Shown here: piece after piece, positions 1 through 64,000 of the stretch
Layout of the letters: every line of letters begins with the position of its first letter
How positions within the stretch are numbered: position 1 is the first letter of the stretch
From: an uncultured Acidobacteriota bacterium
GTDB lineage: Bacteria > Acidobacteriota > Vicinamibacteria > Vicinamibacterales > 2-12-FULL-66-21
Direction of reading: 5' to 3'
Length of the DNA: 64,000 nucleotides
NCBI GenBank assembly: GCA_963764925.1
Contig: CAVXUR010000008.1
Coordinates: forward strand, 3,923-67,922
The notes under the pieces: generated by a model
Databases searched by the model: none
Told to the model about the DNA's origin: nothing
The model's input: the letters and a program-made list of their open reading frames with translations, nothing else
Program-made: the position numbers and the translations under genes

Positions 1-894
1 GATGATCGCTTCCCACTCTTCGGCGGGACGCGTCGTGAACAACTCGCGGATCTGGCTCTGCAGCTCCTTCGTGCGGTCTGGATCCGCAGCGACGCGCTCG
101 CGATCCATAAGAAACGCAGCGTCCTCTGGATCGACGCCGATGGCGGCAAGCACCTCGGACGTGTTGCCATTCCCAGTCCCGAAGTAGACCCATCGGCCGT
201 CCGCACATCGCAGCGCACCGCCCGGTACGCCACCCGCGCCTGTCGGGCCCGTACGCTCGGGCGGGCTGTGAATGCGCATGCCCTGGTAGCCGATGGCGGC
301 GAACATCGCGTCGTAGAGCGGCACGACGATGCGCTGTCCGACGTCGCCCCCGCTCCCCACATCGAGCGCGAAGATGATCGCCGAGGCGGGTGGCCTGGAT
401 CGCGGCGAAGGTCGAAGGGATGGGCAGCGGCGTGTACACCGGCGGCCCGGGAGGCTCGCCGTCGCGGTTGCGTCGGTAGGTGCCGGTGGCGGCTTTGAGG
501 ACGCCCTCCCACGCCGGCATCGCTTCGCGGGTCATCTTCGGCGAAGCCGGGGAGCGAGCAGTAGATGAGCGCGGGGTTCGCCTCGGTCACTGCTGGTTCT
601 CCGAGGCCGAGGCGGTCCATGGCGCCGGGCCGGAAGTTTTCGATGACGACATCAGCGGTCTCGACGAGGCGTCGCGCTACCTCGCCGTCGCCCTCTTGCT
701 TTAGATCCAGCACAAGCGAGCGCTTGCCACGGTTCCAGAAGCCGTTAGCGGGGGTCTGCCAGGCCGGCCCGCCTGGCGGGTGATGTGTACGACGTCGGCG
801 CCCTGGTCGGCGAGAAGCTGGGCCGCGAGCGGTCCGGCAATGTACTGGCGACAAAGTCGATCACCCGGATGCCCGCGAGTGCCTTCCTCGCCAT
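1..894 (-). CDS. CaiB/BaiF family (class III) CoA transferase, runs off window edge, frameshifted
   Basis: Manual translation: MARKALAGIRVIDF..YIAGPLAAQLLADQGADV..NRGKRSLVLDLK..ADVVIENFRPG; GGAGG RBS upstream of ATG 894; several indels. Confidence 0.85.
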
Positions 895-1035
895 GGTCGG
901 CTCCTCCGTTGGTGGCTCGGCGGGAATGTAGTGGCCGCCGCGGGGCATTGCCAGCGCGCCGCCCGCTCGGTACCTGGTGTTCCCGGGCGGCGAGCCAGGT
1001 TCAAAAGCTTTGCGCCAAGCGCACCCGTCCGCTTG

Positions 1036-1050
1036 TTAACGCCGCGTTAA
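1036..1050. promoter_or_regulatory. Palindrome TTAACGC-C-GCGTTAA overlapping a TAAAAT -10 between divergent genes; candidate operator
   Basis: Perfect 7-bp inverted repeat in the intergenic region. Confidence 0.35.
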
Positions 1051-1076
1051 AATGCGCCCGAAATCGGGGGTGCACC

Positions 1077-2494
1077 GTGACGATCGACCAGGCGCGCATC
1101 GCGCGCATGCTCAACCCGCGCAGCGTCGTCGTCGTCGGGGCCAAAGGCCCAACCTTCAAGTGGATCGAGAACAAGAAGGAGTTCACCGGCGACCTCTACT
1201 CCGTGCAGGTCGACCCAGCCGAGATCACGGGCATCGAGGCGCTCGGCTTCAAGAACTTCACGAGCTCGAGGACGTGCCAGGGGAGATCGACCTCGTGATC
1301 TGCGTCGTGCCACGACAGGTCGCGCCACACATCGCGGCCGACGCGGACGCGCGTAACGCGGGCGGGATGGTGATCTTCACCGCCGGCTTCGCGGAGACGA
1401 GGGAGCCGCTGGGAATCCAGCTCCAGGAGCGCATCGTGCGATCGCGACGGAGTCAGGCCTGCCGATCGTCGGGCCGAACGGCATGGGTGTGCACAACGGC
1501 CGCCTGGGCGTGCGCTTCAGGGCGGACCAGCGTCGAAGCCGGAGGCAACGTGTCGTACATCACGCAGAGCGGTTCACGTCACGGGCGAGACTCTCCACGG
1601 AGTCGCAGGCGATCGGCATCAAGTGTCACGCGTACCGTCTCGATCGGCAACGCGGTGGTCGTGAACGAGGCGGACTACCTCGAGTTCCTCGGCAACGACC
1701 CGGACACGCAGTACATCGGCATGTACCTCGAGGGTGTGAAGGACGGGCGGCGCTTCTTCGCCACCTGCGCGAGATCGTGAAGAAGAAGCCGGTCGATCAT
1801 CTGGAAGGGCGGCTCAGAACGAGGTCGGCCGCTCGCGACGCGGTCGCACACTGGCTCGCTCGCGACGCCGCCCGCCGTGTGGGACGGCATGCTGCGTCAG
1901 GTCGGCGCGATCTCCGTCGCGAACCTCGACGAGATGGTCGACACGATGACGGCGCTGGTGCGTCTACCCCCGCCGCGCCGGCGCCGCGTGGCGCTAATCG
2001 CGCCCACCGGCGGCCCGTCGGTCGGCCTCGCGGACGCCGCCGGCCGCGCAGGTCTCCAAGCTCCGGCGCTCTCGCCGCGCTCCTACGAACAGCTCGGCGA
2101 GTTCTGGAACATGATCGGCGGCTCGTATCGCAACCCGCTCGATATGGGCAGCACCACTGGCCAGGCCGAAGCCAACTTCGGCCGCATCCTCGAGATCATC
2201 GCGGCCGACGACAACGTCGACGGCATGATTTATGACCTCGGCCCCGGCGGCCTGAACCGCCGCGACCCCGACCGCCTCGAGCGCACGCTCACCACACTCG
2301 ATGCCTTCCGCGACTCATGGGGCAAGCCGGTCGTGCTCGCATCGCTGCTAACCGCGAATCCTGAGAACTGGGTGGCGGCGCGCAACGAGTTGGCTGCGCG
2401 CGGCTACGCCGTGTATCCGTCGGTGGACCGGGCTGCGCAGGCGTACGCGCGGGTAGAGGGGTACTGGGCGACCCGGCGCGAGCGAGAGACCTGA
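1077..2494 (+). CDS. Acyl-CoA synthetase (NDP-forming) / CoA-binding protein, frameshifted
   Basis: Pieces in successive frames: LNPRSVVVVGA, DVPGEIDLVICVVP, FTAGFAE, IVGPNGMG, ITQSG, SIGN..DYLEFLGNDPDT..MYLEGVKDGRRF, NPLD. Confidence 0.85.
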
Positions 2495-2508
2495 TGACGA
2501 GATCGTGC

Positions 2509-3372
2509 TTACAGCTCGTCTCGAACGTCTGACCGTTGTTTCGATCCAGTCACCAGCTTCGGCTAGAAACGCCTTGGTGGCGCGCTTCGTCCATCCCTCG
2601 ATGAGTGATTCGGCCGCTACCGTCACCGCCGGGTGAATATCGTCAAGTCTGACATATAGGGGATCCGTTCGTTGCCGGTTCGCGTCGATCACGATGAACG
2701 TTTGGGGATCGGAGACATCGATGGCCCGGCCGATGGTCGGAGTCATCTCGACGCGGATCTCGATGTCCCGACCGCTCAGATGTACCTTGCTCATTCCGCC
2801 GTACGTCAGAGAACGATACGGACGGTCCCAGAAAGAGCAGTCGACGTGATTCCGTATTTCCTCGACGTAGTAGGAGATGTCCGGCGGCAACGCGAGTTCA
2901 GTAAGTTTCTGCTGGACTTGTTCCCGTACAAGTTGCTCCAGGCGATGCCCTACGGCCTGAACCTCGGCCTGGGTCAAACCTTCAGGAACTCTGAACAGGT
3001 CGCGGATACGAGATGCCTCCGCCTCGACGGGACGCCTCGCCTCGCGCAACAAGTCGGTCACCATCGCCATGGTGTCCAATGCGCGCGCTTCCACAAACCT
3101 CACGAATGGCTCGCTTCTGCCGGCATCTGCTGACGCCAGGGCGGCCCAGTAGCGCGTTTGCTGATCTGAAAACACAACGAACGGGATCCCTGTGCCGCGG
3201 TACAAGAATATCGACGCTAGTGCCCTCGCAGTCCTGCCATTCCCATCGGCAAACGGATGGACGGCGGTGAAGGCGTGGTGGACGTATGCCGCCTGCAAGA
3301 CTGGATGAGCCGACTCGAAATCCGGCTCCTTGATTTCCTCGATCAAGCGATGCATTTCCGACGACACATCTT
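2509..3372 (-). CDS. Fic family protein, N-terminus missing
   Basis: Canonical Fic motif HPFADGNGRTAR in ORF 2348..3442; Fic-like sequence starts abruptly at EDVSSEM (~3372); likely true stop near 2509 after an indel. Confidence 0.8.
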
Positions 3373-5834
3373 CGCTCGAACTGATCGAGCGCGTCGTTTG
3401 TTCGTCCCAGCGCGACGTACAGGTAGCCGAGGTCCCGGGCATGGACCCGCACCGTGCCGTCTTTTCCGGCCTTCTCGAGAGCGGCAGCGGCGGCGCGCGC
3501 CTCGTCGCGATGGCCGGCCAGCGCCTGTAGCCGAATGATGACGAGTCGCAGATTCAGGCCCGCATCTCCGGCCAGTTTCGCCGTCTCGGTCGCAGTTGTG
3601 AGCGCCTCGTCGTACCGCCCCTGGGCCTCGAGGACCCTCGCCAAAAGAAGCAGAGCGGACTCGTCACCAGGCTGCATGCTCAGCGCTCGTCGACTCGCCT
3701 GTTCGGCCGCGGCATAGTCCCGCTTGTAGTACAGCAACATGCCGTGATTGACGAGCGCGTCAAGCGACTGAGGATCCATCCGCAGGCTCTCATCAGACAG
3801 GACGAGCATCTCGTCAAATCGCTTCTCGGCCGCCAGGAGCTGCGCATAGACGTTGCGCGCGTACATGAAGCTCGGATTCAAGTCGATGCTTTTCTTCAAC
3901 TCAGTTTCGGCGCCGACCCAGTCCCAGTCATACAGGAACCTGATATCCGCCTCGGCCGCGTGCGCTTCAGCGATGTCGTCGCCGTTCTCGAACGCTTTTC
4001 GGATCTCGGCGCGGGCCAGCATCCGCGCCTCACCGTGCGAGATGCCGCCAAAACTCGCCAGCTTGACATAGGCGAAGGCTGCCGACGCGTGAGCGGCAGC
4101 GTGCCCCGGATCCGCCTCAATGGCTCGCTGGAATGACTTGAGCGCGCGGTTTGCCGCCTCCTTTCCATAGCCAGCGAGGTGCAGCCGACCCTGGAGGTAC
4201 GCCTCCTCGGCGGCAGGCGTTGTTCCCTTTACCTGACCCAGACGCAAGGCCTCGTCTTCGGTCACTGGCGCGCGCACGGCCCGAGTCACCGAGCGCGCCA
4301 CGTCCGAAAGCATCGAGGCCGAATCACCGCGTTGCCGTATCGCGAATCCCGACCACAACCGCGCACCGGTGCCTGCTTCAATCAGCGTGGCATCCAACCT
4401 GACACTTCCCCGTCGGTCGGACGAACTTTCAGTCACGGTTATCACTCCATCGAGCACCGCGTCGACGCCGAGCTGCCTGGCGATCTCGGTGCGGGGCAGG
4501 TCGCTGCCCTTGAACCTCATCGTCGAAGACATCGAGGTCGTGTTCAGTGAGTCGACCTGGCCGATGGTAGCGATCAGCTGCTCGGTCAGCGCGTCCGACA
4601 ACTCAGACGAGCCAGAAGTGGACTTGTCGACGAGAGGCAGAACGGCGAGGCTCTCGATTGACGCGGCCCTGGCGCCGGACTTGCCAGCCGTCCAGACGAT
4701 GAGACCGGTGATCACGGCCACGAGAGTCGCCGCGGCCAGACTCAACGCAAGGCCAAAGCGGGGACGGCGCACTGCGGCAGGCGCCTGAACAGCGGCGCGC
4801 CCCGCGGGGACCCCGAGTGAGTCGCGCAACGCGGACTCGAAGTCGCCGACGCTGTGATACCGGCGGGTCGGGTCGCTGTCGAGCGCGCGCTCGACGGTCG
4901 CGACAAAGGCTTCCGGGAGGTCTGGCCGCAGGTCGCGCAGCGACTGCCGCTGGCGATGCGCGTGCGCGCGGGCCAGCTCCTCCATCGACGCGGCGACCAC
5001 AGGAAACTTGCCAGTGACCAGGTAGAAGAGCAGAACGCCGAGACTGTCGAGATCGCTCTGGACCGAGGCCCGCTGGCCACGGAAGATCTCCGGCGCCAGG
5101 TACAACGGCGTCCCGACCAGGCGGTTGGTTCCGGACAGCTCCTCGCCCGTGCCGAAATCCATGAGCACCAGGCGGCCACCGCTCTCGCGCATGACGTTCT
5201 GGGCTTTGATGTCGCGATGCAGGAGGCCGGCGCCGTGCACCGCCGCCAGCGCCGCGCAGAGATCCAGGCCGATGAGCGCCGCTTCCCGAGCCCCGAAAGG
5301 CCCGCGGGCCTGAAGCACTTCCTCGAGCGACTGGCCGCGCACCAGTTCCATCCAGAGTCCGACGCGGTTGTCGTGCTGCTCCGCGCCGTAGACCTGGACG
5401 ACGTGCGCGTGCCGGATACGCGCGAGGCGCCGCGCCTCCTCGAGGATGCGTCCGTGCGCCTCGGCATGATCCCCTTCGTCGTGGAGCAGCTTCAGCGCCA
5501 CTTCACGCTGGAGCGCCGTGTCCCAGGCGCGGTAGACCTCGCATGAGGTGCCATGACCGATGCGGTCGAGCAGCGACAGCCGGCCCCACTCTCCGACGGC
5601 CGGGCCGGGGGCGCGGGATCGGTCGGCGACGGTCGCCGATGGGATCTGGCTGTCGTCGGCTTCTATCGGGGGAATGCTGCGGTGGAGGCTGGCGATGCTC
5701 TCGACGAGCCGGAGGTGGCGGACGAGAGGGCGGCTGTCCGCGTCGGCACGCGATTCGGCGCTGACCCAATCGACCGGCGCGCCATCGGCCACCGACGCCG
5801 CGGCGTCCACGAGTGCGCGATCGTCAGCTCTCAA
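3373..5834 (-). CDS. Ser/Thr protein kinase with TM, TolB_N-like and TPR domains, C-terminus truncated
   Basis: VALK, HRDIKAQN, DFG, GTPLYLAPE motifs; TM; SLAVLP; TPR repeats up to DALDQFER, after which the ORF runs into out-of-frame Fic DNA. Confidence 0.9.
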
Positions 5835-6432
5835 CGTCCATCTCCTCAGCCAGCCGGACGAGCGCCCGCGTCACGGCCATCCGGGCCGCGTCGGCACTCG
5901 CCCTTCCATGCGCCGCGGCAATCTGCGCGTAGCTTTGCTGCAGCTCCACCCGCGCGATGATCACTTCGCGCTCTTCGGGCCGCAGCCGTTGAAGCGCCGC
6001 CTCATATCGCTCCACGGCCTCGCGGCCGATCGCTTCATCGAGCGGGGACGCCGACGCGTCCGCATGCTCCGCGTCGTCCTCTATTCCTGCCGGCGTTGGA
6101 TACCGCGTCACCCTCCGGACCTCGTCACGGACCCGGTTGATAAGCGCCTGGCGCAAGTAGGCCTGGAGCGCGCCGTCGTGCCGCGGCTCGAAGTCCTTGA
6201 TGTGCCGCAGCGTTTGAGTCAGCGTCTCCTGGACCAGATCTTCAGTGTCCCGGAGATCACGGGTCCATCGCGGCAAACGTCCCCTCGCCCAGCGCCGCAG
6301 CGGGCCCTGATGCCGCCGAATCAGGTCGTCGAGCGCCTGGGCGTCGCCCCCACGCGCCAGACGCAACAGGTCGGCTGTCGAAGCCAAATCGGCAGACTTC
6401 TGCCTCGGCTCATCCATGCGAGCCGGCGCCAT
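5824..6432 (-). CDS. ECF-type RNA polymerase sigma-70 factor
   Basis: DTEDLVQET region 2 and LQRLRPEEREVI..SYAQIA region 4; overlaps the kinase start. Confidence 0.9.
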   Translation of the reverse strand: MAPARMDEPRQKSADLASTADLLRLARGGDAQALDDLIRRHQGPLRRWARGRLPRWTRDLRDTEDLVQETLTQTLRHIKDFEPRHDGALQAYLRQALINRVRDEVRRVTRYPTPAGIEDDAEHADASASPLDEAIGREAVERYEAALQRLRPEEREVIIARVELQQSYAQIAAAHGRASADAARMAVTRALVRLAEEMDVES

Positions 6433-6560
6433 TCGGCATGAAAACCGCTGCCGTCATGGCCCAGATGATAATCCGAACGGTCGTGCCGAATTGGCCTTCA
6501 GATAGACACAACGACGCCAGATCGGGAACCGAACAATTACTGCTCAGGTCTAGTCTTAAC

Positions 6561-6738
6561 CGAGGGGCTTCGCCCCTCGGACTCCTCTACTGGCTTCCGC
6601 CTCCGCCAAGCTACGGCGCGACCTCGCCGAAGCGCCTTCGGCGCGAAGGCAGGCGCTCGCGGGGACCCCGACGCCCCGCTCCGCTCGCCAGGCTCACTCG
6701 CTGCCGCTCGCTCGCAATTGTTTTGAGATAGCTTCTAG
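6561..6738. repeat. REP-like palindromic element with a nested second element
   Basis: CGAGGGGCTTCGCCCCTCGGACTC...CGCTCGCGGGGACCCCGACGCCCCGCTCCGCTCGC; related copy at 63358-63450 lacks the ~6591-6653 insert. Confidence 0.75.
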
Positions 6739-6797
6739 ACTCTCAGGGGTAGGGAATGGGGGCTTGCGGCTGGCTGCTGGCTCAGACTGGTGGATTT

Positions 6798-6880
6798 GCC
6801 ACGAACCGATCCGTGTTGTCCGTGTATTCCGTGGCTCTAGTCGAGCGCGTCCGTGTAGTCCGTGGCTCTAGTCGAGCGCG
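6798..6880. repeat. 9-mer (TCCGTGnnn) repeat element with a 31-bp tandem duplication covering the mreB stop
   Basis: 6819-6849 and 6850-6880 identical except 1 nt. Confidence 0.8.
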
Positions 6881-7884
6881 ACCTTCCTCAGCAGCGCCAA
6901 ATCCGTCAGCATGCGGCCGGCGCCAAGGACAACCGACGTGAGCGGGTTCTCGGCCACCAGAACCGGGAGCCCGGTCTCGTCGCGAAGCCGCTTGTCGAGG
7001 TTACGGAGCAGCGCGCCGCCACCGGTCAGCACTACGCCGCGGTCGAAGATGTCAGCAGAGAGTTCCGGTGGCACCCGCTCGAGCGCGTCACGCACGGCCT
7101 GCACAATCAGCCGGATCGGCTCGGACAACGCTTCACGGATATCACCGTCAGAAATTTTGAGCGTCCGCGGAACGCCTTCGACCAGGTGCCGGCCCTTCAC
7201 TTCCATCGTCAGTGGGGAATCGAGGACGGCCGCGGATCCCAGCTCGAACTTAATCTGCTCGGCCGTGCGCTCTCCGATGAGCAGGTTGTGCGCCTTCCGC
7301 ATGTAGGAAATGATCGCCTCGTCGAGCGCATTGCCGGCCACGCGGAGCGATCGGCCGTAGACGGTGCCGGCGAGTGAGATCACCGCGATGTCGGTCGTGC
7401 CGCCGCCAATGTCGATAATCATGTTGCCGGCCGCTTCGGTGACTGGCAGGCCCGATCCAATCGCCGCGGCCATCGGCTCGTCCACCAGGTGGACTTCGCT
7501 GGCCTTGACGCGATACCCGCTGTCTTTCACGGCCCGGCGCTCGACCTGCGTGATTTCCGGCGGCACGCCAATCACGAGTCGCGGACGGCGCATCGGGTTC
7601 TTGCCCTGCACCTTCCGCACGAAGTACATCAGCATCTTCTCCGCGGCATCGAAATCGGCGATGACGCCGTCCTTCATCGGACGAACCGGCTTGATGTTGG
7701 TTGGCGTCCGGCCCAGCATCTCGTGCGCCTCGGTCCCGACCGCCTCGATTGACCCCTTGGCGACGTTGAACGCCACGATGGAGGGTTCGTTGAGGACGAT
7801 GCCGCGCCCGCGCGCGAAGATACAAGTATTTGCGGTACCGAGGTCGATGGCGACATCGGTCGCGAAGGCCGAAAACAGGCTCAT
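6868..7884 (-). CDS. mreB: Rod shape-determining protein MreB
   Basis: AIDLGTANT, PMKDGVIADF, EPMAAAIG, DIGGGTTD, LTGGGALL; start chosen at MSLFSAF. Confidence 0.95.
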   Translation of the reverse strand: MSLFSAFATDVAIDLGTANTCIFARGRGIVLNEPSIVAFNVAKGSIEAVGTEAHEMLGRTPTNIKPVRPMKDGVIADFDAAEKMLMYFVRKVQGKNPMRRPRLVIGVPPEITQVERRAVKDSGYRVKASEVHLVDEPMAAAIGSGLPVTEAAGNMIIDIGGGTTDIAVISLAGTVYGRSLRVAGNALDEAIISYMRKAHNLLIGERTAEQIKFELGSAAVLDSPLTMEVKGRHLVEGVPRTLKISDGDIREALSEPIRLIVQAVRDALERVPPELSADIFDRGVVLTGGGALLRNLDKRLRDETGLPVLVAENPLTSVVLGAGRMLTDLALLRKVALD

Positions 7885-8121
7885 GTCCGAAGGCTCCGGG
7901 GTCGAACGAGACGGCAGGGCGGTGCTTTCGCAGCCGCCCTGCCCTCGTCTGGAGGAGAGGTGCCGTTGCTGCATCCTCCCCACGCATATCTCGTTCCGCA
8001 CACGCGCGACGCCGGGACCGCGCATTGGCGTAAAGAATTGCGAAATCGGCGCGAGGATCGTGGCCAAGCCCCGGAAGTGGGCTTACAAAGATGAAAGGGA
8101 ATTACGGTTGTGGCAGTTGAG

Positions 8122-9505
8122 CTACTTTAGCGCGAGCTTTTTGACCTCGAGCTGCCCGTCAACCTGGGCGCCAGCCGGGCTGAGGTAGTACACCGCACCG
8201 CCTGAGAGCGTGGCGGACGTAGGTCCAGCCACCGCGACGTTGGCATCGAGGACGTCGACGCTCCTCACCCGCCGCCCAAGGTCGTCCAGTCTCAGGCGGA
8301 CCAAGCGAAACGGCCCCTCCGGGGCGCCCTGAATCGCAACGAGCGACCCCCTGTACCAGCGAATCCACCTGATGCCTACCAAGGCCCAGGTCGGTCGTGG
8401 TCGACGCCGGTTCGACGACCGTCGTGGCCCGAGTGGTCAGGTCGAGTCGAAGAATGCCGCGGTCGTAAGCGGCGTATGCAGCCCCGTCGGCTGCGGGCGC
8501 AAGGCTCGTGCACTCGGGCGCGGCCAGTCGCGCAACCAGTTCGAGCGTCCGGCCCTTCTTGGCGACGCGGTAGACGCGCCGTCCTTCCCCATCAAGGGCG
8601 AGGATACTTTGAGGTGTTACGGCAACGTCGGTGAAGCGCGCCGGGCCTTCATCGGGTGAAAGGGGAATCGACGCCAGGACGCGGCCCGAGATCAGTTGAA
8701 GCTTGTGTACTGTCGACGATCGCGACCGGCTGGACGCGCTGACGACCCACAGGTCGCCCTCGGTCGCGTCAATCTCGAACGCCGAAACATCGTCAAAGCC
8801 CGCGTCGACGCCGGCGAGGCTCGCCATGTGACCGGACCGCTCCCCGATCACCAGCAGCCGCCGGTCATTCTTGTCCGCGACGATGAATCGTCCTGAGACG
8901 GCGTCGTACGCGAGCCCAACTGCGGTGAGACCTGAAGCGGCAAAAATCAAGCGCCCTGGAGTGCGTGCCGGCCGTGCGTCGACCCTGGCTGGTTCGGCAG
9001 CCGCCGCCGACTCCTTTTTGGTGGGTTCGGGCTTGCGAACATCACCTGCCGTCGACTCGGGTTTCACGGTCGGCGCCGGGTCGGAGGGAACGCTCGCAGG
9101 TTTCGTCTCGACAGTTCGAGTCGGCGCGGGATTTCCGCTGACTTTGGCCTCGAACTCGGCCCAGGCTGGCAGCGCACGCACGCGTTCGAAGTCGTTGCTG
9201 GTCGCCGCGTCTGTGGCGACACCCATGGACGCCAGCCGCTGCAGCATTACGAGCGCGTCGTGTGGCCTCCCGCTGAGGCTCTGGGCGCGCGCGAGGAGGA
9301 GCATCAGGGACGGGTCGTTCTTAGGGCCGAGCGACATCGTGCGCCAGGCCAAGTCGTGGAAGGCGTTATAGTCCTCGCGCTTCGCGGCGTCGAGGGCCAG
9401 CTGACGGCATTCCTGCCACTCGCGACAGTCCTGCGTGAACGATGGCACCTCCGTCCACGCGATAGTCGACACGGCGAGAACCAGCAGAGAGAAGAAGGTC
9501 ATCAT
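8122..9505 (-). CDS. Secreted hypothetical protein (helical N-domain plus probable beta-propeller), frameshift ~8385
   Basis: Signal peptide MMTFFSLLVLAV; ORFs 8159..9583 and 8122..8382 join into a gluconolactonase-like propeller. Confidence 0.6.
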
Positions 9506-9577
9506 CAGGGGATTTGCTCGATGGCCGCGGCTGACCATCCTGATAGAGCTATCGGATGGTCCGCGTCGCCGGACTAG

Positions 9578-9700
9578 CGCCACGGATCACACGGAAACCA
9601 CGGATCGGGCTCATTGAGAAGCGTATCTCACAAACGGCCGTGTCATCCGTGGCTCTAGAAGAGCCGTGTTGTCGGTGTGATCCGTGGCTCTAGAAGAGCC
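9578..9700. repeat. Inverted 9-mer repeat element (CCACGGATC..TCCGTGG) duplicating the adjacent gene end
   Basis: ATCCGTGGCTCTAGAAGAGCC at 9645-9665 and 9680-9700. Confidence 0.75.
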
Positions 9701-10319
9701 TGCCGATAATTGTCAGCAGGTCGACCGCGTCGACACTCGACCCGCCAACTCCGTCACCGACGACGCGACCACCTGTCAGGGGGTTTCCGAGAGCCTCGCC
9801 GGCAACGGGTCGTGGCATTTCACGGCTGCCACGGTCCTTTCCAGGGGCATCGACGATCTGCCTGAGCTCGCCGAAGTCGAGCCACACGTGCGCGCAGGTC
9901 TCACAGCTGTCGATCACGACGTTGCCCGGGCCGAAGTAGGGGTGCGTGACCATCGCGCCCTTACACACCGGGCAGCGGAGCTTGCGCTCGAGCTCCTGAC
10001 GATTGAGGGGAACGGGCAAAGCCGGCGTGCCGGTAGCCCAGGCGCGGCGCTTCTCGACGACGGCCGCAAAGCCCGTGCGCGCGATCAGCACACCTCGACA
10101 ATTCCGGCAGTATCGAATCGGATGTGTCTCGTCGGCCAGTGCCGACGCCAGGACCTTTTGGCAGACGGCGCACTCCAACGCTTCGGGAGCCTCTCCGACA
10201 ATACGAATCCCTTCGTCGGCCTTCGTCTCGGGAAAGTGAAACGAGCCGCAGTAGCGGCAGAAGAAGTAGCCGCGGGAGGCAAAGAGCTCCATCGCGCCGC
10301 CGCAGTTATTGCAATTCAT
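9690..10319 (-). CDS. Multi-zinc-ribbon (zf-TFIIB-like) protein
   Basis: Six CxxC pairs, ending CPVCKGAM..VIDSCETCAHVWLDFGEL. Confidence 0.8.
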   Translation of the reverse strand: MNCNNCGGAMELFASRGYFFCRYCGSFHFPETKADEGIRIVGEAPEALECAVCQKVLASALADETHPIRYCRNCRGVLIARTGFAAVVEKRRAWATGTPALPVPLNRQELERKLRCPVCKGAMVTHPYFGPGNVVIDSCETCAHVWLDFGELRQIVDAPGKDRGSREMPRPVAGEALGNPLTGGRVVGDGVGGSSVDAVDLLTIIGRLF

Positions 10320-10413
10320 CGCGGAAGATTCTGCAGCGATTCTATAACGGCGCTCGCGCGACATCGAGCGGCATCTTGCTATGATGGCAGCATCTCGCAC
10401 TCTGAGTTGACCG

Positions 10414-10894
10414 ATGCTTCAATCTCGTGCGCTGCTACTCGTTCTGATTGCGGCCGTCACCACCGCCGCCTGCGGCTTTCAGATGTCCTCCTGTAGCTGG
10501 GGTGTTGAACGCGATTCACCCACTGCGTCGCTCCCTGCTCCACCTGACGTCGCGGCGCCGCCCGCGGGGTCGCTCAAAACGACCTCTGGGCTGTCGACGC
10601 TGGTGCTGCAGCCTGGCACTGGCACCCGTCACCCGCGACCCACGGAACGCGTCACCGTGCACTATTCCGGCTGGACGACGGACGGAAAGACTGTTCGACA
10701 GTTCCGTCGCGAACGGCCAGCCCGCATCGTTCGCCCTCAACGAGGTGATCGCCGGCTGGACCGAAGGGTTGCAGATGATGGTCGAGGGCGAGAAGCGCCG
10801 GTTCTGGATCCCGGAGTCGCTCGCTTATAAGGGACAGTCCGGGTCGCCGCAGGGGATGCTGGTCTTCGACGTCGAACTGATCAAGATCCAGTGA
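10414..10894 (+). CDS. FKBP-type peptidyl-prolyl isomerase, frameshift ~10690
   Basis: KTTSGL, VTVHYSGWTTDG, FDSS, VIAGWTEGLQMM, FWIPESLAY, LVFDVEL. Confidence 0.9.
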
Positions 10895-10899
10895 AGCGC

Positions 10900-10978
10900 G
10901 GTTCAGGTTCAAGGTTCAGAGTTCAAGGTTCAGCAGGTTCAGGGTTCACGGTTCAGGGTTCAGGTCCGGCGTTCAGAG
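10900..10978. repeat. Heptamer tandem array (GGTTCAG)n
   Basis: About 10 degenerate GGTTCAR units between convergent genes. Confidence 0.85.
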
Positions 10979-10990
10979 TCGGCCGGCGCG

Positions 10991-13418
10991 TCACGCGTCG
11001 CGCAACGCGACCATCGGATCGACGCGCGTCGCGCGGCGGGCGGGGATGTAACACGCCGCCGCGGCCACGGCGAAGAGCGCGAGCGTGACGCCGGCAAAAA
11101 TGGCGGGGTCGTGTCTAGCCACGCCAAACAGCATCGTCTGCATGAATCGCGATGCGAGCGCCGAGCCGACGAGGCCGATGACGATTCCGACGCCGGCGGT
11201 CAGCAGGCCTTGCTTGAGCACGAGCGTCAGGATTGACTTCCGGTCCGCGCCGAGCGCCTGACGAATCCCGAACTCACGACCGCGCTGCGCCACGCTGAAC
11301 GCGAGCACGCCGTAGATCCCGATCGCCGACAGGACGAGCGCGACCGATCCAAATAGTGCGAGCAGCACGGCCGGGGCACGCCGCAGTTCGAGCGATCGTG
11401 ACACCCATTGATCCATGGTGCGGACGTCCGCCAGCGGTTGTTCGGGATCGATCGCTCTGACGGCCGCCCTCACCTGGCTGACCAGCGTCTGCGGATCGAG
11501 ACCGGTCTTGAGGACCAGCGCCATCGCTCCCGGAGCCTGCTGCGTGGCCGGGCGATAGACGCGCTCCTTGGTGACTGGCTGCCCGAGGTCGATGCTGTTG
11601 ATGGTGCCGGCGACGCCGACAATCGTCATCGGCGGGCTGTCGGGGCCGCCGCGCCTGATCTGCTGGCCGAGCGCGCTGCGCTTCGCAAAGTACTTGTTGG
11701 CGAGGAACTGATCGACGACGACGACCGGCGGGCTGTCGGCCGTGTCGCCATCGTTGAAGAATCGACCCTCGATCAAGGGGATCCGCATCGCCGCGAAATA
11801 GTCGGCGCCGACCACTTCCTGGCGGCCGTGCGGCGCGGCCTCCGACGGTCCGGGCGTGTAGCCGACGATCGAATAGGACCCCGACGACACGTTGCCGTTG
11901 AACGGAACGTTGGTGGTCAATCCAGCGGCCGTGACACCCGGCAATCCGCGCGCCGCCTCGGTCAACCGGATCCAGAAGGCACGGCGCGCAGCCGCATCGG
12001 GATAGCGCGCCATGGGCAGCGAGATCTGCGCGGTCAGGACGTTGTCGGTGCCGAAACCCGGGTCGACGTTCTGCAACCGCAGGAAACTCTTGAGCAGCAG
12101 TCCAGCGGCGACGAGCAGCACGAGCGCGAACGCCGTTTGCGCTACGACCAGCAGAGAACGCGTGAGGCCCGTGCTCCGTCCGGCCGAGCCGCGAGTGCTG
12201 TCGTCCTTGAGGAGCGACCACGTGTTGCCGCGAAACACGACGAGCGCGGGCACGAGTCCGAAGACGAGGCCGGTGACGATGGCCAGCGCCATCGTGAAGA
12301 CCAGCACCGCCGGCTGAAGCGAGACCGTCGTCATTCCTGGCACCTGCTGTGACCCGAGCGCGACGAGCGCGCGGACACCGGCAAGGCCGAGCAATAGGCC
12401 GCCAAGCCCGCCGAAGATCGCGAGCACGAGACCTTCAGTCAGCATCTGCCGGATCAACCGCCGCTGCCCCGCCCCGAGCGTCGTCCGGATGGCGAGCTCG
12501 CGGTAACGGCCAGTCGCCCGCATCAAGAGGAGGTTCGCCACATTCGCGCAGGCGATGAGCAGCACGAGCAGAACGAAGATCTGTAGAAAGTACAGGGGTG
12601 TGCGGAGGTCGCCGACAAGCTGATCCCGGATCGGCACGGCGTAGCCACCGAACCCGCTCGCTCGCGCGAACGCCTGTCGCTGCGGCAGGCGATCGAGCAC
12701 TCGATCGACGATCGTCTTCATCTGCGCGTTGGCTTGCTCGATCGTCGCGCCCGGCGCGAGCCGCGCGATCATCTGGCTGAACTCGTTGCCGCGACCCTGA
12801 TCGGACATCTGCTGCGGCGTGAACGAGAACGGGACGAGCACGCGAAATATCACGCGACGGCAGCTCGAAGTCCGACGGCAGCACGCCGACGACCTGGTAA
12901 GCTTCGCCGCCCAACCGGATTGAACGCCCGACGATCGCGCGGTCGGCGGCAAACCGCGAATTCCAGATGTTGTAGGTCAGGATGGCGAACTTGTCGGCGC
13001 CGGGTTGCGCTTCTCCTTCCGCGAACCCTCGACCGAGGAACGGCTGGCGCCGCAGCGTGCTGAAAAACGAGGGCGTGACCGCCAGGCCGCGCACCTGAAC
13101 GGGCTCGCCCTCGGCTGCCATGCTCAGGCCGCGCATCGTGAACAAGGTGGCGTCCTCGATGGCAGACGCCTGGGTCTTGCGATCGATGTAGTCGGGAATC
13201 GAGACGCTTGCCTGGGGCAGGCCCATCAGCGGGTAAGTGTTCCAGATGAACACGAGGCGCTCGGCCTCGGGGTACGGCAACGGCCTCAATAAATACTGAT
13301 AGAGCAGGCTGAAAATCGCGGTGTTGGCCCCGATGCCGAGCGTCAGCGTGGCCACGGCAACGAGCGCGAAGATCGGCTGCTTCCGGAACGATCGTAGAGC
13401 GTAGCGGATGTCCTGCAT
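10991..13418 (-). CDS. ADOP-type duplicated ABC permease (MacB_PCD/FtsX x2), frameshift ~12850
   Basis: MQDIRYALRS..TLTLGIGANTAIFS; LLIACANVANLLL; REFGIRQALGA; PARRATRVDPMVALR. Confidence 0.92.
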
Positions 13419-13505
13419 GGCTGGTTTGACGGTTTGCGGCGGTGAATGGTTTCTCCGTCCCTTCTCTCTTTCCCCGGAGGCCCGTTCGAAAGAATACTTG
13501 AACCT

Positions 13506-14339
13506 ATGGGAAGGTTGCTGCTCATCGGCCGGGAGCCGGTACTCGCCGGGGCGCTCGGCGCCAGTCATCACCTCAAAGGCCACGACGTCGAGACGTGCGC
13601 CGGACCGTTCGAGGCGACCCGTCTCCTCCGCCGGCGCGCGTTCGACCTCGTCATCACCGATCCCTCAAGCGACGCCTCCGAAGACCTGGCGCTCCTCAAC
13701 GAGCTCCGTGAGCTGAGGCCGGGAATCAGGACGATCGTGCTCGCCCCGGCGCTCTCGAGCGCCGACGTCATCAAGGCGCTTCGACAGCACGTCTACGCGT
13801 GCTTCACCCGGCCGATTGACTATGAGGAAGTGGCGGACATGTCGCGCGCCGCGATCGAGGATGTGAACTGGCGCGACGGCATCGAAGTCACGTCTGGGCT
13901 GCCCTACTGGATCACGCTGAAGGTGTCGTGCCGGCTCATGACCGCCGACCGGCTGACGCGCTTCATGACCGAATACAGCGCGGGCGTTCCCTCAGTCGAC
14001 CACGACCTGCTGATGACGGCGTTCCGCGAGATGCTTCTCAACGCGATGGAGCATGGCGCCGGCTTCGACCCTGAGAAAGTGATCGAGGTCACTGCGGCCC
14101 AGACCGCGCGCGCCATCGTGTTTCACTTCCGCGATCCGGGCAACGGCTTCGATCGCGACGACCTCAAGCACGCGGCCGCATCGCCGAACCCTGACGACGT
14201 CATCAAGACCGCCGTCGAGCGCGCCGAAGACGGCGTACGCCCCGGCGGCTTCGGGATGCTGATCGTGCGGCAAATCGTCGACGAGCTGGTCTACAACGAG
14301 CGGGGCAACGAGGTGTTGCTGATCAAGCACCTGAAGTAG
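13506..14339 (+). CDS. Receiver-like domain plus RsbW-like (HATPase_c_2) kinase
   Basis: FDLVITD receiver; EMLLNAMEHG, DPGNGFD, GGFGMLIV..VDELVYN. Confidence 0.8.
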   Translation: MGRLLLIGREPVLAGALGASHHLKGHDVETCAGPFEATRLLRRRAFDLVITDPSSDASEDLALLNELRELRPGIRTIVLAPALSSADVIKALRQHVYACFTRPIDYEEVADMSRAAIEDVNWRDGIEVTSGLPYWITLKVSCRLMTADRLTRFMTEYSAGVPSVDHDLLMTAFREMLLNAMEHGAGFDPEKVIEVTAAQTARAIVFHFRDPGNGFDRDDLKHAAASPNPDDVIKTAVERAEDGVRPGGFGMLIVRQIVDELVYNERGNEVLLIKHLK

Positions 14340-14423
14340 CCGGCTGGCTGTTCGCGGCTCGCGGCTGGCTGCTCGCCTCTAGCTACAACAGCTGAGCCGC
14401 TAGCCGCCGACCAGCCGTCAGCT
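14339..14423. repeat. Degenerate inverted heptamer array (GCGGCTn / nAGCCGC)
   Basis: GGCTGGCTG/GCGGCTC units followed by complementary GAGCCGC/TAGCCGC units. Confidence 0.55.
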
Positions 14424-15812
14424 CTACCGTGGCCCCAGCCGCAGCACTGCCTGGTCGGTCGCTACGTAGAGGGTGCCATCGCCCGTGACCGACACTGCAC
14501 GGATGGGACTGTCCAGATCCTGTAACAGTCGCTCGCTCGACACGATCCTCGTGGGATCGCGCGGATCGAGCCGCAGGCGGAGCAGATGGCGGCCTTCTTC
14601 GGCAGCGACGAAGAGGTCCCCCTCGAATGCCGGCAGGAGCGTGCCGCGATAGAAGGCGAGCGCGGCCGCGCCGGTCCCACCGGGGAGCGGTATCCGTCGC
14701 GACGAAGCGCTCGAAGCGGCATCCACGACGCGCAGTTCCTCGAGGTCACGCCGCTTGACGTCTGCGACCCAGAGCGCGCCGGTCGACGGATGCCAGTCCA
14801 ATCCACGCGGCGATTGGAAGTCTGTCGCGAACACGGGACCCGTGCGCTGATCCTCAGGTGTCGTGCCGTCGGTGTTGAGACGCAGCACCTTGCCGTTGTA
14901 CGACGCCAGCGCCGCCGTGCGCCCGGTGCGGGTCGAAGCGTCGAACGCGACATACAGGCGACCATCAGGACCTGTACCGAGCGCCGCCGACGGGCGCGGC
15001 CCGGCGGGGATTCCGTCGAGGAGGACGACGCGCTCGCCGAGCCGATCGCCGACCTCACGGAAGCGGACCAGGCGAAACTGTCGTGATCCCTCGCGCGCAA
15101 GGACGGTATAGACGGCATAGAGCAGCCGCGTGCGTTCGAATTGCGCGTCGAGCGCGAGCGCCAGCAGCCCGCCTTCGGACGTGTCGGTAACGACCACTTC
15201 CTCGATAACGACCGCGGGCTCCGGATCGAGTGCCTCACCGCGCAGGATGCGGATGCGGCCACCGCGTTCGGAAACGAAGACGCGCCCGTCTGGCGCGCTC
15301 GCGAACGCGGTCGGCGCCTGCGGTTGCTCCGGCAGCACGCTCAGCCGGAGCTCGGCGCCGTCGGTCGTGGTCAGCAGCCTGGTCGAGGTGGCGTTGGCCA
15401 TCGGCGGCGGCGCATCGGCGGTTGCCCCGGTCACGGTCACGAGGAGCGCAGCCGACCGGCCGCTTTCAATCACTACACCGTTGTCGACCACAAATGACAC
15501 GAGCTCGATCGAGTGGGCCCCGGCATTCATCGGCGGCATCGGGCTGCTGCAGGAAAACGCGCCGCCCGATCCGCCGCACGTCGCGGTGAGCTCGACTCGA
15601 TTGCTGTCAACGTATGCCGCGTAGCGAAAGCTCGCCAGCTCCGTGGCATCGCCGGCGGACTGAGTCCAGCCGAGCCGTTCCCGTCCGGTGATGCGTTCGC
15701 CGCCGCCCGCCGGGGGGTCGGAGGTCGAGGGCGGCGGCGTGCTGCCGCCACAGGCAGGGATCGCCGCCAGAGCCGCCACGACGGCCGCCGCAGTCCAGCT
15801 AGGCCGTTTCAT
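14424..15812 (-). CDS. Lipoprotein: FN3-like domain plus degenerate PQQ-dependent sugar dehydrogenase (GSDH) propeller
   Basis: Lipobox-like IPAC; EGGLLALALD, GPDGRLYV, GKVLRLNTDGTTPED, PRGLDWHP. Confidence 0.8.
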   Translation of the reverse strand: MKRPSWTAAAVVAALAAIPACGGSTPPPSTSDPPAGGGERITGRERLGWTQSAGDATELASFRYAAYVDSNRVELTATCGGSGGAFSCSSPMPPMNAGAHSIELVSFVVDNGVVIESGRSAALLVTVTGATADAPPPMANATSTRLLTTTDGAELRLSVLPEQPQAPTAFASAPDGRVFVSERGGRIRILRGEALDPEPAVVIEEVVVTDTSEGGLLALALDAQFERTRLLYAVYTVLAREGSRQFRLVRFREVGDRLGERVVLLDGIPAGPRPSAALGTGPDGRLYVAFDASTRTGRTAALASYNGKVLRLNTDGTTPEDQRTGPVFATDFQSPRGLDWHPSTGALWVADVKRRDLEELRVVDAASSASSRRIPLPGGTGAAALAFYRGTLLPAFEGDLFVAAEEGRHLLRLRLDPRDPTRIVSSERLLQDLDSPIRAVSVTGDGTLYVATDQAVLRLGPR

Positions 15813-15877
15813 GCAGTCCTCATACGGGGGATCCACATGATAAGCCACTTGGGCGGCGTCGCCTACAATGCCTCCGG

Positions 15878-17138
15878 ATGACCTATCGCAACGCCGTCTT
15901 CGGCGCGTGTGCGCTCGGCGTGTGCGCGCTCGCGATCATGACGATCTGGGCGCAGAGCCGACTGCGCGTGCGCGTCTACGCCTCCGGCTTTGCGTCACCG
16001 GTTGCGTTCGTGCAGGACCCGCTCGCGCGCGATGTGCAATTCGTCGTCGAACAAGCAGGACGGATTCGCGTGGTGCGCGGCGGCACCGTGCTGGCCACCG
16101 ACTTCCTGGATCTCCGCGCGGCCGTTCTCGCCGGTGGCGAACGCGGTCTGCTCGGACTGGCGTTCGCGCCCGACGCGGCGAGCGGACGGTTCTTCGTCAA
16201 CTTCACCAACCGATCCGGCGATACGGTCGTCGCCCGATTCGAACGATCGTCGGATCCACTCGTCGCGAACCCCGCATCGCGATTCGATCTGCGGTTTGGT
16301 GGACCGGGCGGCGCCGGCGGCGATCGCGCAGCCGTTTGCGAATCACAACGGCGGGCACCTGGCGTTCGGACCGGACGGCTACCTGTACATCGGGCTCGGC
16401 GACGGCGGATCCGGCGATGATCCGGAACATCGCGCGCAGAATCCGCAGGAACTGCTCGGCAAGATGCTTCGCATCGACGTCAACGTGCCCGACACGCACG
16501 CGACCGGCTATCAGGTGCCGCCCACTAATCCGTTTGTCGGTGGCCGGCCGATTGCGGCGCGGCCGGAAATCTGGGCGTTCGGCCTGCGCAATCCATGGCG
16601 CTACAGCTTCGATGATCCCGCGCGCGGCGGCACTGGCGCGCTCATCATCGGCGACGTCGGCCAGAACGCGTTCGAAGAGATCGACTACGAGCCGGCCAAT
16701 CGTGGCGGCCGCAACTACGGCTGGCGGAATCGCGAGGGCGCCCACGACAACGTCACGTCGCGCCCGCCGGCCTTTCTCCCGCTCGTCGATCCAATCCACG
16801 AGTACGGCCGCGCGCTGGGGCAATCCGTGACCGGCGGGTACGTCTACCGCGGCCGGGCGCTCGGTTCGGCCTACGCCGGGCGTTACTTTTTTGCCGACTA
16901 CGTGCAGGGCCGCGTCTGGTCGCTGGCGCTGGCGATCGACGGCCAGGGAGAAGCGCGCGTCTCGGGTGTGATGGAGCACACGGCGGAACTCGGCGGACAG
17001 AGTGAGCTGGGAAACGTCAGCTCGTTCGGCGTGGACGCCGACGGCGAGCTGTATATCGTCAGCCTCTCGCGCGGGGCCGTGATGAGCGTCGCCGGCCTCG
17101 GACCTCCAACGCCGACCGACCTGCGCGTCATTCGTTAG
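15878..17138 (+). CDS. PQQ-dependent sugar dehydrogenase (GSDH family), frameshift ~16310
   Basis: GERGLLGLAFAP, NHNGGHLAFGPDGYLYIGLGDGG, GKMLRID, GLRNPWR, DVGQ, NYGW, SVTGGYVY. Confidence 0.92.
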
Positions 17139-17169
17139 TCGCCTCTCATCGCTGTCAAAAAGCCTCTCA

Positions 17170-17240
17170 TCGCTGAGTGCGCAGAGCACGCGGAGGCAAG
17201 CCTGGATATCTTTGCGCGTTCGGCGTTCTCCGTGGTGAAA
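17170..17240. repeat. Degenerate inverted 9-mer element (CGCAGAG/CGCGGAG..CTCCGTGGTGAA)
   Basis: Related element at ~30958-31025. Confidence 0.45.
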
Positions 17241-17317
17241 GGCTCTTAGAGCAATCCCATGTAGAATCGCGGCTCACGATCGGCCCCCGGACACAGGACG
17301 GCACCAAGGAGCACTCC

Positions 17318-20300
17318 GTGAAGCGCCCAGCTTTCTGGATTTTGCTTGCCCTGATCTCGCTCGCCGCCACCGCGGCGGCGTATCACTACTTCCCGCGGGC
17401 GTTCTCGATCGTGGCGCTCGACATCACGATGACGCGCGAGCGCGCGCTGACCGATGCGGCCGCGATTGCCGCGCGCGACCGTTTGGGCCCGTCGGACTAT
17501 CGGCAGGCGGCCTCGTTCGCGCTCGACAGCGAGGCGCAAACCTTCGTCGAGCTCGAGGGCGGAGGCAAGACCGCCTTCACCAACATGCTCCGCGAGCGGT
17601 TGTACAGCGCTTACACCTGGCGAGTACGGCACTTCAGAGAGGGAGAAACCAACGAAACTCTCATTCGTTTCACCCCCGACGGCCGGCCCGACGGATTCGT
17701 CGAAAAGCTCGACGAGAACGCGCCCGGGGCCGCGCTCGAGGCTGCCGACGCGCGCCGACGTGCCGAAGCCGACGCACAAGCGCGCTGGAACGTGGACCTC
17801 GCGCCGTTCAGTCTCGCGGAGCAGGGACAGGAGCGACGGCCTGGCGGACGCGTCGATCACACGCTGACCTACGAGCGATCGTCGCCAGTCCTCGGCGAGG
17901 GCCGGTATCGTCTCCGGCTGGTGCTGTCCGGCGACCGGCTGACGGAAGTCACGCGCTTCGTGCAGATCCCCGAGGCGTTCACGCGCCGATACGAGAGCAT
18001 GCGCTCGGCCAACGGCGCGATCGGGATTGGCTCGGCCGTCGGGATGGTCCTCCTCTACGTGGTCGGCGGCATCGGCGTCGGTCTCTTCTTCATGCTGCGC
18101 GCCCGCTACGTCTTGTGGCGGCACGCCGCCGTCTGGGGCCTCATCGTCGGGGGCATGCAGGCACTGGCGACGCTCAACGAATGGCCGCTGATGTGGATGA
18201 CCTACGACACCGCGGTGCCTCGCTCGACGTTTGTCGCCGGACAGGTAGCGACGCTCGCCGCGACCCTCGTCGGCTTCTCGGCGTTCATGGCGCTGTCGTT
18301 CATCGCGGCCGAAACGCTCGGCCGGAAGGCATTCGGCCACCACCCGCAATTCTGGCGTGTCTGGTCGAAGGGCCCTGGGAGCTCAGGCGACATCCTGGGA
18401 CGCACAGTCGCCGGTTACCTCCTTGTGTCGGTGTTCTTCGCCTACGACGTCGGACTGTATCTGGTCGCCACGCGCCTGTTCGGATGGTGGACGCCGTCCG
18501 AAGCGCTGCTCCACCCCGACGTGCTGGCCACCTACGTGCCATGGCTCTCGGCGATCGCGAATTCGCTCCAGGCCGGGTTCTGGGAAGAATGCCTGTTTCG
18601 CGCTGTGCCGCTCGCGGGAGCAGCGCTCATCGGCGACCGATTTGGAAAGCGCGGGTTGTTTCTTGCGATCGCGTTCGTCGTCCAAGCCGCAATCTTCGGT
18701 GCAGGACACGCGCCGTATCCCACCCAACCGTCATACGCGCGGCCCGTCGAGCTCATCCTTCCATCGATCGGGTTCGGCTTGCTCTACATCTATTTCGGCC
18801 TCTTGCCCGGGATCGTTCTGCACTTCGCATTCGACGTCGTCTGGTTCGCGCTGCCGATTTTCCTGTCCGAGGCGCCGGGCATCTGGGTCCAGAAACTGAC
18901 GGTCGTTGTGATGACGTTCGTCCCGCTCGGGATCGTCCTGTGGCGGCGAAGGCAGTCCGGCGCGTGGACCACGCTGTCGCCGGGCGACCGCAACCAAGCC
19001 TGGACGCCGCCGGCGGCACCGGAACCAGAACCTGCCGCGCCGACGATCGTGCAGTCCGGTCTGAGCCCACGGATGCGGAGCGCATGGCTTGTGATCGGCG
19101 CGCTCAGCATCGTGGCGTGCATCTGGGGCGCGCTTGGACGAGAACGGACCGACATGTTCGTGCTCAGTCGAACCGCCGCGGCAGACATCGCGCGCTCCGC
19201 GCTCGCCGCCCGCGGCGTGACGCTCGGGCCGCAGTGGCGCGTGCTGCCGGTGCCCGACGACGGAAGGGGCGGCCCACACGAGTTCGTATCCGAGACGGCT
19301 GGCGAAGTGAGACGGCGTCAGTTGCTCGGCCGATACTTGCCGGAACCGCGATGGAGTGTCCGGATCGCGACATTCGAGGGCGACGTGGCCGAACGCGCCG
19401 AAGAGTGGCGGGTCTTCGTAACGAAGGCCGGCCAGATCCTTCGGACCGAGCACACGCTCCCAGAAGCCCGGCCTGGCGTAACGCTCGACGAGAACGCCGC
19501 TCGCGAGCGCGCCATCGCGATCGTGACGCGGGACTTCGGCCTCGACATTGCGGGCGGGACGTTGCGAGAGGTGTCAGCGCGTCCAGCCAAACGCAAGGCG
19601 CGAACCGACTGGACGTTCACCTTCGTCGATGCCTCTCTGCCACCGTTGCCGCAAGGCGAGCCCAGAATCGCTGTGGAGATTGCCGGCGACGAGGTGACCG
19701 CCGTGCGCCGGTTCGTCTTCGTTCCCGAGCACTGGGAACGTCAGCAGCGCGCGACAAGTACCCGCAACCTGATCGTTCGGATCGTCGTCGGCGTTGTCTT
19801 TGGCGGGCTACTGGTCTCGGCGGCCGTCGCAGGAGTCGTGGCCTGGAGCCGCCGGCGCTACACGCCAAGGCTGTTCCTGGCGGCGACCGGAATCATGTTT
19901 GCCGTGACGCTCGCCGCGGCGGCCAATAACTGGCCATCGTCCCAGGCGCTTTTCGTCACCGAGATCCCGCTGCCGATTCAGCTCCTCGGCGCCATCGGCA
20001 TCGGGCTGGTCGCACTCATCATCAACTCGGCGCTGGCAGGATTGGCGCTCGGCGCTCAACCGGCGCGACTGGAAGGGAACGGGACGCTTCCGCCACGAGA
20101 CGCGTTGCTGCTGGGGTGCGCGGTCGGCGCATTCGCCGCAGCGCTCCTGGCGCTCGCTGGATCGCTGCGGACGCCGGCGTGGGCTGTTGCCGCCAGCATC
20201 GCCCCCCTCGGCACATTCGTCCCCGCGATGGCGGTGGCGCTCGAACCGCTCGCCGGCTTCCTGACGCGTGTCGCGGTGATGCTCAGCCTCCTCACGGGCA

Positions 20301-20667
20301 TACATCACGTGACGCTCGGCTGGACGCGGCGACGCGCGCTCTCCGGGGCCGTCGTCGTCTTGGTGGGGTTTCTCGGCGCTGGCGCGCCGGCCGGATCGCA
20401 GCTCGCCGGCTGGATTGCAGCCGGAGCCGTGCTCGGCCTCGGCCTGCTCGTCGCCTATGCGACGGTCCTTCGCGCTGATCTCACGATGGTGCCGATGGCG
20501 CTCGGCGTCATGATGGCGATTGGCGCACTCGGCCGAGGGTTGCAGCGGCCGTTTCCCGGAGCGCTGCCAGGAGCGCTCGTCGCCGCCGTGCTCACCGCTC
20601 TTCTCGCGTGGTGGTGTTTTCTGGCGCTCCGCCGCTGGCGTCAACGCTTCGAGGTTAGCCAACCGGC

Positions 20668-20671
<4 letters not shown>
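17318..20671 (+). CDS. Large membrane protein with CPBP (CAAX protease-like) domain
   Basis: AAGGAG RBS + GTG; WEECLFR, FGAGH, HFAFD motifs; many TM segments. Confidence 0.85.
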
Positions 20672-21033
<362 letters not shown>

Positions 21034-21172
21034 GATGGCCAGTCTAGCACTCTCAGCGCCGGCCGTCCTCGCCGTCGATGGCCTCGGCGTCGGCGGGTTG
21101 AGTAGAATGGCCTCTTGCGGCCGTCAACCAGCGTCATTTCCGCGATCACTCCGATGACACATTCCACTCGAC

Positions 21173-22558
21173 GTGTTTTTGTTCTCAGCGATTGTCGCGT
21201 TCCTGGCGGTGTTGACGACGGGCTCGCGCGCGCAAGTGGCGACCGCGCCTGTACCCCCGTCCGATGCGGTCGTTGTCGAGCGCGTCGACGAGTACATGCG
21301 GGCCGAGATGCGTGTCAATGGCTTCAGCGGCACAATCCTGCTGTCGCGCAAGGGCAAGCCGATCGTTGCCAGGGGCTACGGCGCCGCGAACGCCGAATGG
21401 AATATCCCCAATACCCCTCGCACGAAGTTCCGTCTCGGATCGATCACGAAGCAGTTCACGTCGATGGCGGTCCTGCAGCTGCAGGAGCAGGGCAAGCTGA
21501 AGGTGCAGGATCCGATCTGTCAGTACTTGACGCCGTGTCCCGACGCGTGGAAGCCCGTCACCATCCATCACTTGCTGACACATACGTCGGGGATTCCGAG
21601 TTATACGAATTCGCCGTCGTATATGGCCACGATGATGGTCCCCAAGACCGTCGATCAGATGGTCGCGGGATTCCGCGATCTCCCGCTCGAATTCGAGGCG
21701 GGCGCTCAGTACAAGTACAACAACTCGGGCTATTTTCTGCTCGGCATGCTGCTCGAGAAAGTCACCGGGCAGTCATACGAACGGGTACTGGGCGACCAGA
21801 TCTTCACGCCCCTCGGCATGCAGGACTCAGGCTACGACCGTCCCACGCGGATCCTGGCGGGCCGCGCCTCCGGTTATTCGCGCCAGGGCTCGGAATTGAC
21901 CAACGCGCCCTACCTCGACATGGTGCAGCCGTTCGCCGCCGGCGCGCTGTACTCCACTGTTGAAGACTTGCTGAAGTGGGACCAGGCGCTCTATACCGAT
22001 CGACTCCTGCCGGCCGCGGCTCGAAGCGCGATGTTCACGGCGTTCAAGGGCGGCTACGCCTACGGTTGGGCGGCGCCGGAGCCCTCGCCACAGACATTCG
22101 GCCGCCGGCAGGTCGGCCACGGTGGCGGCATCAATGGCTTCTCCACCATGATCATTCGTTTGATCGACGACAACATCACGTCGATCGTGCTGTCGAACGT
22201 CCAGCAGGCAGCAACGGGGCGCATCGCTCGAGATCTTCTGGCGATCCTCCTCGGCGAGCCCTACCAGGCCGCGGTCGTGCGCACGGTCGCGAAAGTGGAT
22301 CCGAAGATCTACGAGGGCTACGTGGGCCAGTACCAGCTCACGCCGGCGTTCATCCTGACCGTCACGCGGGACGGCGACCGCCTGATGGCGCACGCGACGG
22401 GTCAGCTGAAGCTGGAGGTCTTTCCAGAATCTGACACGAAGTTCTTTTACAAAGCCGTCGACGCGCAGATTACGTTCGTCAGGGACGACAGCGGGACCGT
22501 GACACACCTGATCCTTCATCAGGGTGGCAAGGATCAGAAAGCGATCAGAACGCCGTAG
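21173..22558 (+). CDS. Serine hydrolase (beta-lactamase family) with DUF3471-like C-domain
   Basis: SITK, LLTHTSG, YNN, HGGGING; true start may be ATG 21154 with an indel. Confidence 0.9.
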   Translation: MFLFSAIVAFLAVLTTGSRAQVATAPVPPSDAVVVERVDEYMRAEMRVNGFSGTILLSRKGKPIVARGYGAANAEWNIPNTPRTKFRLGSITKQFTSMAVLQLQEQGKLKVQDPICQYLTPCPDAWKPVTIHHLLTHTSGIPSYTNSPSYMATMMVPKTVDQMVAGFRDLPLEFEAGAQYKYNNSGYFLLGMLLEKVTGQSYERVLGDQIFTPLGMQDSGYDRPTRILAGRASGYSRQGSELTNAPYLDMVQPFAAGALYSTVEDLLKWDQALYTDRLLPAAARSAMFTAFKGGYAYGWAAPEPSPQTFGRRQVGHGGGINGFSTMIIRLIDDNITSIVLSNVQQAATGRIARDLLAILLGEPYQAAVVRTVAKVDPKIYEGYVGQYQLTPAFILTVTRDGDRLMAHATGQLKLEVFPESDTKFFYKAVDAQITFVRDDSGTVTHLILHQGGKDQKAIRTP

Positions 22559-22560
22559 CG

Positions 22561-23401
22561 TCAGGTCGCGGCCTTGTCGAGCCGCGCCGCGAGCCGCACG
22601 AACTCCGGCGTCGGCCCTCGCCACTCGAGCTCGTCAACCGACTCGAAGAGCGCGATGTCTGACCGGAGCGTCGCCAGGTCGCGAAACAGCATCGCCTGCT
22701 CGCGATCGCGGACCAGCGTAGCCGCAAGCGTAGCGGCGTTCGCGGCATTCACCTTCCACGTCCGCCAATCGTCGGGAATCGCCTCGAGGTGACCGAACTT
22801 GGACGAGGACGGCTGCCGACGACTTCGGCCCCCAGCCCTTCAGTCCTGGATAGCCGTCGGCCGCGTCGCCGACGAGCGCGAGGTAGTCGGGGATCGATGC
22901 CGGCGCCACGCCGAACTTGCTGACGACTCCGGCTTCGTCGCGCGTCAGATTCCGCCGGCGATCGAGTTGAACGACGCGTGTCCCCCTGACCGACTGCCCC
23001 AGATCCTTGTCGGGAGTGCAGATGACCACGCGCTCGACGCGAGCGTCGCGTTCCGCCAGCGCGGCGCCCGAGGCCAGGGCGTCATCCGCCTCGAACTCGA
23101 CCATCGGCCAGACGACGACGCCGAGCGAGCGGAGGGCGTCCTCGAGGGGATGAAACTGCGCGAGGAGCTCCGGCTCGATACCCGCGCTCGTCTTGTAGCC
23201 TCGCCAGAGCCGATTGCGAAATGATTCGATGACGTGGTCGGTGGCCACCGCAAGATGGGTCACACCGCTGTTGATCAGGCCGAGCACAGAGCCGACGACG
23301 CCGCGGAGGGCCGCGACTTCCACGCCGCCCTCGCGCACGGACGGCAGCGCATAGTAGTAACGGAACAGCTCGTACGTGCCGTCTATCAGGTAAACCTTCA
23401 T
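22561..23401 (-). CDS. 5'-3' exonuclease / flap endonuclease, frameshift ~22800
   Basis: YLIDG, YKT, FEADD, PDKDL, DYLALVGDAADGYPGLKGWGPK. Confidence 0.92.
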
Positions 23402-23505
23402 ATCCCCGCCGACAATGCAAGAGCCTATCGCAGAACCGCCGTTTCAGGGGACTTGGTGGCTCGACGCGCGCCTGTTAGGATTGCGGAAGCGACTCAGGAG
23501 GTGAG

Positions 23506-24078
23506 ATGGCGGAGAGTGATTTCCTGGACGACCGCAGGCGCGCTTCGGAAGAAGACTACTTCCGCAAGAAGGATCGCGAGCTCGTCGAGAAGATGCGGAA
23601 GGCGGCGGCCGCCGATCGCGCCCACGGCGAGCTGAGCGCGAAGACCGGTCTCCACGACCCCGCGATGATTGCGGAACTCGAGGCGCTCGGCTTTACACCC
23701 GAGACGATCAGCGTTCTCCCGCTCGTCCCGATCGTCCAGATGGCGTGGGCCGAAGGCGGCATCACGCCGGCCGAGCGCACGCTGCTCGTCAAGCTCGCGC
23801 GCGAGCGGGGGATCGCGGAGGGAAGCGCCGCGGATCGGCAGCTCTCCGACTGGATGGCGCGTCAGCCGTCGGCCGATGTGTTCGCTCGTGCCACTCGCCT
23901 CATTCGAGCGATGCTCGACACGGGCTCTGGGGAGGCCGGCACGATGAGCGCCGACGATCTCATCAAGTACAGCGAGAGCATCGCTGCCGCCTCGGGCGGC
24001 ATCCTCGGAATCGGCAAAGTCTCGTCTGAGGAACGCGAAACGCTCGCCAAGATCGTGGCGGCACTCAAAGCTCGATAA
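23506..24078 (+). CDS. TerB-like protein with charged N-terminal helix
   Basis: GGAGG RBS; MAWAEGGITPAER and AAASGGILGIGKVSSEERE TerB-type motifs. Confidence 0.7.
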   Translation: MAESDFLDDRRRASEEDYFRKKDRELVEKMRKAAAADRAHGELSAKTGLHDPAMIAELEALGFTPETISVLPLVPIVQMAWAEGGITPAERTLLVKLARERGIAEGSAADRQLSDWMARQPSADVFARATRLIRAMLDTGSGEAGTMSADDLIKYSESIAAASGGILGIGKVSSEERETLAKIVAALKAR

Positions 24079-24145
24079 AGAAGGGTGCTAGGGTGCAACC
24101 GGCACCCTAAGCACTTCCGGCACTCTGGCTTTCTCGCACCCTGGC

Positions 24146-24826
24146 CTACCTTGCTTTAGCCCGCGCGACGTATTCGCGCGCCGCCGCGCGGTCCGCGTCG
24201 ATCGCGGGCGCGCCCCACACGCCGCGCCCCGACCCTGCCGGAGCGTCCGTACTCAGAACGAGTCGCCACGCCTGCCGCTCCGGACGGTAGAATAGGCTCC
24301 ACTGCCAGCCAGCATACGCGGACAGACTCGTACGAAGATCCGTCCAGCCGGTGTGAATACCGGGTGTCAACAGGACTTCGGCGAGCTGCTCGTAGATCCG
24401 ATCGTCGCTGACCCCGACGCGGAACCGCAACGGCTGTGGAGATATCCCGTTCATCCCGCGATCGATCGCCACGCGAGCGGTGAACGTGCTGCGGCGCGGC
24501 ACGGGGAGCACGAACACGAGCCGGCTCGGCGCGATTGTCCGGATAGCGGGCTCCGACCGTCCAGCGATCGAGACGTCGGCAACCTCGAACGCCGCAGGCG
24601 ACGGCCGGGCCTCGGCGTCGCGGAGATCGCGGACCAGATTGACAATGCGAATCGGCGAGGGATCGGCCGGTGCGCACGCCCCGACGATGCAACCGAGGGT
24701 GGCCGTTGCGGCCGCGATCGATCGACGGACACGTCCGGCGAGGCTCCGCCTCAGACCGACAAGTGGTTCCGCCTCGCTGGGTGGCATTGCTTGATCACGG
24801 TCTTGACCACGCGAAACTTGAGTCAT
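24146..24826 (-). CDS. Hypothetical (lipo)protein
   Basis: 226-aa ORF with hydrophobic stretch and VGAC lipobox-like motif; start uncertain. Confidence 0.55.
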   Translation of the reverse strand: MTQVSRGQDRDQAMPPSEAEPLVGLRRSLAGRVRRSIAAATATLGCIVGACAPADPSPIRIVNLVRDLRDAEARPSPAAFEVADVSIAGRSEPAIRTIAPSRLVFVLPVPRRSTFTARVAIDRGMNGISPQPLRFRVGVSDDRIYEQLAEVLLTPGIHTGWTDLRTSLSAYAGWQWSLFYRPERQAWRLVLSTDAPAGSGRGVWGAPAIDADRAAAREYVARAKAR

Positions 24827-24899
24827 TTGTACAAGGCTGAGGGGTCAAGACCTCTAGCGGAATCAGCAGCGTGATGGAAACCGAGATGAGCCGGCGCCG

Positions 24900-26046
24900 A
24901 TGACGGCCACGCGTGCTCGCAGCCAGCGAGTCTGCACCGCCGTCGCGCTCGCAGCCGTCGTGCTCCTGCTGGCATCCGTCGCGCGATTGTACCATCCGCC
25001 CTACGGCTTCACGGAGATGATCGGGTTTGCGAGCCCAGGCACGGGCGAGCTTCCAGTCCTGCAGGCGCTCCCCCATTACCGGCATCCGCCGTGGGGCAGC
25101 TACGACGGGCAGTTCTATGCGCAGCTGGCGCTCGAGCCGCTGCTGCGCGATCCGGCGATCGATCACGCGCTCGATCTGCCGCCGTATCGGGCGCGCCGGA
25201 TCCTCTTCAGCTGGACCGCGTGGGCGATCGGCCTGGGACGTCCGCAGTGGATTCTGCAGGCGTATGCGCTCCAGAACGTTTTCTTCTGGCTCGTGCTGGC
25301 AGTCGTCATGACGCGATGGCTGCGACCCGACACGCCGCGTGGACTGGCGTTGTGGATCGCCTGCCTCTTCTCGCACGGACTGCTGACGTCAGTGCGCTCG
25401 GCTCTGCTCGATGGTCCGAGCATGCTGCTCGTCGCGCTCGCCATCGCCGCATCCGAGCGCGGGCGGCTCTTGACGTCGGCGGCGATTGCCGGCGTCGCCG
25501 GGCTCGGGCGCGAGACCAATCTTCTCTCGGTCGCCGGCCTCCCGCGGCCCGGCCACCCATGGCGATGGCTCAAGCTTGGATTCGCGCTGGTGCTCGCCGC
25601 GTTGCCGCTCCTCCTCTGGCAGGATTACCTGCGCTCGATCTATCGATCGACGAGTGTGGTCGGACACGACCAGCTCGACCGCCCCGTGATGGTTTACATC
25701 CAAGTCCTGCAGCAGACGCTCGACAGAGCCCTCGGCGCCGACGCGTCGCTGCTCGCGGTGCTCAAGCTTGGAGTGATCCTCTGCCTGACCGTGCAGACGG
25801 CATACCTCCTCTACCGCCGGGAGTACACATCGGCGTGGTGGCGCGTCGCTCTGGCGTACGCGCTGCTGATGTTCACCGTGCACAAAGTCGTCTGGGACGG
25901 ATTCCCGGGCGCGGTGACGCGCGTGACGCTGCCGCTCGCCTTTGGCTTCAACGTCCTCCTGGCGCGGGAGATCGGATGGCGTTTCTGGCCCTGGTTCGTC
26001 CTCGGCAACCTGCACTTGCTCCCGGCGGCGATGTTGATGCCGTTAA
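24900..26046 (+). CDS. Polytopic membrane protein, GT-C/glycopolymer-formation-like
   Basis: YDGQFY..P, YRARRI and GRET motifs; stop apparently lost, end estimated. Confidence 0.6.
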
Positions 26047-26096
26047 GGGTGAAGCGTGCTAGCATCACGCTCGACCGGGATCGACTGCAAAGGAGC

Positions 26097-26817
26097 ATGA
26101 AGATGGCGCAATACAACATCACGCCCGACACGACGTTCAGCACTCCGTACGCCGCCGACGAGCGGGTCACCATGTTCCTGCGCAGCGTGTACGGCTGGAT
26201 GTGCGCCGGGCTCGGCGTCACCGCGCTCGTCGCGTTCTACGTCGCCCAATCGCCGTCGCTTATCCGGACCATTGCTGGTAACCCGGTCTTCTATTGGGGA
26301 CTGATGATTGCCCAGCTTGGCCTGGTGTTTTTCCTGTCTGCCCGCGTCGACAAGATCGCCGCCGGCACGCGCCTCGCTCCTTTTCGTGCTCTACTCCGCG
26401 CTGACCGGGGTCACGTTCGCGTTCATCCTGCTCGCGTTTACCGGCGCGTCGATCGCGACGACATTCATGATCTCGGCCGGAATGTTCGGCGCGCTGGCGC
26501 TCTACGGAACGACGACGAGCCGGAGCCTGGCTGGATGGGGGCAGTTCCTCTTCATGGGCCTCATCGGCGTCGTGCTGGCGTCGTTTGTGGGAATCTTCTG
26601 GCAGAACAGCGGCTTCCAGTTCGTGCTCGGATTCATCGGCGTCATCGTGTTCACGGGGCTCACCGCCTACGATGCGCAGCGCCTGAAGGAGATGGCGCTC
26701 GCGCTGCCCTCCGGCCAGCTCGGTTCCTACGCCATCGTCGGCGCGCTGACCCTGTATCTGGATTTCATCAACCTGTTCCTGATGTTGTTGCGATTCACCG
26801 GAAGCCGCCGGGAGTAA
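26097..26817 (+). CDS. Bax inhibitor-1/YccA family protein, frameshift ~26370
   Basis: AAGGAG RBS; FLRSVYGWM, TAYDAQRLK, GALTLYLDFINLFL. Confidence 0.92.
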
Positions 26818-28043
26818 TGTCCCTCGACAAGCTCAACGCGGCTCTGGTCGCTGACGTCGCCGCGCTCTCGGCAGAAGGCCGGGCGAAAGCGCCCGAACGC
26901 GTCATCGTCGGCTACGTTCCGCCCTCAGGGATTCGAGGTCCGCGCTACCGGCTGCACGGCAGCGACCGCGACTTCCTTCGGATGAACAGCAACAGCTACC
27001 TGTCGCTGTCGAATCATCCGGACGTCCTGGCCGCAGCCGACGCGGCGTCGCATGCGTTTGGCGCGGGTCCTGGCGCGGTGCGGTTCATCGACGGCACATT
27101 TTCGGCGCACGCTCAGCTCGAAGCCAGAATCGCGCGCTTCGTCGGCCGGCCGGCCGCGCGCATTTTCAACTCGGCCTATACCACCGTCCTCGGCCTGGCG
27201 ATCACTCTTGCCGGGCCCGAGACGTTCTGGATCGGCGACGCGCTCAACCACAATTGCATCATCCGGGCGATGCGGATCGCGAACGTGCCGTCGGCACAAC
27301 GCGCGATCTACAAGCACAACGATCTGGCGGATCTCGCGGCCCACCTCGAACGCGTCCCGGACGGGACGGGCCGAGTGGTCGTCATCTTTGACGGCATCTT
27401 CAGCATGCGCGGCGACAACGCGCCCGTCGATGCGATCGCGTCGCTCGTCGCCAGGCACGAGCATCGCTTCCGTGATGGCGTCATCACGATCATGGACGAC
27501 TCACACGGCGTCGCCGCCTACGGCGCGACCGGGCGGGGCACCGAAGAGCATTGCGCTGCGCGCGTCGACATCTTCGTCGGGACGTTCGGCAAGGCGTTCG
27601 GCGTGAATGGCGGGTTCGTTGCGGGAAGCGTCGAACTCGTCGAGGCCGTGCGGCAGAGGGCCGACACATATATCTACACCAACCCGCTCGGCGCGGCGGA
27701 CGCGGCAGCCGCCGTGGCGGCCGTCGAGGTCGCTGACGGCAGCGAAGGCCGAACGCGCCTGGCGAACCTGCGGGCGCGCACCGCGCAGTTCCGCGGCGGG
27801 CTCGAATTACTCGGGTTCGAGTCCATCCCCGGCCCGCATCCAGTCGTGCCATTGGTCGTGCGCGACACGGCCCGGGTGCGGTCGATGGTCGCAGGGCTCT
27901 TCGACCGCGGGATCCTCGCCGTCGGCCTGACGTTTCCGGTCGTCCCCAGGGGCGATGAAACGATCCGCTTTCAAATCAACGCCGCGCACACCGAAGGTGA
28001 CATCAGCGACTTATTGAGCGCATTGAAAGAGTTGAAGGGATAG
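26817..28043 (+). CDS. PLP-dependent CoA ligase (Kbl/BioF family)
   Basis: TAATG coupling; NSYLSL, LNHNCII, DGIFSMRG, DDSHG, GTFGKAFG. Confidence 0.88.
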   Translation: MSLDKLNAALVADVAALSAEGRAKAPERVIVGYVPPSGIRGPRYRLHGSDRDFLRMNSNSYLSLSNHPDVLAAADAASHAFGAGPGAVRFIDGTFSAHAQLEARIARFVGRPAARIFNSAYTTVLGLAITLAGPETFWIGDALNHNCIIRAMRIANVPSAQRAIYKHNDLADLAAHLERVPDGTGRVVVIFDGIFSMRGDNAPVDAIASLVARHEHRFRDGVITIMDDSHGVAAYGATGRGTEEHCAARVDIFVGTFGKAFGVNGGFVAGSVELVEAVRQRADTYIYTNPLGAADAAAAVAAVEVADGSEGRTRLANLRARTAQFRGGLELLGFESIPGPHPVVPLVVRDTARVRSMVAGLFDRGILAVGLTFPVVPRGDETIRFQINAAHTEGDISDLLSALKELKG

Positions 28044-28044
28044 C

Positions 28045-29823
28045 ATGCGTACTAGTCGAATCGCTACGCTTTGTGCGGCGCTCGTCGCAACGGTTTCAGG
28101 GAATGGGATTACCGCCGGCGCTCCCCCTGCGCAGGACCCACGCGCCTGGATTGCGGTGAGCAATCGTCACGCGCAGGTGCTCCTCGACGTTCTCGCGCGC
28201 TTCGCGCCCGAGAGCGCGGGCCAGTTCGGCGTCACGGGTCTCGACGAGGCGGTCTCGAGCCTGAGCATCGAGAACCGCGACAAGGCCCGCGCTGCCACGG
28301 CGGCGGCGCTGGCCACGCTGCAGGCCGCGCGCACAACGGAACAGGATCCGCTCGTTCGCCAGGACCTCGACATCCTCATCAAGTCGGCCCAGACCAATCT
28401 CCGCGGCGGGCAACTCTTTCAGGAGCGGATGCTGCCGTACACCGACGTGACGGCGTTGGTGTTCGGCGGGCTCCGGTCGCTGCTCGACGCACAAGTCGCA
28501 GCCGAACGCCGGCCGGCGGCAGTCGTCAGGCTTCGCAGGTACGCGGGGCTCGTCGATGGCTATGAGCCTGTGACCGCGCAAGCCATGCGGGTGACGCGCG
28601 AGCGGATGGCGGACGCAAAATTGCTCCCGCCGGCGAAGTCACAGGTGGAGCGTGACCTGGCAAACGGCCCGGTCATCCTGCAGGGCCTCGAAAAGCTTTT
28701 CGAGCTCTACAAGCTCGAAGGCTGGCGCGAGCCGTACGCGACCCTGAAGCAGCAGCTGACGGGCTATCAGGACTTCGTGCGGACCGAGATCCTCCCAAAG
28801 GCGCGGACGGATTTCCGCCTGCCCGCCGATCTCTACGCGTTTTCGCTCGAACAAGTGGGCGTCGGAGTGCAGGGCGAACCACTTGCGAAGATGGCCCGGC
28901 AGGCATTTGCCGAAATTCAGGGCGAGATGCAGCGGCTGGCGCCGACGATTGCGAAAGCGCGCGGTCTGCAGACGGCCGATTACCGCGACGTCATCCGCGC
29001 TCTGAAGAAGGAGCAACTCGTCGGCGACGCGATCCTTCCCCACTACCGCAAGCGCCTCGAGGAGCTCGAGTCGATCATCAGGCGCGAACAGCTCGTCACG
29101 CTCCCGGAACGCGAGGCCCGGATTCGTATCGCCACCGACGCCGAAGCCGCGCAGAACCCGGCCCCCAACATGCGTCCACCCCGGCTCCTCGGCAACACCG
29201 GGGAAATGGGAGAGTTCATCCTGCCGCTGAACATTCCGGCGGCACCCGGGAGCAAGGCGCCACTGACCTACGATGACTTCACGTTCCAGGCAGCATCCTG
29301 GACCCTGACGGCTCATGAGGCACGGCCCGGGCACGAGATGCAGTTTGCGAAGATGATCGAGGCCGGCGTCTCGACGGCGCGCGCGCTCTTCGCCTTCAAC
29401 AGCGTCAACGTCGAAGGCTGGGGACTCTATGCCGAATGGATGATGCTGCCCTACATGCCGCCCGAAGGTCAGCTGATTTCGCTGCAGTTCCGGCTGATGC
29501 GGGCGGCGCGCGCATTTCTCGATCCGGAGCTGCACATGGGCCGCGTGACGCCGGATGAAGCGCGGCGCGTCCTCCTCGACGACGTGGTGCTCTCGCAGGC
29601 GATGACCGAGCAGGAAGTCGAACGCTACATGTTCCGCGCGCCGGGGCAGGCCACCTCGTATTTCTACGGCTACACCCGGCTTCGCGAGCTCAGGCCGGAG
29701 GTCGAGCACGCGATGGGCAGCAAGTTCAGCGCGCGCGAGTTCCACGACTTCATCCTCGCGCAGGGACTGCTGCCGCCGGAACTGTTGAAGGAAGCCGTGC
29801 TGGCGCGCTTCGTCAAGCGCTAG
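28045..29823 (+). CDS. DUF885 family protein
   Basis: Signal peptide; HEARPGHEMQ, EGWGLYAE, EVERY..PGQATSY, FHD. Confidence 0.9.
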   Translation: MRTSRIATLCAALVATVSGNGITAGAPPAQDPRAWIAVSNRHAQVLLDVLARFAPESAGQFGVTGLDEAVSSLSIENRDKARAATAAALATLQAARTTEQDPLVRQDLDILIKSAQTNLRGGQLFQERMLPYTDVTALVFGGLRSLLDAQVAAERRPAAVVRLRRYAGLVDGYEPVTAQAMRVTRERMADAKLLPPAKSQVERDLANGPVILQGLEKLFELYKLEGWREPYATLKQQLTGYQDFVRTEILPKARTDFRLPADLYAFSLEQVGVGVQGEPLAKMARQAFAEIQGEMQRLAPTIAKARGLQTADYRDVIRALKKEQLVGDAILPHYRKRLEELESIIRREQLVTLPEREARIRIATDAEAAQNPAPNMRPPRLLGNTGEMGEFILPLNIPAAPGSKAPLTYDDFTFQAASWTLTAHEARPGHEMQFAKMIEAGVSTARALFAFNSVNVEGWGLYAEWMMLPYMPPEGQLISLQFRLMRAARAFLDPELHMGRVTPDEARRVLLDDVVLSQAMTEQEVERYMFRAPGQATSYFYGYTRLRELRPEVEHAMGSKFSAREFHDFILAQGLLPPELLKEAVLARFVKR

Positions 29824-29852
29824 ATCCGCAATCGGGGTTTCGCGCGTAGCGG

Positions 29853-30887
29853 CTAGCTCCGGTACAGACTCGACCACACCGGCAGGAGATCCGAGAACGT
29901 ACTGTCGATCCAGGTCAGCAGCTTGCGGCCGTCGGCAAGAATCTCCGCGTCCTGGGACCGGTCGAGGAAGAGCCAGCGGCCGAAGAAAACCCAGCCGACC
30001 GTCGCGGGGTGCTGGCAGCCGATGAGCCACGCGAGGGCGTCAGCCGGCAGGAGGTCGGACGCGGGCGGGGAATCGCCGTACTGGATGAACCCGGCGTGCA
30101 TCGACATCCACTGAGTGAGAAACCCGCGCCACGCGCCGGACAGAAGCTGCTGAAACTGCGCAAAGTTTGCTAACGCGCGCTCCTGATCGGACTCGGAACC
30201 CTCTGGCGCCAACCTGAATCCGATGCCAGCGCACAATGCGTCCCGCCCCCACGGCGTCGAAGACAGAAGTCCTATCGTCAGTTGCGGCTCCCAGCGCACT
30301 CCCTGGTGAAATACGCGAAGGTATCCGGGGCCGCCCGTGTGCACGGTGTGCCGCCTGAACAACCGCGCCCCACTCTGACCGGCACGATTGCGGGCCTGGA
30401 CGGCCTTGGCCGCAAACGTCCGCTCGTTGAGCGCGATCAGCCATGGCTCGATCCGCGATCCGAGCGACTCGACCACTGCCTCCCGCGACAGTTGGCCGAG
30501 CGCGGCGAATTCGGCGCGGCCGATCCCGGGGATCGCCGCCCCAGTGGACCTGGTGCCGCGCGAGGCCGAGCGTGCAGCAGGTGCCGTCGCGCGCGTGCGA
30601 GGCGTCTTGACGACGGGCGTCGAGGCCACGCGACGTTTGGTGACTTCGAGCTGCAGACTGCGCGCGATGGTGTTCTGCGGATTCAGCTGGAGCGCCGCGT
30701 CGAGCGTCGCCGTCGCCTCGTCGAGCTGGCCGCCTTCCATGTAGCACCGCGACAAGCGGGTCAACGCGCCTTCGTTGGTCGGCGCGATCTTCGCCAGCTC
30801 GAGATTGGTCGACAGCGCCTGCGCGCCGAAATCGCCGGATTTGGCGTACTCGATCGCCCGCTGCTGCAACTCCTGAATGGACGGCAT
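29853..30887 (-). CDS. TPR protein with uncharacterised C-terminal domain
   Basis: TPR motif ALTRLSRCY..ALQLNPQNTIA. Confidence 0.7.
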   Translation of the reverse strand: MPSIQELQQRAIEYAKSGDFGAQALSTNLELAKIAPTNEGALTRLSRCYMEGGQLDEATATLDAALQLNPQNTIARSLQLEVTKRRVASTPVVKTPRTRATAPAARSASRGTRSTGAAIPGIGRAEFAALGQLSREAVVESLGSRIEPWLIALNERTFAAKAVQARNRAGQSGARLFRRHTVHTGGPGYLRVFHQGVRWEPQLTIGLLSSTPWGRDALCAGIGFRLAPEGSESDQERALANFAQFQQLLSGAWRGFLTQWMSMHAGFIQYGDSPPASDLLPADALAWLIGCQHPATVGWVFFGRWLFLDRSQDAEILADGRKLLTWIDSTFSDLLPVWSSLYRS

Positions 30888-31059
30888 GCGTAGAGCGTAT
30901 CAGGTCGATCTCGTAAACCAAACCCAGCCGAACCCGCCGCGTTACAGCGCCAAAAGCCTTCACCGCGGAGTGCGCCAGGCGCAGAGCCACTGGTCTTTCT
31001 CTCGAGCTCTGCGCACTCAGCGGGAGAAGCTCTTGAACAGTTTCTTGAGCTGGCTGCCA

Positions 31060-31206
31060 CTACGGCCGATCGAACCAATGAATCACCAGGCTGACGGCGG
31101 CAAACGCCATCAGAAGCGAGACGACGAGCGCCACCAACGTCCACGTCAGGACCCGGCGCAAGCCAGTGTCGCCGACGACCTTCGGTGGCTCGGGGCCGTC
31201 GATCAC
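31060..31206 (-). CDS. Small membrane protein (48 aa)
   Basis: GTGA overlap with the peptidase stop; MIDGPEPPKVVGDTGLRRVLTWTLVALVVSLLMAFAAVSLVIHWFDRP. Confidence 0.55.
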   Translation of the reverse strand: MIDGPEPPKVVGDTGLRRVLTWTLVALVVSLLMAFAAVSLVIHWFDRP

Positions 31207-33333
31207 TCTCGACCCGGGGCAGCGGTCGGCGCCGACGAGGGCAGCAGGTACTTTTCGAGCCAGGCGCGCACTTCACGATAGAAGACACGGCTGTTCTCGC
31301 CCTTGAGGATCCAGTGGTTCTCGTCGGGCCAGATGAGCAGCCGCGTCGGCACGTTCATCCGCTGCAGCGCCGAGTACATCGTCAACGTGTTGCCCTCGGG
31401 GACGCGGAAGTCGTTCAAGCCGACGGAAAGGAGCGTTGGCGTCTTGAAGCTGCCGGCCTTCGCGAGCGGACTCTGCGCAATCCATTTCGACGGGTTCTCC
31501 CAATAGGGCCCGCCCATCATCAGCTCGCGGTGATAGATGCCGTCGCTGATGCCCCACTGCATCTCGAGCGTGGCGAGACCCGCGTGGCTGACGAGACAGC
31601 GGTAACGCGTCGTCGTGCCGGCCAGCCAGTTGGTCAGGTGGCCACCGTAGCTGGCGCCGCCCGCGGCCTGACGGCTGCCGTCGATGAACGCGATACTGCT
31701 TGATCGCTTCATCGGCTGCGTCGTTGATGTCGTCGGCAGGGCCGGCCAGCGGATCGCCCTGGATGTCGAGCGTGAACTTCTCGCCATAGCCGGTCGATCC
31801 GCGGTAGTCGGTCAAGAGCACGACGAAGCCGGGCTGAGAGAGGAGGTGATAGTTCCAGCGGTAGGTGATCGAGTCGCGCCACATGTTGGCGTGGCCACCG
31901 TGGATCAAAACGAAGAGCGGATACTTCTTCGACTCGTCGAAATTCGGCGGCAGGGCGACAAAGCTGTGGATGCGGCGACCGTCACGGCCCGTGAACCAGA
32001 ACTCGCGCAACGGCTGCCAATCGATCGACTCCGCTGACTTGGTCGTGAACGAAGTCAGGAAGGTGCGGTTGCCGGTCGTCGGATCGAGGCGGACGATCTC
32101 GGCCGGACGAATCGCGCTTTCCCAGTTCGCGAACGCGACCGCCGACGACCCGCGCACGGGGGTCTGCAGATTGGTGTACACGCCTTGCGGAGCGTCCACG
32201 GCCACCTTCGCCGCGCCGCCCGCCGCCGGGACCGCGTAGACGCGCTCGTGGCCCGAATCTTCGGCAGTGAAGTAGACCGTCTGGCTGTCGGCGGCAAACG
32301 ACCAGCTCCCGAGTGACCGGTCGAACCCTTTGGTGACAATCGACACCGCCGCCGGCGACGACCCGCTCAGAGGCCAGGCGGAACATCCCAACCGGTTGAG
32401 CTGGTAGATCACCGGTTTGGCTTCGGACACTGAATAGCAGAGCGCCTTGCCATCGGGACGAAACGCAGGCGCGCCGAAGTCCCAACCGTCCGGCGTCAGC
32501 CGCTTCGGCTCTCCCCCACTTGCTGGCACTTGCCAGAGATGGGTCACGACCGCGGCTCTCGCTGCCACGCCTTCATCCTCGGCCGCCATGAAGACGACCG
32601 ACTGGCCGTCGGGCGACCAGACTCCACCAAGCGCGGTGCCGCCAAAGCCCGGCCGAGCCGCGGCCTTCGACGCACCGAAGAGGCTGCGCGCTTTGCGGTC
32701 GCCGGCGACGTCGACGACCCACAGCTGGCTCTTCGACTCCTCGATCCAGTGATCGAAGTCCCGGATTGGAAACGAATCGTAGATACGAACCTTCGACTTG
32801 ATGTTCTTCCGTTCCTGAACCACCTTCCGGTTCGACTCCTCGTCGGTGGCGCCCGGCCACAGCGCCGCCTGAAAAAGAATCTTCTGGCCGTCGGGACTCC
32901 ATCGCGCCACGCTCGCCGCTGTCGGCGCCGCCGTCACGCGCTGAGCTTCACCGCCCCGGACGACGTCGAGCACGTAGATTTGATTGACCTCATCATCATC
33001 ACGCTTCGCGGCAAACGCGATGCGCGTGCTGTCGGGGCTCCATGCCGGTCCACTCTCGGTCCCCTTGGTCGACGTCAGGCGGCGCGGCCCCGCGCTGCCG
33101 TCCGCGGGAACGATCCAGAGATCCGACACGTCCTTCAGAGGATCGTACGACGGCTCCGAAACGCTGAAGACGACCCACTTGCCATCGGCGGACGGCACGG
33201 GCGCTCCGACGCGCTGGAACGACCAGAGGAGCTCGTGAGAAAGGGTAGTCGGCGCCTGACGGGCTTGCGCGGAGACGGTCGCCGCGGCGAGCAGGCACAA
33301 CACCCAGAACGAGGCGATTCGGTTGCGCTTCAT
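31203..33333 (-). CDS. S9 family peptidase, frameshift ~31690
   Basis: PD40 repeats (WSPDG), LIHGG, YRGSTGYG, GASYGG nucleophile, DFRVP, DENHWI. Confidence 0.93.
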
Positions 33334-33380
33334 GGGGACCGATTCTAGATGAAATCGCGTCGGCAATGCCGTCTCCCTAC

Positions 33381-34070
33381 TCAACGTTTCGTCGTCCAGA
33401 AATTATGGTTCACGCATGCGCCTTTTCCAATCGCGACATGCCTGGGCGGCACGGGCGTGTAGTCGCGCGGAAGTTCCACGGTCAATGTGTAGTCACCCGG
33501 GGGCACCACCCCGAAGCGATACGTGCCCGTCAGGTCAGTCCGCGTCGTGAGTTCACGGTTCGAGCCGCGAAGCACCATGCGAACGTTGGAAATGGCAGGT
33601 CCCGATTTCACGCCCGTGCCGGGATCGATATCGACAAAGGCAAAGCCCGACAGCGTCCCCTCACCAGGCTGCGCCAGGGCGGCGCGGATGTATTTGAGCG
33701 GCCCTTCGGACTGATCCAGCAGGTCGGTGCCGCCGCAAAGCGATACCTTCCACGCGCCGCTCGCATCCTTTGTCGCGTGCACGAGATATCGACTGCCCTG
33801 CTTGAAACCGAACTCGCACGAGCCGCCGACTCCGTACGAGGACGTTGTCAATTCACCCTGGACCCGCTCGCCGCGCAGCCATTCCTCGACGACAAGACGA
33901 GTGACCTGGTTTCCGCGAGTCTTCTCGACGACGCTCTGCGCGCGTCCGATGAAGACCGTGTCAGCCATCCAGAACGTCTGACACGGACTCAGTGGAGCGC
34001 ACGAGCACGCGCCGGCAGGGTCGGGAACGAGCAATATCGCCAGGAGGCCCAGGACCACGCGTTTGACCAT
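33381..34070 (-). CDS. Secreted protein: CSC/TIMP-like N-domain plus carboxypeptidase-regulatory-like domain
   Basis: Signal peptide then ACSC; TRTDLTGTYRFGVVPPGDYTL. Confidence 0.75.
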   Translation of the reverse strand: MVKRVVLGLLAILLVPDPAGACSCAPLSPCQTFWMADTVFIGRAQSVVEKTRGNQVTRLVVEEWLRGERVQGELTTSSYGVGGSCEFGFKQGSRYLVHATKDASGAWKVSLCGGTDLLDQSEGPLKYIRAALAQPGEGTLSGFAFVDIDPGTGVKSGPAISNVRMVLRGSNRELTTRTDLTGTYRFGVVPPGDYTLTVELPRDYTPVPPRHVAIGKGACVNHNFWTTKR

Positions 34071-34102
34071 TGCCGCACCTCACGGGACTGTTGGGTTAGT
34101 TT

Positions 34103-34165
34103 GCCACGGATAACATGGGCCGGTCGGCACACGGGTCAGATCAGTGCGATCCGTGTAGTCGTGGC
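34103..34165. repeat. Inverted 9-mer element (GCCACGGAT..ATCCGTG..GTGGC)
   Basis: Same ends as the elements at 6798 and 9578. Confidence 0.55.
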
Positions 34166-34310
34166 ATCCACGTGAAACTGACCAATCGTTGAGAAAAACC
34201 GCTGGAAACATGATTGAAACAGCGCTCGTCATATGATCAAGCGGTCAGGCTCAGGTGCAGGCTTCCGCATCCACGCGTCAGGCTGGCACCCGAGCGAAGA
34301 CCACACGAGG

Positions 34311-35973
34311 ATGATCATGCGAGCCCTGATTGCCTCTCTCATCGCCGTCCTGGCCCTGTCGATCGTTCCCGAGGCGGCGGCCAAGACCTACACCGCCGAG
34401 CGCTTCGACTCCAGAATCCGAATCCTTCCGAACGGCGCAATCGAAGTCGTCGAGACCGTGGTGTTTCGTTTCGAGGGTGAATTCAAGTACGTCTACCGCG
34501 AACTCTCGCGGCGACGTACCGACGACATCGAGATCGTGAGCGCCGAAATGGACGGCCGGACGCTTTCCTTCGGCAACGAATCGGGGCAGGTCGAGGTGCG
34601 GCGACGTTCAAAGGTCCGCGTCGAGTGGAAGTTTGCGCCGCGCGCCGACTCGAGCCACACGTTCGTCCTCACCTACATCGTGCGCGGAGTCGTTCAGCGC
34701 GACGGCGGAAGGGATGTCCTCGAGTGGGTCGCGCTCCCGACCGAGCATGATTACCGCATCGGCGAAAGCCAGGTCAGCCTCGAGCTACCGGTCGCACCGT
34801 TGTCGCGGCCAATCGTCGACTCGAAGCGCGTGGCCGAACTGACGTTCGAGCCTGGCGGTCAGCAGCTGCAGGTGTTCGCGCGTGGAATCGGCAAGAACGG
34901 CTGGGTCAAGACGCGCCTCGAGTTCGGCGAAGGCGCGATCATCGCCGCCGCGCCCGCGTGGCAGCAGCGTCAGCTCGCCGCACGCGCGCTCGCGCCTCGC
35001 TGGCTGACGGGCGCAGGCATCATCCTCGTCGCCGGCCTGTTGTTCATGTTCGCGCTGCGCCAAAGTTACGACAGCCCCTGGGGCACCGCCCACGCCGGAC
35101 CGGTCGACGCGCCGCCAGACACGCTGCGGCCCGCGATGGCCGGCGCCGTCGCTGCGAACGGCGGGACCACGCTTCAGCACGCGATGGCCACGATCTTCGC
35201 GCTCGCCGATCGCGGCGTCGTCACCATCACCGAGGAGCCACGCAAGTGGGGCCAGCGGCACTTCACGCTGCACCGGCGCCGTGCCACTCACCCGCTGGCG
35301 CCTGAAGAAGACGCAGCCTTGAACCTCGCGTTCCGACATAAGGGCGCTGAGGAGGACGCCGTCGCGTTGACGAAAGCCAGGACGCGCCTGGCGGGGCGGC
35401 TCGGCGACTTCAAGCGCGCGGTCAAACAAGAGCTCCGCGGGCTCGGCCTCGTCGATGACGAGCGCATGCGTTTGCGCGCGCGCTACCTCGGATTCTCGAT
35501 CGCGTTGCTGATTCTGGCCGGTCTGCTCGTCGTGCCGGCGGCGTTTCTCGTCTCTCGATACGAGGGCTGGCCGTTTCTGATTGCGGGCGCGGTCGGACTG
35601 GTGTCGGTGATCGGTTTCATCTTCTACGGTTCGCTGACGCCACTGTCGAACGAAGGCGTGCGACGAGCCGAACGCTGGCGGGCGTACCAGAAGCACCTCA
35701 AGGATGTCGCGCGAGAGCGCGTGCACCTGACGACAGACTCGCCGTCCCGGCTGCTGCCATTCGCGGTCGCGCTCGGCCTCGCCGAGCGCGTGGTCGAAGT
35801 ACATGAAGAATCATCCAACCGGCATTCCACCCTGGTTCCGCGCGCTCGCGGTCTCCGGAGACGACAGCGGTTTCTGTGCGTTTGTCGCGGCGGGCGGAGC
35901 CGGTGCGGACGGCGGAGCCGGAGGCGCTGGAGCGGGTGGCGCCGCAGGCGGCGGCGGGTCGGGAGCGGGGTAA
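34311..35973 (+). CDS. DUF2207 family membrane protein, frameshift ~35780
   Basis: NGAIEVVETV..F.G, LLPFAVALG, Gly-rich tail ending GGGGSGAG-TAA at 35973. Confidence 0.88.
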
Positions 35974-35976
35974 CTC

Positions 35977-36306
35977 TCAGCTCTCAGCTCTCATCCTGAG
36001 GGCGTAGCGAACGTCGCGAAGCAGATCAGACAACATGTGCGATCTCCGGCTGAGTGTGGGAGGCGGCAAGGGAACCCTGCGGGGCCGGCTGGGGATGCCG
36101 CTGCCAAGGCGTGCCCCGGCGGGCAGCGCAGCGGTCGCGCGTGCCCAGGCGCGCTCGTGGTCGAGCCCAGACGCGCGCGCCTCTTGATAGAGGTCACCCA
36201 GGTGCTGCGCGAGCTCGTCGATCAGGTCTGGGTCGACATCTCGATCGCCTGCCCCGCCGGGAGGATCCGCCGCCAGACGCCGACGAACGTAGTCGTGCAG
36301 GTCCAT
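35977..36306 (-). pseudogene. Truncated ADOP permease (permease-prefix domain only)
   Basis: DELAQHLGDLY prefix motif, then MLSDLLRDVRYALRM followed at once by a CTCTCAG repeat and stop. Confidence 0.75.
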
Positions 36307-36326
36307 GTCCTATCCGAGCGGGCGGT

Positions 36327-36665
36327 CTATCCGAGCGGGTCGAGACCGGCGACGCGATGCAGCGCCGTGAGGAGGGCGTGCCAATCGGTTCGCTGCGATG
36401 CGAGGACCTTCCGCCCGTCAGCCGTCAAGCGGTAGTAGCGGCGGCGGCGCTGCCCGGCTTTCTCGACCCAGGCGCCGTCGATCCAGCCGCGCTTCTCCAT
36501 CCGGTACAGCATCGGATACAACGACGCGACGTGGAACCGGAGCACGCCGTTCGATCGGTCGTCGATCACGCGCGCGATTTCATACCCGTGCCGGGCGCGC
36601 TCTTCGATTGCCGCCAGGACCATCAGCTCGGCGCTGCCGCGCTTCAGCTCGGTGTGTGCGGCCAT
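36327..36665 (-). CDS. PadR family transcriptional regulator
   Basis: KRGSAELMVL, HGYEI, SLYPMLYRMEKRGWI, RRRYYRLT. Confidence 0.95.
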   Translation of the reverse strand: MAAHTELKRGSAELMVLAAIEERARHGYEIARVIDDRSNGVLRFHVASLYPMLYRMEKRGWIDGAWVEKAGQRRRRYYRLTADGRKVLASQRTDWHALLTALHRVAGLDPLG

Positions 36666-36687
36666 ATATTGGCTCGCAATATATGGC
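36661..36687. promoter_or_regulatory. Palindromic operator over the padR start
   Basis: GCCATATATTG-N5-CAATATATGGC, perfect 11-bp arms. Confidence 0.7.
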
Positions 36688-36732
36688 GGGGTCGGTCCCG
36701 TCGTCAACTCCAATCGGCAGTCGGCAATCGGG

Positions 36733-36957
36733 CTACGCGCGGCGGGCGCTCCGGGCCAGGTGCTCCAGCATCTGCCGGCGGTGCGCCATCTCCCGCGAGG
36801 TCAGCTCAGGCGCCGGCGCGGCCTCGAACGGCAGCGATCGCTGCGCCCAGGCCTCGCGGCGCGCCCGCGTCCGCTCGACGCCCGCACGGAAACACTGGAA
36901 ACAGATGGCGTGTCGCGCGCAGATGTGGTCGGTCGTTCTCGTTCGCATGGTGAGCAT
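36733..36957 (-). CDS. Small basic Cys/His protein (74 aa)
   Basis: GAGGA RBS 8 nt upstream; HICARHAICFQC, QRSLPF, HRRQMLEHL. Confidence 0.7.
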   Translation of the reverse strand: MLTMRTRTTDHICARHAICFQCFRAGVERTRARREAWAQRSLPFEAAPAPELTSREMAHRRQMLEHLARSARRA

Positions 36958-36989
36958 GATGATTGTCCTCGACGTCGGGCACGGTGTGG

Positions 36990-37208
36990 CTATGGCAGAT
37001 CCAGGAGCCGCCTGGCTTTCATTTGTGCCTGACGCCGGCGGTGCTCGAGCACCTTGTATTTGTCCGGACCCCGCAACGCGCCGGGCCGACCGGCGAGCTT
37101 CAGCGACACCTTGAGCGGCCGCGCCGGCGGAAAGGCCGGAGGAAACGTGGAGGTCGTGATTTCGCTGAAATCGAGCTGCCGGGCCTCGGATCCACTAAAA
37201 CGGCGCAT
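36990..37208 (-). CDS. Small basic protein (72 aa)
   Basis: AAGGAG RBS 8 nt upstream of ATG 37208; QLDF, EHRRRQAQM. Confidence 0.7.
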   Translation of the reverse strand: MRRFSGSEARQLDFSEITTSTFPPAFPPARPLKVSLKLAGRPGALRGPDKYKVLEHRRRQAQMKARRLLDLP

Positions 37209-37291
37209 CGTCTTATCTCCTTGATCACTGCGCTTGGGCCACACCCCCAAGCGCTATGCAGGCGCTCGCTTCGACTCCTGCATTGAAACCA

Positions 37292-37324
37292 AGTCTAAAA
37301 GGAGGGTGTGACAGGGTAGGTCAC
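37292..37324 (-). promoter_or_regulatory. Candidate WYL-activated promoter: GTGAC-N7-GTCAC box, TGTCAC-N10-TAGACT
   Basis: Inverted repeat 37308-37324; -10 TAGACT at 37297-37292 on minus strand. Confidence 0.7.
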
Positions 37325-37358
37325 GGCCACGGGGCCTCTTTGTTATAGTCCTCAGCCG

Positions 37359-38039
37359 ATGCTCCCCGATCGCCGTCACGAGGTTTCGCGGCTCGAGGCG
37401 TTCAGCGACGCGGCGTTCGCGTTTGCGTTGACGCTGCTCGTGGTCTCGCTCGACGTCCCGCAAAGCTACGACCAGCTGATGCAGGTCATGAGGGGCTTTC
37501 CGTCCTTCGCCTGCTGCTTTGCGCTGCTCGTCTGGATCTGGTACGAGCACAACCTTTTCTTCCGCCGCTACGGCCTCCACGATCCCTGGACTGTGTTCGT
37601 CAACGGGATGCTGCTGTTCGTGACGCTCTTTTATGTCTATCCGTTGAAGTTCATGTTCGATTCGATGTTTGCGCAGTTCATGCCCGCGGCGTACCCGCAC
37701 CTGCAGCGGATGACCCTGGTGGAGCTCTCGCGGGCGTCGGCGATCTATGGATTGGGATTCCTGGTCCTTTTCAGCCTGTTTGCCCTGCTCTACCGGCACG
37801 CGTACAAGCGGCGCGTGGAACTCGGCCTCACGCCGCTCGAGGTGTTCGACGTCAAGATCTATGCGGGCCATCACGTAGTGAGCGCCACCGTCGGATTGGT
37901 GGCGCTGTTGGTCGCCGTTGCCGGCCCGCTGGCTCTGGCACCGATCTCGCCAACGTGTTTTGCACTCATGGGGCCCAGTCACTGGTGGTTCGGCTCTCGG
38001 GCGGACAAGCGCCGACGCGCGCTACTGGCCGCCGACTGA
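37359..38039 (+). CDS. TMEM175 family (DUF1211) channel-like protein
   Basis: RLEAFSDAAFAFALTLLVV signature. Confidence 0.9.
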   Translation: MLPDRRHEVSRLEAFSDAAFAFALTLLVVSLDVPQSYDQLMQVMRGFPSFACCFALLVWIWYEHNLFFRRYGLHDPWTVFVNGMLLFVTLFYVYPLKFMFDSMFAQFMPAAYPHLQRMTLVELSRASAIYGLGFLVLFSLFALLYRHAYKRRVELGLTPLEVFDVKIYAGHHVVSATVGLVALLVAVAGPLALAPISPTCFALMGPSHWWFGSRADKRRRALLAAD

Positions 38040-38086
38040 CTGACGACCGACTCGACTGGCGACTGACGACTGACGACTGTCGACTG
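38033..38086. repeat. Heptamer tandem array (CGACTGA)n
   Basis: GACTGAC/GACTGGC/GACTGTC units. Confidence 0.8.
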
Positions 38087-38090
38087 TGCT

Positions 38091-39101
38091 ATGCCAAGGA
38101 ACGCTGAAGTCATCCGGCAGTGGACGATCCTGCGAGACCTCGAATCGTCCCGGCGCTTGACGATCGACGACTTGGCAGGACGCACAGGCGTCACGACCAG
38201 GACCATCCGTCGCGACCTCGAGGCGCTCCAGGAGGCCGGGTTTCCTCTCTTCGACGAAGTACACGACGGCAAGCGCTACTGGACGCTCGAGCAACGCGCC
38301 TTTCGGCGGCTCGACGAGACGGGCTTCAACCTCGCCGAGTTGAGCGCGCTGTACTTCACGCGAACGCTTGCCGAATGCCTCGCGGCGACGCCGTTCCAGC
38401 AGGATGTTCGCAACGCGTTCGACAAGCTGGCGGCGGCGCTCACGCCAGGCATGCGGCAGTTCCTCGACCGACTGCCGCTCGCGATTCAGGCCAAGGCCGA
38501 TCCGGGCGTCCGCGAAGCGCGACGTCCCGAGGATCGGGCGAGTTCGAAGCCCGATCCGCGCGTGGCACAACTGCTCGACGCGACGCTCCACCATCGTCGC
38601 GTCGAGATGCGCTACCACTCGTTCTCGAGCAACCGCGAGAAGGCGTACGCGGTCGAGCCGCAGCGACTGGTCTTCGCGCAGGGCGCTCTTTACCTCCTCG
38701 CGTTCGTTCCCGAGTACGGCGAACTGCGCACGTTCTCGGTCGATCGCATTCTCGGCACTGTCGCTGACCGAGGATCGCTTCGAGCCGCAAGGATCTCGCC
38801 GAGGACGCGTTCGCGCATTCGCTCGGCGTGCACCAGGGCACACCTGAAGCGATCGAGATCGCATTCGAGCCACAGATGAGCCGCTACATCCGGGGCCGGA
38901 TCTGGCATCCCTCCCAACAGATCGAGGAGCGTCCGGATGGCGGGCTGCTGCTTCGCCTCGACCGTCTCGAACGACTGGGCGCTCCGGAGCTGGATCCTGG
39001 GGTTTGGCGCGCTCGCGCGCGTGGTCGCTCCGGCTCAGCTCGCCGCGCAGATTCTCGAAGAGGTCGAGCGCACTCGAGTCAGGTATCGCCCGCACGCCTG
39101 A
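38091..39101 (+). CDS. HTH-WYL-WCX transcriptional regulator (PafB/DriD-like), frameshifts near 38760-38960
   Basis: GVTTRTIRRDLEAL HTH; MRYHS..VEPQRL..YLLAF..RTFSVDRI WYL; WHPSQ and WILGFG..V..P WCX. Confidence 0.93.
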
Positions 39102-39331
39102 ATCGAGCGCGCACCGCGACAGCGGCTTGTTACGAACGGTGGGACGAGGCGCAGGCCGGATCCGCAATCAATCCTGCGGTCGCCGTGTTCCGTTTCAGGT
39201 CAGTCCGACTTCCCGCCGCACGCACGCACACGCCGTTTCCCACGCGTATCTGGTGAATGCGGACGCGGCCCCGGTCTTGCCCCAGATCGTCGCGGAGACG
39301 GCGCCGCCTCCAAGACCTCAGGAGAAACACG

Positions 39332-39547
39332 GTGATCTGGTTCTACGCCAAACAGGGACGCCACCTTCGGTGCGAGGTTCGACAGCTGGTCGACGGTGAC
39401 CGGTTCGATCTCGTCATCACGGATGCCGACGGAACCGAACGCGTCGAGCACTTCGACGACTCGGCCTCGGTGACTCGCCGCTCGCTGCAGCTCGAAGCCG
39501 AATGGCTCAACGAAGGGTGGGATGGACCGTTTGGGAGGGAGTACTAA
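39332..39547 (+). CDS. Small hypothetical protein
   Basis: GGAG RBS + GTG; MIWFYAKQG..GWDGPFGREY. Confidence 0.7.
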   Translation: MIWFYAKQGRHLRCEVRQLVDGDRFDLVITDADGTERVEHFDDSASVTRRSLQLEAEWLNEGWDGPFGREY

Positions 39548-39549
39548 TT

Positions 39550-39621
39550 GGTTCGGGTTCAGGGTTCAGTCGGTTCACGGTCATCAACGCGCGAACCCTG
39601 AACCGTGAACCGCTGAACCGC
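39550..39621. repeat. Inverted heptamer array (GGTTCAG)n..(GAACCnT)n
   Basis: Complementary arms between convergent genes. Confidence 0.8.
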
Positions 39622-39623
39622 TC

Positions 39624-40593
39624 TTAGATCGCTCCGAGCAGCGTGAGTGCAAATCCGGCCTCTCGGTCGACCCACTGGTCACGCGCAGCGAACCCTGCTT
39701 CCGCCCCCATCTCCACGATACCGTCCGGCTCGTACTTGTATGAGCTCTCGGTCCAGATGCGCTCGCCGCATGCGAATGTGACGGTCGTGCCGGTGGCGGC
39801 GATGCGAACGCGCTGGTTGGCGCGGCTGACGAGGTGCATCTCGATCCGGCGCTCGTCGCCGTTCCACACCGCCTGATGATCGAACGCTCGCGAGGTCGAA
39901 CTCGCCGCCGAGCTCGTGGTTGATCCGCTCGAGGAGGTTCTTGTTGAAGGCGGCGGTCACGCCGAGCGGATCGTCGTAGGCGAGCAGCAGGTCGCGCTCC
40001 GGCTTGACGAGGTCGGCGCCGAGCAGCAGAAGGTCGCCCTGGGCGAGCGTTGCGCGAATGCGATCGAGGAACTGCGCGGCCGCCGGCGGATCGAAGTTGC
40101 CGATGTTCGAGCCGAGCAGCAGGACCAGGATCGTGCTGTCGGGGTGGCGTGCGGCAACGGCCGTCCGCAATCCCTCCTCGTAGGTCGACCAGTGCCCTAC
40201 CACCGAGACGTGTCGCAGTCGGTTCAGCCGCTGTTCACTTTGCTCGAGCGCTTGCGAAGAAATGTCGATCAGGTGGACGTGCGCGCTGGCGCCGCGGCGC
40301 TCGAGCGCTTCGGCGAGGAGCACGATCTTCTCGCCGCTGCCGCATCCGAGCTCGACGATCGTGCCATCGCCATCGCCGAGCGCCGCCACGACCGACCCGG
40401 CGTGCCGTGCGAGCAGATCGGTCTCGGCTCGCGTGATCCGGTACCACGGCAGGCGGCAAATCGCCTCGAACAGGCTCGACCCGAGCGCGTCGTACAGATA
40501 CTTCGACTGCAGCTGCTTGGGCGCGAGCGCGAGATCACGCGCGACATCGGCAGCGAATTCGGCGACGAATGAACGACGGGTAGTTGTGGGCAT
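39624..40593 (-). CDS. egtD: L-histidine N-alpha-methyltransferase, frameshift ~39880
   Basis: KYLYDALGSSLFEAIC..YRITRAE, ELGCGS, GSNIGN, AYDDPLGVTAAFNKN, IWTESSYKY. Confidence 0.95.
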
Positions 40594-40601
40594 GAGGTGA
40601 A

Positions 40602-40690
40602 GCTCTCGGCTATCAGCTATCAGCTCTCAGTTGACAGTTATTGCTGACAGCTGAGAGCTGACAGCTGTTAGCTGTTTGTTAGCTGATGGC
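40602..40690. repeat. Inverted heptamer array (CAGCTnT)n..(GCTGAnA)n
   Basis: Lies between egtB and egtD and overlaps the egtB stop. Confidence 0.8.
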
Positions 40691-42042
40691 TGTTCTGAAC
40701 TTGGCGTAGACGAATGGATAGTTCGGCCTGAACCAGTTGCGAAAGCTGCGGCGGACAAGCTCACGCGCCGTCGCTGGCGACGCGCCCTTGATGACGTAGT
40801 GCTGACCGTCGAAAAAGTCGGCGGAGTACTCGGGGTAGGAGGCCATCGGCTCGAATCCGGAAAAGGGCCCGAAGACCGACGACGTCCACTCCCACCCGTT
40901 GCCGACCAGGTCCTGCACACCCCAGGCGCTGGCGCCCAGCGGGCGCGATCCCACCGGGACAGGTTCCCACGAGGCGAAGTCGAAGTTGCCGCGCGTCGCG
41001 TCGGCGGCCGCGTCACCCCACGGGAAATCGCGCTCGACTCTCACCGGACGGCGTCCCGAACGCGGCGCGGTGATACTCAGGCTCGGTCGGCAGTCTTCGT
41101 TCGCGCCAGCGGGCGAAGGCCGCCGCCTCCTCGCCGCTCACATACACGGGCCACTCCGACGGCAGCGCGATGTTTTCGAACATCCCGCGCCAGTCCCACC
41201 GGCTGCCGTCGCGCACCCAGAAGGCGGGATGCGTGACCCCTTCATGCTCGCGCCACTGCCACCCTGGGTCGGACCAGAGCTCGCGTTTTCGATACCCGCC
41301 GTCGTCCATGAACTCCAGGAACTCCGCGTTGGTGACGCTGTGCGCGTCAATCTCGAACGCGCCCACCTCGACGCGATGCTCGTCGAACTCGTTGTCCCAG
41401 CCGAACGGGATCCCGGCACGCGCACCAAGCGTCGCGACACCTGACGCGATCCTGACGGTGGAGCGCGTCGTCGGCTCGACCGCACGTTCGTAATGGAGGG
41501 AGGCCGGCGCGCGCTTCTGCTCGTGCGGCAGACGATGCCACATGTAGAGCAGCGTTTCCTGATGCATCGCCTCGTGCTCGAGCGCGGTGAAGATAGCCTC
41601 GCCGCGGCGCATCGCGCGATGTTCGCGCGCCGTTCAGATCGAACACAGCCTGGCCGAGGGCCTCGACGATGGCGTCGTCTGCGCGCCGGCCAAACGCCAG
41701 CACCTCATCACGGGACGGCCAGGCGGTCTCCGCTCCCGTGCGCGGCACCGCCAGCTCGACGCTGTCGGGATCGATGCCACGCTCGAACAACCGCTCCATC
41801 CGGGCGTCGACGCCTGGCAGACCGAGCCCGCGCTTCAGCAAGGCAATCACGCTGAAGGCCGGCAGGTGGCCCTCGTAAAAGACGATGGGATTGCGCAGCG
41901 CGATCGGCCGAGAAAAATAGGCCGCCGGATCGATGAGATCGAAGAGGAGGCGCGAGCGTTCCCGATTGCGTTGATACCAGTCGATGAGCAACTGGCGATC
42001 GACTCGGGGTGGGTTCTGGACGGCCGGGGCACTGGAGGACAC
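40679..42042 (-). CDS. egtB: EgtB-family sulfoxide synthase (DinB + FGE-sulfatase domains), frameshifted
   Basis: FYEGH, HEAMHQE, FGWDNE, RLPTE, GNGWEWT, SFRNWF; adjacent to egtD. Confidence 0.88.
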
Positions 42043-42170
42043 TGCTTCCCCTTTCACGCTCTGGTGCTTCCTGACCTTCGACGCCCTGACGGGCGGCGCG
42101 GGTTCAAAGCTGCTCCGAACGGAAGAACCCCTGCGGCGGTTACCTCAGCAGACTATCGCCAGACCCACAC

Positions 42171-42201
42171 AAAAAGCCAGCCCGACGCGGTGTCGGGCTG
42201 G
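42171..42201 (-). terminator. Rho-independent terminator
   Basis: CCAGCCCGAC/GTCGGGCTGG stem followed by a T-run on the minus strand, 30 nt after the stop at 42232. Confidence 0.75.
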
Positions 42202-42231
42202 GCAGAGATGCAACAAAGTGCGATCGGGTGG

Positions 42232-42663
42232 CTACTGAGCCTGGCAGGTCGCCGCGATCATCTTGATGTTGCTGACGTTCAGCGAGGGCGCGGAGGACGC
42301 TGGACGCGCCGCGGGATCCGCCGGCTTGTCGGCCTTGGCGGCGATCGTGCCGGTCACTTCCACCGTGTGACCAACGTGGTCGCTGAGCTTCGAGCCAACC
42401 AGCTTCAGGGAGGTTGCCGACACCGGCGGCGCGGCCGGCGCCGCACTACCCGCGGTGCCTACGGCCTTGTCGTCTTTCCACTTCAGATCGGACAGCATGA
42501 ACGAATCGGGCGTGTCGCCCGCCTTCAAGCAGCCGGTGACGGTGGCCGTCTTCGGGGCGTCCTTCGCGTCCTGCGCCGGCGGCTGGCCCGCTGCTGGCGT
42601 CTGAGCCGACACGGCGACAGCAAACAGCGCGGCCGCGAATGTTCCAGTAATGACCTTCTTCAT
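42232..42663 (-). CDS. Secreted hypothetical protein (VTGCL..GHTVEVTG type)
   Basis: AAGGAGG RBS; signal peptide MKKVITGTFAAALFAVAVSA. Confidence 0.8.
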   Translation of the reverse strand: MKKVITGTFAAALFAVAVSAQTPAAGQPPAQDAKDAPKTATVTGCLKAGDTPDSFMLSDLKWKDDKAVGTAGSAAPAAPPVSATSLKLVGSKLSDHVGHTVEVTGTIAAKADKPADPAARPASSAPSLNVSNIKMIAATCQAQ

Positions 42664-42756
42664 CGTTAAAGCCTCCTTGGCGATCTCATACGTGAGCCTT
42701 ACTCGTCCATTGGCACATCGCCAACGGAGCCCGCTCCCACGTTCGTATTGAGATCG

Positions 42757-42772
42757 TGCAGGAGGCGAGCCA
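42757..42772 (-). promoter_or_regulatory. Possible sigma-54 promoter
   Basis: TGGCTCGCCTCCTGCA has GG-N10-GC spacing, ~95 nt upstream of 42663. Confidence 0.3.
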
Positions 42773-42949
42773 GCCGAAGGGCGCACCTCGCGATCGCTCG
42801 CAAGCGCCGTGATTACAGGGCCTGCTCCTGCCGAGCTTAGTTGAAAGCACCGGGGCGCGGCCGAGTTCTGTTTGAATACAAAAGTGGAAGGTTTACGCAC
42901 TGGGGCGGCCCGACGGGGATTCCGAGATGGGCTACAATCGAGGTCCAGC

Positions 42950-43033
42950 GCGAAAGTGGCGGAACTGGCAGACGCGCCGGACTTAGGATCCGGTAGCCGA
43001 AAGGCTTTGGGGGTTCGACTCCCCCCTTTCGCA
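42950..43033 (+). tRNA. tRNA-Leu (TAG)
   Basis: GCGAAAG/CTTTCGC acceptor stem, CCGGA-CTTAGGA-TCCGG anticodon arm, long variable arm, GGTTCGACT; TACAAT -10 upstream; CCA not encoded. Confidence 0.95.
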
Positions 43034-43141
43034 TATTCGGCGGCTCGCGAAGCGAGCGACCGGATATGCGTCCGCCGTAGCCGGCGCGCGCCGTGACCAG
43101 GCGGCAGCGAAGGCGGACCTCAGTACATCCGCGACCAGATA

Positions 43142-44449
43142 ATGAAAACAGAGTTCATTGACGTCTCCGATACCCGCAAGAACCTCGTCGTCGAAATCCC
43201 GAGCACCGTGGTCGACGCAGAAATCGACAAGGTGGCGCGCGATTACAGCCGCGCCGCGAGGATTCCCGGGTTCCGGCCGGGCAAGGTCCCGCCAAAAGTC
43301 GTGCGCCAGCGGTTCCGCGACCAGATTCTGCACGACGTGGCACACGGACTGATTCCCCGCGCGGTGGACGAGGCGTTGCGCGAGCGCGGCGTCGAACCAG
43401 TGAACACTCCCGACATTCGCGACGTGGTCGTCGAGGAAGGTCAGCCGTTGAAGTTCACGGCAAGCTTCGAGACGGTGCCAGCCATCGATCCGGGTGACTA
43501 CTCCAGCCTGACGCTGCGTCGCAAGGAAGCCGTCGTCGACGAGGCGGCCGTCGATCAGGCGCTCGCGCGCCTCCAGGAACGGGCCGCCCGGTACGAGCCG
43601 GTCGAGGGCCGCGGCATTCTCCTCGGCGACTCGGTTGTCCTCGACCTCAAGCGCACCGCGGCGGCGGCAGAGGACACTGACACGGCGGCGGCTGGCGAAA
43701 CGCATACGGATCGCCACGAGAACGTGACGGTCGACATCGGCGCCACCGCCAATCCGCCTGGCTTCGACGAGGCGCTCACCGGCCTCGAGGCCGGGAGCTC
43801 GAAGACGTTCGACGTCCAGTACCCGGCCGACTACGCGGTCCGGGAGCTCGCCGGCACGACCGTCACCTACGACGTGACGGTCAAGGCGTTGCGCACGCGC
43901 GTCGTGCCGGCGCTCGACGACGAGATGGCGAAGGACCTCGGGGCGTTCGACTCGCTCGACGCGCTCCGCGAGCAGGTTCGGGCTGACCTCGAGCATGAAG
44001 CCAGGCACGATGTCGAGCGCGAGACTCGCGCCGACTTGCTGCGGCAGCTCGCCGCGCGCGTCACGTTCGACGTGCCGAGCTCGCTCGTCGATCGCGAGAT
44101 CGACCGCCGGGTCGAAGAGTTCGTGCGCCGGCTCGTCGAACAGCAGATCGATCCGACCCGCGCCAACATCAATTGGGAAGAATTTCGCGAGCGGCAGCGC
44201 GAGGCGGCCGAAGAAGCGGTTCGCAGCGCGCTCGTGCTCGACGAAATCGCCAGGCGCGATGGACTCTCCGCGACCGAGGCCGAGCTCGAGGCCGAAATCG
44301 AGCGCTACGCCGAACGAGCCGGCCGCGCGCTCGAAGCGGTCCGGGCCCGGCTCGAGAAGGAGGGCGGGCTTTCCCGCCTCTATACAGGACTGCGTCGCGA
44401 AAAGACGATGGAGTTCCTGTTGTCAAAGGCGACGGTGCTCAACGCGTGA
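43142..44449 (+). CDS. tig: Trigger factor
   Basis: IPGFRPGKVP motif; upstream of clpP. Confidence 0.97.
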   Translation: MKTEFIDVSDTRKNLVVEIPSTVVDAEIDKVARDYSRAARIPGFRPGKVPPKVVRQRFRDQILHDVAHGLIPRAVDEALRERGVEPVNTPDIRDVVVEEGQPLKFTASFETVPAIDPGDYSSLTLRRKEAVVDEAAVDQALARLQERAARYEPVEGRGILLGDSVVLDLKRTAAAAEDTDTAAAGETHTDRHENVTVDIGATANPPGFDEALTGLEAGSSKTFDVQYPADYAVRELAGTTVTYDVTVKALRTRVVPALDDEMAKDLGAFDSLDALREQVRADLEHEARHDVERETRADLLRQLAARVTFDVPSSLVDREIDRRVEEFVRRLVEQQIDPTRANINWEEFRERQREAAEEAVRSALVLDEIARRDGLSATEAELEAEIERYAERAGRALEAVRARLEKEGGLSRLYTGLRREKTMEFLLSKATVLNA

Positions 44450-44681
44450 GCGAACGCTCGCAAGAGCGTGCAGATCAGCTGGCGATGTGCTCGAATTCGC
44501 TGGAGATCCTCGAGAATTGGCTAGAGACTCTCTTGTATTGTCTAGAGAAATGAAACCGATCGCCCGATATAGTAGTTCGGGCCAGGGCATGGTAGAATCG
44601 ATCCGAAGCACAAGCACGAAACCTGCCTGGCCGAGCACGACTTCCCCAGCACAATCCGCACTCTTGGTGGTCTACTTCTAA

Positions 44682-45281
44682 ATGGCCGAACGCATGCAAC
44701 TGATTCCGATGGTGGTCGAACAGACCAACCGCGGCGAACGCGCCTACGACATTTTTTCGCGACTGCTCAAGGACAGCATCATTTTCATCGGCACACCGAT
44801 CGACGACGGCGTCGCGAATCTGGTGATCGCCCAGATGCTGTTTCTCGAGGCCGAGGACCCCGACCGCGACATCATCCTCTATATCAACAGCCCCGGTGGC
44901 GTCGTTACGGCCGGGATGGCCATTTACGACACGATGCAGTTCGTCAAGCCGGACGTAGCGACGACCTGCATCGGCCAGGCGGCGTCAGTGGCGGCGGTCC
45001 TGCTGGCAGCGGGCGCGAAGGGAAAGCGGTACTCGCTCCCCAACTCCCGTATTCTGATCCATCAGCCTTGGGTCCAGGGCCTTGGCGGGCAAACGACCGA
45101 TATCGATATCCATGCCCGGGAACTGCTCCGCACGCGCGAGCGGCTCAACCAGATCCTGGCCGACCATACCGGACAGTCCCTGAAGCGCATCCAGGATGAC
45201 ACGGAGCGGGATTACATCATGGACCCCGACCAGGGGAAGGAATACGGTATTATTGATGATGTCATCCGGAAGAGGGCCTGA
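44682..45281 (+). CDS. clpP: Clp protease proteolytic subunit
   Basis: [28 protein letters not shown]. Confidence 0.98.
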
Positions 45282-45345
45282 CGGGCCCGGATGGCGGCTT
45301 GGCGCTGAGAGCTGGCGGCTGACAGCTGAGAGCTAAACCCAACCC

Positions 45346-46596
<1,251 letters not shown>

Positions 46597-46599
46597 TAA

Positions 46600-46742
46600 T
46601 TCTGAATGCTGAATGCTGAGTGCTGAAGTAAAGTCAGAATTGTGAACTTCGAACGAAAGGTCGAAGTTGGCAATTGTGAAGAGGCCTCGCCATTCAGTTC
46701 TTCAGCATTCACTTCAGCATTCAGCACTCAGCATTCAGAATT
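46600..46742. repeat. Inverted heptamer array (TGCTGAA)n..(TTCAGCA)n
   Basis: Complementary arms able to form a long hairpin between clpX and lon. Confidence 0.85.
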
Positions 46743-46748
46743 TCTTCC

Positions 46749-49139
<2,391 letters not shown>

Positions 49140-49143
49140 TGGC

Positions 49144-49242
49144 CGGCTCAGGTCTCAAGGCTCAAGGCTCAGGCGCGAGCGTGAGAGCCACCCGTGGTCC
49201 AGGGGTCAGAAAGCTTGAGCCCTGAGCCATGAGCCCTGAGCC
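49144..49242. repeat. Inverted heptamer array (GGCTCAn)n..(TGAGCCn)n
   Basis: Between lon and engB. Confidence 0.8.
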
Positions 49243-49245
49243 TTC

Positions 49246-49905
49246 GTGAAAGTTCTCAACGCCGATTTCGTTACCAGTGCGGCCAGAGCGGACGGGATTC
49301 CGCGGGACGAGGTCGCGCGCGTAGCGCTCGCGGGCCGTTCCAACGTCGGTAAGTCGAGCCTGATCAACGCGCTGTGCCGGGAGAAGATCGCCCGGACGAG
49401 CGCCGCGCCGGGCAAGACCCGCCTGGTGAACTTCTATCGCATCACGATGGAGGGCGGGCCGGGTGGACCAGGACGGTGGCCGGTCTATCTCGTGGATCTG
49501 CCAGGCTATGGATACGCGCGCGGCGGCGAGGACTCGGCACGGGAACTGGCTGAGATCGCGGAAAGCTACTTCAGCGAGCGCCCGCGGTCCGAGCGAGGCG
49601 CGAGGTCGCCGGGCGTTGAAAACAGCCCGCAGAGGGAGCCGCGCACCGCGCTGCTGCTCATCGACTCCAGGCATCCCGGCCTGCGCGCCGATCTCGACGC
49701 CGCCGCGTGGTTGAACCGCCTGGGCGTCACGTATCACGTCGTCGCGACGAAAATCGACAAGCTGGCGCGCAGCGAGCGCGCGAAGAACCTGAAGACACTC
49801 GAAACAACGTTTGCAACAGCCGTCGTGCCGGTTTCGGCAACGAGCGGCGAAGGATTGGATGAATTGTGGAGAACGATAGCAAGACTCGCCAGGAGCGCAG
49901 AGTGA
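49246..49905 (+). CDS. engB: GTP-binding protein EngB/YihA
   Basis: [25 protein letters not shown]. Confidence 0.95.
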
Positions 49906-51245
49906 CGGAAACTGCCAGCGAACCCCGGACCCCGGCCGCCACGGCGCCAGAGCCGAAGGCCGCCGCGACAGCGACCGCCGAAGCGCCGGTCGTCGAACTC
50001 GGCACGCTGAAGGACATGGGCGTCACCGAGCTGACCAAGATTGCCAAGCAGCTCGACGTGCCCGGCGCCGGCGGCATGCGCAAGCAGGAACTGATCTTCG
50101 AAATCCTGCGCTCGCGCGCCGAGAAGAGCGGCCTGCTCTTCTCCGAAGGTGTGCTCGAGACCCTGCCCGACGGATTCGGCTTCCTGCGCGCCCCCGACTA
50201 CAACTATCTGCCCGGCCCCGACGACATCTACGTCTCCCCGTCGCAGATACGCAAGTTCGATCTGCATACCGGCGACACGGTCTCCGGGCAGATTCGGCCG
50301 CCGAAGGACGGCGAGCGATATTTCGCGCTGATCAAGGTCGAAGCGATCAACTTCGAGCCGCCCGACCGGGTCCGCGAAAAAATCTTCTTCGAGAACCTGA
50401 CACCGCTCTACCCGCAGGAACGCATCCGTCTCGAGGCGGCGTCGGACAATCTCTCGGCGCGGGTGATGGACCTGATGGTGCCGATCGGCAAAGGCCAGCG
50501 CGGCTTGATTGTCGCGCCGCCGCGAACCGGCAAAACCATGCTGCTGCAGAACATCGCCAACAGCATCACGACCAACCACCCCGAGGTCTATCTCATCGTG
50601 CTGCTCATCGACGAGCGGCCCGAAGAGGTGACCGACATGCAGCGGTCGGTGAAGGGGGAGGTCATCTCCTCGACCTTCGACGAGCCGGCGACCCGGCACG
50701 TGCAGGTCGCCGAGATGGTCATCGAGAAGGCCAAGCGCCTCGTCGAACACAAGAAGGACGTCGTCATCCTCCTCGATTCGGTCACGCGACTCGCGCGCGC
50801 CTACAACACGATCGTGCCGGCATCGGGTAAGGTGCTCTCGGGCGGCGTGGACAGTAATGCTTTGCAGCGCCCGAAGCGGTTCTTCGGCGCGGCGCGTAAC
50901 ATCGAATCCGGCGGCTCGCTCACGATCATCGCCACCGCGCTCATCGACACGGGATCGCGGATGGACGAAGTCATCTTCGAGGAGTTCAAGGGCACAGGTA
51001 ACCTGGAGATCCACCTCGATCGCAAGCTCACCGATCGCCGTGTTTTCCCCTCCATCGACATTCAGAAGAGCGGCACGCGGAAGGAAGAGCTGCTCATCCC
51101 GAAGGAAGACCTCAATCGGGTGTGGGTCCTTCGCAAGGTGCTGACGCCGCTTTCGCCGACCGAGGCGATGGAACTGCTCCTGTCGAAGATGGCCAAGACC
51201 AAGTCGAACGCCGAATTCCTCGGGGCGATGGCCAACGGCAAGTAA
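49902..51245 (+). CDS. rho: Transcription termination factor Rho
   Basis: GTGA overlap and AGGAG RBS; [28 protein letters not shown]. Confidence 0.98.
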
Positions 51246-51256
51246 ACCCGCCGCGG

Positions 51257-52669
51257 TCAGGGGCGGGGGATCTCGACCTGGGTGACCAACCGGTCGCCCG
51301 GCTGGATTTTTCCCGACGTCACCTCCGTCCAGCGTTCGTCCGCCACGCCGGTCACCACGGCGATCGCCACGAACTTCCCTGCCTCGTACTTCCAGACGTA
51401 GCCGCGGCCGGCGTCATCGGGCGCGCGATCCGGTTCTGGCACGTCGCGTGGCGACTGCCCGCTCGCTTTCAGCACATCGGCATTGGGCCGGAACGTCAGC
51501 GCGGCGTTGGGCACGCGCAGCACATCGGCACGGCGGCCGGTCGGCAGAATGACGATGGCGGTACTGCCCGGCACGATCTCTCCGTCTGAGTTGTCGACGT
51601 CGACGACGGCCGTGTAAGAAACGACGGCCCCCGCCGGCACGGTAACATTAGTGTTCGCCGCCGCTCCAGGCTGCGTTCCTGTTCCCGCTCCAGGCTGCGC
51701 CGCCGTCACCGCTCCAGGCTGCGTCGCCGTCGCCGTGCCGGCCGATCCCGTTGAAGTGTTGCCTTGTGAGGCGGTGCCGCTCGTCGCGGCCGTTCCTCGG
51801 CCGGCTGCCGTCGTGCCGGACGTCGCGGTTGCGCCCGCAGTGCCCGTCGCACCGCTGCTGCTGCTCGCCTGCGTGACCACCGGACTCAACCGGACTTCAG
51901 AGATGGCGGCCCTGAACTCGCGCGGCCCGATCGATTCGATCTTGAACGTCACCGGCGCGCCGCGTCGTACTTCGCCAGCCTCGGACTCTCCTACTTCCGC
52001 GAGTAACTGCATCTTCCGCAGATCGGCGATCCGGAACAACACCGGCGAGTTGAAGGACGCGGCAATCGTCTGTCCGATCTCGACGTTGCGGCTGACGACA
52101 ATGCCGTCGATTGGCGCTCGAATCGTCGTGCGCGAGCGGTTGACCTCGGCTTCGGCGACACCGGCCTTCGCTGCGCGGGTCGCCGCGACAGCGGCTTTGA
52201 GCTCCGCCTCCACCTGGCGCACGGCGAACTGCGCTGCGTCGAGCTGCGCCTGTGTAACCAGCCCCTGCGTTCCGAGCTCGACCGCCCGGCCAGCCTTCGT
52301 CCGGAGGTCTTCGAGTTCGACGCGGCGGCGCTCGGATTCGGCCTCGGATCGAATCAATTCCGCACGCGCCTCCGCGAGCCGTGTGTCGTACGGCGCTGGA
52401 TCGATCTGCGCGACGATCTGTCCGGTCTTGACGTGATCGTTGAAATCGGCACTCAACGACTGGATTGTGCCGGAAACCTGTGAGCCGACATTCACGGCGG
52501 CTTTCGGCTCCAGCACACCGCTCGAGAGCACTTCCCGCGAGATCGGCCCGCGCGTCACGTCGGTGACAGAGACGCTCAGCAGCGGGCGCCGCGTCGCGTA
52601 GCCGCCGATGACGGCGATTGTCAGCGTGCCGACGAGTGCCAGCCCGACCACCAAGGTTCGGCGGCTCAT
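51257..52669 (-). CDS. Efflux periplasmic adaptor (HlyD/MacA-like)
   Basis: VGSQVSGTI, IRAPIDGIV, VPNAAL; low-complexity insert. Confidence 0.9.
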   Translation of the reverse strand: MSRRTLVVGLALVGTLTIAVIGGYATRRPLLSVSVTDVTRGPISREVLSSGVLEPKAAVNVGSQVSGTIQSLSADFNDHVKTGQIVAQIDPAPYDTRLAEARAELIRSEAESERRRVELEDLRTKAGRAVELGTQGLVTQAQLDAAQFAVRQVEAELKAAVAATRAAKAGVAEAEVNRSRTTIRAPIDGIVVSRNVEIGQTIAASFNSPVLFRIADLRKMQLLAEVGESEAGEVRRGAPVTFKIESIGPREFRAAISEVRLSPVVTQASSSSGATGTAGATATSGTTAAGRGTAATSGTASQGNTSTGSAGTATATQPGAVTAAQPGAGTGTQPGAAANTNVTVPAGAVVSYTAVVDVDNSDGEIVPGSTAIVILPTGRRADVLRVPNAALTFRPNADVLKASGQSPRDVPEPDRAPDDAGRGYVWKYEAGKFVAIAVVTGVADERWTEVTSGKIQPGDRLVTQVEIPRP

Positions 52670-52925
52670 GCTGGATGGCGATTCACGATGGGTGCCAAGA
52701 TGATCCGCTACGCCGGAAAAGTCGCACGCCAGGAGTTACGGGACAACGTGCACTGGATGCTCAAGAGCTCGCGCAGGGACAAGTATTTGAGGCGGGGATC
52801 CTTCAGAAGAACAGCGGTGCAAGGGCAATGGCCGCTGAAATTCAACCCTGTCGGTCGACGTAAAGGCGCAGAAGCTCATCCATCTGGCACTTGACGGCAC
52901 TGCCGGGAACGCAATCTGATAGTGC

Positions 52926-53690
52926 ATGCGCTGCGCAGCTTTCGGTGTCGTTTGTCTTGCGATGGTGGCGCTGGGGGGCAGTCGTCCAGAGGGCCAGGCC
53001 GCCCCAGCCCGTCAACCAGCCACCGCCCGGGTGACCATCACTGTGCTCGTCACCAGCATGGATGGGCAGCCGCTTCCGGAGGTCGGGGTCAGGGCATCCG
53101 GCCCTGTCAACCGCGAAGGAGCGACGGATCCGAGCGGCACGGTGACGTTCTCGAACGTTACGGCAGGCGTCTATCGGCTGCGATTCGAGCACGACAGCTT
53201 CGTGACCCTCGAGCGCGATGTCGTCGTCGTGCCTGGGAAGCCACTGAAGTCCACGGTCGCGTTGAATACGGCTCCACCGCCGCCGCCCCCACCGAAGGTC
53301 GAGACGCCACCCCCGGCCCAGGCGCCAACGGCCGCTCCGAACGGTTCGTATCCGCCGATGTCGGTGGATATCACGGATTTCTTCGAGAAGAACTTCATCG
53401 GCAACGCGCCGATCAAGCGCTCGCCGCTCGGCTGTACGAACAGCTCGACGTCGTCTCTGGTGCAGATCCGTGACCCGTTGGCGGATCATGCTCATGCGGA
53501 CGCCGACGAGTTGATTTACGTCGTCGCCGGAGAAGGCACCCACAAAGTCGCAGGTCAGGAACGACAACTGGCGAGTGGCGTCTTTGTGATCGTGCCCCGC
53601 GGCAACTCGCACAGCATCGTCCGGCGCGGCCGTCAGCCGCTCGTGATGATTTCAACGCTGAGCGGACCACCGTGTCAGAAAGAACAATAA
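52926..53690 (+). CDS. Secreted carboxypeptidase-regulatory-like plus cupin protein
   Basis: TDPSGTVTF..GVYRL; poly-Pro linker; HAHADADE..PRGNSH. Confidence 0.8.
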   Translation: MRCAAFGVVCLAMVALGGSRPEGQAAPARQPATARVTITVLVTSMDGQPLPEVGVRASGPVNREGATDPSGTVTFSNVTAGVYRLRFEHDSFVTLERDVVVVPGKPLKSTVALNTAPPPPPPPKVETPPPAQAPTAAPNGSYPPMSVDITDFFEKNFIGNAPIKRSPLGCTNSSTSSLVQIRDPLADHAHADADELIYVVAGEGTHKVAGQERQLASGVFVIVPRGNSHSIVRRGRQPLVMISTLSGPPCQKEQ

Positions 53691-53695
53691 CTTCC

Positions 53696-53823
53696 GGTTC
53701 AGGGTTCAAGGTTCAAGGTTCATGGTTCAGGGCTCAGGGCTCAGAGCAGAACCGTGAATCATGAACGCTGAACCATGAACCTTGAACCCTGAACCCTGAA
53801 CCCTGAACCCTGAACCCTGAACC
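53696..53823. repeat. Inverted heptamer array (GGTTCAn)n..(TGAACCC)n
   Basis: Includes several perfect TGAACCC units. Confidence 0.9.
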
Positions 53824-53842
53824 AAGGAAGTATCATCCCCAG

Positions 53843-54808
53843 ATGCGCTATCGGACGTTTGGCAGGACGGGCTGGCAGGTCTCCGAAGTCGGCTACGGCA
53901 TGTGGGGGATGGCGGGGTGGACCGGCAGCGACGACGAGCAGTCGTTCGAGTCGCTCGACCGGGCGATCGAGCTCGGCTGCAACTTCTTCGACACCGCCTG
54001 GGCGTACGGCGATGGCCACAGCGAACGGTTGCTTGGCGCGACCCTCAAACGCCATCCCGGCAAGCGCCTCTACATCGCCACCAAAATACCGCCGAAGAAT
54101 CGGAAGTGGCCGGCGAAACCGTCGTACACGCTCGACGAGGTCTTCCCTCCCGACTACATCCGCGAGTACACCGAGAAGAGTCTTGCGAACATTGGCGTCT
54201 CGACGCTCGATCTGCAGCAGCTGCACGTGTGGACCGACGAATGGGCGACCGACGAGCGCTGGCAGCGCGCGCTGCGCGCGCTCAAAGACGAGGGTCTCGT
54301 GCGCTCGCTCGGGATCAGCGTGAACCGCTTTCAACCGGCGAACGTGCTGCGCGCGCTCGACACTGGGCTCATCGATGCGGTCCAGGTCGTTTACAACGTC
54401 TTCGACCAGAACCCCGAGGACGCACTGTTCCCGTACTGCCAGAAACACCAAATCGCCATCATCGCCCGGGTGCCGTTCGACGAAGGCAGTCTCACCGACT
54501 CCCTGGCGGCGGACTCGACGTGGCCCGCCGGCGACTTCCGGAATCTGTATTTCAACCCCGATAACCTGCAGGCGACGCTGCCGCGCGTGGCCCGGCTCCG
54601 CGAGGTCATCCCTTCGGGCATGACGATGCCTCAGTTGGCGTTACGGCACATCCTGACGCACCCCGCTGTCTCGACCGTGATTCCCGGAATGCGTCAGGTG
54701 AGGAACGTCGAGCAGAACCTCGGAGTCAGCGACGGACAGCCGCTGGCCGCACCGCTTATGGCCGAGCTCAGGAGGCATCGGTGGGAGCGCAACGTCGACT
54801 TTGAGTAG
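53843..54808 (+). CDS. Aldo/keto reductase
   Basis: FFDTAWAYG, IATK, DLQQLH, VIPG. Confidence 0.95.
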   Translation: MRYRTFGRTGWQVSEVGYGMWGMAGWTGSDDEQSFESLDRAIELGCNFFDTAWAYGDGHSERLLGATLKRHPGKRLYIATKIPPKNRKWPAKPSYTLDEVFPPDYIREYTEKSLANIGVSTLDLQQLHVWTDEWATDERWQRALRALKDEGLVRSLGISVNRFQPANVLRALDTGLIDAVQVVYNVFDQNPEDALFPYCQKHQIAIIARVPFDEGSLTDSLAADSTWPAGDFRNLYFNPDNLQATLPRVARLREVIPSGMTMPQLALRHILTHPAVSTVIPGMRQVRNVEQNLGVSDGQPLAAPLMAELRRHRWERNVDFE

Positions 54809-54818
54809 CAGTAAGTCA

Positions 54819-54877
54819 TTGACAAAAAACGGCTTATCAAAATACTAGCGACTGCCATGGGGCGGGTTTGGTATAAT
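54819..54877 (+). promoter_or_regulatory. rpmE promoter region
   Basis: TTGACA at 54819 and extended -10 TGgTATAAT at 54869-54877. Confidence 0.6.
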
Positions 54878-54909
54878 GTCTTTTTCCCGGAGCCCCGAAG
54901 GAGCCAGCA

Positions 54910-55170
54910 GTGAAGGAAGGGATTCACCCGAAGTATCACGAGGTCGTCGCCCGCTGCGCGTGCGGTGCGACTTGGAGCACCCGCTCGACCAAGCAGGAAC
55001 TCCACCTGGAGATCTGCAACAACTGCCACCCGTTCTTTACCGGACGGCAGAAGCTAATCGACACCGAAGGACGGGTCGAGCGCTTCACCAAGCGGTTCGG
55101 CGCCCAGACCTCCGAGAGCCGTAAAGCGGCCGCGAAGGCCAAGAAGCAGCCGGCGACCGCCAAGGCGTAG
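54910..55170 (+). CDS. rpmE: 50S ribosomal protein L31 (Zn-binding form)
   Basis: [31 protein letters not shown]. Confidence 0.97.
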
Positions 55171-55183
55171 TTCGGTCCAACGC

Positions 55184-56689
55184 TCAGCTCCACAGGAGCT
55201 GGGCGTTTGCTTTTTCGAGCTTTCGCACTTCTTTTGCGAGCGTCCGCTCTTCCTTTTCGAGCTTCCGCACTTCTTCTCTCTCGAGCTTACGCTCTTCTTT
55301 TTCGAGCTTCCGCTCTAGGCGAGCCAGCCGGTGCCTGTAGCCTTCGGCGCGGCGGTCGTTTCTCCCCTCTTCAGTGCGTTCTTTCAGGGCGAACATCGCT
55401 AGGTCTCGCGCCGTCTCGAGGTCTCGATCGCGATGTTCGAGATGAATGGCGAGCGCCTCGACGGCGTACTGCCTGAGTGCGGCCACGGTCGGATGGCGAC
55501 GCGCCGATCGAGGCTCGGTCAGCGCGACGAGCTCCTGCCAGATCGCGACGGCTTCGGTGAACCGTCGTTCGCGCCGGCAGCGTAGCCCGAGCCGATAGAG
55601 GCTCTCGCTTCTCACCTCCAAGTTCTCGGTCGCTGCCGCTCGCGTCTCGGTCGCTGCCGCTCGCCGATAGCAGGCTTCGGCGCGGTCGAAGAGCCCGGCT
55701 CGCTCGTAGATGCGGCCGACGGCCAACGCCTGCGACCCATCCGGGCATCCGTCCGCACCCTCGGCGACCAGTCGCACCGCCCGGGCCGTGACTGCTGCCA
55801 GCGACACGAGATCCAGCCGGTTATGCTCGAGGACCGGCTCGAGCGGGCGCGGATCGCCGCTCCTCATGAAGTGGAAGAAGCGGGACGGGATCTCGAATCC
55901 TGGCACGTCGCCGACACGACGAACGTCGAACAGCGTCCGTTCGAGCGTCGACAACCGGCAGCCGCCCTCCATGGGATCGACGGCCCGTGGCTTCCATAAT
56001 CGGCGAGCCGTGTGCAACGCATCGAAATGCGGCACGCCCTCGAGCGGCATCTCCATGCGATGGAACAGCCAGCGCGTCTCCATCACCGGCAGATCGAACG
56101 TCTTTCCGTTGTAACTGACGATTAGATCGGCGTCGTCGAAGAACTCGGCCACGGCGGTGAGGAGCGCGCGCTCGGCCGAGTAGCTGGTCAGCAGGAACTG
56201 ACGAACCTGGAAGGCGCCAAGGTCAAAGAACCCGCAGCCGACCAGAAACGCGACCGTGCCCGCGCCGCCGCTCAGACCCGTCGTTTCGAGATCGACGAAC
56301 ACCGTGCGCCGCGCGCTGCGGGCGCCGGCCAGCTGCGGATCCAGCAGTCCCAGGCTGCCTGCATCACCAATCTCGCATTCCGCAATTCGCACATCGCCAT
56401 GCCAGCGATCGGATTCGTACCGGCGATCGATGATCAGGCACTCGCCAAAAGCGTTCCTGGCCGCGCGTCCACCGAGCACCTCACCGACACGGTCGATCGT
56501 CGTGCCTGCTTCGTAGCCACCGACGTCGGGCTCGTAGGTCAGCTCGCCGCCTTCGCCCCGACTCCGCCCTTCGGGCTCCGTCGAGGTCTCGCCGAAGCGC
56601 TCCGCGCGGAGGCGGACAAGGCTACGGCGAGCCAGGTCTGAGGTACGGCCCGGCTGAACGATCGCGCGAAGGCGTGATTTGAGGTCCAC
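55184..56689 (-). CDS. RNase H-like (YprB/MrfB-type) exonuclease with TPR tail
   Basis: VDLETTGL, SYNGKTFDLP, HFDAL, HNRLD; directly downstream of a DUF1998 helicase. Confidence 0.9.
   Translation of the reverse strand: MDLKSRLRAIVQPGRTSDLARRSLVRLRAERFGETSTEPEGRSRGEGGELTYEPDVGGYEAGTTIDRVGEVLGGRAARNAFGECLIIDRRYESDRWHGDVRIAECEIGDAGSLGLLDPQLAGARSARRTVFVDLETTGLSGGAGTVAFLVGCGFFDLGAFQVRQFLLTSYSAERALLTAVAEFFDDADLIVSYNGKTFDLPVMETRWLFHRMEMPLEGVPHFDALHTARRLWKPRAVDPMEGGCRLSTLERTLFDVRRVGDVPGFEIPSRFFHFMRSGDPRPLEPVLEHNRLDLVSLAAVTARAVRLVAEGADGCPDGSQALAVGRIYERAGLFDRAEACYRRAAATETRAAATENLEVRSESLYRLGLRCRRERRFTEAVAIWQELVALTEPRSARRHPTVAALRQYAVEALAIHLEHRDRDLETARDLAMFALKERTEEGRNDRRAEGYRHRLARLERKLEKEERKLEREEVRKLEKEERTLAKEVRKLEKANAQLLWS
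56545..56637. repeat. Palindromic element inserted in-frame in the exonuclease gene
   Basis: Shares CTCGCCGAAGCGC and GCTACGGCG with the intergenic element at 6591-6653. Confidence 0.7.
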
Positions 56690-56690
56690 G

Positions 56691-59106
56691 TCAGGCGCCG
56701 TCCTCAATCGCGTGGTTGGTTTCCGGCAGCGCGAGCAGCAAGCCGTCGAGAATCCGCGACGCCACTGCCTTCGCGTGGGGTCCGGTATTGCCCTCGGGAC
56801 CAACGCAGGACGGACAGCCCGACTCGCACGGACAGCCCACAATCAACTCCCGCGTGCGCTCGAGCAGCGCAAGATGCATGTCGTACAGCGGCCGACTGAA
56901 TCCGATCCCGCCCGGGTAGTTGTCGTAAATGAAGATGTTCGGCTCGGCGGCGAGCGCAGCCGGCACGCCGCCCGTACCTCCGGTTCGCGTCGATCGCTCG
57001 AGCGTCCCGCCGTCAACCGACAGCCCGATATCGTGTCGATCGCACATCAGCAGGAGCTGCGCGATGTTCCTCATCGCAAACGCCAGGCCAACGACTCCGT
57101 CGCGACGGTCGTCGCCACCAAACGGCAAGCCGGCCACGATGACTGATGGAATCGTCAGCCAGTACGACGACGTGTGCATCTGCTGCTCGGGGAGATCCAG
57201 CTCGCCCGAGCCGACATTCTCGTTCGTGTAGAACTTGATCTTCTTGAAACCGACCACGCGCGAGACCACGTGAACCTCGCCGTGGGACCGCCCAGAAACA
57301 GGAGCATCAGAGGCGAAGGTCTCCAGAATCGTGACCTTCGTATAGGTGATGGCGTCGGTGTAGTAGTCGCACTCGACCGCGCGGACGAAGGCCTTGCGGC
57401 CGTCGAAATCCAGACGCTCGACCTGATAGAGCTGGCCTTCGACGATGTAGATGGCCTTCTCGTGAAGCGTGGCAGGCCCGCTCGTGAAGTCGGTTTCGCC
57501 GATGACGCGTTCGCCATCCGTGGCATCGATGACGACGAAGTTGTCGGACGACATCGATCGGAGGCTGACGGCGTCGGCCGGATAGGACTCGCTCGTCCAG
57601 TTCCACTGCTCGTCGGCGTGGTGAACGAACCCCTCCTCGGCAAGCACGGCGAGGATCTCCTGGACGTTCTCGTTCCCGAAACCTTCCTCGTCCCCAAATG
57701 GCAGCTCGAAAGCAGCGCACTTGACGTGATCGAGCAGGATGTGGAGGTTGTCGGGGTTGATCAGGGCATGCTCGGGCGTGGCATCGAAGAAGTACGACGG
57801 ATTGCGGATGATGAACTGATCGAGCGGCGCGCTCGAAGCAACAAACACGGCCGCCGACCGTGTCGTGCGGCGGCCGGCGCGACCAGCGCGCTGCCACGTG
57901 GCGGCAATCGTCCCCGGGTAGCCGGCCATCACCGAGACGTCGAGCGCGCCGATGTCGATGCCGAGCTCGAGCGCATTGGTCGAGACAACGGCGCGGACCT
58001 GACCTTCGCGCAGGCCCCGCTCGATCTCGCGGCGGCGATTGGGGAGATAGCCGCCCCGATAGCCGCGGATCACGTCGGCGGCGCCAGGCGGACCATGAAA
58101 GGCATCCTTGAGATACGTCGTCAGCAGCTCGACCGACAAGCGGCTCTGCGCGAACACGATCAGCTGGAGCTGGTACTTCAGGAACTCGAGCGCCACACGC
58201 CGCGTTTCCGCCAGATACGATCGTCGAATGCCGAGCTCGGCGTTGACGACCGGCGGGTTCACGAACAGGAAGAACTTCTCGCCGCGCGGCGCGCCGCTCT
58301 CGTCGATGAGCTCGAACGGCTTGCCGGTCAGCCCTTCGGCAAGTTCGCGCGGGTTCGCGATCGTGGCCGACGAGCAGATGAAGACGGGGTCCGATCCGTA
58401 GTGGCGGCACACGCGCTGCAGACGACGCAGGATGTTCGACAGGTGACTGCCGAATACGCCGCGATACGCATGCAGCTCGTCGATGACGACGAAGCGCAGG
58501 TTCTCGAAGAGCTTCGCCCAGCGCGGATGGTGCGGCAGAATCCCCGCGTGGAGCATGTCGGGGTTGCTGAGGACGACGTGCGCCTTGCCGCGAATCGCGC
58601 GGCGCGCGTCCGACGGCGTGTCGCCGTCGTAGGTGAAGACGCCGATCTCGAGATCCGAGTCACGGCCCGACCAATTCGGACAACGCGTGCAGCTCGGCGA
58701 GTTGATCCTGCGCGAGGGCCTTGGTCGGAAAGAGGTACAGCGCGCGCGTCGACTGATCCTGGAGGATGGCATTGAGGACGGGCGCGTTGTAGCAGAGCGT
58801 CTTGCCAGACGCGGTCGGCGTGATCGTGACGACGTTGCGCCCGCCGAGCACATGGGCGAACGCCTGGGCCTGATGCGTATACAGCTGGCTGATGCCACGG
58901 GCGGCGAGCGAACCCAGGAGTCGGTCGTCAGTGCCCTCAGGATAGGGCGCAAACGACGCGGGCGTGGCAGGCAGCCGCCGCACCGCCGTCACGATCGGGT
59001 CCGCCTCTGCTCCTCCGGGTCTGGGGGAATAGGTCAGCCGGCTGACCGCTTCCTGCAGCGAGCGGTCCTTGTCGCCGGAAATGACCGGCAGAGTTTGTGA
59101 AGCCAT
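56691..59106 (-). CDS. DEAD/DEAH helicase with DUF1998 (YprA/MrfA/Hrq1-like), frameshift ~58670
   Basis: TASGKT, PTKALAQDQ, DELH, SAT, QRAGRAGR, YDNYPGGIG, CPCESGCPSC. Confidence 0.93.
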
Positions 59107-59196
59107 AGCGGAAAGTGAGTGCAACCAAAGGAATTGCGGGTCCGATGGTAGCAGTCAATCGCCTGGCGATCAAGAAGCGAAAGGGGCGGGACGCTC

Positions 59197-60519
59197 CTAG
59201 CTCCTAGCTCCTAGCTCCTGCTTCGCAATCCTCGCCACGATCCCGCTCAATCCGATGACTCCGATCAGGTTCGGGAACACCTGCAGCACGTTCATCAGAT
59301 CGCCCCACGCCCACACGAGTTCGACCCGCGAGATCGCGCCGAACGGAATCAGCAGGCAGAAAATCCAGCGGTAGGGCATCGCCACCTTGCGGCCGAGGAT
59401 GTACTCGAAGAACTGCTCGCCGTAGTAGGCCCAGCCGATGAGCGTCGTGTAGCCGAAGAGAAACGTGCAGAACGCGACGATCCACCCACCGACGACGGGC
59501 ATGACGGAGTTGAAGCCGGCGGCGACGGCGGCAGTGCTGGTCAGGCCGATCTGCCAGACACCGGTCAGGAGGATCGTCATCGCCGAGATGCTCGACGTCA
59601 CGAACGAGACGATGAAGGTTTCCATGACGGCATTCAGCCCTTGCTGCGCGGGCTGGGTGCTTTGCGCGGTGCCGTAGGCCACCGCCGCCGTGCCGTAGCC
59701 GGCCTCGTTCGCGTAGATGCCGCGAGCGATGCCGTAGCGCATCGCAATGAACATCCCGAACCCGAACGCCGATTGCATCGTCAGCGCTTCGCGCACGACC
59801 ATGCGACAGCACGCCAGGGATCCGCCCGGCATTCATCACGATCACGATGAGGCCGCCGACGAGGTAGAGCCCGACCTTGAGTGGCGACAGCTTCTCAGCG
59901 GTCCTGCCGATCGACTTGATGCCGCCGATGATGACGAGCCACGTCAGCACGGCGATGGCGATGCCCGAGACGATTCGCGGAATCCCCAGCACCGAGTCCA
60001 GCACGAGCGCCATCGAGTTGGGTTGCGTGAAGGGCGTCGTCGTCAGCGCCGCGACGGCGGCGACGAACGCGAAGAGCCAGGCGAGGAACGGCGACCGCAG
60101 GCCGTCTCTGAGGTAGTACATCGGCCCCGACAAAACCTGATCGCCGCGCGCCTCACGAAAGGTCATGCCGAGCACGGCCTCGGCAAACTTGATTGCCGTC
60201 GCCACGAAACCGTAGACCCAGATCCAGAAGAGCGCGCCGGGACCGCCGGATACGATCGCGGTCGCGACGCCGGCGATGTTGCCCGTGCCAATCGATGCAC
60301 CAAGCGCCGTCATGAACGCTTGAAACGGCGTCAGCGCGCCGTCGCGCCCACTGCCCCGCCGCACGAACGCGACGCGGCAGGCCTCGCCGAACCGCCGCAC
60401 CTGCACGAAACCCGTCCGGACCGTCAGGAACAATCCCGCACCAAGCAGCAGGATCACGACCCACGGCATGAACAGGGCGTCGGCCGCGGATTGAATCAGG
60501 GTGGCGAGCGCTCGGACAT
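59197..60519 (-). CDS. Alanine/glycine:cation symporter (AGCS), frameshifted
   Basis: IGTGNIAGVATAI..GGPGALFWIW, GPMYY, ANEAGYG, WAYYGE. Confidence 0.92.
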
Positions 60520-60685
60520 GAGCGTGTTTATATCACGCGGGTCTCAGGCGTTTGCCAGCTCGACAGCCTAGTCGCAGGACTCGTCGATCATCAGAGATTG
60601 ACAGGAGACCGAGAGATCAGGATGCGTCTTAGTCTGAAAGCTGCTCCTGAACTCTGATCTCCTGTTCAGAGCCATGACGAGCTGT

Positions 60686-61467
60686 CTAGATGTTCGATCT
60701 GCCCTGACACCCATCGACCGGGATGCAAGCGCCGCTGATCCAGCTGCTGCGCGGTGAGGCGAGAAACGCGACGGCCGCTCCGACTTCGTCGGGACGCCCA
60801 AAGCGACCAAAGGGAAGTTCGCGTCGCATGAACTCGGCGATCCCGTCAGGATCGGCCTGCTGACGACGGTGCCACGAGCCACCGGGGAAGAGGATCGAGC
60901 CAGGCGCGACGCTGTTGACGCGGATGTTGAACGGCGCGAGCTGTTGCGCAAGCGACTTGGCGAGGCTGATTTCGGCGGCCTTCACGGCGTTGTACGTCAT
61001 CCGGCCGCCGGCCTCCCGGCCGTAGATCGAGGCAATCATGACGATCGCGCCGCCGCCGCGCTGCCGCATGTGCGGCACGGCGAGACGCGACGCGCGGATC
61101 GCCGGAAAGAGCGTCTCGTCGAACGCCGCCTGCCACTCGGCGTCGGACGTGTCCAGGATGTCCGATCCGCCGGCGCGGCCGACGTTGTTGACGAGCACGT
61201 CGAGCCCGCCGAAAGCGTCGACGGCCCTCTCGATCACGCGCTCGACGCCGTCCGTTGGTCGACACGTCGGCCTGAACGGTCGTGACCAGGTTCGGGCCGC
61301 TTGGCCGCGGCCTCGACCTCGAGCGCGGCCTCCGCCAGACGCTCCTCGCCGCGCGCGCACAGACACACGCGGCAGCCTTCGGCCACGAGCGCTCTGGCGC
61401 TCGCGAGCCCGAGCCCGCGACTCGAGCCGGTGACAATCGCAACTTTGTCGGTGAGTCCGAAATCCAT
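60686..61467 (-). CDS. SDR family oxidoreductase, frameshifted
   Basis: TGSSRGLG, LVNN, YNAVK, RVNSVAPG, VDG. Confidence 0.92.
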
Positions 61468-61530
61468 GTGTTGGTAGGCGACGTGAGAAAACGGAGCTAT
61501 TTCACCACAGAGCTCGGTGGAGTTAACTAG

Positions 61531-61626
61531 GGCTTGGCTCTAGGCTCTAGGCTCTAGCAAAACCTTGAGATCACTCTCGAAGATCTTGCCTAGAGCCTAA
61601 AGCCTAGAGCCTAAAGCCTGAGCCCT
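61531..61626. repeat. Inverted heptamer array (GGCTCTA)n..(TAGAGCC)n
   Basis: Complementary arms. Confidence 0.85.
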
Positions 61627-61627
61627 C

Positions 61628-62483
61628 TTACTCAATCCGCCCGCCGGTCAGATCGTTCAGCCGCCAGTCGAAGGCCTGGAACGCGACCTTGAACCGGTTC
61701 TCGTCGACGAACTCTCGCTCGAGCGGCAGGAGGTGTGGGCGTGATGAACGCGATGAGTGCCCGTTCGATCGGCGATCGCGTCGCAAAGCGTTCGCCCGCC
61801 TTCTCGCCATACGCCGCGACGAACTCCGCCTCGTGCCAGCTCACGATCGGCGTCGTCGACACCAGCCCCGCGGGCCGATCGACCTTGAGCAGGCGCTGCC
61901 TGGTGACGAACTCCGCCTGAATCGACTCGAGCTGCTCGGGCAGCCGCGCCGCCGTGTAGGCTTCGCTGCGCAGACGGCCGCTGCCGACGGCGCCGCGGCC
62001 GAGGGCGAGCGACAGCCGCGGCTCCTTGAACTCCGCGAGGATGGTCTTCTCGATCTCGTCGAGCGTCACGCTCCGTCCGGCCGCGCGAAACTTCATCTGA
62101 TCGAACGCGCCGGGAATCTGGCGGATGCTCGAGGCCGGATAGGCGCTGCTCGTGCCGCGAATCGGATAGCGGCTGACGACGGTCTGGAGCACGAAGGCGT
62201 TGTAGGCATTCACCCAGAACGCCATCTTCGCTTCTCGCGACCACGCGTCGTAGGTCGCCGTCGAGACGTTGAGCGACGCGACATAGCGATCGAGCGCGCC
62301 GCGCGTCGACTGCAGCGCCCGATAGTAGACCAGCCCGTCGCGGACGTTGACGTCGAGGATCTGATCGAGCGCCCGGTGAAACGGATCGCTGCCGGGAGGC
62401 AGCGGGGGCTGCTGCGCGCTCCGCGCCGGCGCGAAGCCGAGGCACAAAGCCAGCACGACAGTGGAGACAAGAGCACGACGCAT
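61628..62483 (-). CDS. DUF547 family protein, frameshift ~61740
   Basis: AFWVNAYNA, TLDEIEK, EPR, FDWRLN. Confidence 0.88.
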
Positions 62484-62522
62484 CTTTCGTAATCGTATGC
62501 CACGCAGGCAGACATCTCTATA

Positions 62523-63340
62523 TCAAAAGGCGCGCGACAGGAACCTCGTCAGCGCGCTCGAAAAGCCTTCCGGCGCCTCGAGGTTCGAGAGGTGGCCGAC
62601 GCGCGGCAGCACGACCAGCTCCGCCCTGGGAATCGAGTCGCGCGAGGAGCTCGGCGTCGGCGGCGGGGTCACCGCATCCTCCTGGCCCACGATGACGAGC
62701 GCGGGACAGCTGATGCGCCGGAGGTCCGGGGTCGAGTCCGGACGGGTCATGAGCGCGTGCAGCGCGGCGTCAATCGCGTCCGGTTGATTCGCCTCCATGA
62801 GACGACGAGCGTCAGGCGAGGACCTGCGGACGCTCCCGGTGCGTGGTTTCGCCGAGCAGCTTCGGGAGCAGCTCGTCCACGACGGCGCTCACGCCGCTGA
62901 CGCGCGAAGCTTCGCCGACATCGCGCGCCGGCCGGCCTGCCCCTCGGCGTATCCGCCTGCGCCTTCGTGTCGGCCAGGACCACGCCTTCGAAACGCGCGG
63001 GCGCCTGCCGAAAGAGGGCGAAGGTGACGTAGCCGCCCATCGACAGACCTCCGATCACCGCGGTCTCGATCCCCAGCGCGTCCATGAGTGCGACGACGTC
63101 GCCGGCGTAGTCGTCGATCGTCAGCGACGATCCGCGTCTTCGGCGCGGGCGGCCCGGCGCCGAATCCGCGCAGGTCAGGCGCGATGAATCGCCAGCCGTC
63201 CGGCACGTGGTCGATCTGCAGACCGCCACATGTCCGCGCTCAACGGAAATGCGTGGAGGAGGATGAGCGGCCTGCCCCTTCCCGGCTTCGAGGTACCGCG
63301 TCGCCCGGCCATTCACTGTCGCGTGCCGTTCCAGAACCAT
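62523..63340 (-). CDS. Alpha/beta hydrolase, multiple frameshifts
   Basis: PDLRGFG, GLSMGG, GQED, GHLSNLEAP. Confidence 0.88.
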
Positions 63341-63357
63341 GATGGAATGATAATCAC

Positions 63358-63450
63358 CGAGGGGCTTCGCCTCGGACTCACCACGGCTCGCTCGCGGGGG
63401 CCCCAACGCCCCGCTACGCTCGCAGGCTCACTGCTTCCGCTCGTTCGCGC
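63358..63450. repeat. REP-like palindromic element (second copy)
   Basis: Colinear with the outer parts of 6561-6715. Confidence 0.75.
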
Positions 63451-63559
63451 TGTCTGAGACAGCCTGCAGTGTCAAACGCTGGGACGAAGCGCAACGTCGC
63501 GTGGTCGACTTCGACGATAATATCGGTCACTGTGAGAGAATCCAATGCGACCTGCGCAC

Positions 63560-64000
63560 ATGCGCCCGCCTGATGGCCTGCCGCGATCCTCGCGCTCGCG
63601 CTGGCGCCGTCGTCTGTCGACGGCCCAGACGGTCGACGACATCGTCAGCCCGTCACATCGCCGCGCGGGGCGGCCGGGACAAGCTCACGTCGATCCAGAC
63701 GGTGAAGATGACGCGAACGGTGGCGAGCGGCATCGGCACCACGCTCAAAGTCATCGTCTTCAAGAAGCGGCCGAACCTCATGCGCGTCGAGCAGGGACCG
63801 GCGGCAGCCCGGGGCGACGATGACGCCTCGAGGCATCAACGCGGACGCGGTCTGGGACATGGTGCAGGGCAAGGCCGTGCCTCGCCAGCCGCAGCTGGCC
63901 GCGGAGTCACGGGAAGTCGATGGGGACTTCGACGGGCTGCTCGTCGACTGGCGGGAGAAGGGCCACACCGTCGCGCTCGCGGGACGCGAGACGCTGCCCG
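63560..64000 (+). CDS. Secreted protein, outer-membrane lipoprotein-sorting-like, partial and frameshifted
   Basis: Manual translation: AQTVDDIV..HIAARGGRDKLTSIQT..KKRPNLMRVE..DFDGLLVDWREKGH. Confidence 0.65.

Follow-up and report, generated by a model that had tools for sequence, protein, structure and literature searches.

A candidate DriD-type WYL module with two small basic target proteins in Vicinamibacterales of the phylum Acidobacteriota

We have analysed a stretch of 64,000 nt from an uncultured soil bacterium of the Vicinamibacterales (contig CAVXUR010000008.1 of assembly GCA_963764925.1), referred to below as the window. On its plus strand, a gene for a TMEM175/DUF1211-type membrane protein (37359..38039) lies upstream of a gene for an HTH-WYL-WCX regulator (38091..39101), and 2 small genes, ORF1 (36990..37208) and ORF2 (36733..36957), are read divergently from the minus strand. 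The intervening sequence holds a 17-bp palindrome (37308..37324), the -10 hexamer of the ORF1-ORF2 promoter (37292..37297, minus strand), an extended -10 element directed towards TMEM175 (37341..37349, plus strand) and the 5' leader of the ORF1-ORF2 transcript (37209..37285, minus strand).

ORF1 and ORF2 encode basic proteins of 72 and 74 amino acids, each with a pI of 11.6, and are preceded at 8 nt by the Shine-Dalgarno sequences AGGAG and GAGGA, respectively, much as a sequence-only reading of this DNA had described them. Homologue searches returned 328 clusters for ORF1 and 361 for ORF2, the latter all unnamed or annotated as hypothetical; among 1.84 billion proteins, the relatives of ORF1 came to 150 representatives, nearly all of them 33-133 aa long. 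The dN/dS ratios, 0.30 for ORF1 (113 pairs) and 0.18 for ORF2 (198 pairs), indicate purifying selection on both, and comparison with these homologues establishes that both are real genes, with the proviso that ORF2 may instead start at the ATG at 36948. We could dismiss the idea that they are halves of one frameshifted gene, as they are separate, with starts of their own, in all relatives. The same reading had asked whether the small genes are conserved and co-occur with the WYL gene and its box, and they do: among 61 related genomes, ORF1 was present in 36 and ORF2 in 30, adjacent and in the same order, and an ORF1-type small gene accompanies the box and the WYL gene in at least 7 families of Vicinamibacterales. 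In searches of 301 genomes of the phylum, which scored 19 preliminary candidates per genome for each protein, neither was found outside Vicinamibacterales, which is weak evidence for restriction to that order.

ORF1 begins with the motif 'RFDGS.AR.LDFG', continues through a variable linker and ends in an Arg-rich helix, GPDKYKVLEHRRRQAQ.KARRLL (the 'K motif'); in its AF2 model, a helix at residues 50-69 is the sole confident part. ORF2 has a reduced zinc knuckle with invariant H11, C13, C19 and C22, then a helix and an invariant 'LPF' loop, and ends in a helix carrying 'LT.RE.AHRRQMLEHL'; its model (mean pLDDT 80.5) places helices at residues 20-38 and 54-73. Pfam and NCBIfam searches with ORF1, ORF2 and the fused forms described below gave no match above cut-off (ZZ at 0.038 and GATA at 0.009 fell below it), the ESM Atlas gave no usable match to either protein, and a Foldseek search of the ORF2 model against the PDB gave none; a wide structure search with VIA-align reached at best Z 3.4, over long helices only, which is not meaningful. 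A prediction of an ORF1-ORF2 complex returned a score of 0.00 ('no answer') and speaks neither for nor against binding. The comparison of these proteins with DidA, the small division inhibitor induced by DriD of Caulobacter, which the earlier reading had drawn, has to be given up: DidA and SidA are small membrane proteins, whereas neither ORF1 nor ORF2 contains a transmembrane segment (maximal 19-residue Kyte-Doolittle means of 0.27 and 0.43), and in BLASTP the driD-divergent product of Caulobacter, a 116-aa acidic protein read from locus L084, matched ORF1 only at E = 14. That comparison is the one made here with the driD-divergent products (CCNA_03891/CCNA_01149), and it revealed no similarity.

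The box that had been proposed at 37292-37324 was confirmed to the base. On the minus strand it reads GTGACCTACCCTGTCAC (37324..37308), a 10-nt spacer and TAGACT (37297..37292). We observed the palindrome GTGAC-N7-GTCAC upstream of the ORF1 gene in 21/21 loci (the window and 20 that were fetched), and across 19 aligned sites the T, A, A, C and T of the -10 hexamer, TAsACT in relatives, were invariant, as was the 10-nt gap between GTCAC and this hexamer (19/19). The promoter lacks a -35 element, CCTACC standing 17 nt upstream of the -10, and the palindrome, whose promoter-proximal end is separated from the -10 by precisely 10 nt, thus lies across the -35 position; we propose that it is a putative binding site for a dimer of the WYL protein. 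In the whole 5.34-Mb assembly (G000) the box is the sole match to the position weight matrix. The pattern TGAC-N7-GTCAC-N10-TAnnnT gave 48 matches, distributed over 28 of 37 related genomes, and its reversed control gave 3, so that both the conservation and the frequency of the box are far beyond chance. LexA-type motifs take the forms GTTC-N7-GTTC, GAAC-N7-GAAC, CTGT-N8-ACAG and GAAC-N4-GTTC, and none of these 4, with one mismatch allowed in each, occurs in 37209-37358.

Judged from the position of the -10, transcription of ORF1-ORF2 would start at about 37285. The minus-strand segment 37287-37195 (93 nt, including the first 14 nt of ORF1) folds into 2 hairpins and a weaker third stem at -36.2 kcal/mol (z = -2.69), which is in accord with the structured leader that had been suggested. 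The structure is lineage-specific, however, and not conserved, because the leader varies from 9 to 109 nt in 19 relatives, one of which (G005) carries tandem repeats there. An Rfam scan of 35500-40000 detected no RNA family, its sole match being a chance-level snoRNA (E 0.52), and the notion that the hairpin is a genome-wide repeat was discarded on finding a single copy in the assembly. PadR (36327-36713), located beyond ORF2, was likewise considered as a member of the operon and rejected, since it has a promoter of its own, TTGACG-18-TATATT, and is not beside ORF2 in most relatives.

The TMEM175 gene (Pfam PF06736, 1.6e-14) had been taken for a co-transcribed part of the module. Of 20 relative loci, 14 have it in full or nearly so, 2 have fragments and 4 lack it altogether, and we therefore regard it as an optional passenger; in 2 loci (L046 and L050) it overlaps the start of the WYL gene. 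The extended -10 upstream of it, TGtTATAGT, is kept in relatives by visual examination (as its reverse complement ACTATARCAAA in the window and in L044-L048, L050, L051, L056 and L058), and a consensus promoter scan did not list it because it is without a -35. It is likely to be the constitutive promoter of TMEM175-WYL. The ATG of TMEM175 stands 9 nt downstream of this element and has no Shine-Dalgarno site, which suggests that the TMEM175-WYL mRNA is probably leaderless.

Sequencing-run contigs matching the locus had small shares throughout (at most 0.22). Contigs from RNA libraries, which we do not take as expression because DNA carry-over is possible and because they originate in relatives, include one (X17), about 91% alike, that covers 36996-37212 and another that spans 37815-38464 and so crosses the TMEM175-WYL junction.

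The regulator gene encodes all 3 domains of the class A wHTH-WYL-WCX architecture that had been read at 38091: by Pfam, in 38091-38879, an N-terminal winged HTH at residues 9-53 (HTH_11, 2.4e-9; HTH_DeoR, 4.8e-8) and a WYL domain at residues 158-221 (PF13280, 4.4e-17), and, at 38937-39101, a WCX domain (PF25583, 3.2e-8) that is contiguous with the others in 335-aa orthologues. It does not form one uninterrupted frame in the window; the frame is intact in G004, G001 and G005, and comparison with the 335-aa orthologues of G004 and G001 identified single-base insertions at 38756, 38787 and 38960. Among sequences of the PDB, the protein matched PafC (2.6e-11) and DriD (8.8e-7, residues 14-325), and no CapW or BrxR repressor at E <= 0.001. 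The alignment with PafC, like that with DriD, extends along the whole protein. Aligned over its full length with a Caulobacter DriD (324 columns), it is 25% identical, and at this level of identity Arg37-Thr38 of its recognition helix align with Arg37-Thr38 of DriD. The published ssDNA contacts of DriD are Y168, S172, R178, R189, Y192, R204, W206, R207, Y240 and R288. In the same 25%-identity alignment 4 of these 10 are identical (Y168, S172, Y192 and R204) and W206 is conservatively replaced by F.

With regard to linkage, 23 of the 28 box-bearing genomes had a match on the contig of the WYL orthologue and no more than 5 kb from it, in families f1, f3, f6, f12, f13, f14 and f15. The region from DUF2207 to EgtD is syntenic throughout family f1, and as the f1 genomes are also kin, the linkage within f1 is not independent and it is the cross-family cases that carry weight. 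In distant families with differing flanks, the box lies 24-220 nt from the WYL gene (G041, G047, G049, G050, G017 and G015), and these cases establish the genomic linkage by comparison. The gene behind a WYL-adjacent box always bears the C-terminal motif of ORF1, either alone (G013, G014, G017, G019, G022, G041, G045 and G047) or fused with an ORF2-type zinc ribbon in one box-driven protein (G038, G048, G049 and G050). In G014 and G022, a variant box with a GTCAG or GTCAT half-site separates the WYL gene from an ORF1-like gene. At 4 loci (L052, L053, L060 and L062) the box accompanies ORF1, the WYL gene is 1-4 kb distant, and none of these WYL genes has a second box beside it. Box and WYL orthologue are both missing from 3 genomes (G002, G040 and G042), and one that is 66% complete (G011) has boxes and no detected WYL gene.

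Defined by the box, the regulon comprises 1-4 promoters per genome. Comparison with other genera establishes that in relatives this box also precedes DNA-repair genes: recA in G013 (Pfam 1.1e-140) and, by eye, in G014, and a DNA_pol_A_exo1 gene (3'-5' exonuclease) in G012. Further boxed genes are DUF2130 (2 genomes), SocA_Panacea, DUF932 and MerR; a label of HNH/DUF222, assigned by eye to a boxed 240-aa gene of G018, was dropped, as there was no Pfam match. In the assembly of the window there is no box at recA, and the ORF1-ORF2 box is the only one, so that the regulon in this genus appears to be one operon, and as no repair gene is boxed in this genus, the link to DNA damage rests on other genera. 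LexA was found in 38 of 41 genomes searched, including all 12 relatives from the genus.

Since 2017, the WYL activators PafBC, DriD, SiwR and DdaA have formed a second, LexA-independent route of DNA-damage sensing, worked out so far, to our knowledge, only in Actinobacteria and Proteobacteria. DriD of Caulobacter crescentus (PMC10853764, PMC13004042, PMC9186387) binds CGAC-N7-GTCG over the -35 position of promoters without a -35 element and activates a divergent two-gene operon adjoining its own gene. The locus resembles this system in its single-chain HTH-WYL-WCX protein, in a dyad, xGAC-N7-GTCx, that overlies the -35 and keeps a constant distance to the -10, and in a two-gene operon divergent from the regulator gene, which in Caulobacter is activated by damage. 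The 2 also share recA as a regulon member in some species (here by box). They differ in the outer base of the half-site (TGAC here, CGAC in DriD), and recA is outside the regulon in the genus of the window. The likeness to DriD and PafBC that had been proposed is thus upheld for the operator layout, the full-length alignment and the boxed recA of relatives, and fails for the effectors, which are not DidA-like.

The RecA-NDp consensus of PafBC is tTGTCRgtg-N8-TAnnnT, and we take the TGTCAC-N10-TAnnnT spacing of the present box to equal it. The locus does not belong with the PafBC type, a heterodimer acting through a non-palindromic RecA-NDp motif: here a single gene adjoins the box, the motif is palindromic and targets are very few, whereas PafBC of mycobacteria controls about 150 genes (PMC6789036, PMC8635444). 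PafC is nevertheless the best match of the WYL protein among solved structures, and by analogy with PafBC, which activates LexA-independent damage genes, our protein may likewise be an activator. DdaA of Moraxellaceae, a WYL activator that acts as a homodimer at the operator CGWCA-N5-TGWCG, drives recA and AciT, a small damage-induced effector and division inhibitor (PMC12392091, PMC13010146); its dyad has the half-site core and the geometry of GTGAC-N7-GTCAC, but DdaA has replaced LexA, which the genomes studied here mostly retain. SiwR of Mycobacterium smegmatis, a local activator induced by genotoxic stress that acts at -26/-35 (PMC10693628), similarly has adjacent genes as its main targets, although its targets are DinB/YfiT-like enzymes and not small basic proteins. 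In the main texts covered, we found no description of such a module in Acidobacteria, in agreement with the sequence-only reading.

From these comparisons, we infer with moderate confidence that this locus of the Vicinamibacterales is probably a WYL damage-response module of the DriD type, and that its role is most likely a local DNA-damage response. TMEM175-WYL would be transcribed from the constitutive extended -10 promoter, and a dimer of the WYL protein would occupy GTGAC-N7-GTCAC, filling the -35 position of a -10-only promoter. By analogy with DriD, PafBC, SiwR and DdaA, ssDNA arising after DNA damage would activate the protein, which would then recruit RNA polymerase and turn on the ORF1-ORF2 operon, the constant target of the regulator and in this genus apparently its only one. 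ORF1, with its Arg-rich C-terminal helix, and ORF2, with its zinc knuckle and 2 helices, are predicted to be soluble, strongly basic and to act together as effectors; our best guess is a cytoplasmic modulator working through protein or nucleic-acid binding. Such a modulator could feed back on RNA polymerase or the activator itself, or else block replication or division, and would not be a membrane division inhibitor.

The same outcome could be reached by opposite logic, if the WYL protein were a repressor of the CapW/BrxR type sitting over the ORF1 promoter and released by ssDNA. The palindrome does overlap the core promoter of ORF1, and ssDNA-sensing repressors of the WYL type have been described (PMC11662680). 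We consider this unlikely, however, as the missing -35 fits an activator-dependent promoter such as that of DriD, and the PDB sequence matches were PafC and DriD only. It is also conceivable that another regulator or an alternative sigma factor reads the box, adjacency to the WYL gene being inherited synteny: recognition of the box by the WYL protein is itself deduced from comparison, the f1 region is syntenic, and the box persists with ORF1 where the WYL gene is kilobases away. Against this, which we judge quite unlikely, the close adjacency recurs in distant families with different flanks, the DriD and DdaA homodimers recognise this same dyad with its 7-nt spacer, and the box is missing along with the WYL orthologue from the same 3 genomes, the one exception being the 66%-complete genome.

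Activation by the WYL protein in response to ssDNA, which we prefer, presupposes a working gene and a damage signal, and each can be questioned. The 3 insertions fall inside 205 nt, denser than the background of the window, and, if real, would make the WYL gene a pseudogene and leave ORF1-ORF2 silent or at a basal level. Such decay seems improbable. One-base insertions relative to G004 and G001 also affect Methyltransf_33 (39889), FGE-sulfatase (41627), DUF2207 (35784) and position 42200; the assembly has 15 contigs and yet a completeness of only 77.66%, a combination typical of indel errors left uncorrected; and the WYL insertions sum to +3, so that the original frame is regained with all downstream residues conserved, while the box and both small genes are undamaged. 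In 4 soil or rhizosphere runs, contigs from relatives 90-99% alike are without the inserted bases of 38787 and 38960; the insertion at 38756 does not appear among the matches listed, in which just a loose end at 38755 (run X1) gives a hint of its absence there too. The breaks are probably assembly errors. As for the signal, WYL domains can bind other ligands, a WYL factor sensing c-di-GMP has been published (PMC11880434), the residues that contact ssDNA are conserved only in part, and this genus has no boxed repair gene. A signal other than DNA damage is nonetheless very unlikely in our estimation, given that sister genera have recA, a 3'-5' exonuclease and DUF2130 downstream of this box and that the closest solved relatives, PafC and DriD, are damage activators.

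On the interpretation of the locus as a damage-activated module, the regulator is of a known type and what is new is the effectors. The locus offers a clean, testable WYL case in Acidobacteriota, an abundant yet little-studied soil phylum, with an operator defined at base level, a one-operon regulon in this genus and 2 small proteins as constant targets; with so few targets in the regulon, what ORF1 and ORF2 do should explain most of the effect of the pathway here, which makes them attractive for the discovery of a new damage-response effector. Tentatively, and with more doubt than confidence, we suggest that they represent a new modular family of damage effectors, an obligatory partner of the WYL regulator throughout Vicinamibacterales, with a mechanism possibly unseen in bacteria. 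If so, the family may, for example, be a feedback co-regulator that docks either on the WYL activator or on RNA polymerase, or else a soluble brake on the nucleoid or replisome. Its proposed modules are a zinc ribbon and an Arg-rich helix, 'Y..L..RRRRAQ..AR', carried by 2 genes or by one fused gene. Longer fused relatives of ORF2 also turned up as 9 singleton proteins and were set aside as mostly over-extended or read-through gene calls. The box-driven fused form, zinc ribbon with the Arg-rich 'RRRRAQ' helix, spans 4 other families.

The two small basic ORFs lie on the minus strand, ORF1 (72 aa) at 37208-36990 and, to its 3' side, ORF2 (74 aa) at 36957-36733, and they diverge from a plus-strand TMEM175-family gene (37359-38039; Pfam 1.6e-14) and an HTH-WYL-WCX gene (38091-39101) that starts 51 nt after it. 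The sequence-only reading took this arrangement for a WYL-controlled module expressing two small proteins. That observation was sound, and its interpretation holds in outline, with corrections: comparative sequence data are consistent with a DriD-like WYL module having the two proteins as its constant output; the regulator is frameshifted in this assembly.

Within the 150-nt intergenic region, minus-strand positions 37324-37292 consist of GTGACCTACCCTGTCAC, ACCCTCCTTT and TAGACT in succession: a perfect 5+5 dyad whose arms are 7 nt apart, followed by 10 nt and a -10 hexamer; the position expected for a -35 element upstream of TAGACT reads CCTACC. The coordinates originally assigned to this box were exact. 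Around each of the 20 best ORF1 matches we retrieved 14 kb of sequence; 19 of the 20 aligned upstream regions contain the box ahead of ORF1, and in the twentieth, from the related genome G005, it lies farther upstream, beyond a tandem-repeat expansion of the leader. With G012, where the box is present although ORF1 has a stop, the total is 21/21 loci. One half-site in G028 reads CGAC, the DriD form. A weight matrix derived from the 19 sites gave a single match above 14 bits in the whole assembly (G000), namely the box itself at 57.8 bits, in a scan prefiltered on half-sites, and looser regular expressions over the same assembly gave no convincing second site. The pattern TGAC-N7-GTCAC-N10-TAnnnT yielded 48 matches in 28/37 genomes, versus 3 for the reversed control, and nearly all of the matches agree at additional, unspecified bases (TGACCT...CTGTCAC). 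Judged by sequence and conservation, the dyad and -10 hexamer form a real, conserved putative operator-promoter. A weak box-like sequence, TGACCCCGGCTGTCA, followed after 11 nt by TATCGT, occurs at position 111542 (+) of contig C10 in G000, where a 72-aa ORF (MSQETTMLHVYGWRRDGG...) follows immediately; this could be a chance occurrence or a second, degenerate target in this genome.

The whole region from the DUF2207 gene to the Methyltransf_33 gene is syntenic in family f1, so co-occurrence of box and WYL gene within that family is weak evidence of linkage. The ORF1-ORF2 pair is rearranged away from the WYL gene in four fetched loci (L052, L053, L060 and L062) and inverted in two (L057 and L061); in all six the box remains with ORF1, which indicates that it serves the ORF1 promoter, and we found no second box at the WYL gene in these loci. 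The stronger evidence for linkage comes from families other than f1. In 23 of the 28 pattern-positive genomes a match and the WYL orthologue share a contig and lie ≤5 kb apart, and the gap is 24-220 nt in G015, G017, G041, G047, G049 and G050 (five different families). G014 and G022 have a variant box in the equivalent place, which the strict pattern missed; G002, G040 and G042 have neither WYL orthologue nor box; and G011, a genome 66% complete, has boxes but no WYL match.

Wherever a boxed gene adjoins the WYL gene, its product carries the ORF1 C-terminal motif. Eight genomes (G013, G014, G017, G019, G022, G041, G045 and G047) have a small stand-alone ORF1-type protein, and four, from four families (G038, G048, G049 and G050), a single fused protein of 117-187 aa with an N-terminal four-cysteine zinc ribbon (CxxC...CxxC, including the ORF2 signature 'TLCF.CY') and a C-terminal ORF1 helix. 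The occurrence of four fusions in four families argues that ORF1 and ORF2 act together. Elsewhere in the relatives the box precedes recA in G013 (Pfam 1.1e-140) and G014 (recA by eye), as well as DNA_pol_A_exo1, DUF2130 (two genomes), SocA_Panacea, DUF932 and MerR-regulator genes and some small proteins carrying the ORF2 C-terminal motif alone. This recA/exonuclease-type gene set points to a tie between the box and DNA damage; recA in G000 lacks a box. The motif-only proteins, which have 'LT.R..HR..ML.HL' and no zinc knuckle, were seen in L074 (G014), L076 (G020) and L079 (G022), so that the ORF2 C-terminal module can occur alone. Those of G014 and G022 are 56-69 aa long and distant from the WYL gene, and at the G020 locus the longest frame is 138 aa. 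In both G014 and G022 a homologous gene lies downstream, presumably YbaK-like, as judged by eye.

The 2 ORFs are, on the evidence of their conservation, genes. By translated searches, ORF1 was found in 36/61 and ORF2 in 30/61 genomes of the order (30/36 and 24/36, respectively, in family f1), three of the weakest ORF1 matches (G037, G045 and G046; E 0.004-0.008) falling inside long frames and being probably spurious; wherever the pair was found, ORF2 directly followed ORF1. Median dN/dS, by pairwise NG86 among fetched-locus orthologues at dS of about 1.1, was 0.30 for ORF1 (113 pairs) and 0.18 for ORF2 (198 pairs). Profile searches of 301 genomes across the phylum, which scored 19 candidates per genome, detected ORF1 in 6 and ORF2 in 5 (G000 included), every one of them a member of that order. 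Against 1.84 billion representatives, a profile gave 150 ORF1 relatives, nearly all of 33-133 aa, and a large protein collection held 328 (ORF1) and 361 (ORF2) homologue clusters, all unnamed or 'hypothetical', the few named proteins originating from Vicinamibacterales MAGs.

Neither protein matched Pfam or NCBIfam or contains a hydrophobic segment, and both are strongly basic (pI 11.6). In the ORF2 alignment H11, C13, C19, C22, 'LPF', H59, R60, M63, L64, H66 and L67 are invariant, and its AlphaFold model (pLDDT 80.5) places two helices after a knuckle. The ORF1 model is confident only for the C-terminal helix (residues 50-69). In the alignment of the ORF1 C-terminal motif R57, R58, A61, A65 and R66 are invariant and P48, Y51, L54, R59, Q62 and L69 nearly so. 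The predicted effectors are soluble basic proteins, one of them a zinc-binding module, and the suggested analogy to DidA, the small division inhibitor under DriD, fails on these grounds. The kind of system is already known, and the effector family is new; judged by titles and abstracts, none of the papers retrieved by full-text searching (WYL combined with Acidobacteria or Vicinamibacter; DriD combined with Acidobacteriota) was relevant, in keeping with the proposal that the module is undescribed in Acidobacteria.

Other elements of the locus appeared to be local. The leader folds into two hairpins in the window (z = -2.69), as had been described, but the structure is not conserved: the distance from -10 to start codon ranges from 9 to 109 nt among aligned loci, which places the hairpins outside the mechanism. 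In G005 (L049, about 7262-7573) a roughly 65-nt unit holding the GGGGGTGGGGCCCC hairpin core, present once in the window leader, is arrayed in tandem at least 3 times between box and ORF1; this looks like an expanding repeat inside the 5' UTR. We judged the TMEM175 gene, which had been regarded as co-transcribed with the regulator, to be incidental. The spacer between the two genes (38040-38090) is a low-complexity repeat of GACTGACGAC type that differs in length among congeners; metagenome contig depth there reaches 1206 in sequencing run X4, versus about 5-50 elsewhere, and many loose contig ends fall at 38053/38054 and 38086/38087, so that this is a short repeat scattered through these soil genomes. 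Downstream of ORF2, 35977-36713 holds a PadR gene with its own promoter-like site and a 109-aa ORF without a Pfam match. This pair occurs in only some congeners (L045, L046, L049 and L050), and in L061 it is inverted, on the opposite side of ORF1-ORF2; by its distribution it is a mobile insertion of two genes that has no relation to the WYL module.

HTH, WYL and WCX domains were all found in the regulator gene, as originally reported, but its reading frame is broken. HTH and WYL share one frame to about 38755, both other frames follow, and the first resumes for WCX. Aligned with the 335-aa orthologues of G004 and G001, which are intact, the gene shows single-base insertions at 38756, 38787 and 38960. 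These are probably assembly errors, because they total three bases and leave every downstream residue conserved, and because window-specific one-base insertions also affect a Methyltransf_33/EgtD-like gene (39889), an FGE-sulfatase/EgtB-like gene (41627), the DUF2207 gene (35784) and position 42200 (relative to two congeners). Marker completeness of G000, 77.66% despite only 15 contigs, points the same way. So do soil and rhizosphere contigs, from four runs together, in which the extra base is missing at 38787 (6 contigs, 3 runs) and at 38960 (4 contigs, 3 runs); these stem from relatives 90-99% alike, a circumstance that would accommodate a real strain-specific pseudogene, which we nevertheless consider improbable. 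With assembly error as the favoured reading, the insertions in conserved genes and the low completeness suggest many uncorrected indel errors, and any 'pseudogene' call in this genome requires a read-level check.

Against solved structures, an intact orthologue matched PafC (2.6e-11) and DriD (8.8e-7, residues 14-325), with no CapW or BrxR repressor at threshold. Its alignment to a Caulobacter DriD spans 324 columns at 25% identity and pairs Arg37-Thr38 of the two recognition helices. As described in PMC10853764 and PMC13004042, the DriD operator is ATACGAC-N7-GTCGTAT; it covers the -35 position, always equally far from the -10, in promoters without a -35 element, and DriD activates the divergent operon rather than its own gene, as the box would here. 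The DdaA operator of Moraxellaceae is given as CGWCA-N5-TGWCG (PMC12392091, PMC13010146); both operators share the geometry of GTGAC-N7-GTCAC and differ in the outer base. In contrast, the mycobacterial PafBC is a heterodimer with a non-palindromic motif (PMC6789036). The Caulobacter driD locus that we fetched has a parallel divergent arrangement, yet its divergent gene encodes an acidic protein of 116 aa that is not related to ORF1.

LexA was found in 38/41 genomes searched, including all 12 genus relatives, so that a putative WYL route would run beside SOS, as in Caulobacter and mycobacteria; we did not find LexA in the incomplete G000 assembly. No LexA-type motif of the forms GTTC-N7-GTTC, GAAC-N7-GAAC, CTGT-N8-ACAG or GAAC-N4-GTTC, with one mismatch allowed in each, occurs in the TMEM175-ORF1 intergenic region (37209-37358). 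Upstream of recA in G000 (contig C4, about 290230-290260), GTTCACAGATTTTC lies directly 5' of TTGACT, a -35-like hexamer. GTTCACAGATTTTC resembles GTTC-N7-GTTC, the LexA box reported for Acidobacterium; if it is a LexA box, recA would be under SOS, not WYL, control in this genus.

Follow-up and report, generated by a model that had tools for sequence, protein, structure and literature searches.

The window, which is the whole stretch of DNA that was analysed (64,000 nucleotides), comes from the genome of an uncultured bacterium of the Vicinamibacterales, phylum Acidobacteriota (GenBank accession number CAVXUR010000008.1), referred to below as G000. It was found to carry two adjacent small genes, here designated A and B, together with a promoter element and two divergently oriented genes. 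The features are as follows.

36990..37208, minus strand: gene A, an ORF of 72 aa with an AAGGAG Shine-Dalgarno sequence before the ATG
37167..37178, minus strand: QLDF of A (residues 11-14), within the conserved AR.LDFG
37020-37046, minus strand: EHRRRQAQM of A (residues 55-63)
36733..36957, minus strand: gene B, an ORF of 74 aa downstream of A
36892..36927, minus strand: candidate zinc site HICARHAICFQC of B, H-x-C-x5-C-x2-C (residues 11-22)
36826..36843, minus strand: QRSLPF of B, a candidate clamp-binding peptide (residues 39-44)
36760-36786, minus strand: AHRRQMLEH of B (residues 58-66)
37292-37297, minus strand: TAGACT, the -10 box of the A-B promoter (whole element 37292..37324)
37308-37324, minus strand: GTGAC-N7-GTCAC, the promoter/operator palindrome, 10 nt before the -10 box
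37359..38039, plus strand: TMEM175-like membrane protein (Pfam PF06736), divergent from A-B and upstream of the WYL gene
38091..39101, plus strand: HTH-WYL-WCX regulator (Pfam WYL and HTH_11), the likely activator of A-B

Each of the short protein motifs listed had been singled out in an earlier note made from the DNA letters, and all of them were recovered on translation, QLDF and EHRRRQAQM in the 72-aa product and QRSLPF, AHRRQMLEH and the zinc-site string in the 74-aa product. A and B are almost certainly genuine genes. A search of the genomes of 61 relatives at E <= 0.01 gave matches to B in 30 and to A in 36, of which the weakest are probably spurious. When the loci were excised, A was recovered in 21 and B in 22, and in every recovered locus A lies directly upstream of B, with a gap of between -29 and +36 nt that includes several 4-nt overlaps of start and stop codons. 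A and B are co-transcribed as an operon. B starts three codons later in most relatives, which gives a product of 71 aa. One orthologue is broken, namely the A copy of relative G012, which is interrupted by a stop; the same genome (locus L012) has a second weak B-like match at 165-329, with 39% identity over 59 residues and about 1.2 kb from the main B. Contigs from RNA libraries of close relatives span both genes; such contigs carry no start-site or induction signal, and the parts of the window left uncovered by them are uninformative.

Scans against Pfam and NCBIfam assigned A and B to no family, nor did they assign any of eight fused or A-like relatives; matches to ZZ_ADA2 (14.6 bits) and GATA (16 bits) were far under the cut-offs and were rejected. 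A large protein collection yielded 361 clusters for B and 328 for A, all hypothetical or unnamed, and the clusters with a named source organism always came from Vicinamibacterales. The family has 28 representatives at E <= 1e-3 among 1.84 billion proteins, and it occurs in 14 of 301 sampled genomes of the phylum, 12 of these lying within the order. Judged from these searches, the A/B family is small, lineage-bound and unnamed. Publications retrieved for Vicinamibacter and WYL dealt with soil ecology, and the family did not appear among their titles or among the titles listed for clamp-binding motif, DNA damage and small zinc protein.

In Actinobacteria, Caulobacter and Acinetobacter, WYL regulators are known to detect DNA damage independently of the SOS response; beyond these groups their effectors are, to our knowledge, largely unknown. 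All of 20 loci, each spanning 16 kb (±8 kb around the pair), contain an orthologue of the WYL regulator encoded next to A-B, and in four of them it is directly divergent from A. The WYL orthologue accompanies A in each of the 30 genomes that have an A match at E <= 1e-4, and none of the 14 genomes without the orthologue has A, the relatives not being independent of one another. For the intact 335-aa orthologue of relative G004 the nearest solved structures are PafC (7p5x), which is the best match with E 2.6e-11, and the DriD chains 8tp8 and 9pfq, which align over the full length including the C-terminal part with E about 1e-6. Compared with the G004 gene, the copy in the window contains single-base insertions near 38757, 38796 and 38958, and its frame in this assembly runs 0 -> 1 -> 2 -> 0. 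Other G000 genes that read as frameshifted are dnaN, dinB, an S9 peptidase gene (31273-33384), the C-terminus of the DUF2207 gene and the egtB/egtD-like ORFs at 39679-41044; as several genes are affected, an assembly error is likelier than a true WYL pseudogene.

The TMEM175-like gene is an optional passenger. Of 20 loci, 14 have it interposed between A-B and the WYL gene; the other six lack it, and in these the WYL gene stands nearer to the pair or diverges directly from it. Between the TMEM175-like and WYL genes (38040-38087) there are about six tandem copies of a 7-nt unit, CGACTGN; this run was the deepest-covered part in all four RNA-library runs and occurred with many different flanks, as would be expected of a short repeat dispersed in the genome. 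Beyond the other end of A-B the gene for a DUF2207 membrane protein (34233-35999) is a conserved neighbour, present in 18 of 20 loci. A PadR gene (padR_acidobact type) has at its start (36664-36688 and 36678-36707) an overlapping perfect palindrome, CCATATATTG-N5-CAATATATGG, together with a sigma-70-like promoter, TTGACG-18-TATATT; the palindrome is probably the autoregulatory operator of PadR. Only 5 of 20 relatives have the PadR gene and a permease-prefix gene after B, and the two are thus a separate unit.

The promoter of the operon is conserved along with it. A regular-expression search located GTGACCTACCCTGTCAC-N10-TA[GC]ACT within 220 nt of the A start in 20 of 21 loci, and in the remaining one (G005) the motif is farther upstream, behind a tandem insert. 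The sequence in the window, TGTCAC-N10-TAGACT, matches the PafBC consensus tGTCgg(N10)tA(N3)T with equal spacing. A genome scan with a position weight matrix and the regular expression detected no second such site in G000, the assembly of which is 77.7% complete. With two mismatches allowed, the pattern was present in 32 of 41 relatives and its reversed control in none of the 41. It precedes recA in three relatives (G013, G023 and G024), while recA of G000 has an ordinary promoter, TTGACT-18-TAGAAT, without the WYL-type motif. The other genes led by the motif in relatives encode DUF2130 (two cases), SocA_Panacea, DNA methylase, DUF932, Cas_GSU0053, MerR and VWA proteins, as well as more A-like or fused proteins. 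Those for Cas_GSU0053, SocA_Panacea antitoxin-domain, DNA methylase and DUF2130 proteins, found at loci L091 (G045), L076 (G011), L105 (G023), L079 and L102, suggest that the regulon extends to mobile-element or defence genes in some genomes. Seven further matches in relatives fall inside one recurrent ORF, which we take to be alanine racemase, and were set aside as a coding coincidence.

As a PafBC-type promoter, an adjoining WYL regulator and the motif before recA in three relatives occur together, induction by DNA damage is likely, and there are good grounds, in gene order and promoter sequence, to regard the A-B operon as WYL-controlled and damage-induced. The proposal that the two small proteins are induced by damage is to that extent supported. 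LexA is encoded in 38 of 41 genomes of the group, and the WYL pathway would therefore be a second route beside the SOS response. Two hairpins are predicted in the 5' leader of A (37215-37285; RNA fold z = -2.1), and the stem of one of them is a GC-rich run of 9 bp. A unit of about 70 nt resembling the insert in this leader is tandemly repeated in G005 (L007), in the manner of a small repetitive extragenic element; the insert is confined to the closest relatives and for this reason is not counted as part of the system.

In A, the motif AR(Q)LDFG at the N-terminus is joined by a variable linker to a helix at the C-terminus, PDKYKVLEHRRRQAQ.KARRLL. B is laid out as a putative zinc knuckle (H11/C13/C19/C22), a basic helix, a QRSLPFE loop and a C-terminal helix, LT.RE.AHRRQMLEHL. 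In the alignment of A the invariant positions are A9, Y51, R57, R58, A61, Q62, A65, R66 and L69. Those of 22 B orthologues are C19, F20, C22, F23, G26, R29, A32-R34, A36, Q39 and R40, followed by L42, P43, F44, L52, A58-R60, M63, L64 and L67. Thus C19 and C22 of the proposed metal site are strictly kept; H11 is nearly invariant, and H16 is variable, being H, or Q in many homologues. Three divergent orthologues have C-x-H in place of H-x-C, and the fused relatives described below have a full CxxC...CxxC zinc ribbon with four invariant Cys. These substitutions point to a likely zinc site in B, with H11, C13, C19 and C22 as the likely ligands, and the suggestion of such a site, first made from the single sequence, is strengthened by them.

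The two proteins had also been said to share an HRR(R)Q helix. The resemblance is real, and the HRR helix is conserved within the A family and within the B family, but comparison of the two profiles with hhalign gave a probability of 0.4% over 8 columns, with no detectable homology, and a common descent of the two helices is consequently not demonstrable. A natural protein (L089) in which helix signatures of the B type and the A type stand in tandem hints that the two helices are different segments.

In other families of the order a single gene stands behind the same promoter motif and adjoins the WYL gene. Its product is a fused protein consisting of an N-terminal QLxLxY peptide, the zinc ribbon with a basic helix, and a C-terminal KY..L..RRRxAQ.AARR helix. 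Sixteen fused proteins agree without exception at Q35 and L36, at the four Cys and in the core of the helix, and the RRRxAQxxARR helix is the most invariant element across the whole family. The QLxLxY peptide occupies the same N-terminal place as the motif of A. In the model of one fused protein (P0121) the mean pLDDT is only 64 and the N-terminal region is disordered, the motif lying inside residues 18-67, which have pLDDT under 50. Some fused relatives have WLPF, WWPF or SPF close to the C-terminus, and most are without LPF after the basic helix, that is, at the position of the B loop. A search of the ESM Atlas with a fused protein returned only its own unnamed cluster. Since A retains the N-terminal peptide and the helix, and B a reduced ribbon, the basic helix and the helix, the two would be complementary descendants of a protein of the fused type; these alignments suggest that each represents one half of an older single protein, which is still present elsewhere in the order.

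Peptides that bind the sliding clamp follow the consensus QL[SD]LF or QLxLx[LF], and the earlier note had read both small proteins as carrying motifs of this sort. The resemblance is closer in B than in A. LDFG is conserved in A homologues, but QLDF fits neither the five- nor the six-residue form of the consensus, and in the best 120 of the 328 A clusters the Q position is occupied by Q in 75, K in 26, T in 8, S in 4, P in 2 and L in 1, four clusters being without a QLDF-type motif. In B, where the stretch around the candidate peptide reads EAWAQRSLPFEA, QRSLPF keeps Q1, L4 and F6 of the six-residue form and replaces L2 by R; QR.LPF was present in all of the best 120 of 361 clusters. The concern that such short motifs may arise by chance is justified for the loose pattern Q..L.[FL], which is expected 0.03 times per 74 aa in G000 and as a single motif in a single sequence means little, but it does not extend to a peptide conserved throughout the clusters inspected. 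The corresponding rates are 0.002 for LPF[DE] and 0.001 for HRR(R)Q, all three being rough values from a G000 pseudo-proteome of 1644 ORF segments (645,838 aa). The RARREAW flank of QRSLPF is as invariant as the motif itself in the 22 orthologues, so that conservation alone cannot single out the motif, and a structural role is possible.

The order's own clamp-dependent proteins offer a closer comparison. Y-family polymerase genes were identified at 32 loci, of which five were excluded as broken or ImuB-like. Of the 27 intact Pol IV tails, 22 end in x-LPF-[DEA], for example ALPFA, SLPFV and WLPFD, or RLPF as the last residues of the protein. In the remaining five the tail has LLF, PLF, LPW, a divergent sequence and, at the same place in G038, the canonical QLSLF. 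From its position, the LPF-type tail is probably the clamp-binding peptide of Pol IV, and SLPFE of B has the same peptide form. The replicative polymerase DnaE1 has GQ[NS]QLFG near residue 926 (in G004 the gene is truncated where its contig ends) and an ImuB-like protein has QLELPL, which indicates that the lineage employs classical clamp motifs as well.

The AlphaFold2 model of B (pLDDT 79.6) comprises helices at residues 20-39 and 54-73, both confidently predicted, and QRSLPF sits in the loop between them, so that burial of the motif, which would have spoken against clamp binding, is not what the model predicts. Residues 40-53 are without secondary structure, the block 41-50 having pLDDT 69. 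With this model Foldseek gave no match and a wide VIA fold search gave generic helices only (best Z 3.6). The suggested prediction of a complex with DnaN was run with B and with DnaN of G004, as dnaN of G000 reads as frameshifted. It gave ipSAE values of 0.47, 0.47 and 0.46, the highest of three controls being 0.00, a result graded as weak support. The runs agreed in at least 75% of contacts with a partner pLDDT of at least 48, and the output consisted of such scores without an interface. Of 157 solved complexes 116 reach the pass mark, as do two of 215 mismatched pairs; passing scores of 0.60 or less, however, comprised only 18 of the 157 solved complexes and both passing mismatches, and the value of 0.47 falls in a band that is rated oftener wrong than right. 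Memorised clamp-peptide complexes, of which many have been solved, may also have contributed to the score.

With these data, binding of the clamp by the A-B pair is the reading we tentatively favour, at somewhat under even chances and on the strength of motif comparison and modelling, the case for A being weaker than that for B. By analogy with PafBC and DriD, the regulator would sense single-stranded DNA and turn on the promoter composed of a -26-type operator and a -10 box. A and B would be the main target of the neighbouring regulator, and in G000 the sole detectable one. B would then offer its QRSLPFE loop to the hydrophobic pocket of the DnaN beta clamp, the same pocket that is probably gripped by the x-LPF-[DE] tail of the order's Pol IV. 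A would supply its N-terminal AR(Q)LDFG peptide and probably pair with B through the arginine-rich C-terminal helices, and such a pair could fill both pockets of the clamp dimer and so limit or re-order the access of polymerases after damage. In its most specific version this becomes a heterodimeric, damage-induced "clamp plug", in which B mimics the Pol IV tail, A contributes a degenerate QLxLxY and both beta pockets are filled; it would be a WYL-controlled, SOS-independent checkpoint on polymerase traffic, born by the splitting of an ancestral zinc-ribbon protein. So complete a scheme is speculative and, taken as a whole, unlikely.

The strongest competitor, itself a rather unlikely one, is that A and B are damage-induced binders of nucleic acid, coating or marking ssDNA or dsDNA or else attaching to RNA, and acting as a repair accessory or nucleoid protein, and that the motifs serve folding or another partner. 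Both proteins have a pI of 11.6, with net charges of +10 (A) and +8 (B), and their models contain long exposed helices; the zinc ribbon with its four invariant Cys, conserved across the wider family, and the dominance of the RRRxAQxxARR helix among the invariant elements would suit such a role as well as they would clamp binding. No DNA- or RNA-binding family, however, was matched in the family and fold searches, and nucleic-acid binding leaves unexplained both the invariant LPF[DE] common to B and the Pol IV tails and the invariant N-terminal QL in the disordered region of the fused form. It could, moreover, coexist with clamp binding.

That the target of A and B is instead the transcription apparatus or their own WYL regulator, with the pair giving feedback as an anti-activator, a co-activator or a binder of RNA polymerase and not acting on replication, is improbable. 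Small zinc-ribbon proteins that bind RNA polymerase exist, a tight linkage of pair and regulator is seen throughout the order, and the promoter of the pair is the sole motif site in G000. Against this, the family and fold searches disclosed no DksA-like or anti-sigma similarity, and the pattern H-x3-C-x2-C of zinc-binding anti-sigma factors is not that of B, which has H16-x2-C19-x2-C22 with a varying H16. The regulon of relatives also holds recA and other genes, which shows that the regulator is no closed loop and argues against feedback.

More improbable again is a damage-induced inhibitor of cell division, the counterpart of DidA under DriD in Caulobacter. The scheme would be the same, a WYL activator driving a gene for a protein of roughly 70 aa; DidA and SidA are membrane proteins, however, and the sequences of A and B are devoid of any hydrophobic or membrane-spanning stretch (GRAVY -0.71 and -0.66). 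Finally, high-GC DNA yields many spurious ORFs and the loose clamp pattern has its expected background, but the idea that the motifs are chance features of unrelated small ORFs, or that the ORFs are not genes, can practically be dismissed in view of hundreds of homologues, the kept gene order, the Shine-Dalgarno sites, the conserved promoter and orthologues that are free of stops save for the single A copy mentioned above.

In a widespread order of soil Acidobacteriota, the most conserved target of the WYL regulator is probably an unnamed family with peptides of the clamp-docking type. The regulator and promoter are new members of the known PafBC/DriD kind, and A and B would be a new, unnamed and lineage-specific effector family of the WYL damage response. 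If the clamp is indeed bound, access to it would be regulated by a damage-induced pair that imitates the tail of a translesion polymerase, a simple means of timing mutagenic synthesis or of pausing replication, and the promoter logic of PafBC would be extended to another phylum. Should clamp binding fail, a new WYL regulon is still identified by the A/B family at its core.

Among known systems, the SocB toxin of Caulobacter is a small protein that blocks replication by binding the clamp, and on the favoured reading A and B would likewise include a small protein competing for the clamp pocket. They differ from SocB in having neither sequence similarity to it nor an antitoxin logic; their promoter is of a damage type, and their locus belongs to the conserved core of the chromosome. 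With clamp-binding peptides in general B shares Q1, L4, F6 and a loop position, and with the Pol IV (DinB) tails the LPF[DE] end; the candidate motif of B is internal and not terminal, with basic residues before it.

DriD of Caulobacter crescentus is described, in the portions of the reports available, as a homodimeric HTH-WYL-WCX activator that senses ssDNA, has recA among its targets (PMC9186387) and drives didA, a gene for a protein of about 70 aa, after damage (PMC9186387, PMC4211646). The locus described here resembles it in the WYL regulator, in an operator palindrome that coincides with or adjoins the -35 position and in the gene for a protein of about 70 aa. On the same partial account (PMC9186387), the 20-bp DriD site ends at -36 of a promoter with both -35 and -10 boxes, and the operator sequence differs. 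The effectors differ too, A and B being soluble, basic, predicted to bind zinc and paired, with no similarity to DidA at the level of Pfam.

In the mycobacterial PafBC system, which works by sigma adaptation at hybrid promoters of the -26/-10 type, a -26 element stands in for the -35 box, to judge from the section of the source at hand (PMC8635444). PafBC consists of a PafB/PafC pair, whereas one regulator gene is present here, and the inverted upstream half-site GTGAC suggests a homodimer on a palindrome, unlike PafBC; the regulon is also small, with one site in G000, and belongs to Acidobacteriota and not to Actinobacteria. PafC (7p5x) is nevertheless the best match of the WYL regulator, recA lies behind the motif in relatives, and the TGTCAC-N10-TAGACT promoter of A-B has the spacing of the PafBC consensus (PMC8635444, as given in that section).

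Follow-up and report, generated by a model that had tools for sequence, protein, structure and literature searches.

The 33-bp element at positions 37292–37324 of the window, that is, of the whole 64,000-nt stretch of Acidobacteriota DNA analyzed here, is quite probably, as judged from sequence comparisons, the operator-promoter of a WYL activator of the DriD/PafBC/SiwR/DdaA type, which is encoded 0.8 kb away behind a TMEM175 gene. If the box is indeed a WYL-activator site, an SOS-independent DNA-damage switch of a known kind would be present also in soil Acidobacteria. The Vicinamibacterales, to which this genome belongs, are an abundant but barely cultured soil order.

The core of the element is the 17-bp palindrome GTGAC-AGGGTAG-GTCAC (37308–37324, unstranded), consisting of GTGAC (37308–37312), AGGGTAG (37313–37319), and GTCAC (37320–37324). 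On the minus strand, which is the promoter strand, it reads GTGAC-CTACCCT-GTCAC and spans approximately −39 to −23; it is the proposed site of a WYL dimer. The box is followed on this strand by a fixed spacer of 10 nt (37298–37307), purine-rich on the plus strand, and by the −10 hexamer TAGACT of the small-gene promoter (37292–37297, AGTCTA on the plus strand), which is TAGACT or TACACT in orthologous loci. The minus-strand arrangement TGTCAC-N10-TAGACT, with a gap of exactly 10 nt, could be read directly from the sequence, exactly where the initial annotation had located the box and its hexamer. The same annotation saw no good −35 element, and this observation stands: the hexamer CCTACC, found at the distance of a 17-bp spacer, agrees with TTGACA at only two of six positions, and a scan for the sigma-70 consensus on both strands between 36900 and 37500 revealed 0 promoter-like sites. 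As such, the palindrome is not unusual: the 5.34-Mb assembly contains 11 copies of GTGAC-N7-GTCAC, as compared to 2, 5, 2, and 1 copies with spacers of 5, 6, 8, and 9 nt, and 2,962 copies of the shorter core GAC-N7-GTC. Since it is so frequent in the assembly, the bare sequence is weak evidence by itself.

The promoter faces three genes on the minus strand. The first gene behind the box (36990–37208) encodes a 72-aa protein of an uncharacterized family (MRRFSGSEARQLDFSE...HRRRQAQMKARRLLDLP), the second gene of the operon (36733–36957) encodes a 74-aa Cys/His-rich protein containing DHICARHAICFQCFRAG and ending in AHRRQMLEHL, and the possible third gene (36327–36713) encodes a PadR-family regulator (Pfam PadR, E = 3.3e-23). 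Divergently from the box, on the plus strand, are located the gene for a TMEM175-family membrane protein (37359–38039; Pfam TMEM175, E = 1.6e-14) and that for the proposed box-binding protein, a wHTH-WYL-WCX regulator (38091–39101; Pfam WYL, 4.4e-17, and HTH_11, 2.4e-9). Between the predicted transcription start (37285, minus strand, 7 nt past the −10 hexamer) and the 72-aa gene lies a predicted 5′ UTR (37209–37284, minus strand) that could fold into two hairpins (−31 kcal/mol). About 63 nt of it (37214–37276) were absent from a related environmental contig, where 37213 is joined to 37277 (run X1), and in two related loci (L004 and L009) the two-hairpin 5′ UTR is replaced by a mere short leader. 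The hairpin-like sequence was present in repeated copies in locus L006 and in one partial second copy in this genome. Downstream of padR, a 109-aa ORF without a family (35977–36306) presumably resembles the truncated N-terminus of a larger protein, and the DUF2207 gene (34233–35999) ends in an apparently out-of-frame Arg/Gly-rich tail, which may result from another indel.

Conservation of the box was analyzed in 61 genomes of the same order. A pattern search with the 17-mer including its spacer, allowing up to two mismatches, yielded 116 matches in 53 of the 61 related genomes, versus 23 for the reversed control (totals summed from the per-genome table). We examined 112 distinct sites, as three were not fetched and one had a duplicate context, and removed 13 sites inside alanine racemase genes prior to the spacing count, leaving 99. 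Of the 13 racemase sites (L039, L064, L067, L068, L086, L089, L091, L095, L098, L102, L105, L133, and L136), one was confirmed by the Pfam domain Ala_racemase_C and the other 12 were rejected as boxes by shared sequence. The racemase coding stretch, GCGACCTGCCCTGTCAC-N10-TATCGT, mimics both the box and the −10 hexamer and would contaminate motif-based regulon counts.

Among the 99 sites, a TAnnnT hexamer was located 10 nt downstream of the box in 53 cases and 9 nt downstream in two, whereas all remaining offsets between 0 and 24 had none. On the other flank of the box, such hexamers were scattered, with no more than three sites per offset. Many of the remaining sites carried GAnAnT or CATAnT at the same 10-nt distance. 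In 17 of the 53 promoters, an ORF of 50 aa or more begins with an ATG located 5–8 nt past the hexamer, most often 6 nt past it (10 sites), and this position, judging by sequence, indicates leaderless mRNAs. These ATGs support the assignment of the −10 hexamer and a start 7 nt downstream of it, which corresponds to about 37285 on the minus strand, the start site originally predicted for this promoter.

Exact copies of the box with N10-TAnnnT were also searched for in one genome per prokaryotic species. At least 120 matches were obtained and the first 80 were inspected; among these listed matches, 65 were titled Acidobacteriota or Vicinamibacter*, and 10 originated from Nitrospira, Woeseiaceae, Rokuibacteriota, Methylomirabilia, and Actinomycetota-labelled bins. 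The five other listed matches were rejected, since they belonged to a Bacteroidales LRR gene and reflected coding conservation.

The genomic context ties the box to the WYL gene. Orthologous loci were fetched via the TMEM175 protein, and thus independently of the box, which was present upstream in 13 of the 15 loci that have a WYL gene and in 0 of the 6 lacking it. Of the remaining two WYL-bearing loci, one has a copy with three mismatches, and in the other a copy lies just beyond the fetched stretch. A lack of conservation in orthologous loci, which was named at the outset as an observation that would speak against the motif, was therefore not seen. No conservation at all was seen across these loci in the stretch that separates the box from the −10 element of TMEM175. 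An orthologue of the WYL protein is present in 48 of the 61 relatives, and the genomes, which are related and not independent, comprise 40 with both regulator and box, 8 with the regulator only, 4 with the box only, and 9 with neither; three of the four genomes having the box only are 57%–86% complete. When both site collections were combined into 136 distinct promoter-type sites, the WYL gene was divergent from the box at 34 and downstream of it at 4, while TMEM175 was divergent at 16. These associations provide a genomic tie in favor of the WYL protein as the partner of the box, as initially suggested. In several genomes, the regulator starts 16–265 nt from the box with no TMEM175 gene between them, and therefore the core module consists of the regulator and, on the other side of the box, the genes for the small and Cys-rich proteins, TMEM175 being a lineage-specific insertion.

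The architecture wHTH-WYL-WCX was derived from the Pfam domains HTH_11 and WYL and from PDB alignments of an intact 335-aa orthologue (L002:2231-3238). This orthologue matched PafC (2.6e-11, in the WYL-WCX part) and DriD chains (about 1e-6, residues 14–325). Arginines R37 and R41 of the regulator align with residues 41 and 45 of the 9PFQ chain, which are R37 and R41 of native DriD (an offset of four residues), and the ssDNA contacts R204 and W206 of DriD have R213 and F215 as their counterparts in the alignment; by analogy, ssDNA is probably the signal of this regulator. The recognition helix RTIRRDL is identical in 36 of the 38 box-linked orthologues, down to about 42% N-terminal identity, and the two exceptions, RTVRRDL and RTIWRDL, are such that both base-reading arginines are kept in 38 of 38. 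A single WYL gene per locus was found in the window and in the 15 orthologous loci, and this, together with the palindromic site, suggests that the regulator acts as a homodimer.

In the window, the reading frame of the regulator shifts 0>1>2>0 due to single extra bases near 38756, 38787, and 38960, which split it into four frame pieces. The extra bases lie in GG, AA/GG, and CC runs, and an orthologue 98% identical over the N-terminal part has an intact reading frame. All environmental contigs covering these positions (6, 7, and 3 contigs, respectively, from four runs) are without the extra base; as they come from relatives or strains, they are suggestive of assembly error but no proof of it. 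The public runs, including the RNA-library run X17 (relatives), each matched at most 0.24 of the sampled words and were used as contigs only. In view of these sequences, the three insertions are probably assembly errors. The spacer between TMEM175 and the WYL gene (38040–38088) consists of short repeats of the GACTGAC/GACGACT type, and in run X1 contig depth had a spike of 78x there, as expected for a repeat common to many loci.

The following mechanism can be proposed. A homodimer of the regulator would read both GAC/GTC half-sites, centered at approximately −37 and −25, through the arginines of its recognition helices, and the bound protein would take the place of the missing −35 element. 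With the WYL domain loaded with a damage signal, probably ssDNA, it could recruit RNA polymerase with the housekeeping sigma factor to TAGACT. Transcription would start at about 37285 and proceed on the minus strand through the genes for the 72-aa and the 74-aa Cys-rich proteins and perhaps padR.

The box could instead be the operator of a repressor, with the WYL protein, as in BrxR and CapW, or the operon's own PadR shutting the promoter. The palindrome overlaps the promoter, so that a bound dimer could equally repress; padR is in the same operon here and occurs near the box at 10 of the 136 sites; and BrxR and CapW are reported as WYL repressors (PMC13004042). However, a repressed promoter must work alone, yet this one has no −35 element, and the exact distance to the −10 hexamer in 53 of 99 sites is the register of the activators PafBC and DriD. 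In addition, PadR is absent at 126 of the 136 sites, and PADLOC detected no defence family among six neighboring proteins, the regulator matching only generic WYL models. Repression thus appears unlikely, and we infer that the WYL protein acts at this promoter by activation.

The divergent TMEM175-WYL operon has an extended −10 element TGTTATAGT (37341–37349, plus strand), separated from the box by 16 unconserved bases, and its −35 position would fall on the right arm of the box. The element is kept as TGnTATAGT or TGCTATATT at a variable distance from the box. The TMEM175 ATG (37359) is located 9 nt past the TATAGT hexamer without a Shine-Dalgarno sequence, a layout kept in orthologous loci, and from this sequence arrangement the mRNA is probably leaderless or nearly so. 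The initial annotation also proposed autoregulation of this operon. In this genus, where the distance from the box to the TG is 14–20 nt, the right arm of the box does occupy the expected −35 position, but other genomes have about 40 to 110 nt between the two, and where no TMEM175 gene intervenes the start codon of the regulator may be found 16–30 nt from the box. Because this distance varies, the geometry toward the regulator's own promoter is not conserved. By analogy with DriD homologues, for which feedback on their own gene has been reported (PMC10853764), feedback of either sign on the operon of the regulator is plausible.

The 72- and 74-aa proteins had no family in Pfam, NCBIfam, PHROGs, or PADLOC. 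A homologue search with the 72-aa protein gave 565 matches, all unnamed or "hypothetical," and in a protein atlas the small proteins matched only unnamed clusters with scores below 0.85. The 72-aa family was found downstream of the box at 34 of the 136 sites, and a gene similar to that of the 74-aa protein (cys74-like) at 38. The approximately 70-aa basic protein and the Cys-rich protein share a C-terminal AHRR(R/Q) motif. More generally, small and unrelated-looking proteins behind the box have in common the C-terminal motif (E/A)HRR(R/Q)(Q/M)(A/L)..(A/H)(R/L), found here in 36733–37208 and in loci L035, L041, L056, L097, L116, and L125. Tentatively, the ancestral and main output of the switch could be this pair of a basic protein and a Cys-rich, zinc-ribbon-like protein, and not DNA repair; they might represent a new damage-checkpoint or alarm effector, as DidA is for DriD, although we regard this as rather doubtful.

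Longer relatives of the cys74-like genes form a family of about 180 aa with two CxxC pairs (WVxFPGGELEGxRPKALCPxCR ... LCFQCYRxELxRxRAL). In other Acidobacteriota, the first gene behind the box most often belongs to this family, which was also observed on contigs labelled Acidimicrobiia, Actinomycetes, and Bifidobacterium (loci L141, L144, L147, L153, L162, L164, L165, L169, L187, L192, L196, L199, L207, and L215). A Pfam scan of six members (L141, L144, L147, L153, L187, and L196) detected no domain, and comparison of two of them (L147 and L153) with NCBIfam and PHROGs gave no family. These genes raise the question of whether the box is recognized by a different factor, such as the small Cys-rich protein, which would then regulate itself. 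Linkage to the box is as tight for the zinc-ribbon-type cys74-like genes (38 of 136 sites) as for the WYL gene, and their 180-aa relatives hold the first place behind it in other Acidobacteriota. On the other hand, the GAC/GTC half-sites and the N7 spacing fit the arginines described for DriD and PafB, which are conserved in the regulator here, and boxes occur upstream of recA and ssb without such a gene nearby. Reading of the box by the Cys-rich protein is therefore very unlikely.

In this genome, a PWM scan revealed one strong site of 52 bits, followed by a second-ranking one of 19.7 bits, in an assembly that is 78% complete. The scan for TGTCAC-N10-TAnnnT that had been recommended for defining a regulon was run and gave two occurrences in the assembly, of which the second (C4:78896) is without the upstream half of the box; it thus led to a single strong site in this 78%-complete assembly and not to a regulon. 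The 19.7-bit site, outside the window (C10:111535), is a weak one, GTGACCCCGGCTGTCAT-N10-TATCGT, located 8 nt before the ATG of a 72-aa ORF that adjoins a transposase-like reading frame, judged by eye to be of the IS21 type. In this genome, recA has an ordinary TTGACT-N18-TAGAAT promoter without a box, and no box was found at ssb.

The relatives show a broader picture. The box precedes RecA at eight sites in seven genomes, mostly with weaker GAnAnT hexamers. Other proteins encoded behind it are SSB, DUF2130, and HNH-type nucleases (weak PHROG matches); N6, N4, and C5 DNA methylases, an integrase, and an IS1595 transposase; and SocA/Panacea, DUF932, a ClpP-like protein, VWA proteins, and Cas_GSU0053. 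In loci L154, L202, L211, and L218, on contigs of Nitrospira and Vicinamibacteraceae, the box precedes VWA-like or phrog_7371 proteins, which may be carried by prophages or mobile elements and governed by the same switch. The regulon in relatives thus reaches recA and ssb, while in this genome neither has a box. The proximal half of the box together with the −10 hexamer occurs one to six times per genome in five near-complete genomes, and with so few sites the regulon must be small.

The presence of recA and ssb among the targets would also be consistent with the box being the LexA (SOS) operator of this lineage, the more so as a LexA DNA-binding domain was found in 57 of the 61 relatives. LexA normally regulates its own gene. 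However, when contigs and coordinates were compared by eye, no lexA gene was found near the listed box sites, while the WYL gene is linked to the box, and the fixed spacing to the −10 hexamer and the missing −35 are not features of a repressor site; a LexA operator is therefore highly improbable. The remaining option, a chance palindrome in GC-rich DNA, could be suspected from the 11 copies of GTGAC-N7-GTCAC in the genome and from the alanine racemase mimics of box and −10 in 13 relatives, but it has practically no chance of being correct, being refuted by the 116 versus 23 matches, the predominance of Acidobacteriota among the exact matches, and the N10 spacing in 53 of 99 sites.

The preferred reading, a WYL-activator site, extends the known range of such switches. 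WYL activators sensing ssDNA are known in Actinobacteria (PafBC and SiwR), Alphaproteobacteria (DriD), and Moraxellaceae (DdaA), and Vicinamibacterales would now have a counterpart consisting of a 33-bp promoter signature, an adjoining regulator, and a small regulon that in several genera reaches recA and ssb while LexA is kept. A full-text literature search on WYL proteins and DNA damage in Acidobacteria, and on RecA-NDp/PafBC, found no description of this system. The motif can be used to annotate candidate damage-inducible promoters in Acidobacteriota, and the two unnamed small-protein families, being the most constant cargo of the box, are the first to examine.

The most detailed parallels concern DriD of Caulobacter crescentus (PDB 8TP8 and 9PFQ), a homodimeric wHTH-WYL-WCX protein. 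Its consensus is ATACGAC-N7-GTCGTAT, and R37 and R41 are reported to read the conserved G and C of the half-site (PMC10853764); GTGAC-N7-GTCAC matches this spacing, as proposed in the initial annotation. Like here, there is a single regulator gene and a GAC-N7-GTC palindrome, and R37/R41 as well as the ssDNA contacts R204/W206 align with the regulator of the window. According to a cryo-EM study of 2026, DriD boxes overlap the −35 position and are located at one fixed distance from the −10 element in promoters lacking a −35 element (PMC13004042), as is the case here. DriD is described as acting mainly on the gene for a small protein (didA) and also on recA, and a box is present at its own gene, which can be likened to the system considered here. 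The differences include a similarity of only about 1e-6, half-sites of ACGAC instead of GTGAC, and an AT-rich spacer, whereas the spacer here is conserved, asymmetric, and C-rich (CTnCCCT). Moreover, unlike in DriD, the regulator here sits behind a TMEM175 gene, and its small targets are predicted to be soluble and basic or Cys-rich.

PafBC of mycobacteria acts by sigma adaptation as a heterodimer. Its motif is reported as tGTCgg(N10)tA(N3)T without a −35 element, with GTC read by R46 and R50 of PafB (PMC8635444), and the promoter-proximal half of the box with its −10 hexamer, TGTCac-N10-TAnnnT, is essentially this motif, so that the PafBC-type position assigned to the box is borne out. The missing −35 element, the proposed reading of GTC by two arginines, the presence of recA in the regulon (here, in relatives), and the best PDB match to PafC add to the likeness. 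However, PafB and PafC are described as forming a heterodimer that recognizes a non-palindromic motif, controls about 150 target genes, and is encoded at the proteasome locus, whereas one WYL gene, a full palindrome, and one to six sites per genome were found here. Adjacent pafB and pafC genes, or their fusion, by which PafBC is recognized, are not present, as only one WYL gene occurs in the window and in each of the 15 loci. The −26 element of PafBC has the same proximal half-site and spacing as the element here, where it is, however, one arm of a full palindrome.

The other WYL systems resemble the element in particular features. SiwR of Mycobacterium smegmatis is a homodimer recognizing a 19-bp imperfect palindrome between −35 and −10 (PMC10693628); it is an activator with a divergent adjacent operon, R38/R42 in the HTH, and a small local regulon. 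It differs in being actinobacterial and having DinB-superfamily targets, and it is not reported to control recA. DdaA of Moraxellaceae recognizes CGWCA-N5-TGWCG and has recA, ssb, and defence genes among its targets (PMC12392091). Its motif is palindromic with the same GWC-N7-GWC spacing, and its reported regulon, in which recA, ssb, and uvr genes occur together with genes for restriction-modification and CRISPR systems, is similar to the mixture of repair and mobile or defence functions behind the box in relatives. The half-site sequence differs, however, and DdaA is described as having replaced LexA in its lineage, whereas LexA is kept in 57 of 61 relatives here. BrxR and CapW share the wHTH-WYL-WCX fold and a palindromic operator beside the regulator gene, but they repress defence operons, whereas the geometry here is of the activator type, with no −35.

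The combination of DriD-type spacing with a PafBC-type position, pointed out in the initial annotation, is not a hybrid oddity, because DriD boxes, too, cover the −35 position and keep a constant distance to −10 (PMC13004042). In the didA sequence and its "optimised −35" variant, as given in that report, the −35 hexamer begins at the last C of the upstream GAC; if the didA spacer is 17 bp, a GTC located 12 nt from the −10 element would be common to didA, PafBC promoters, and the box described here. Since DriD boxes share the −10 register, GAC-N7-GTC in the PafBC position is the general architecture of WYL-activator promoters. The element belongs to this known promoter class, of which it is a well-delimited member and not a new kind of system. 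The finding of the same box with the same kind of cargo on Nitrospira, Rokuibacteriota, Methylomirabilia, Woeseiaceae, and Actinomycetota-labelled contigs hints at one very widespread architecture, with GTC 12 nt from −10, of which the −26 element of PafBC may be a reduced half.
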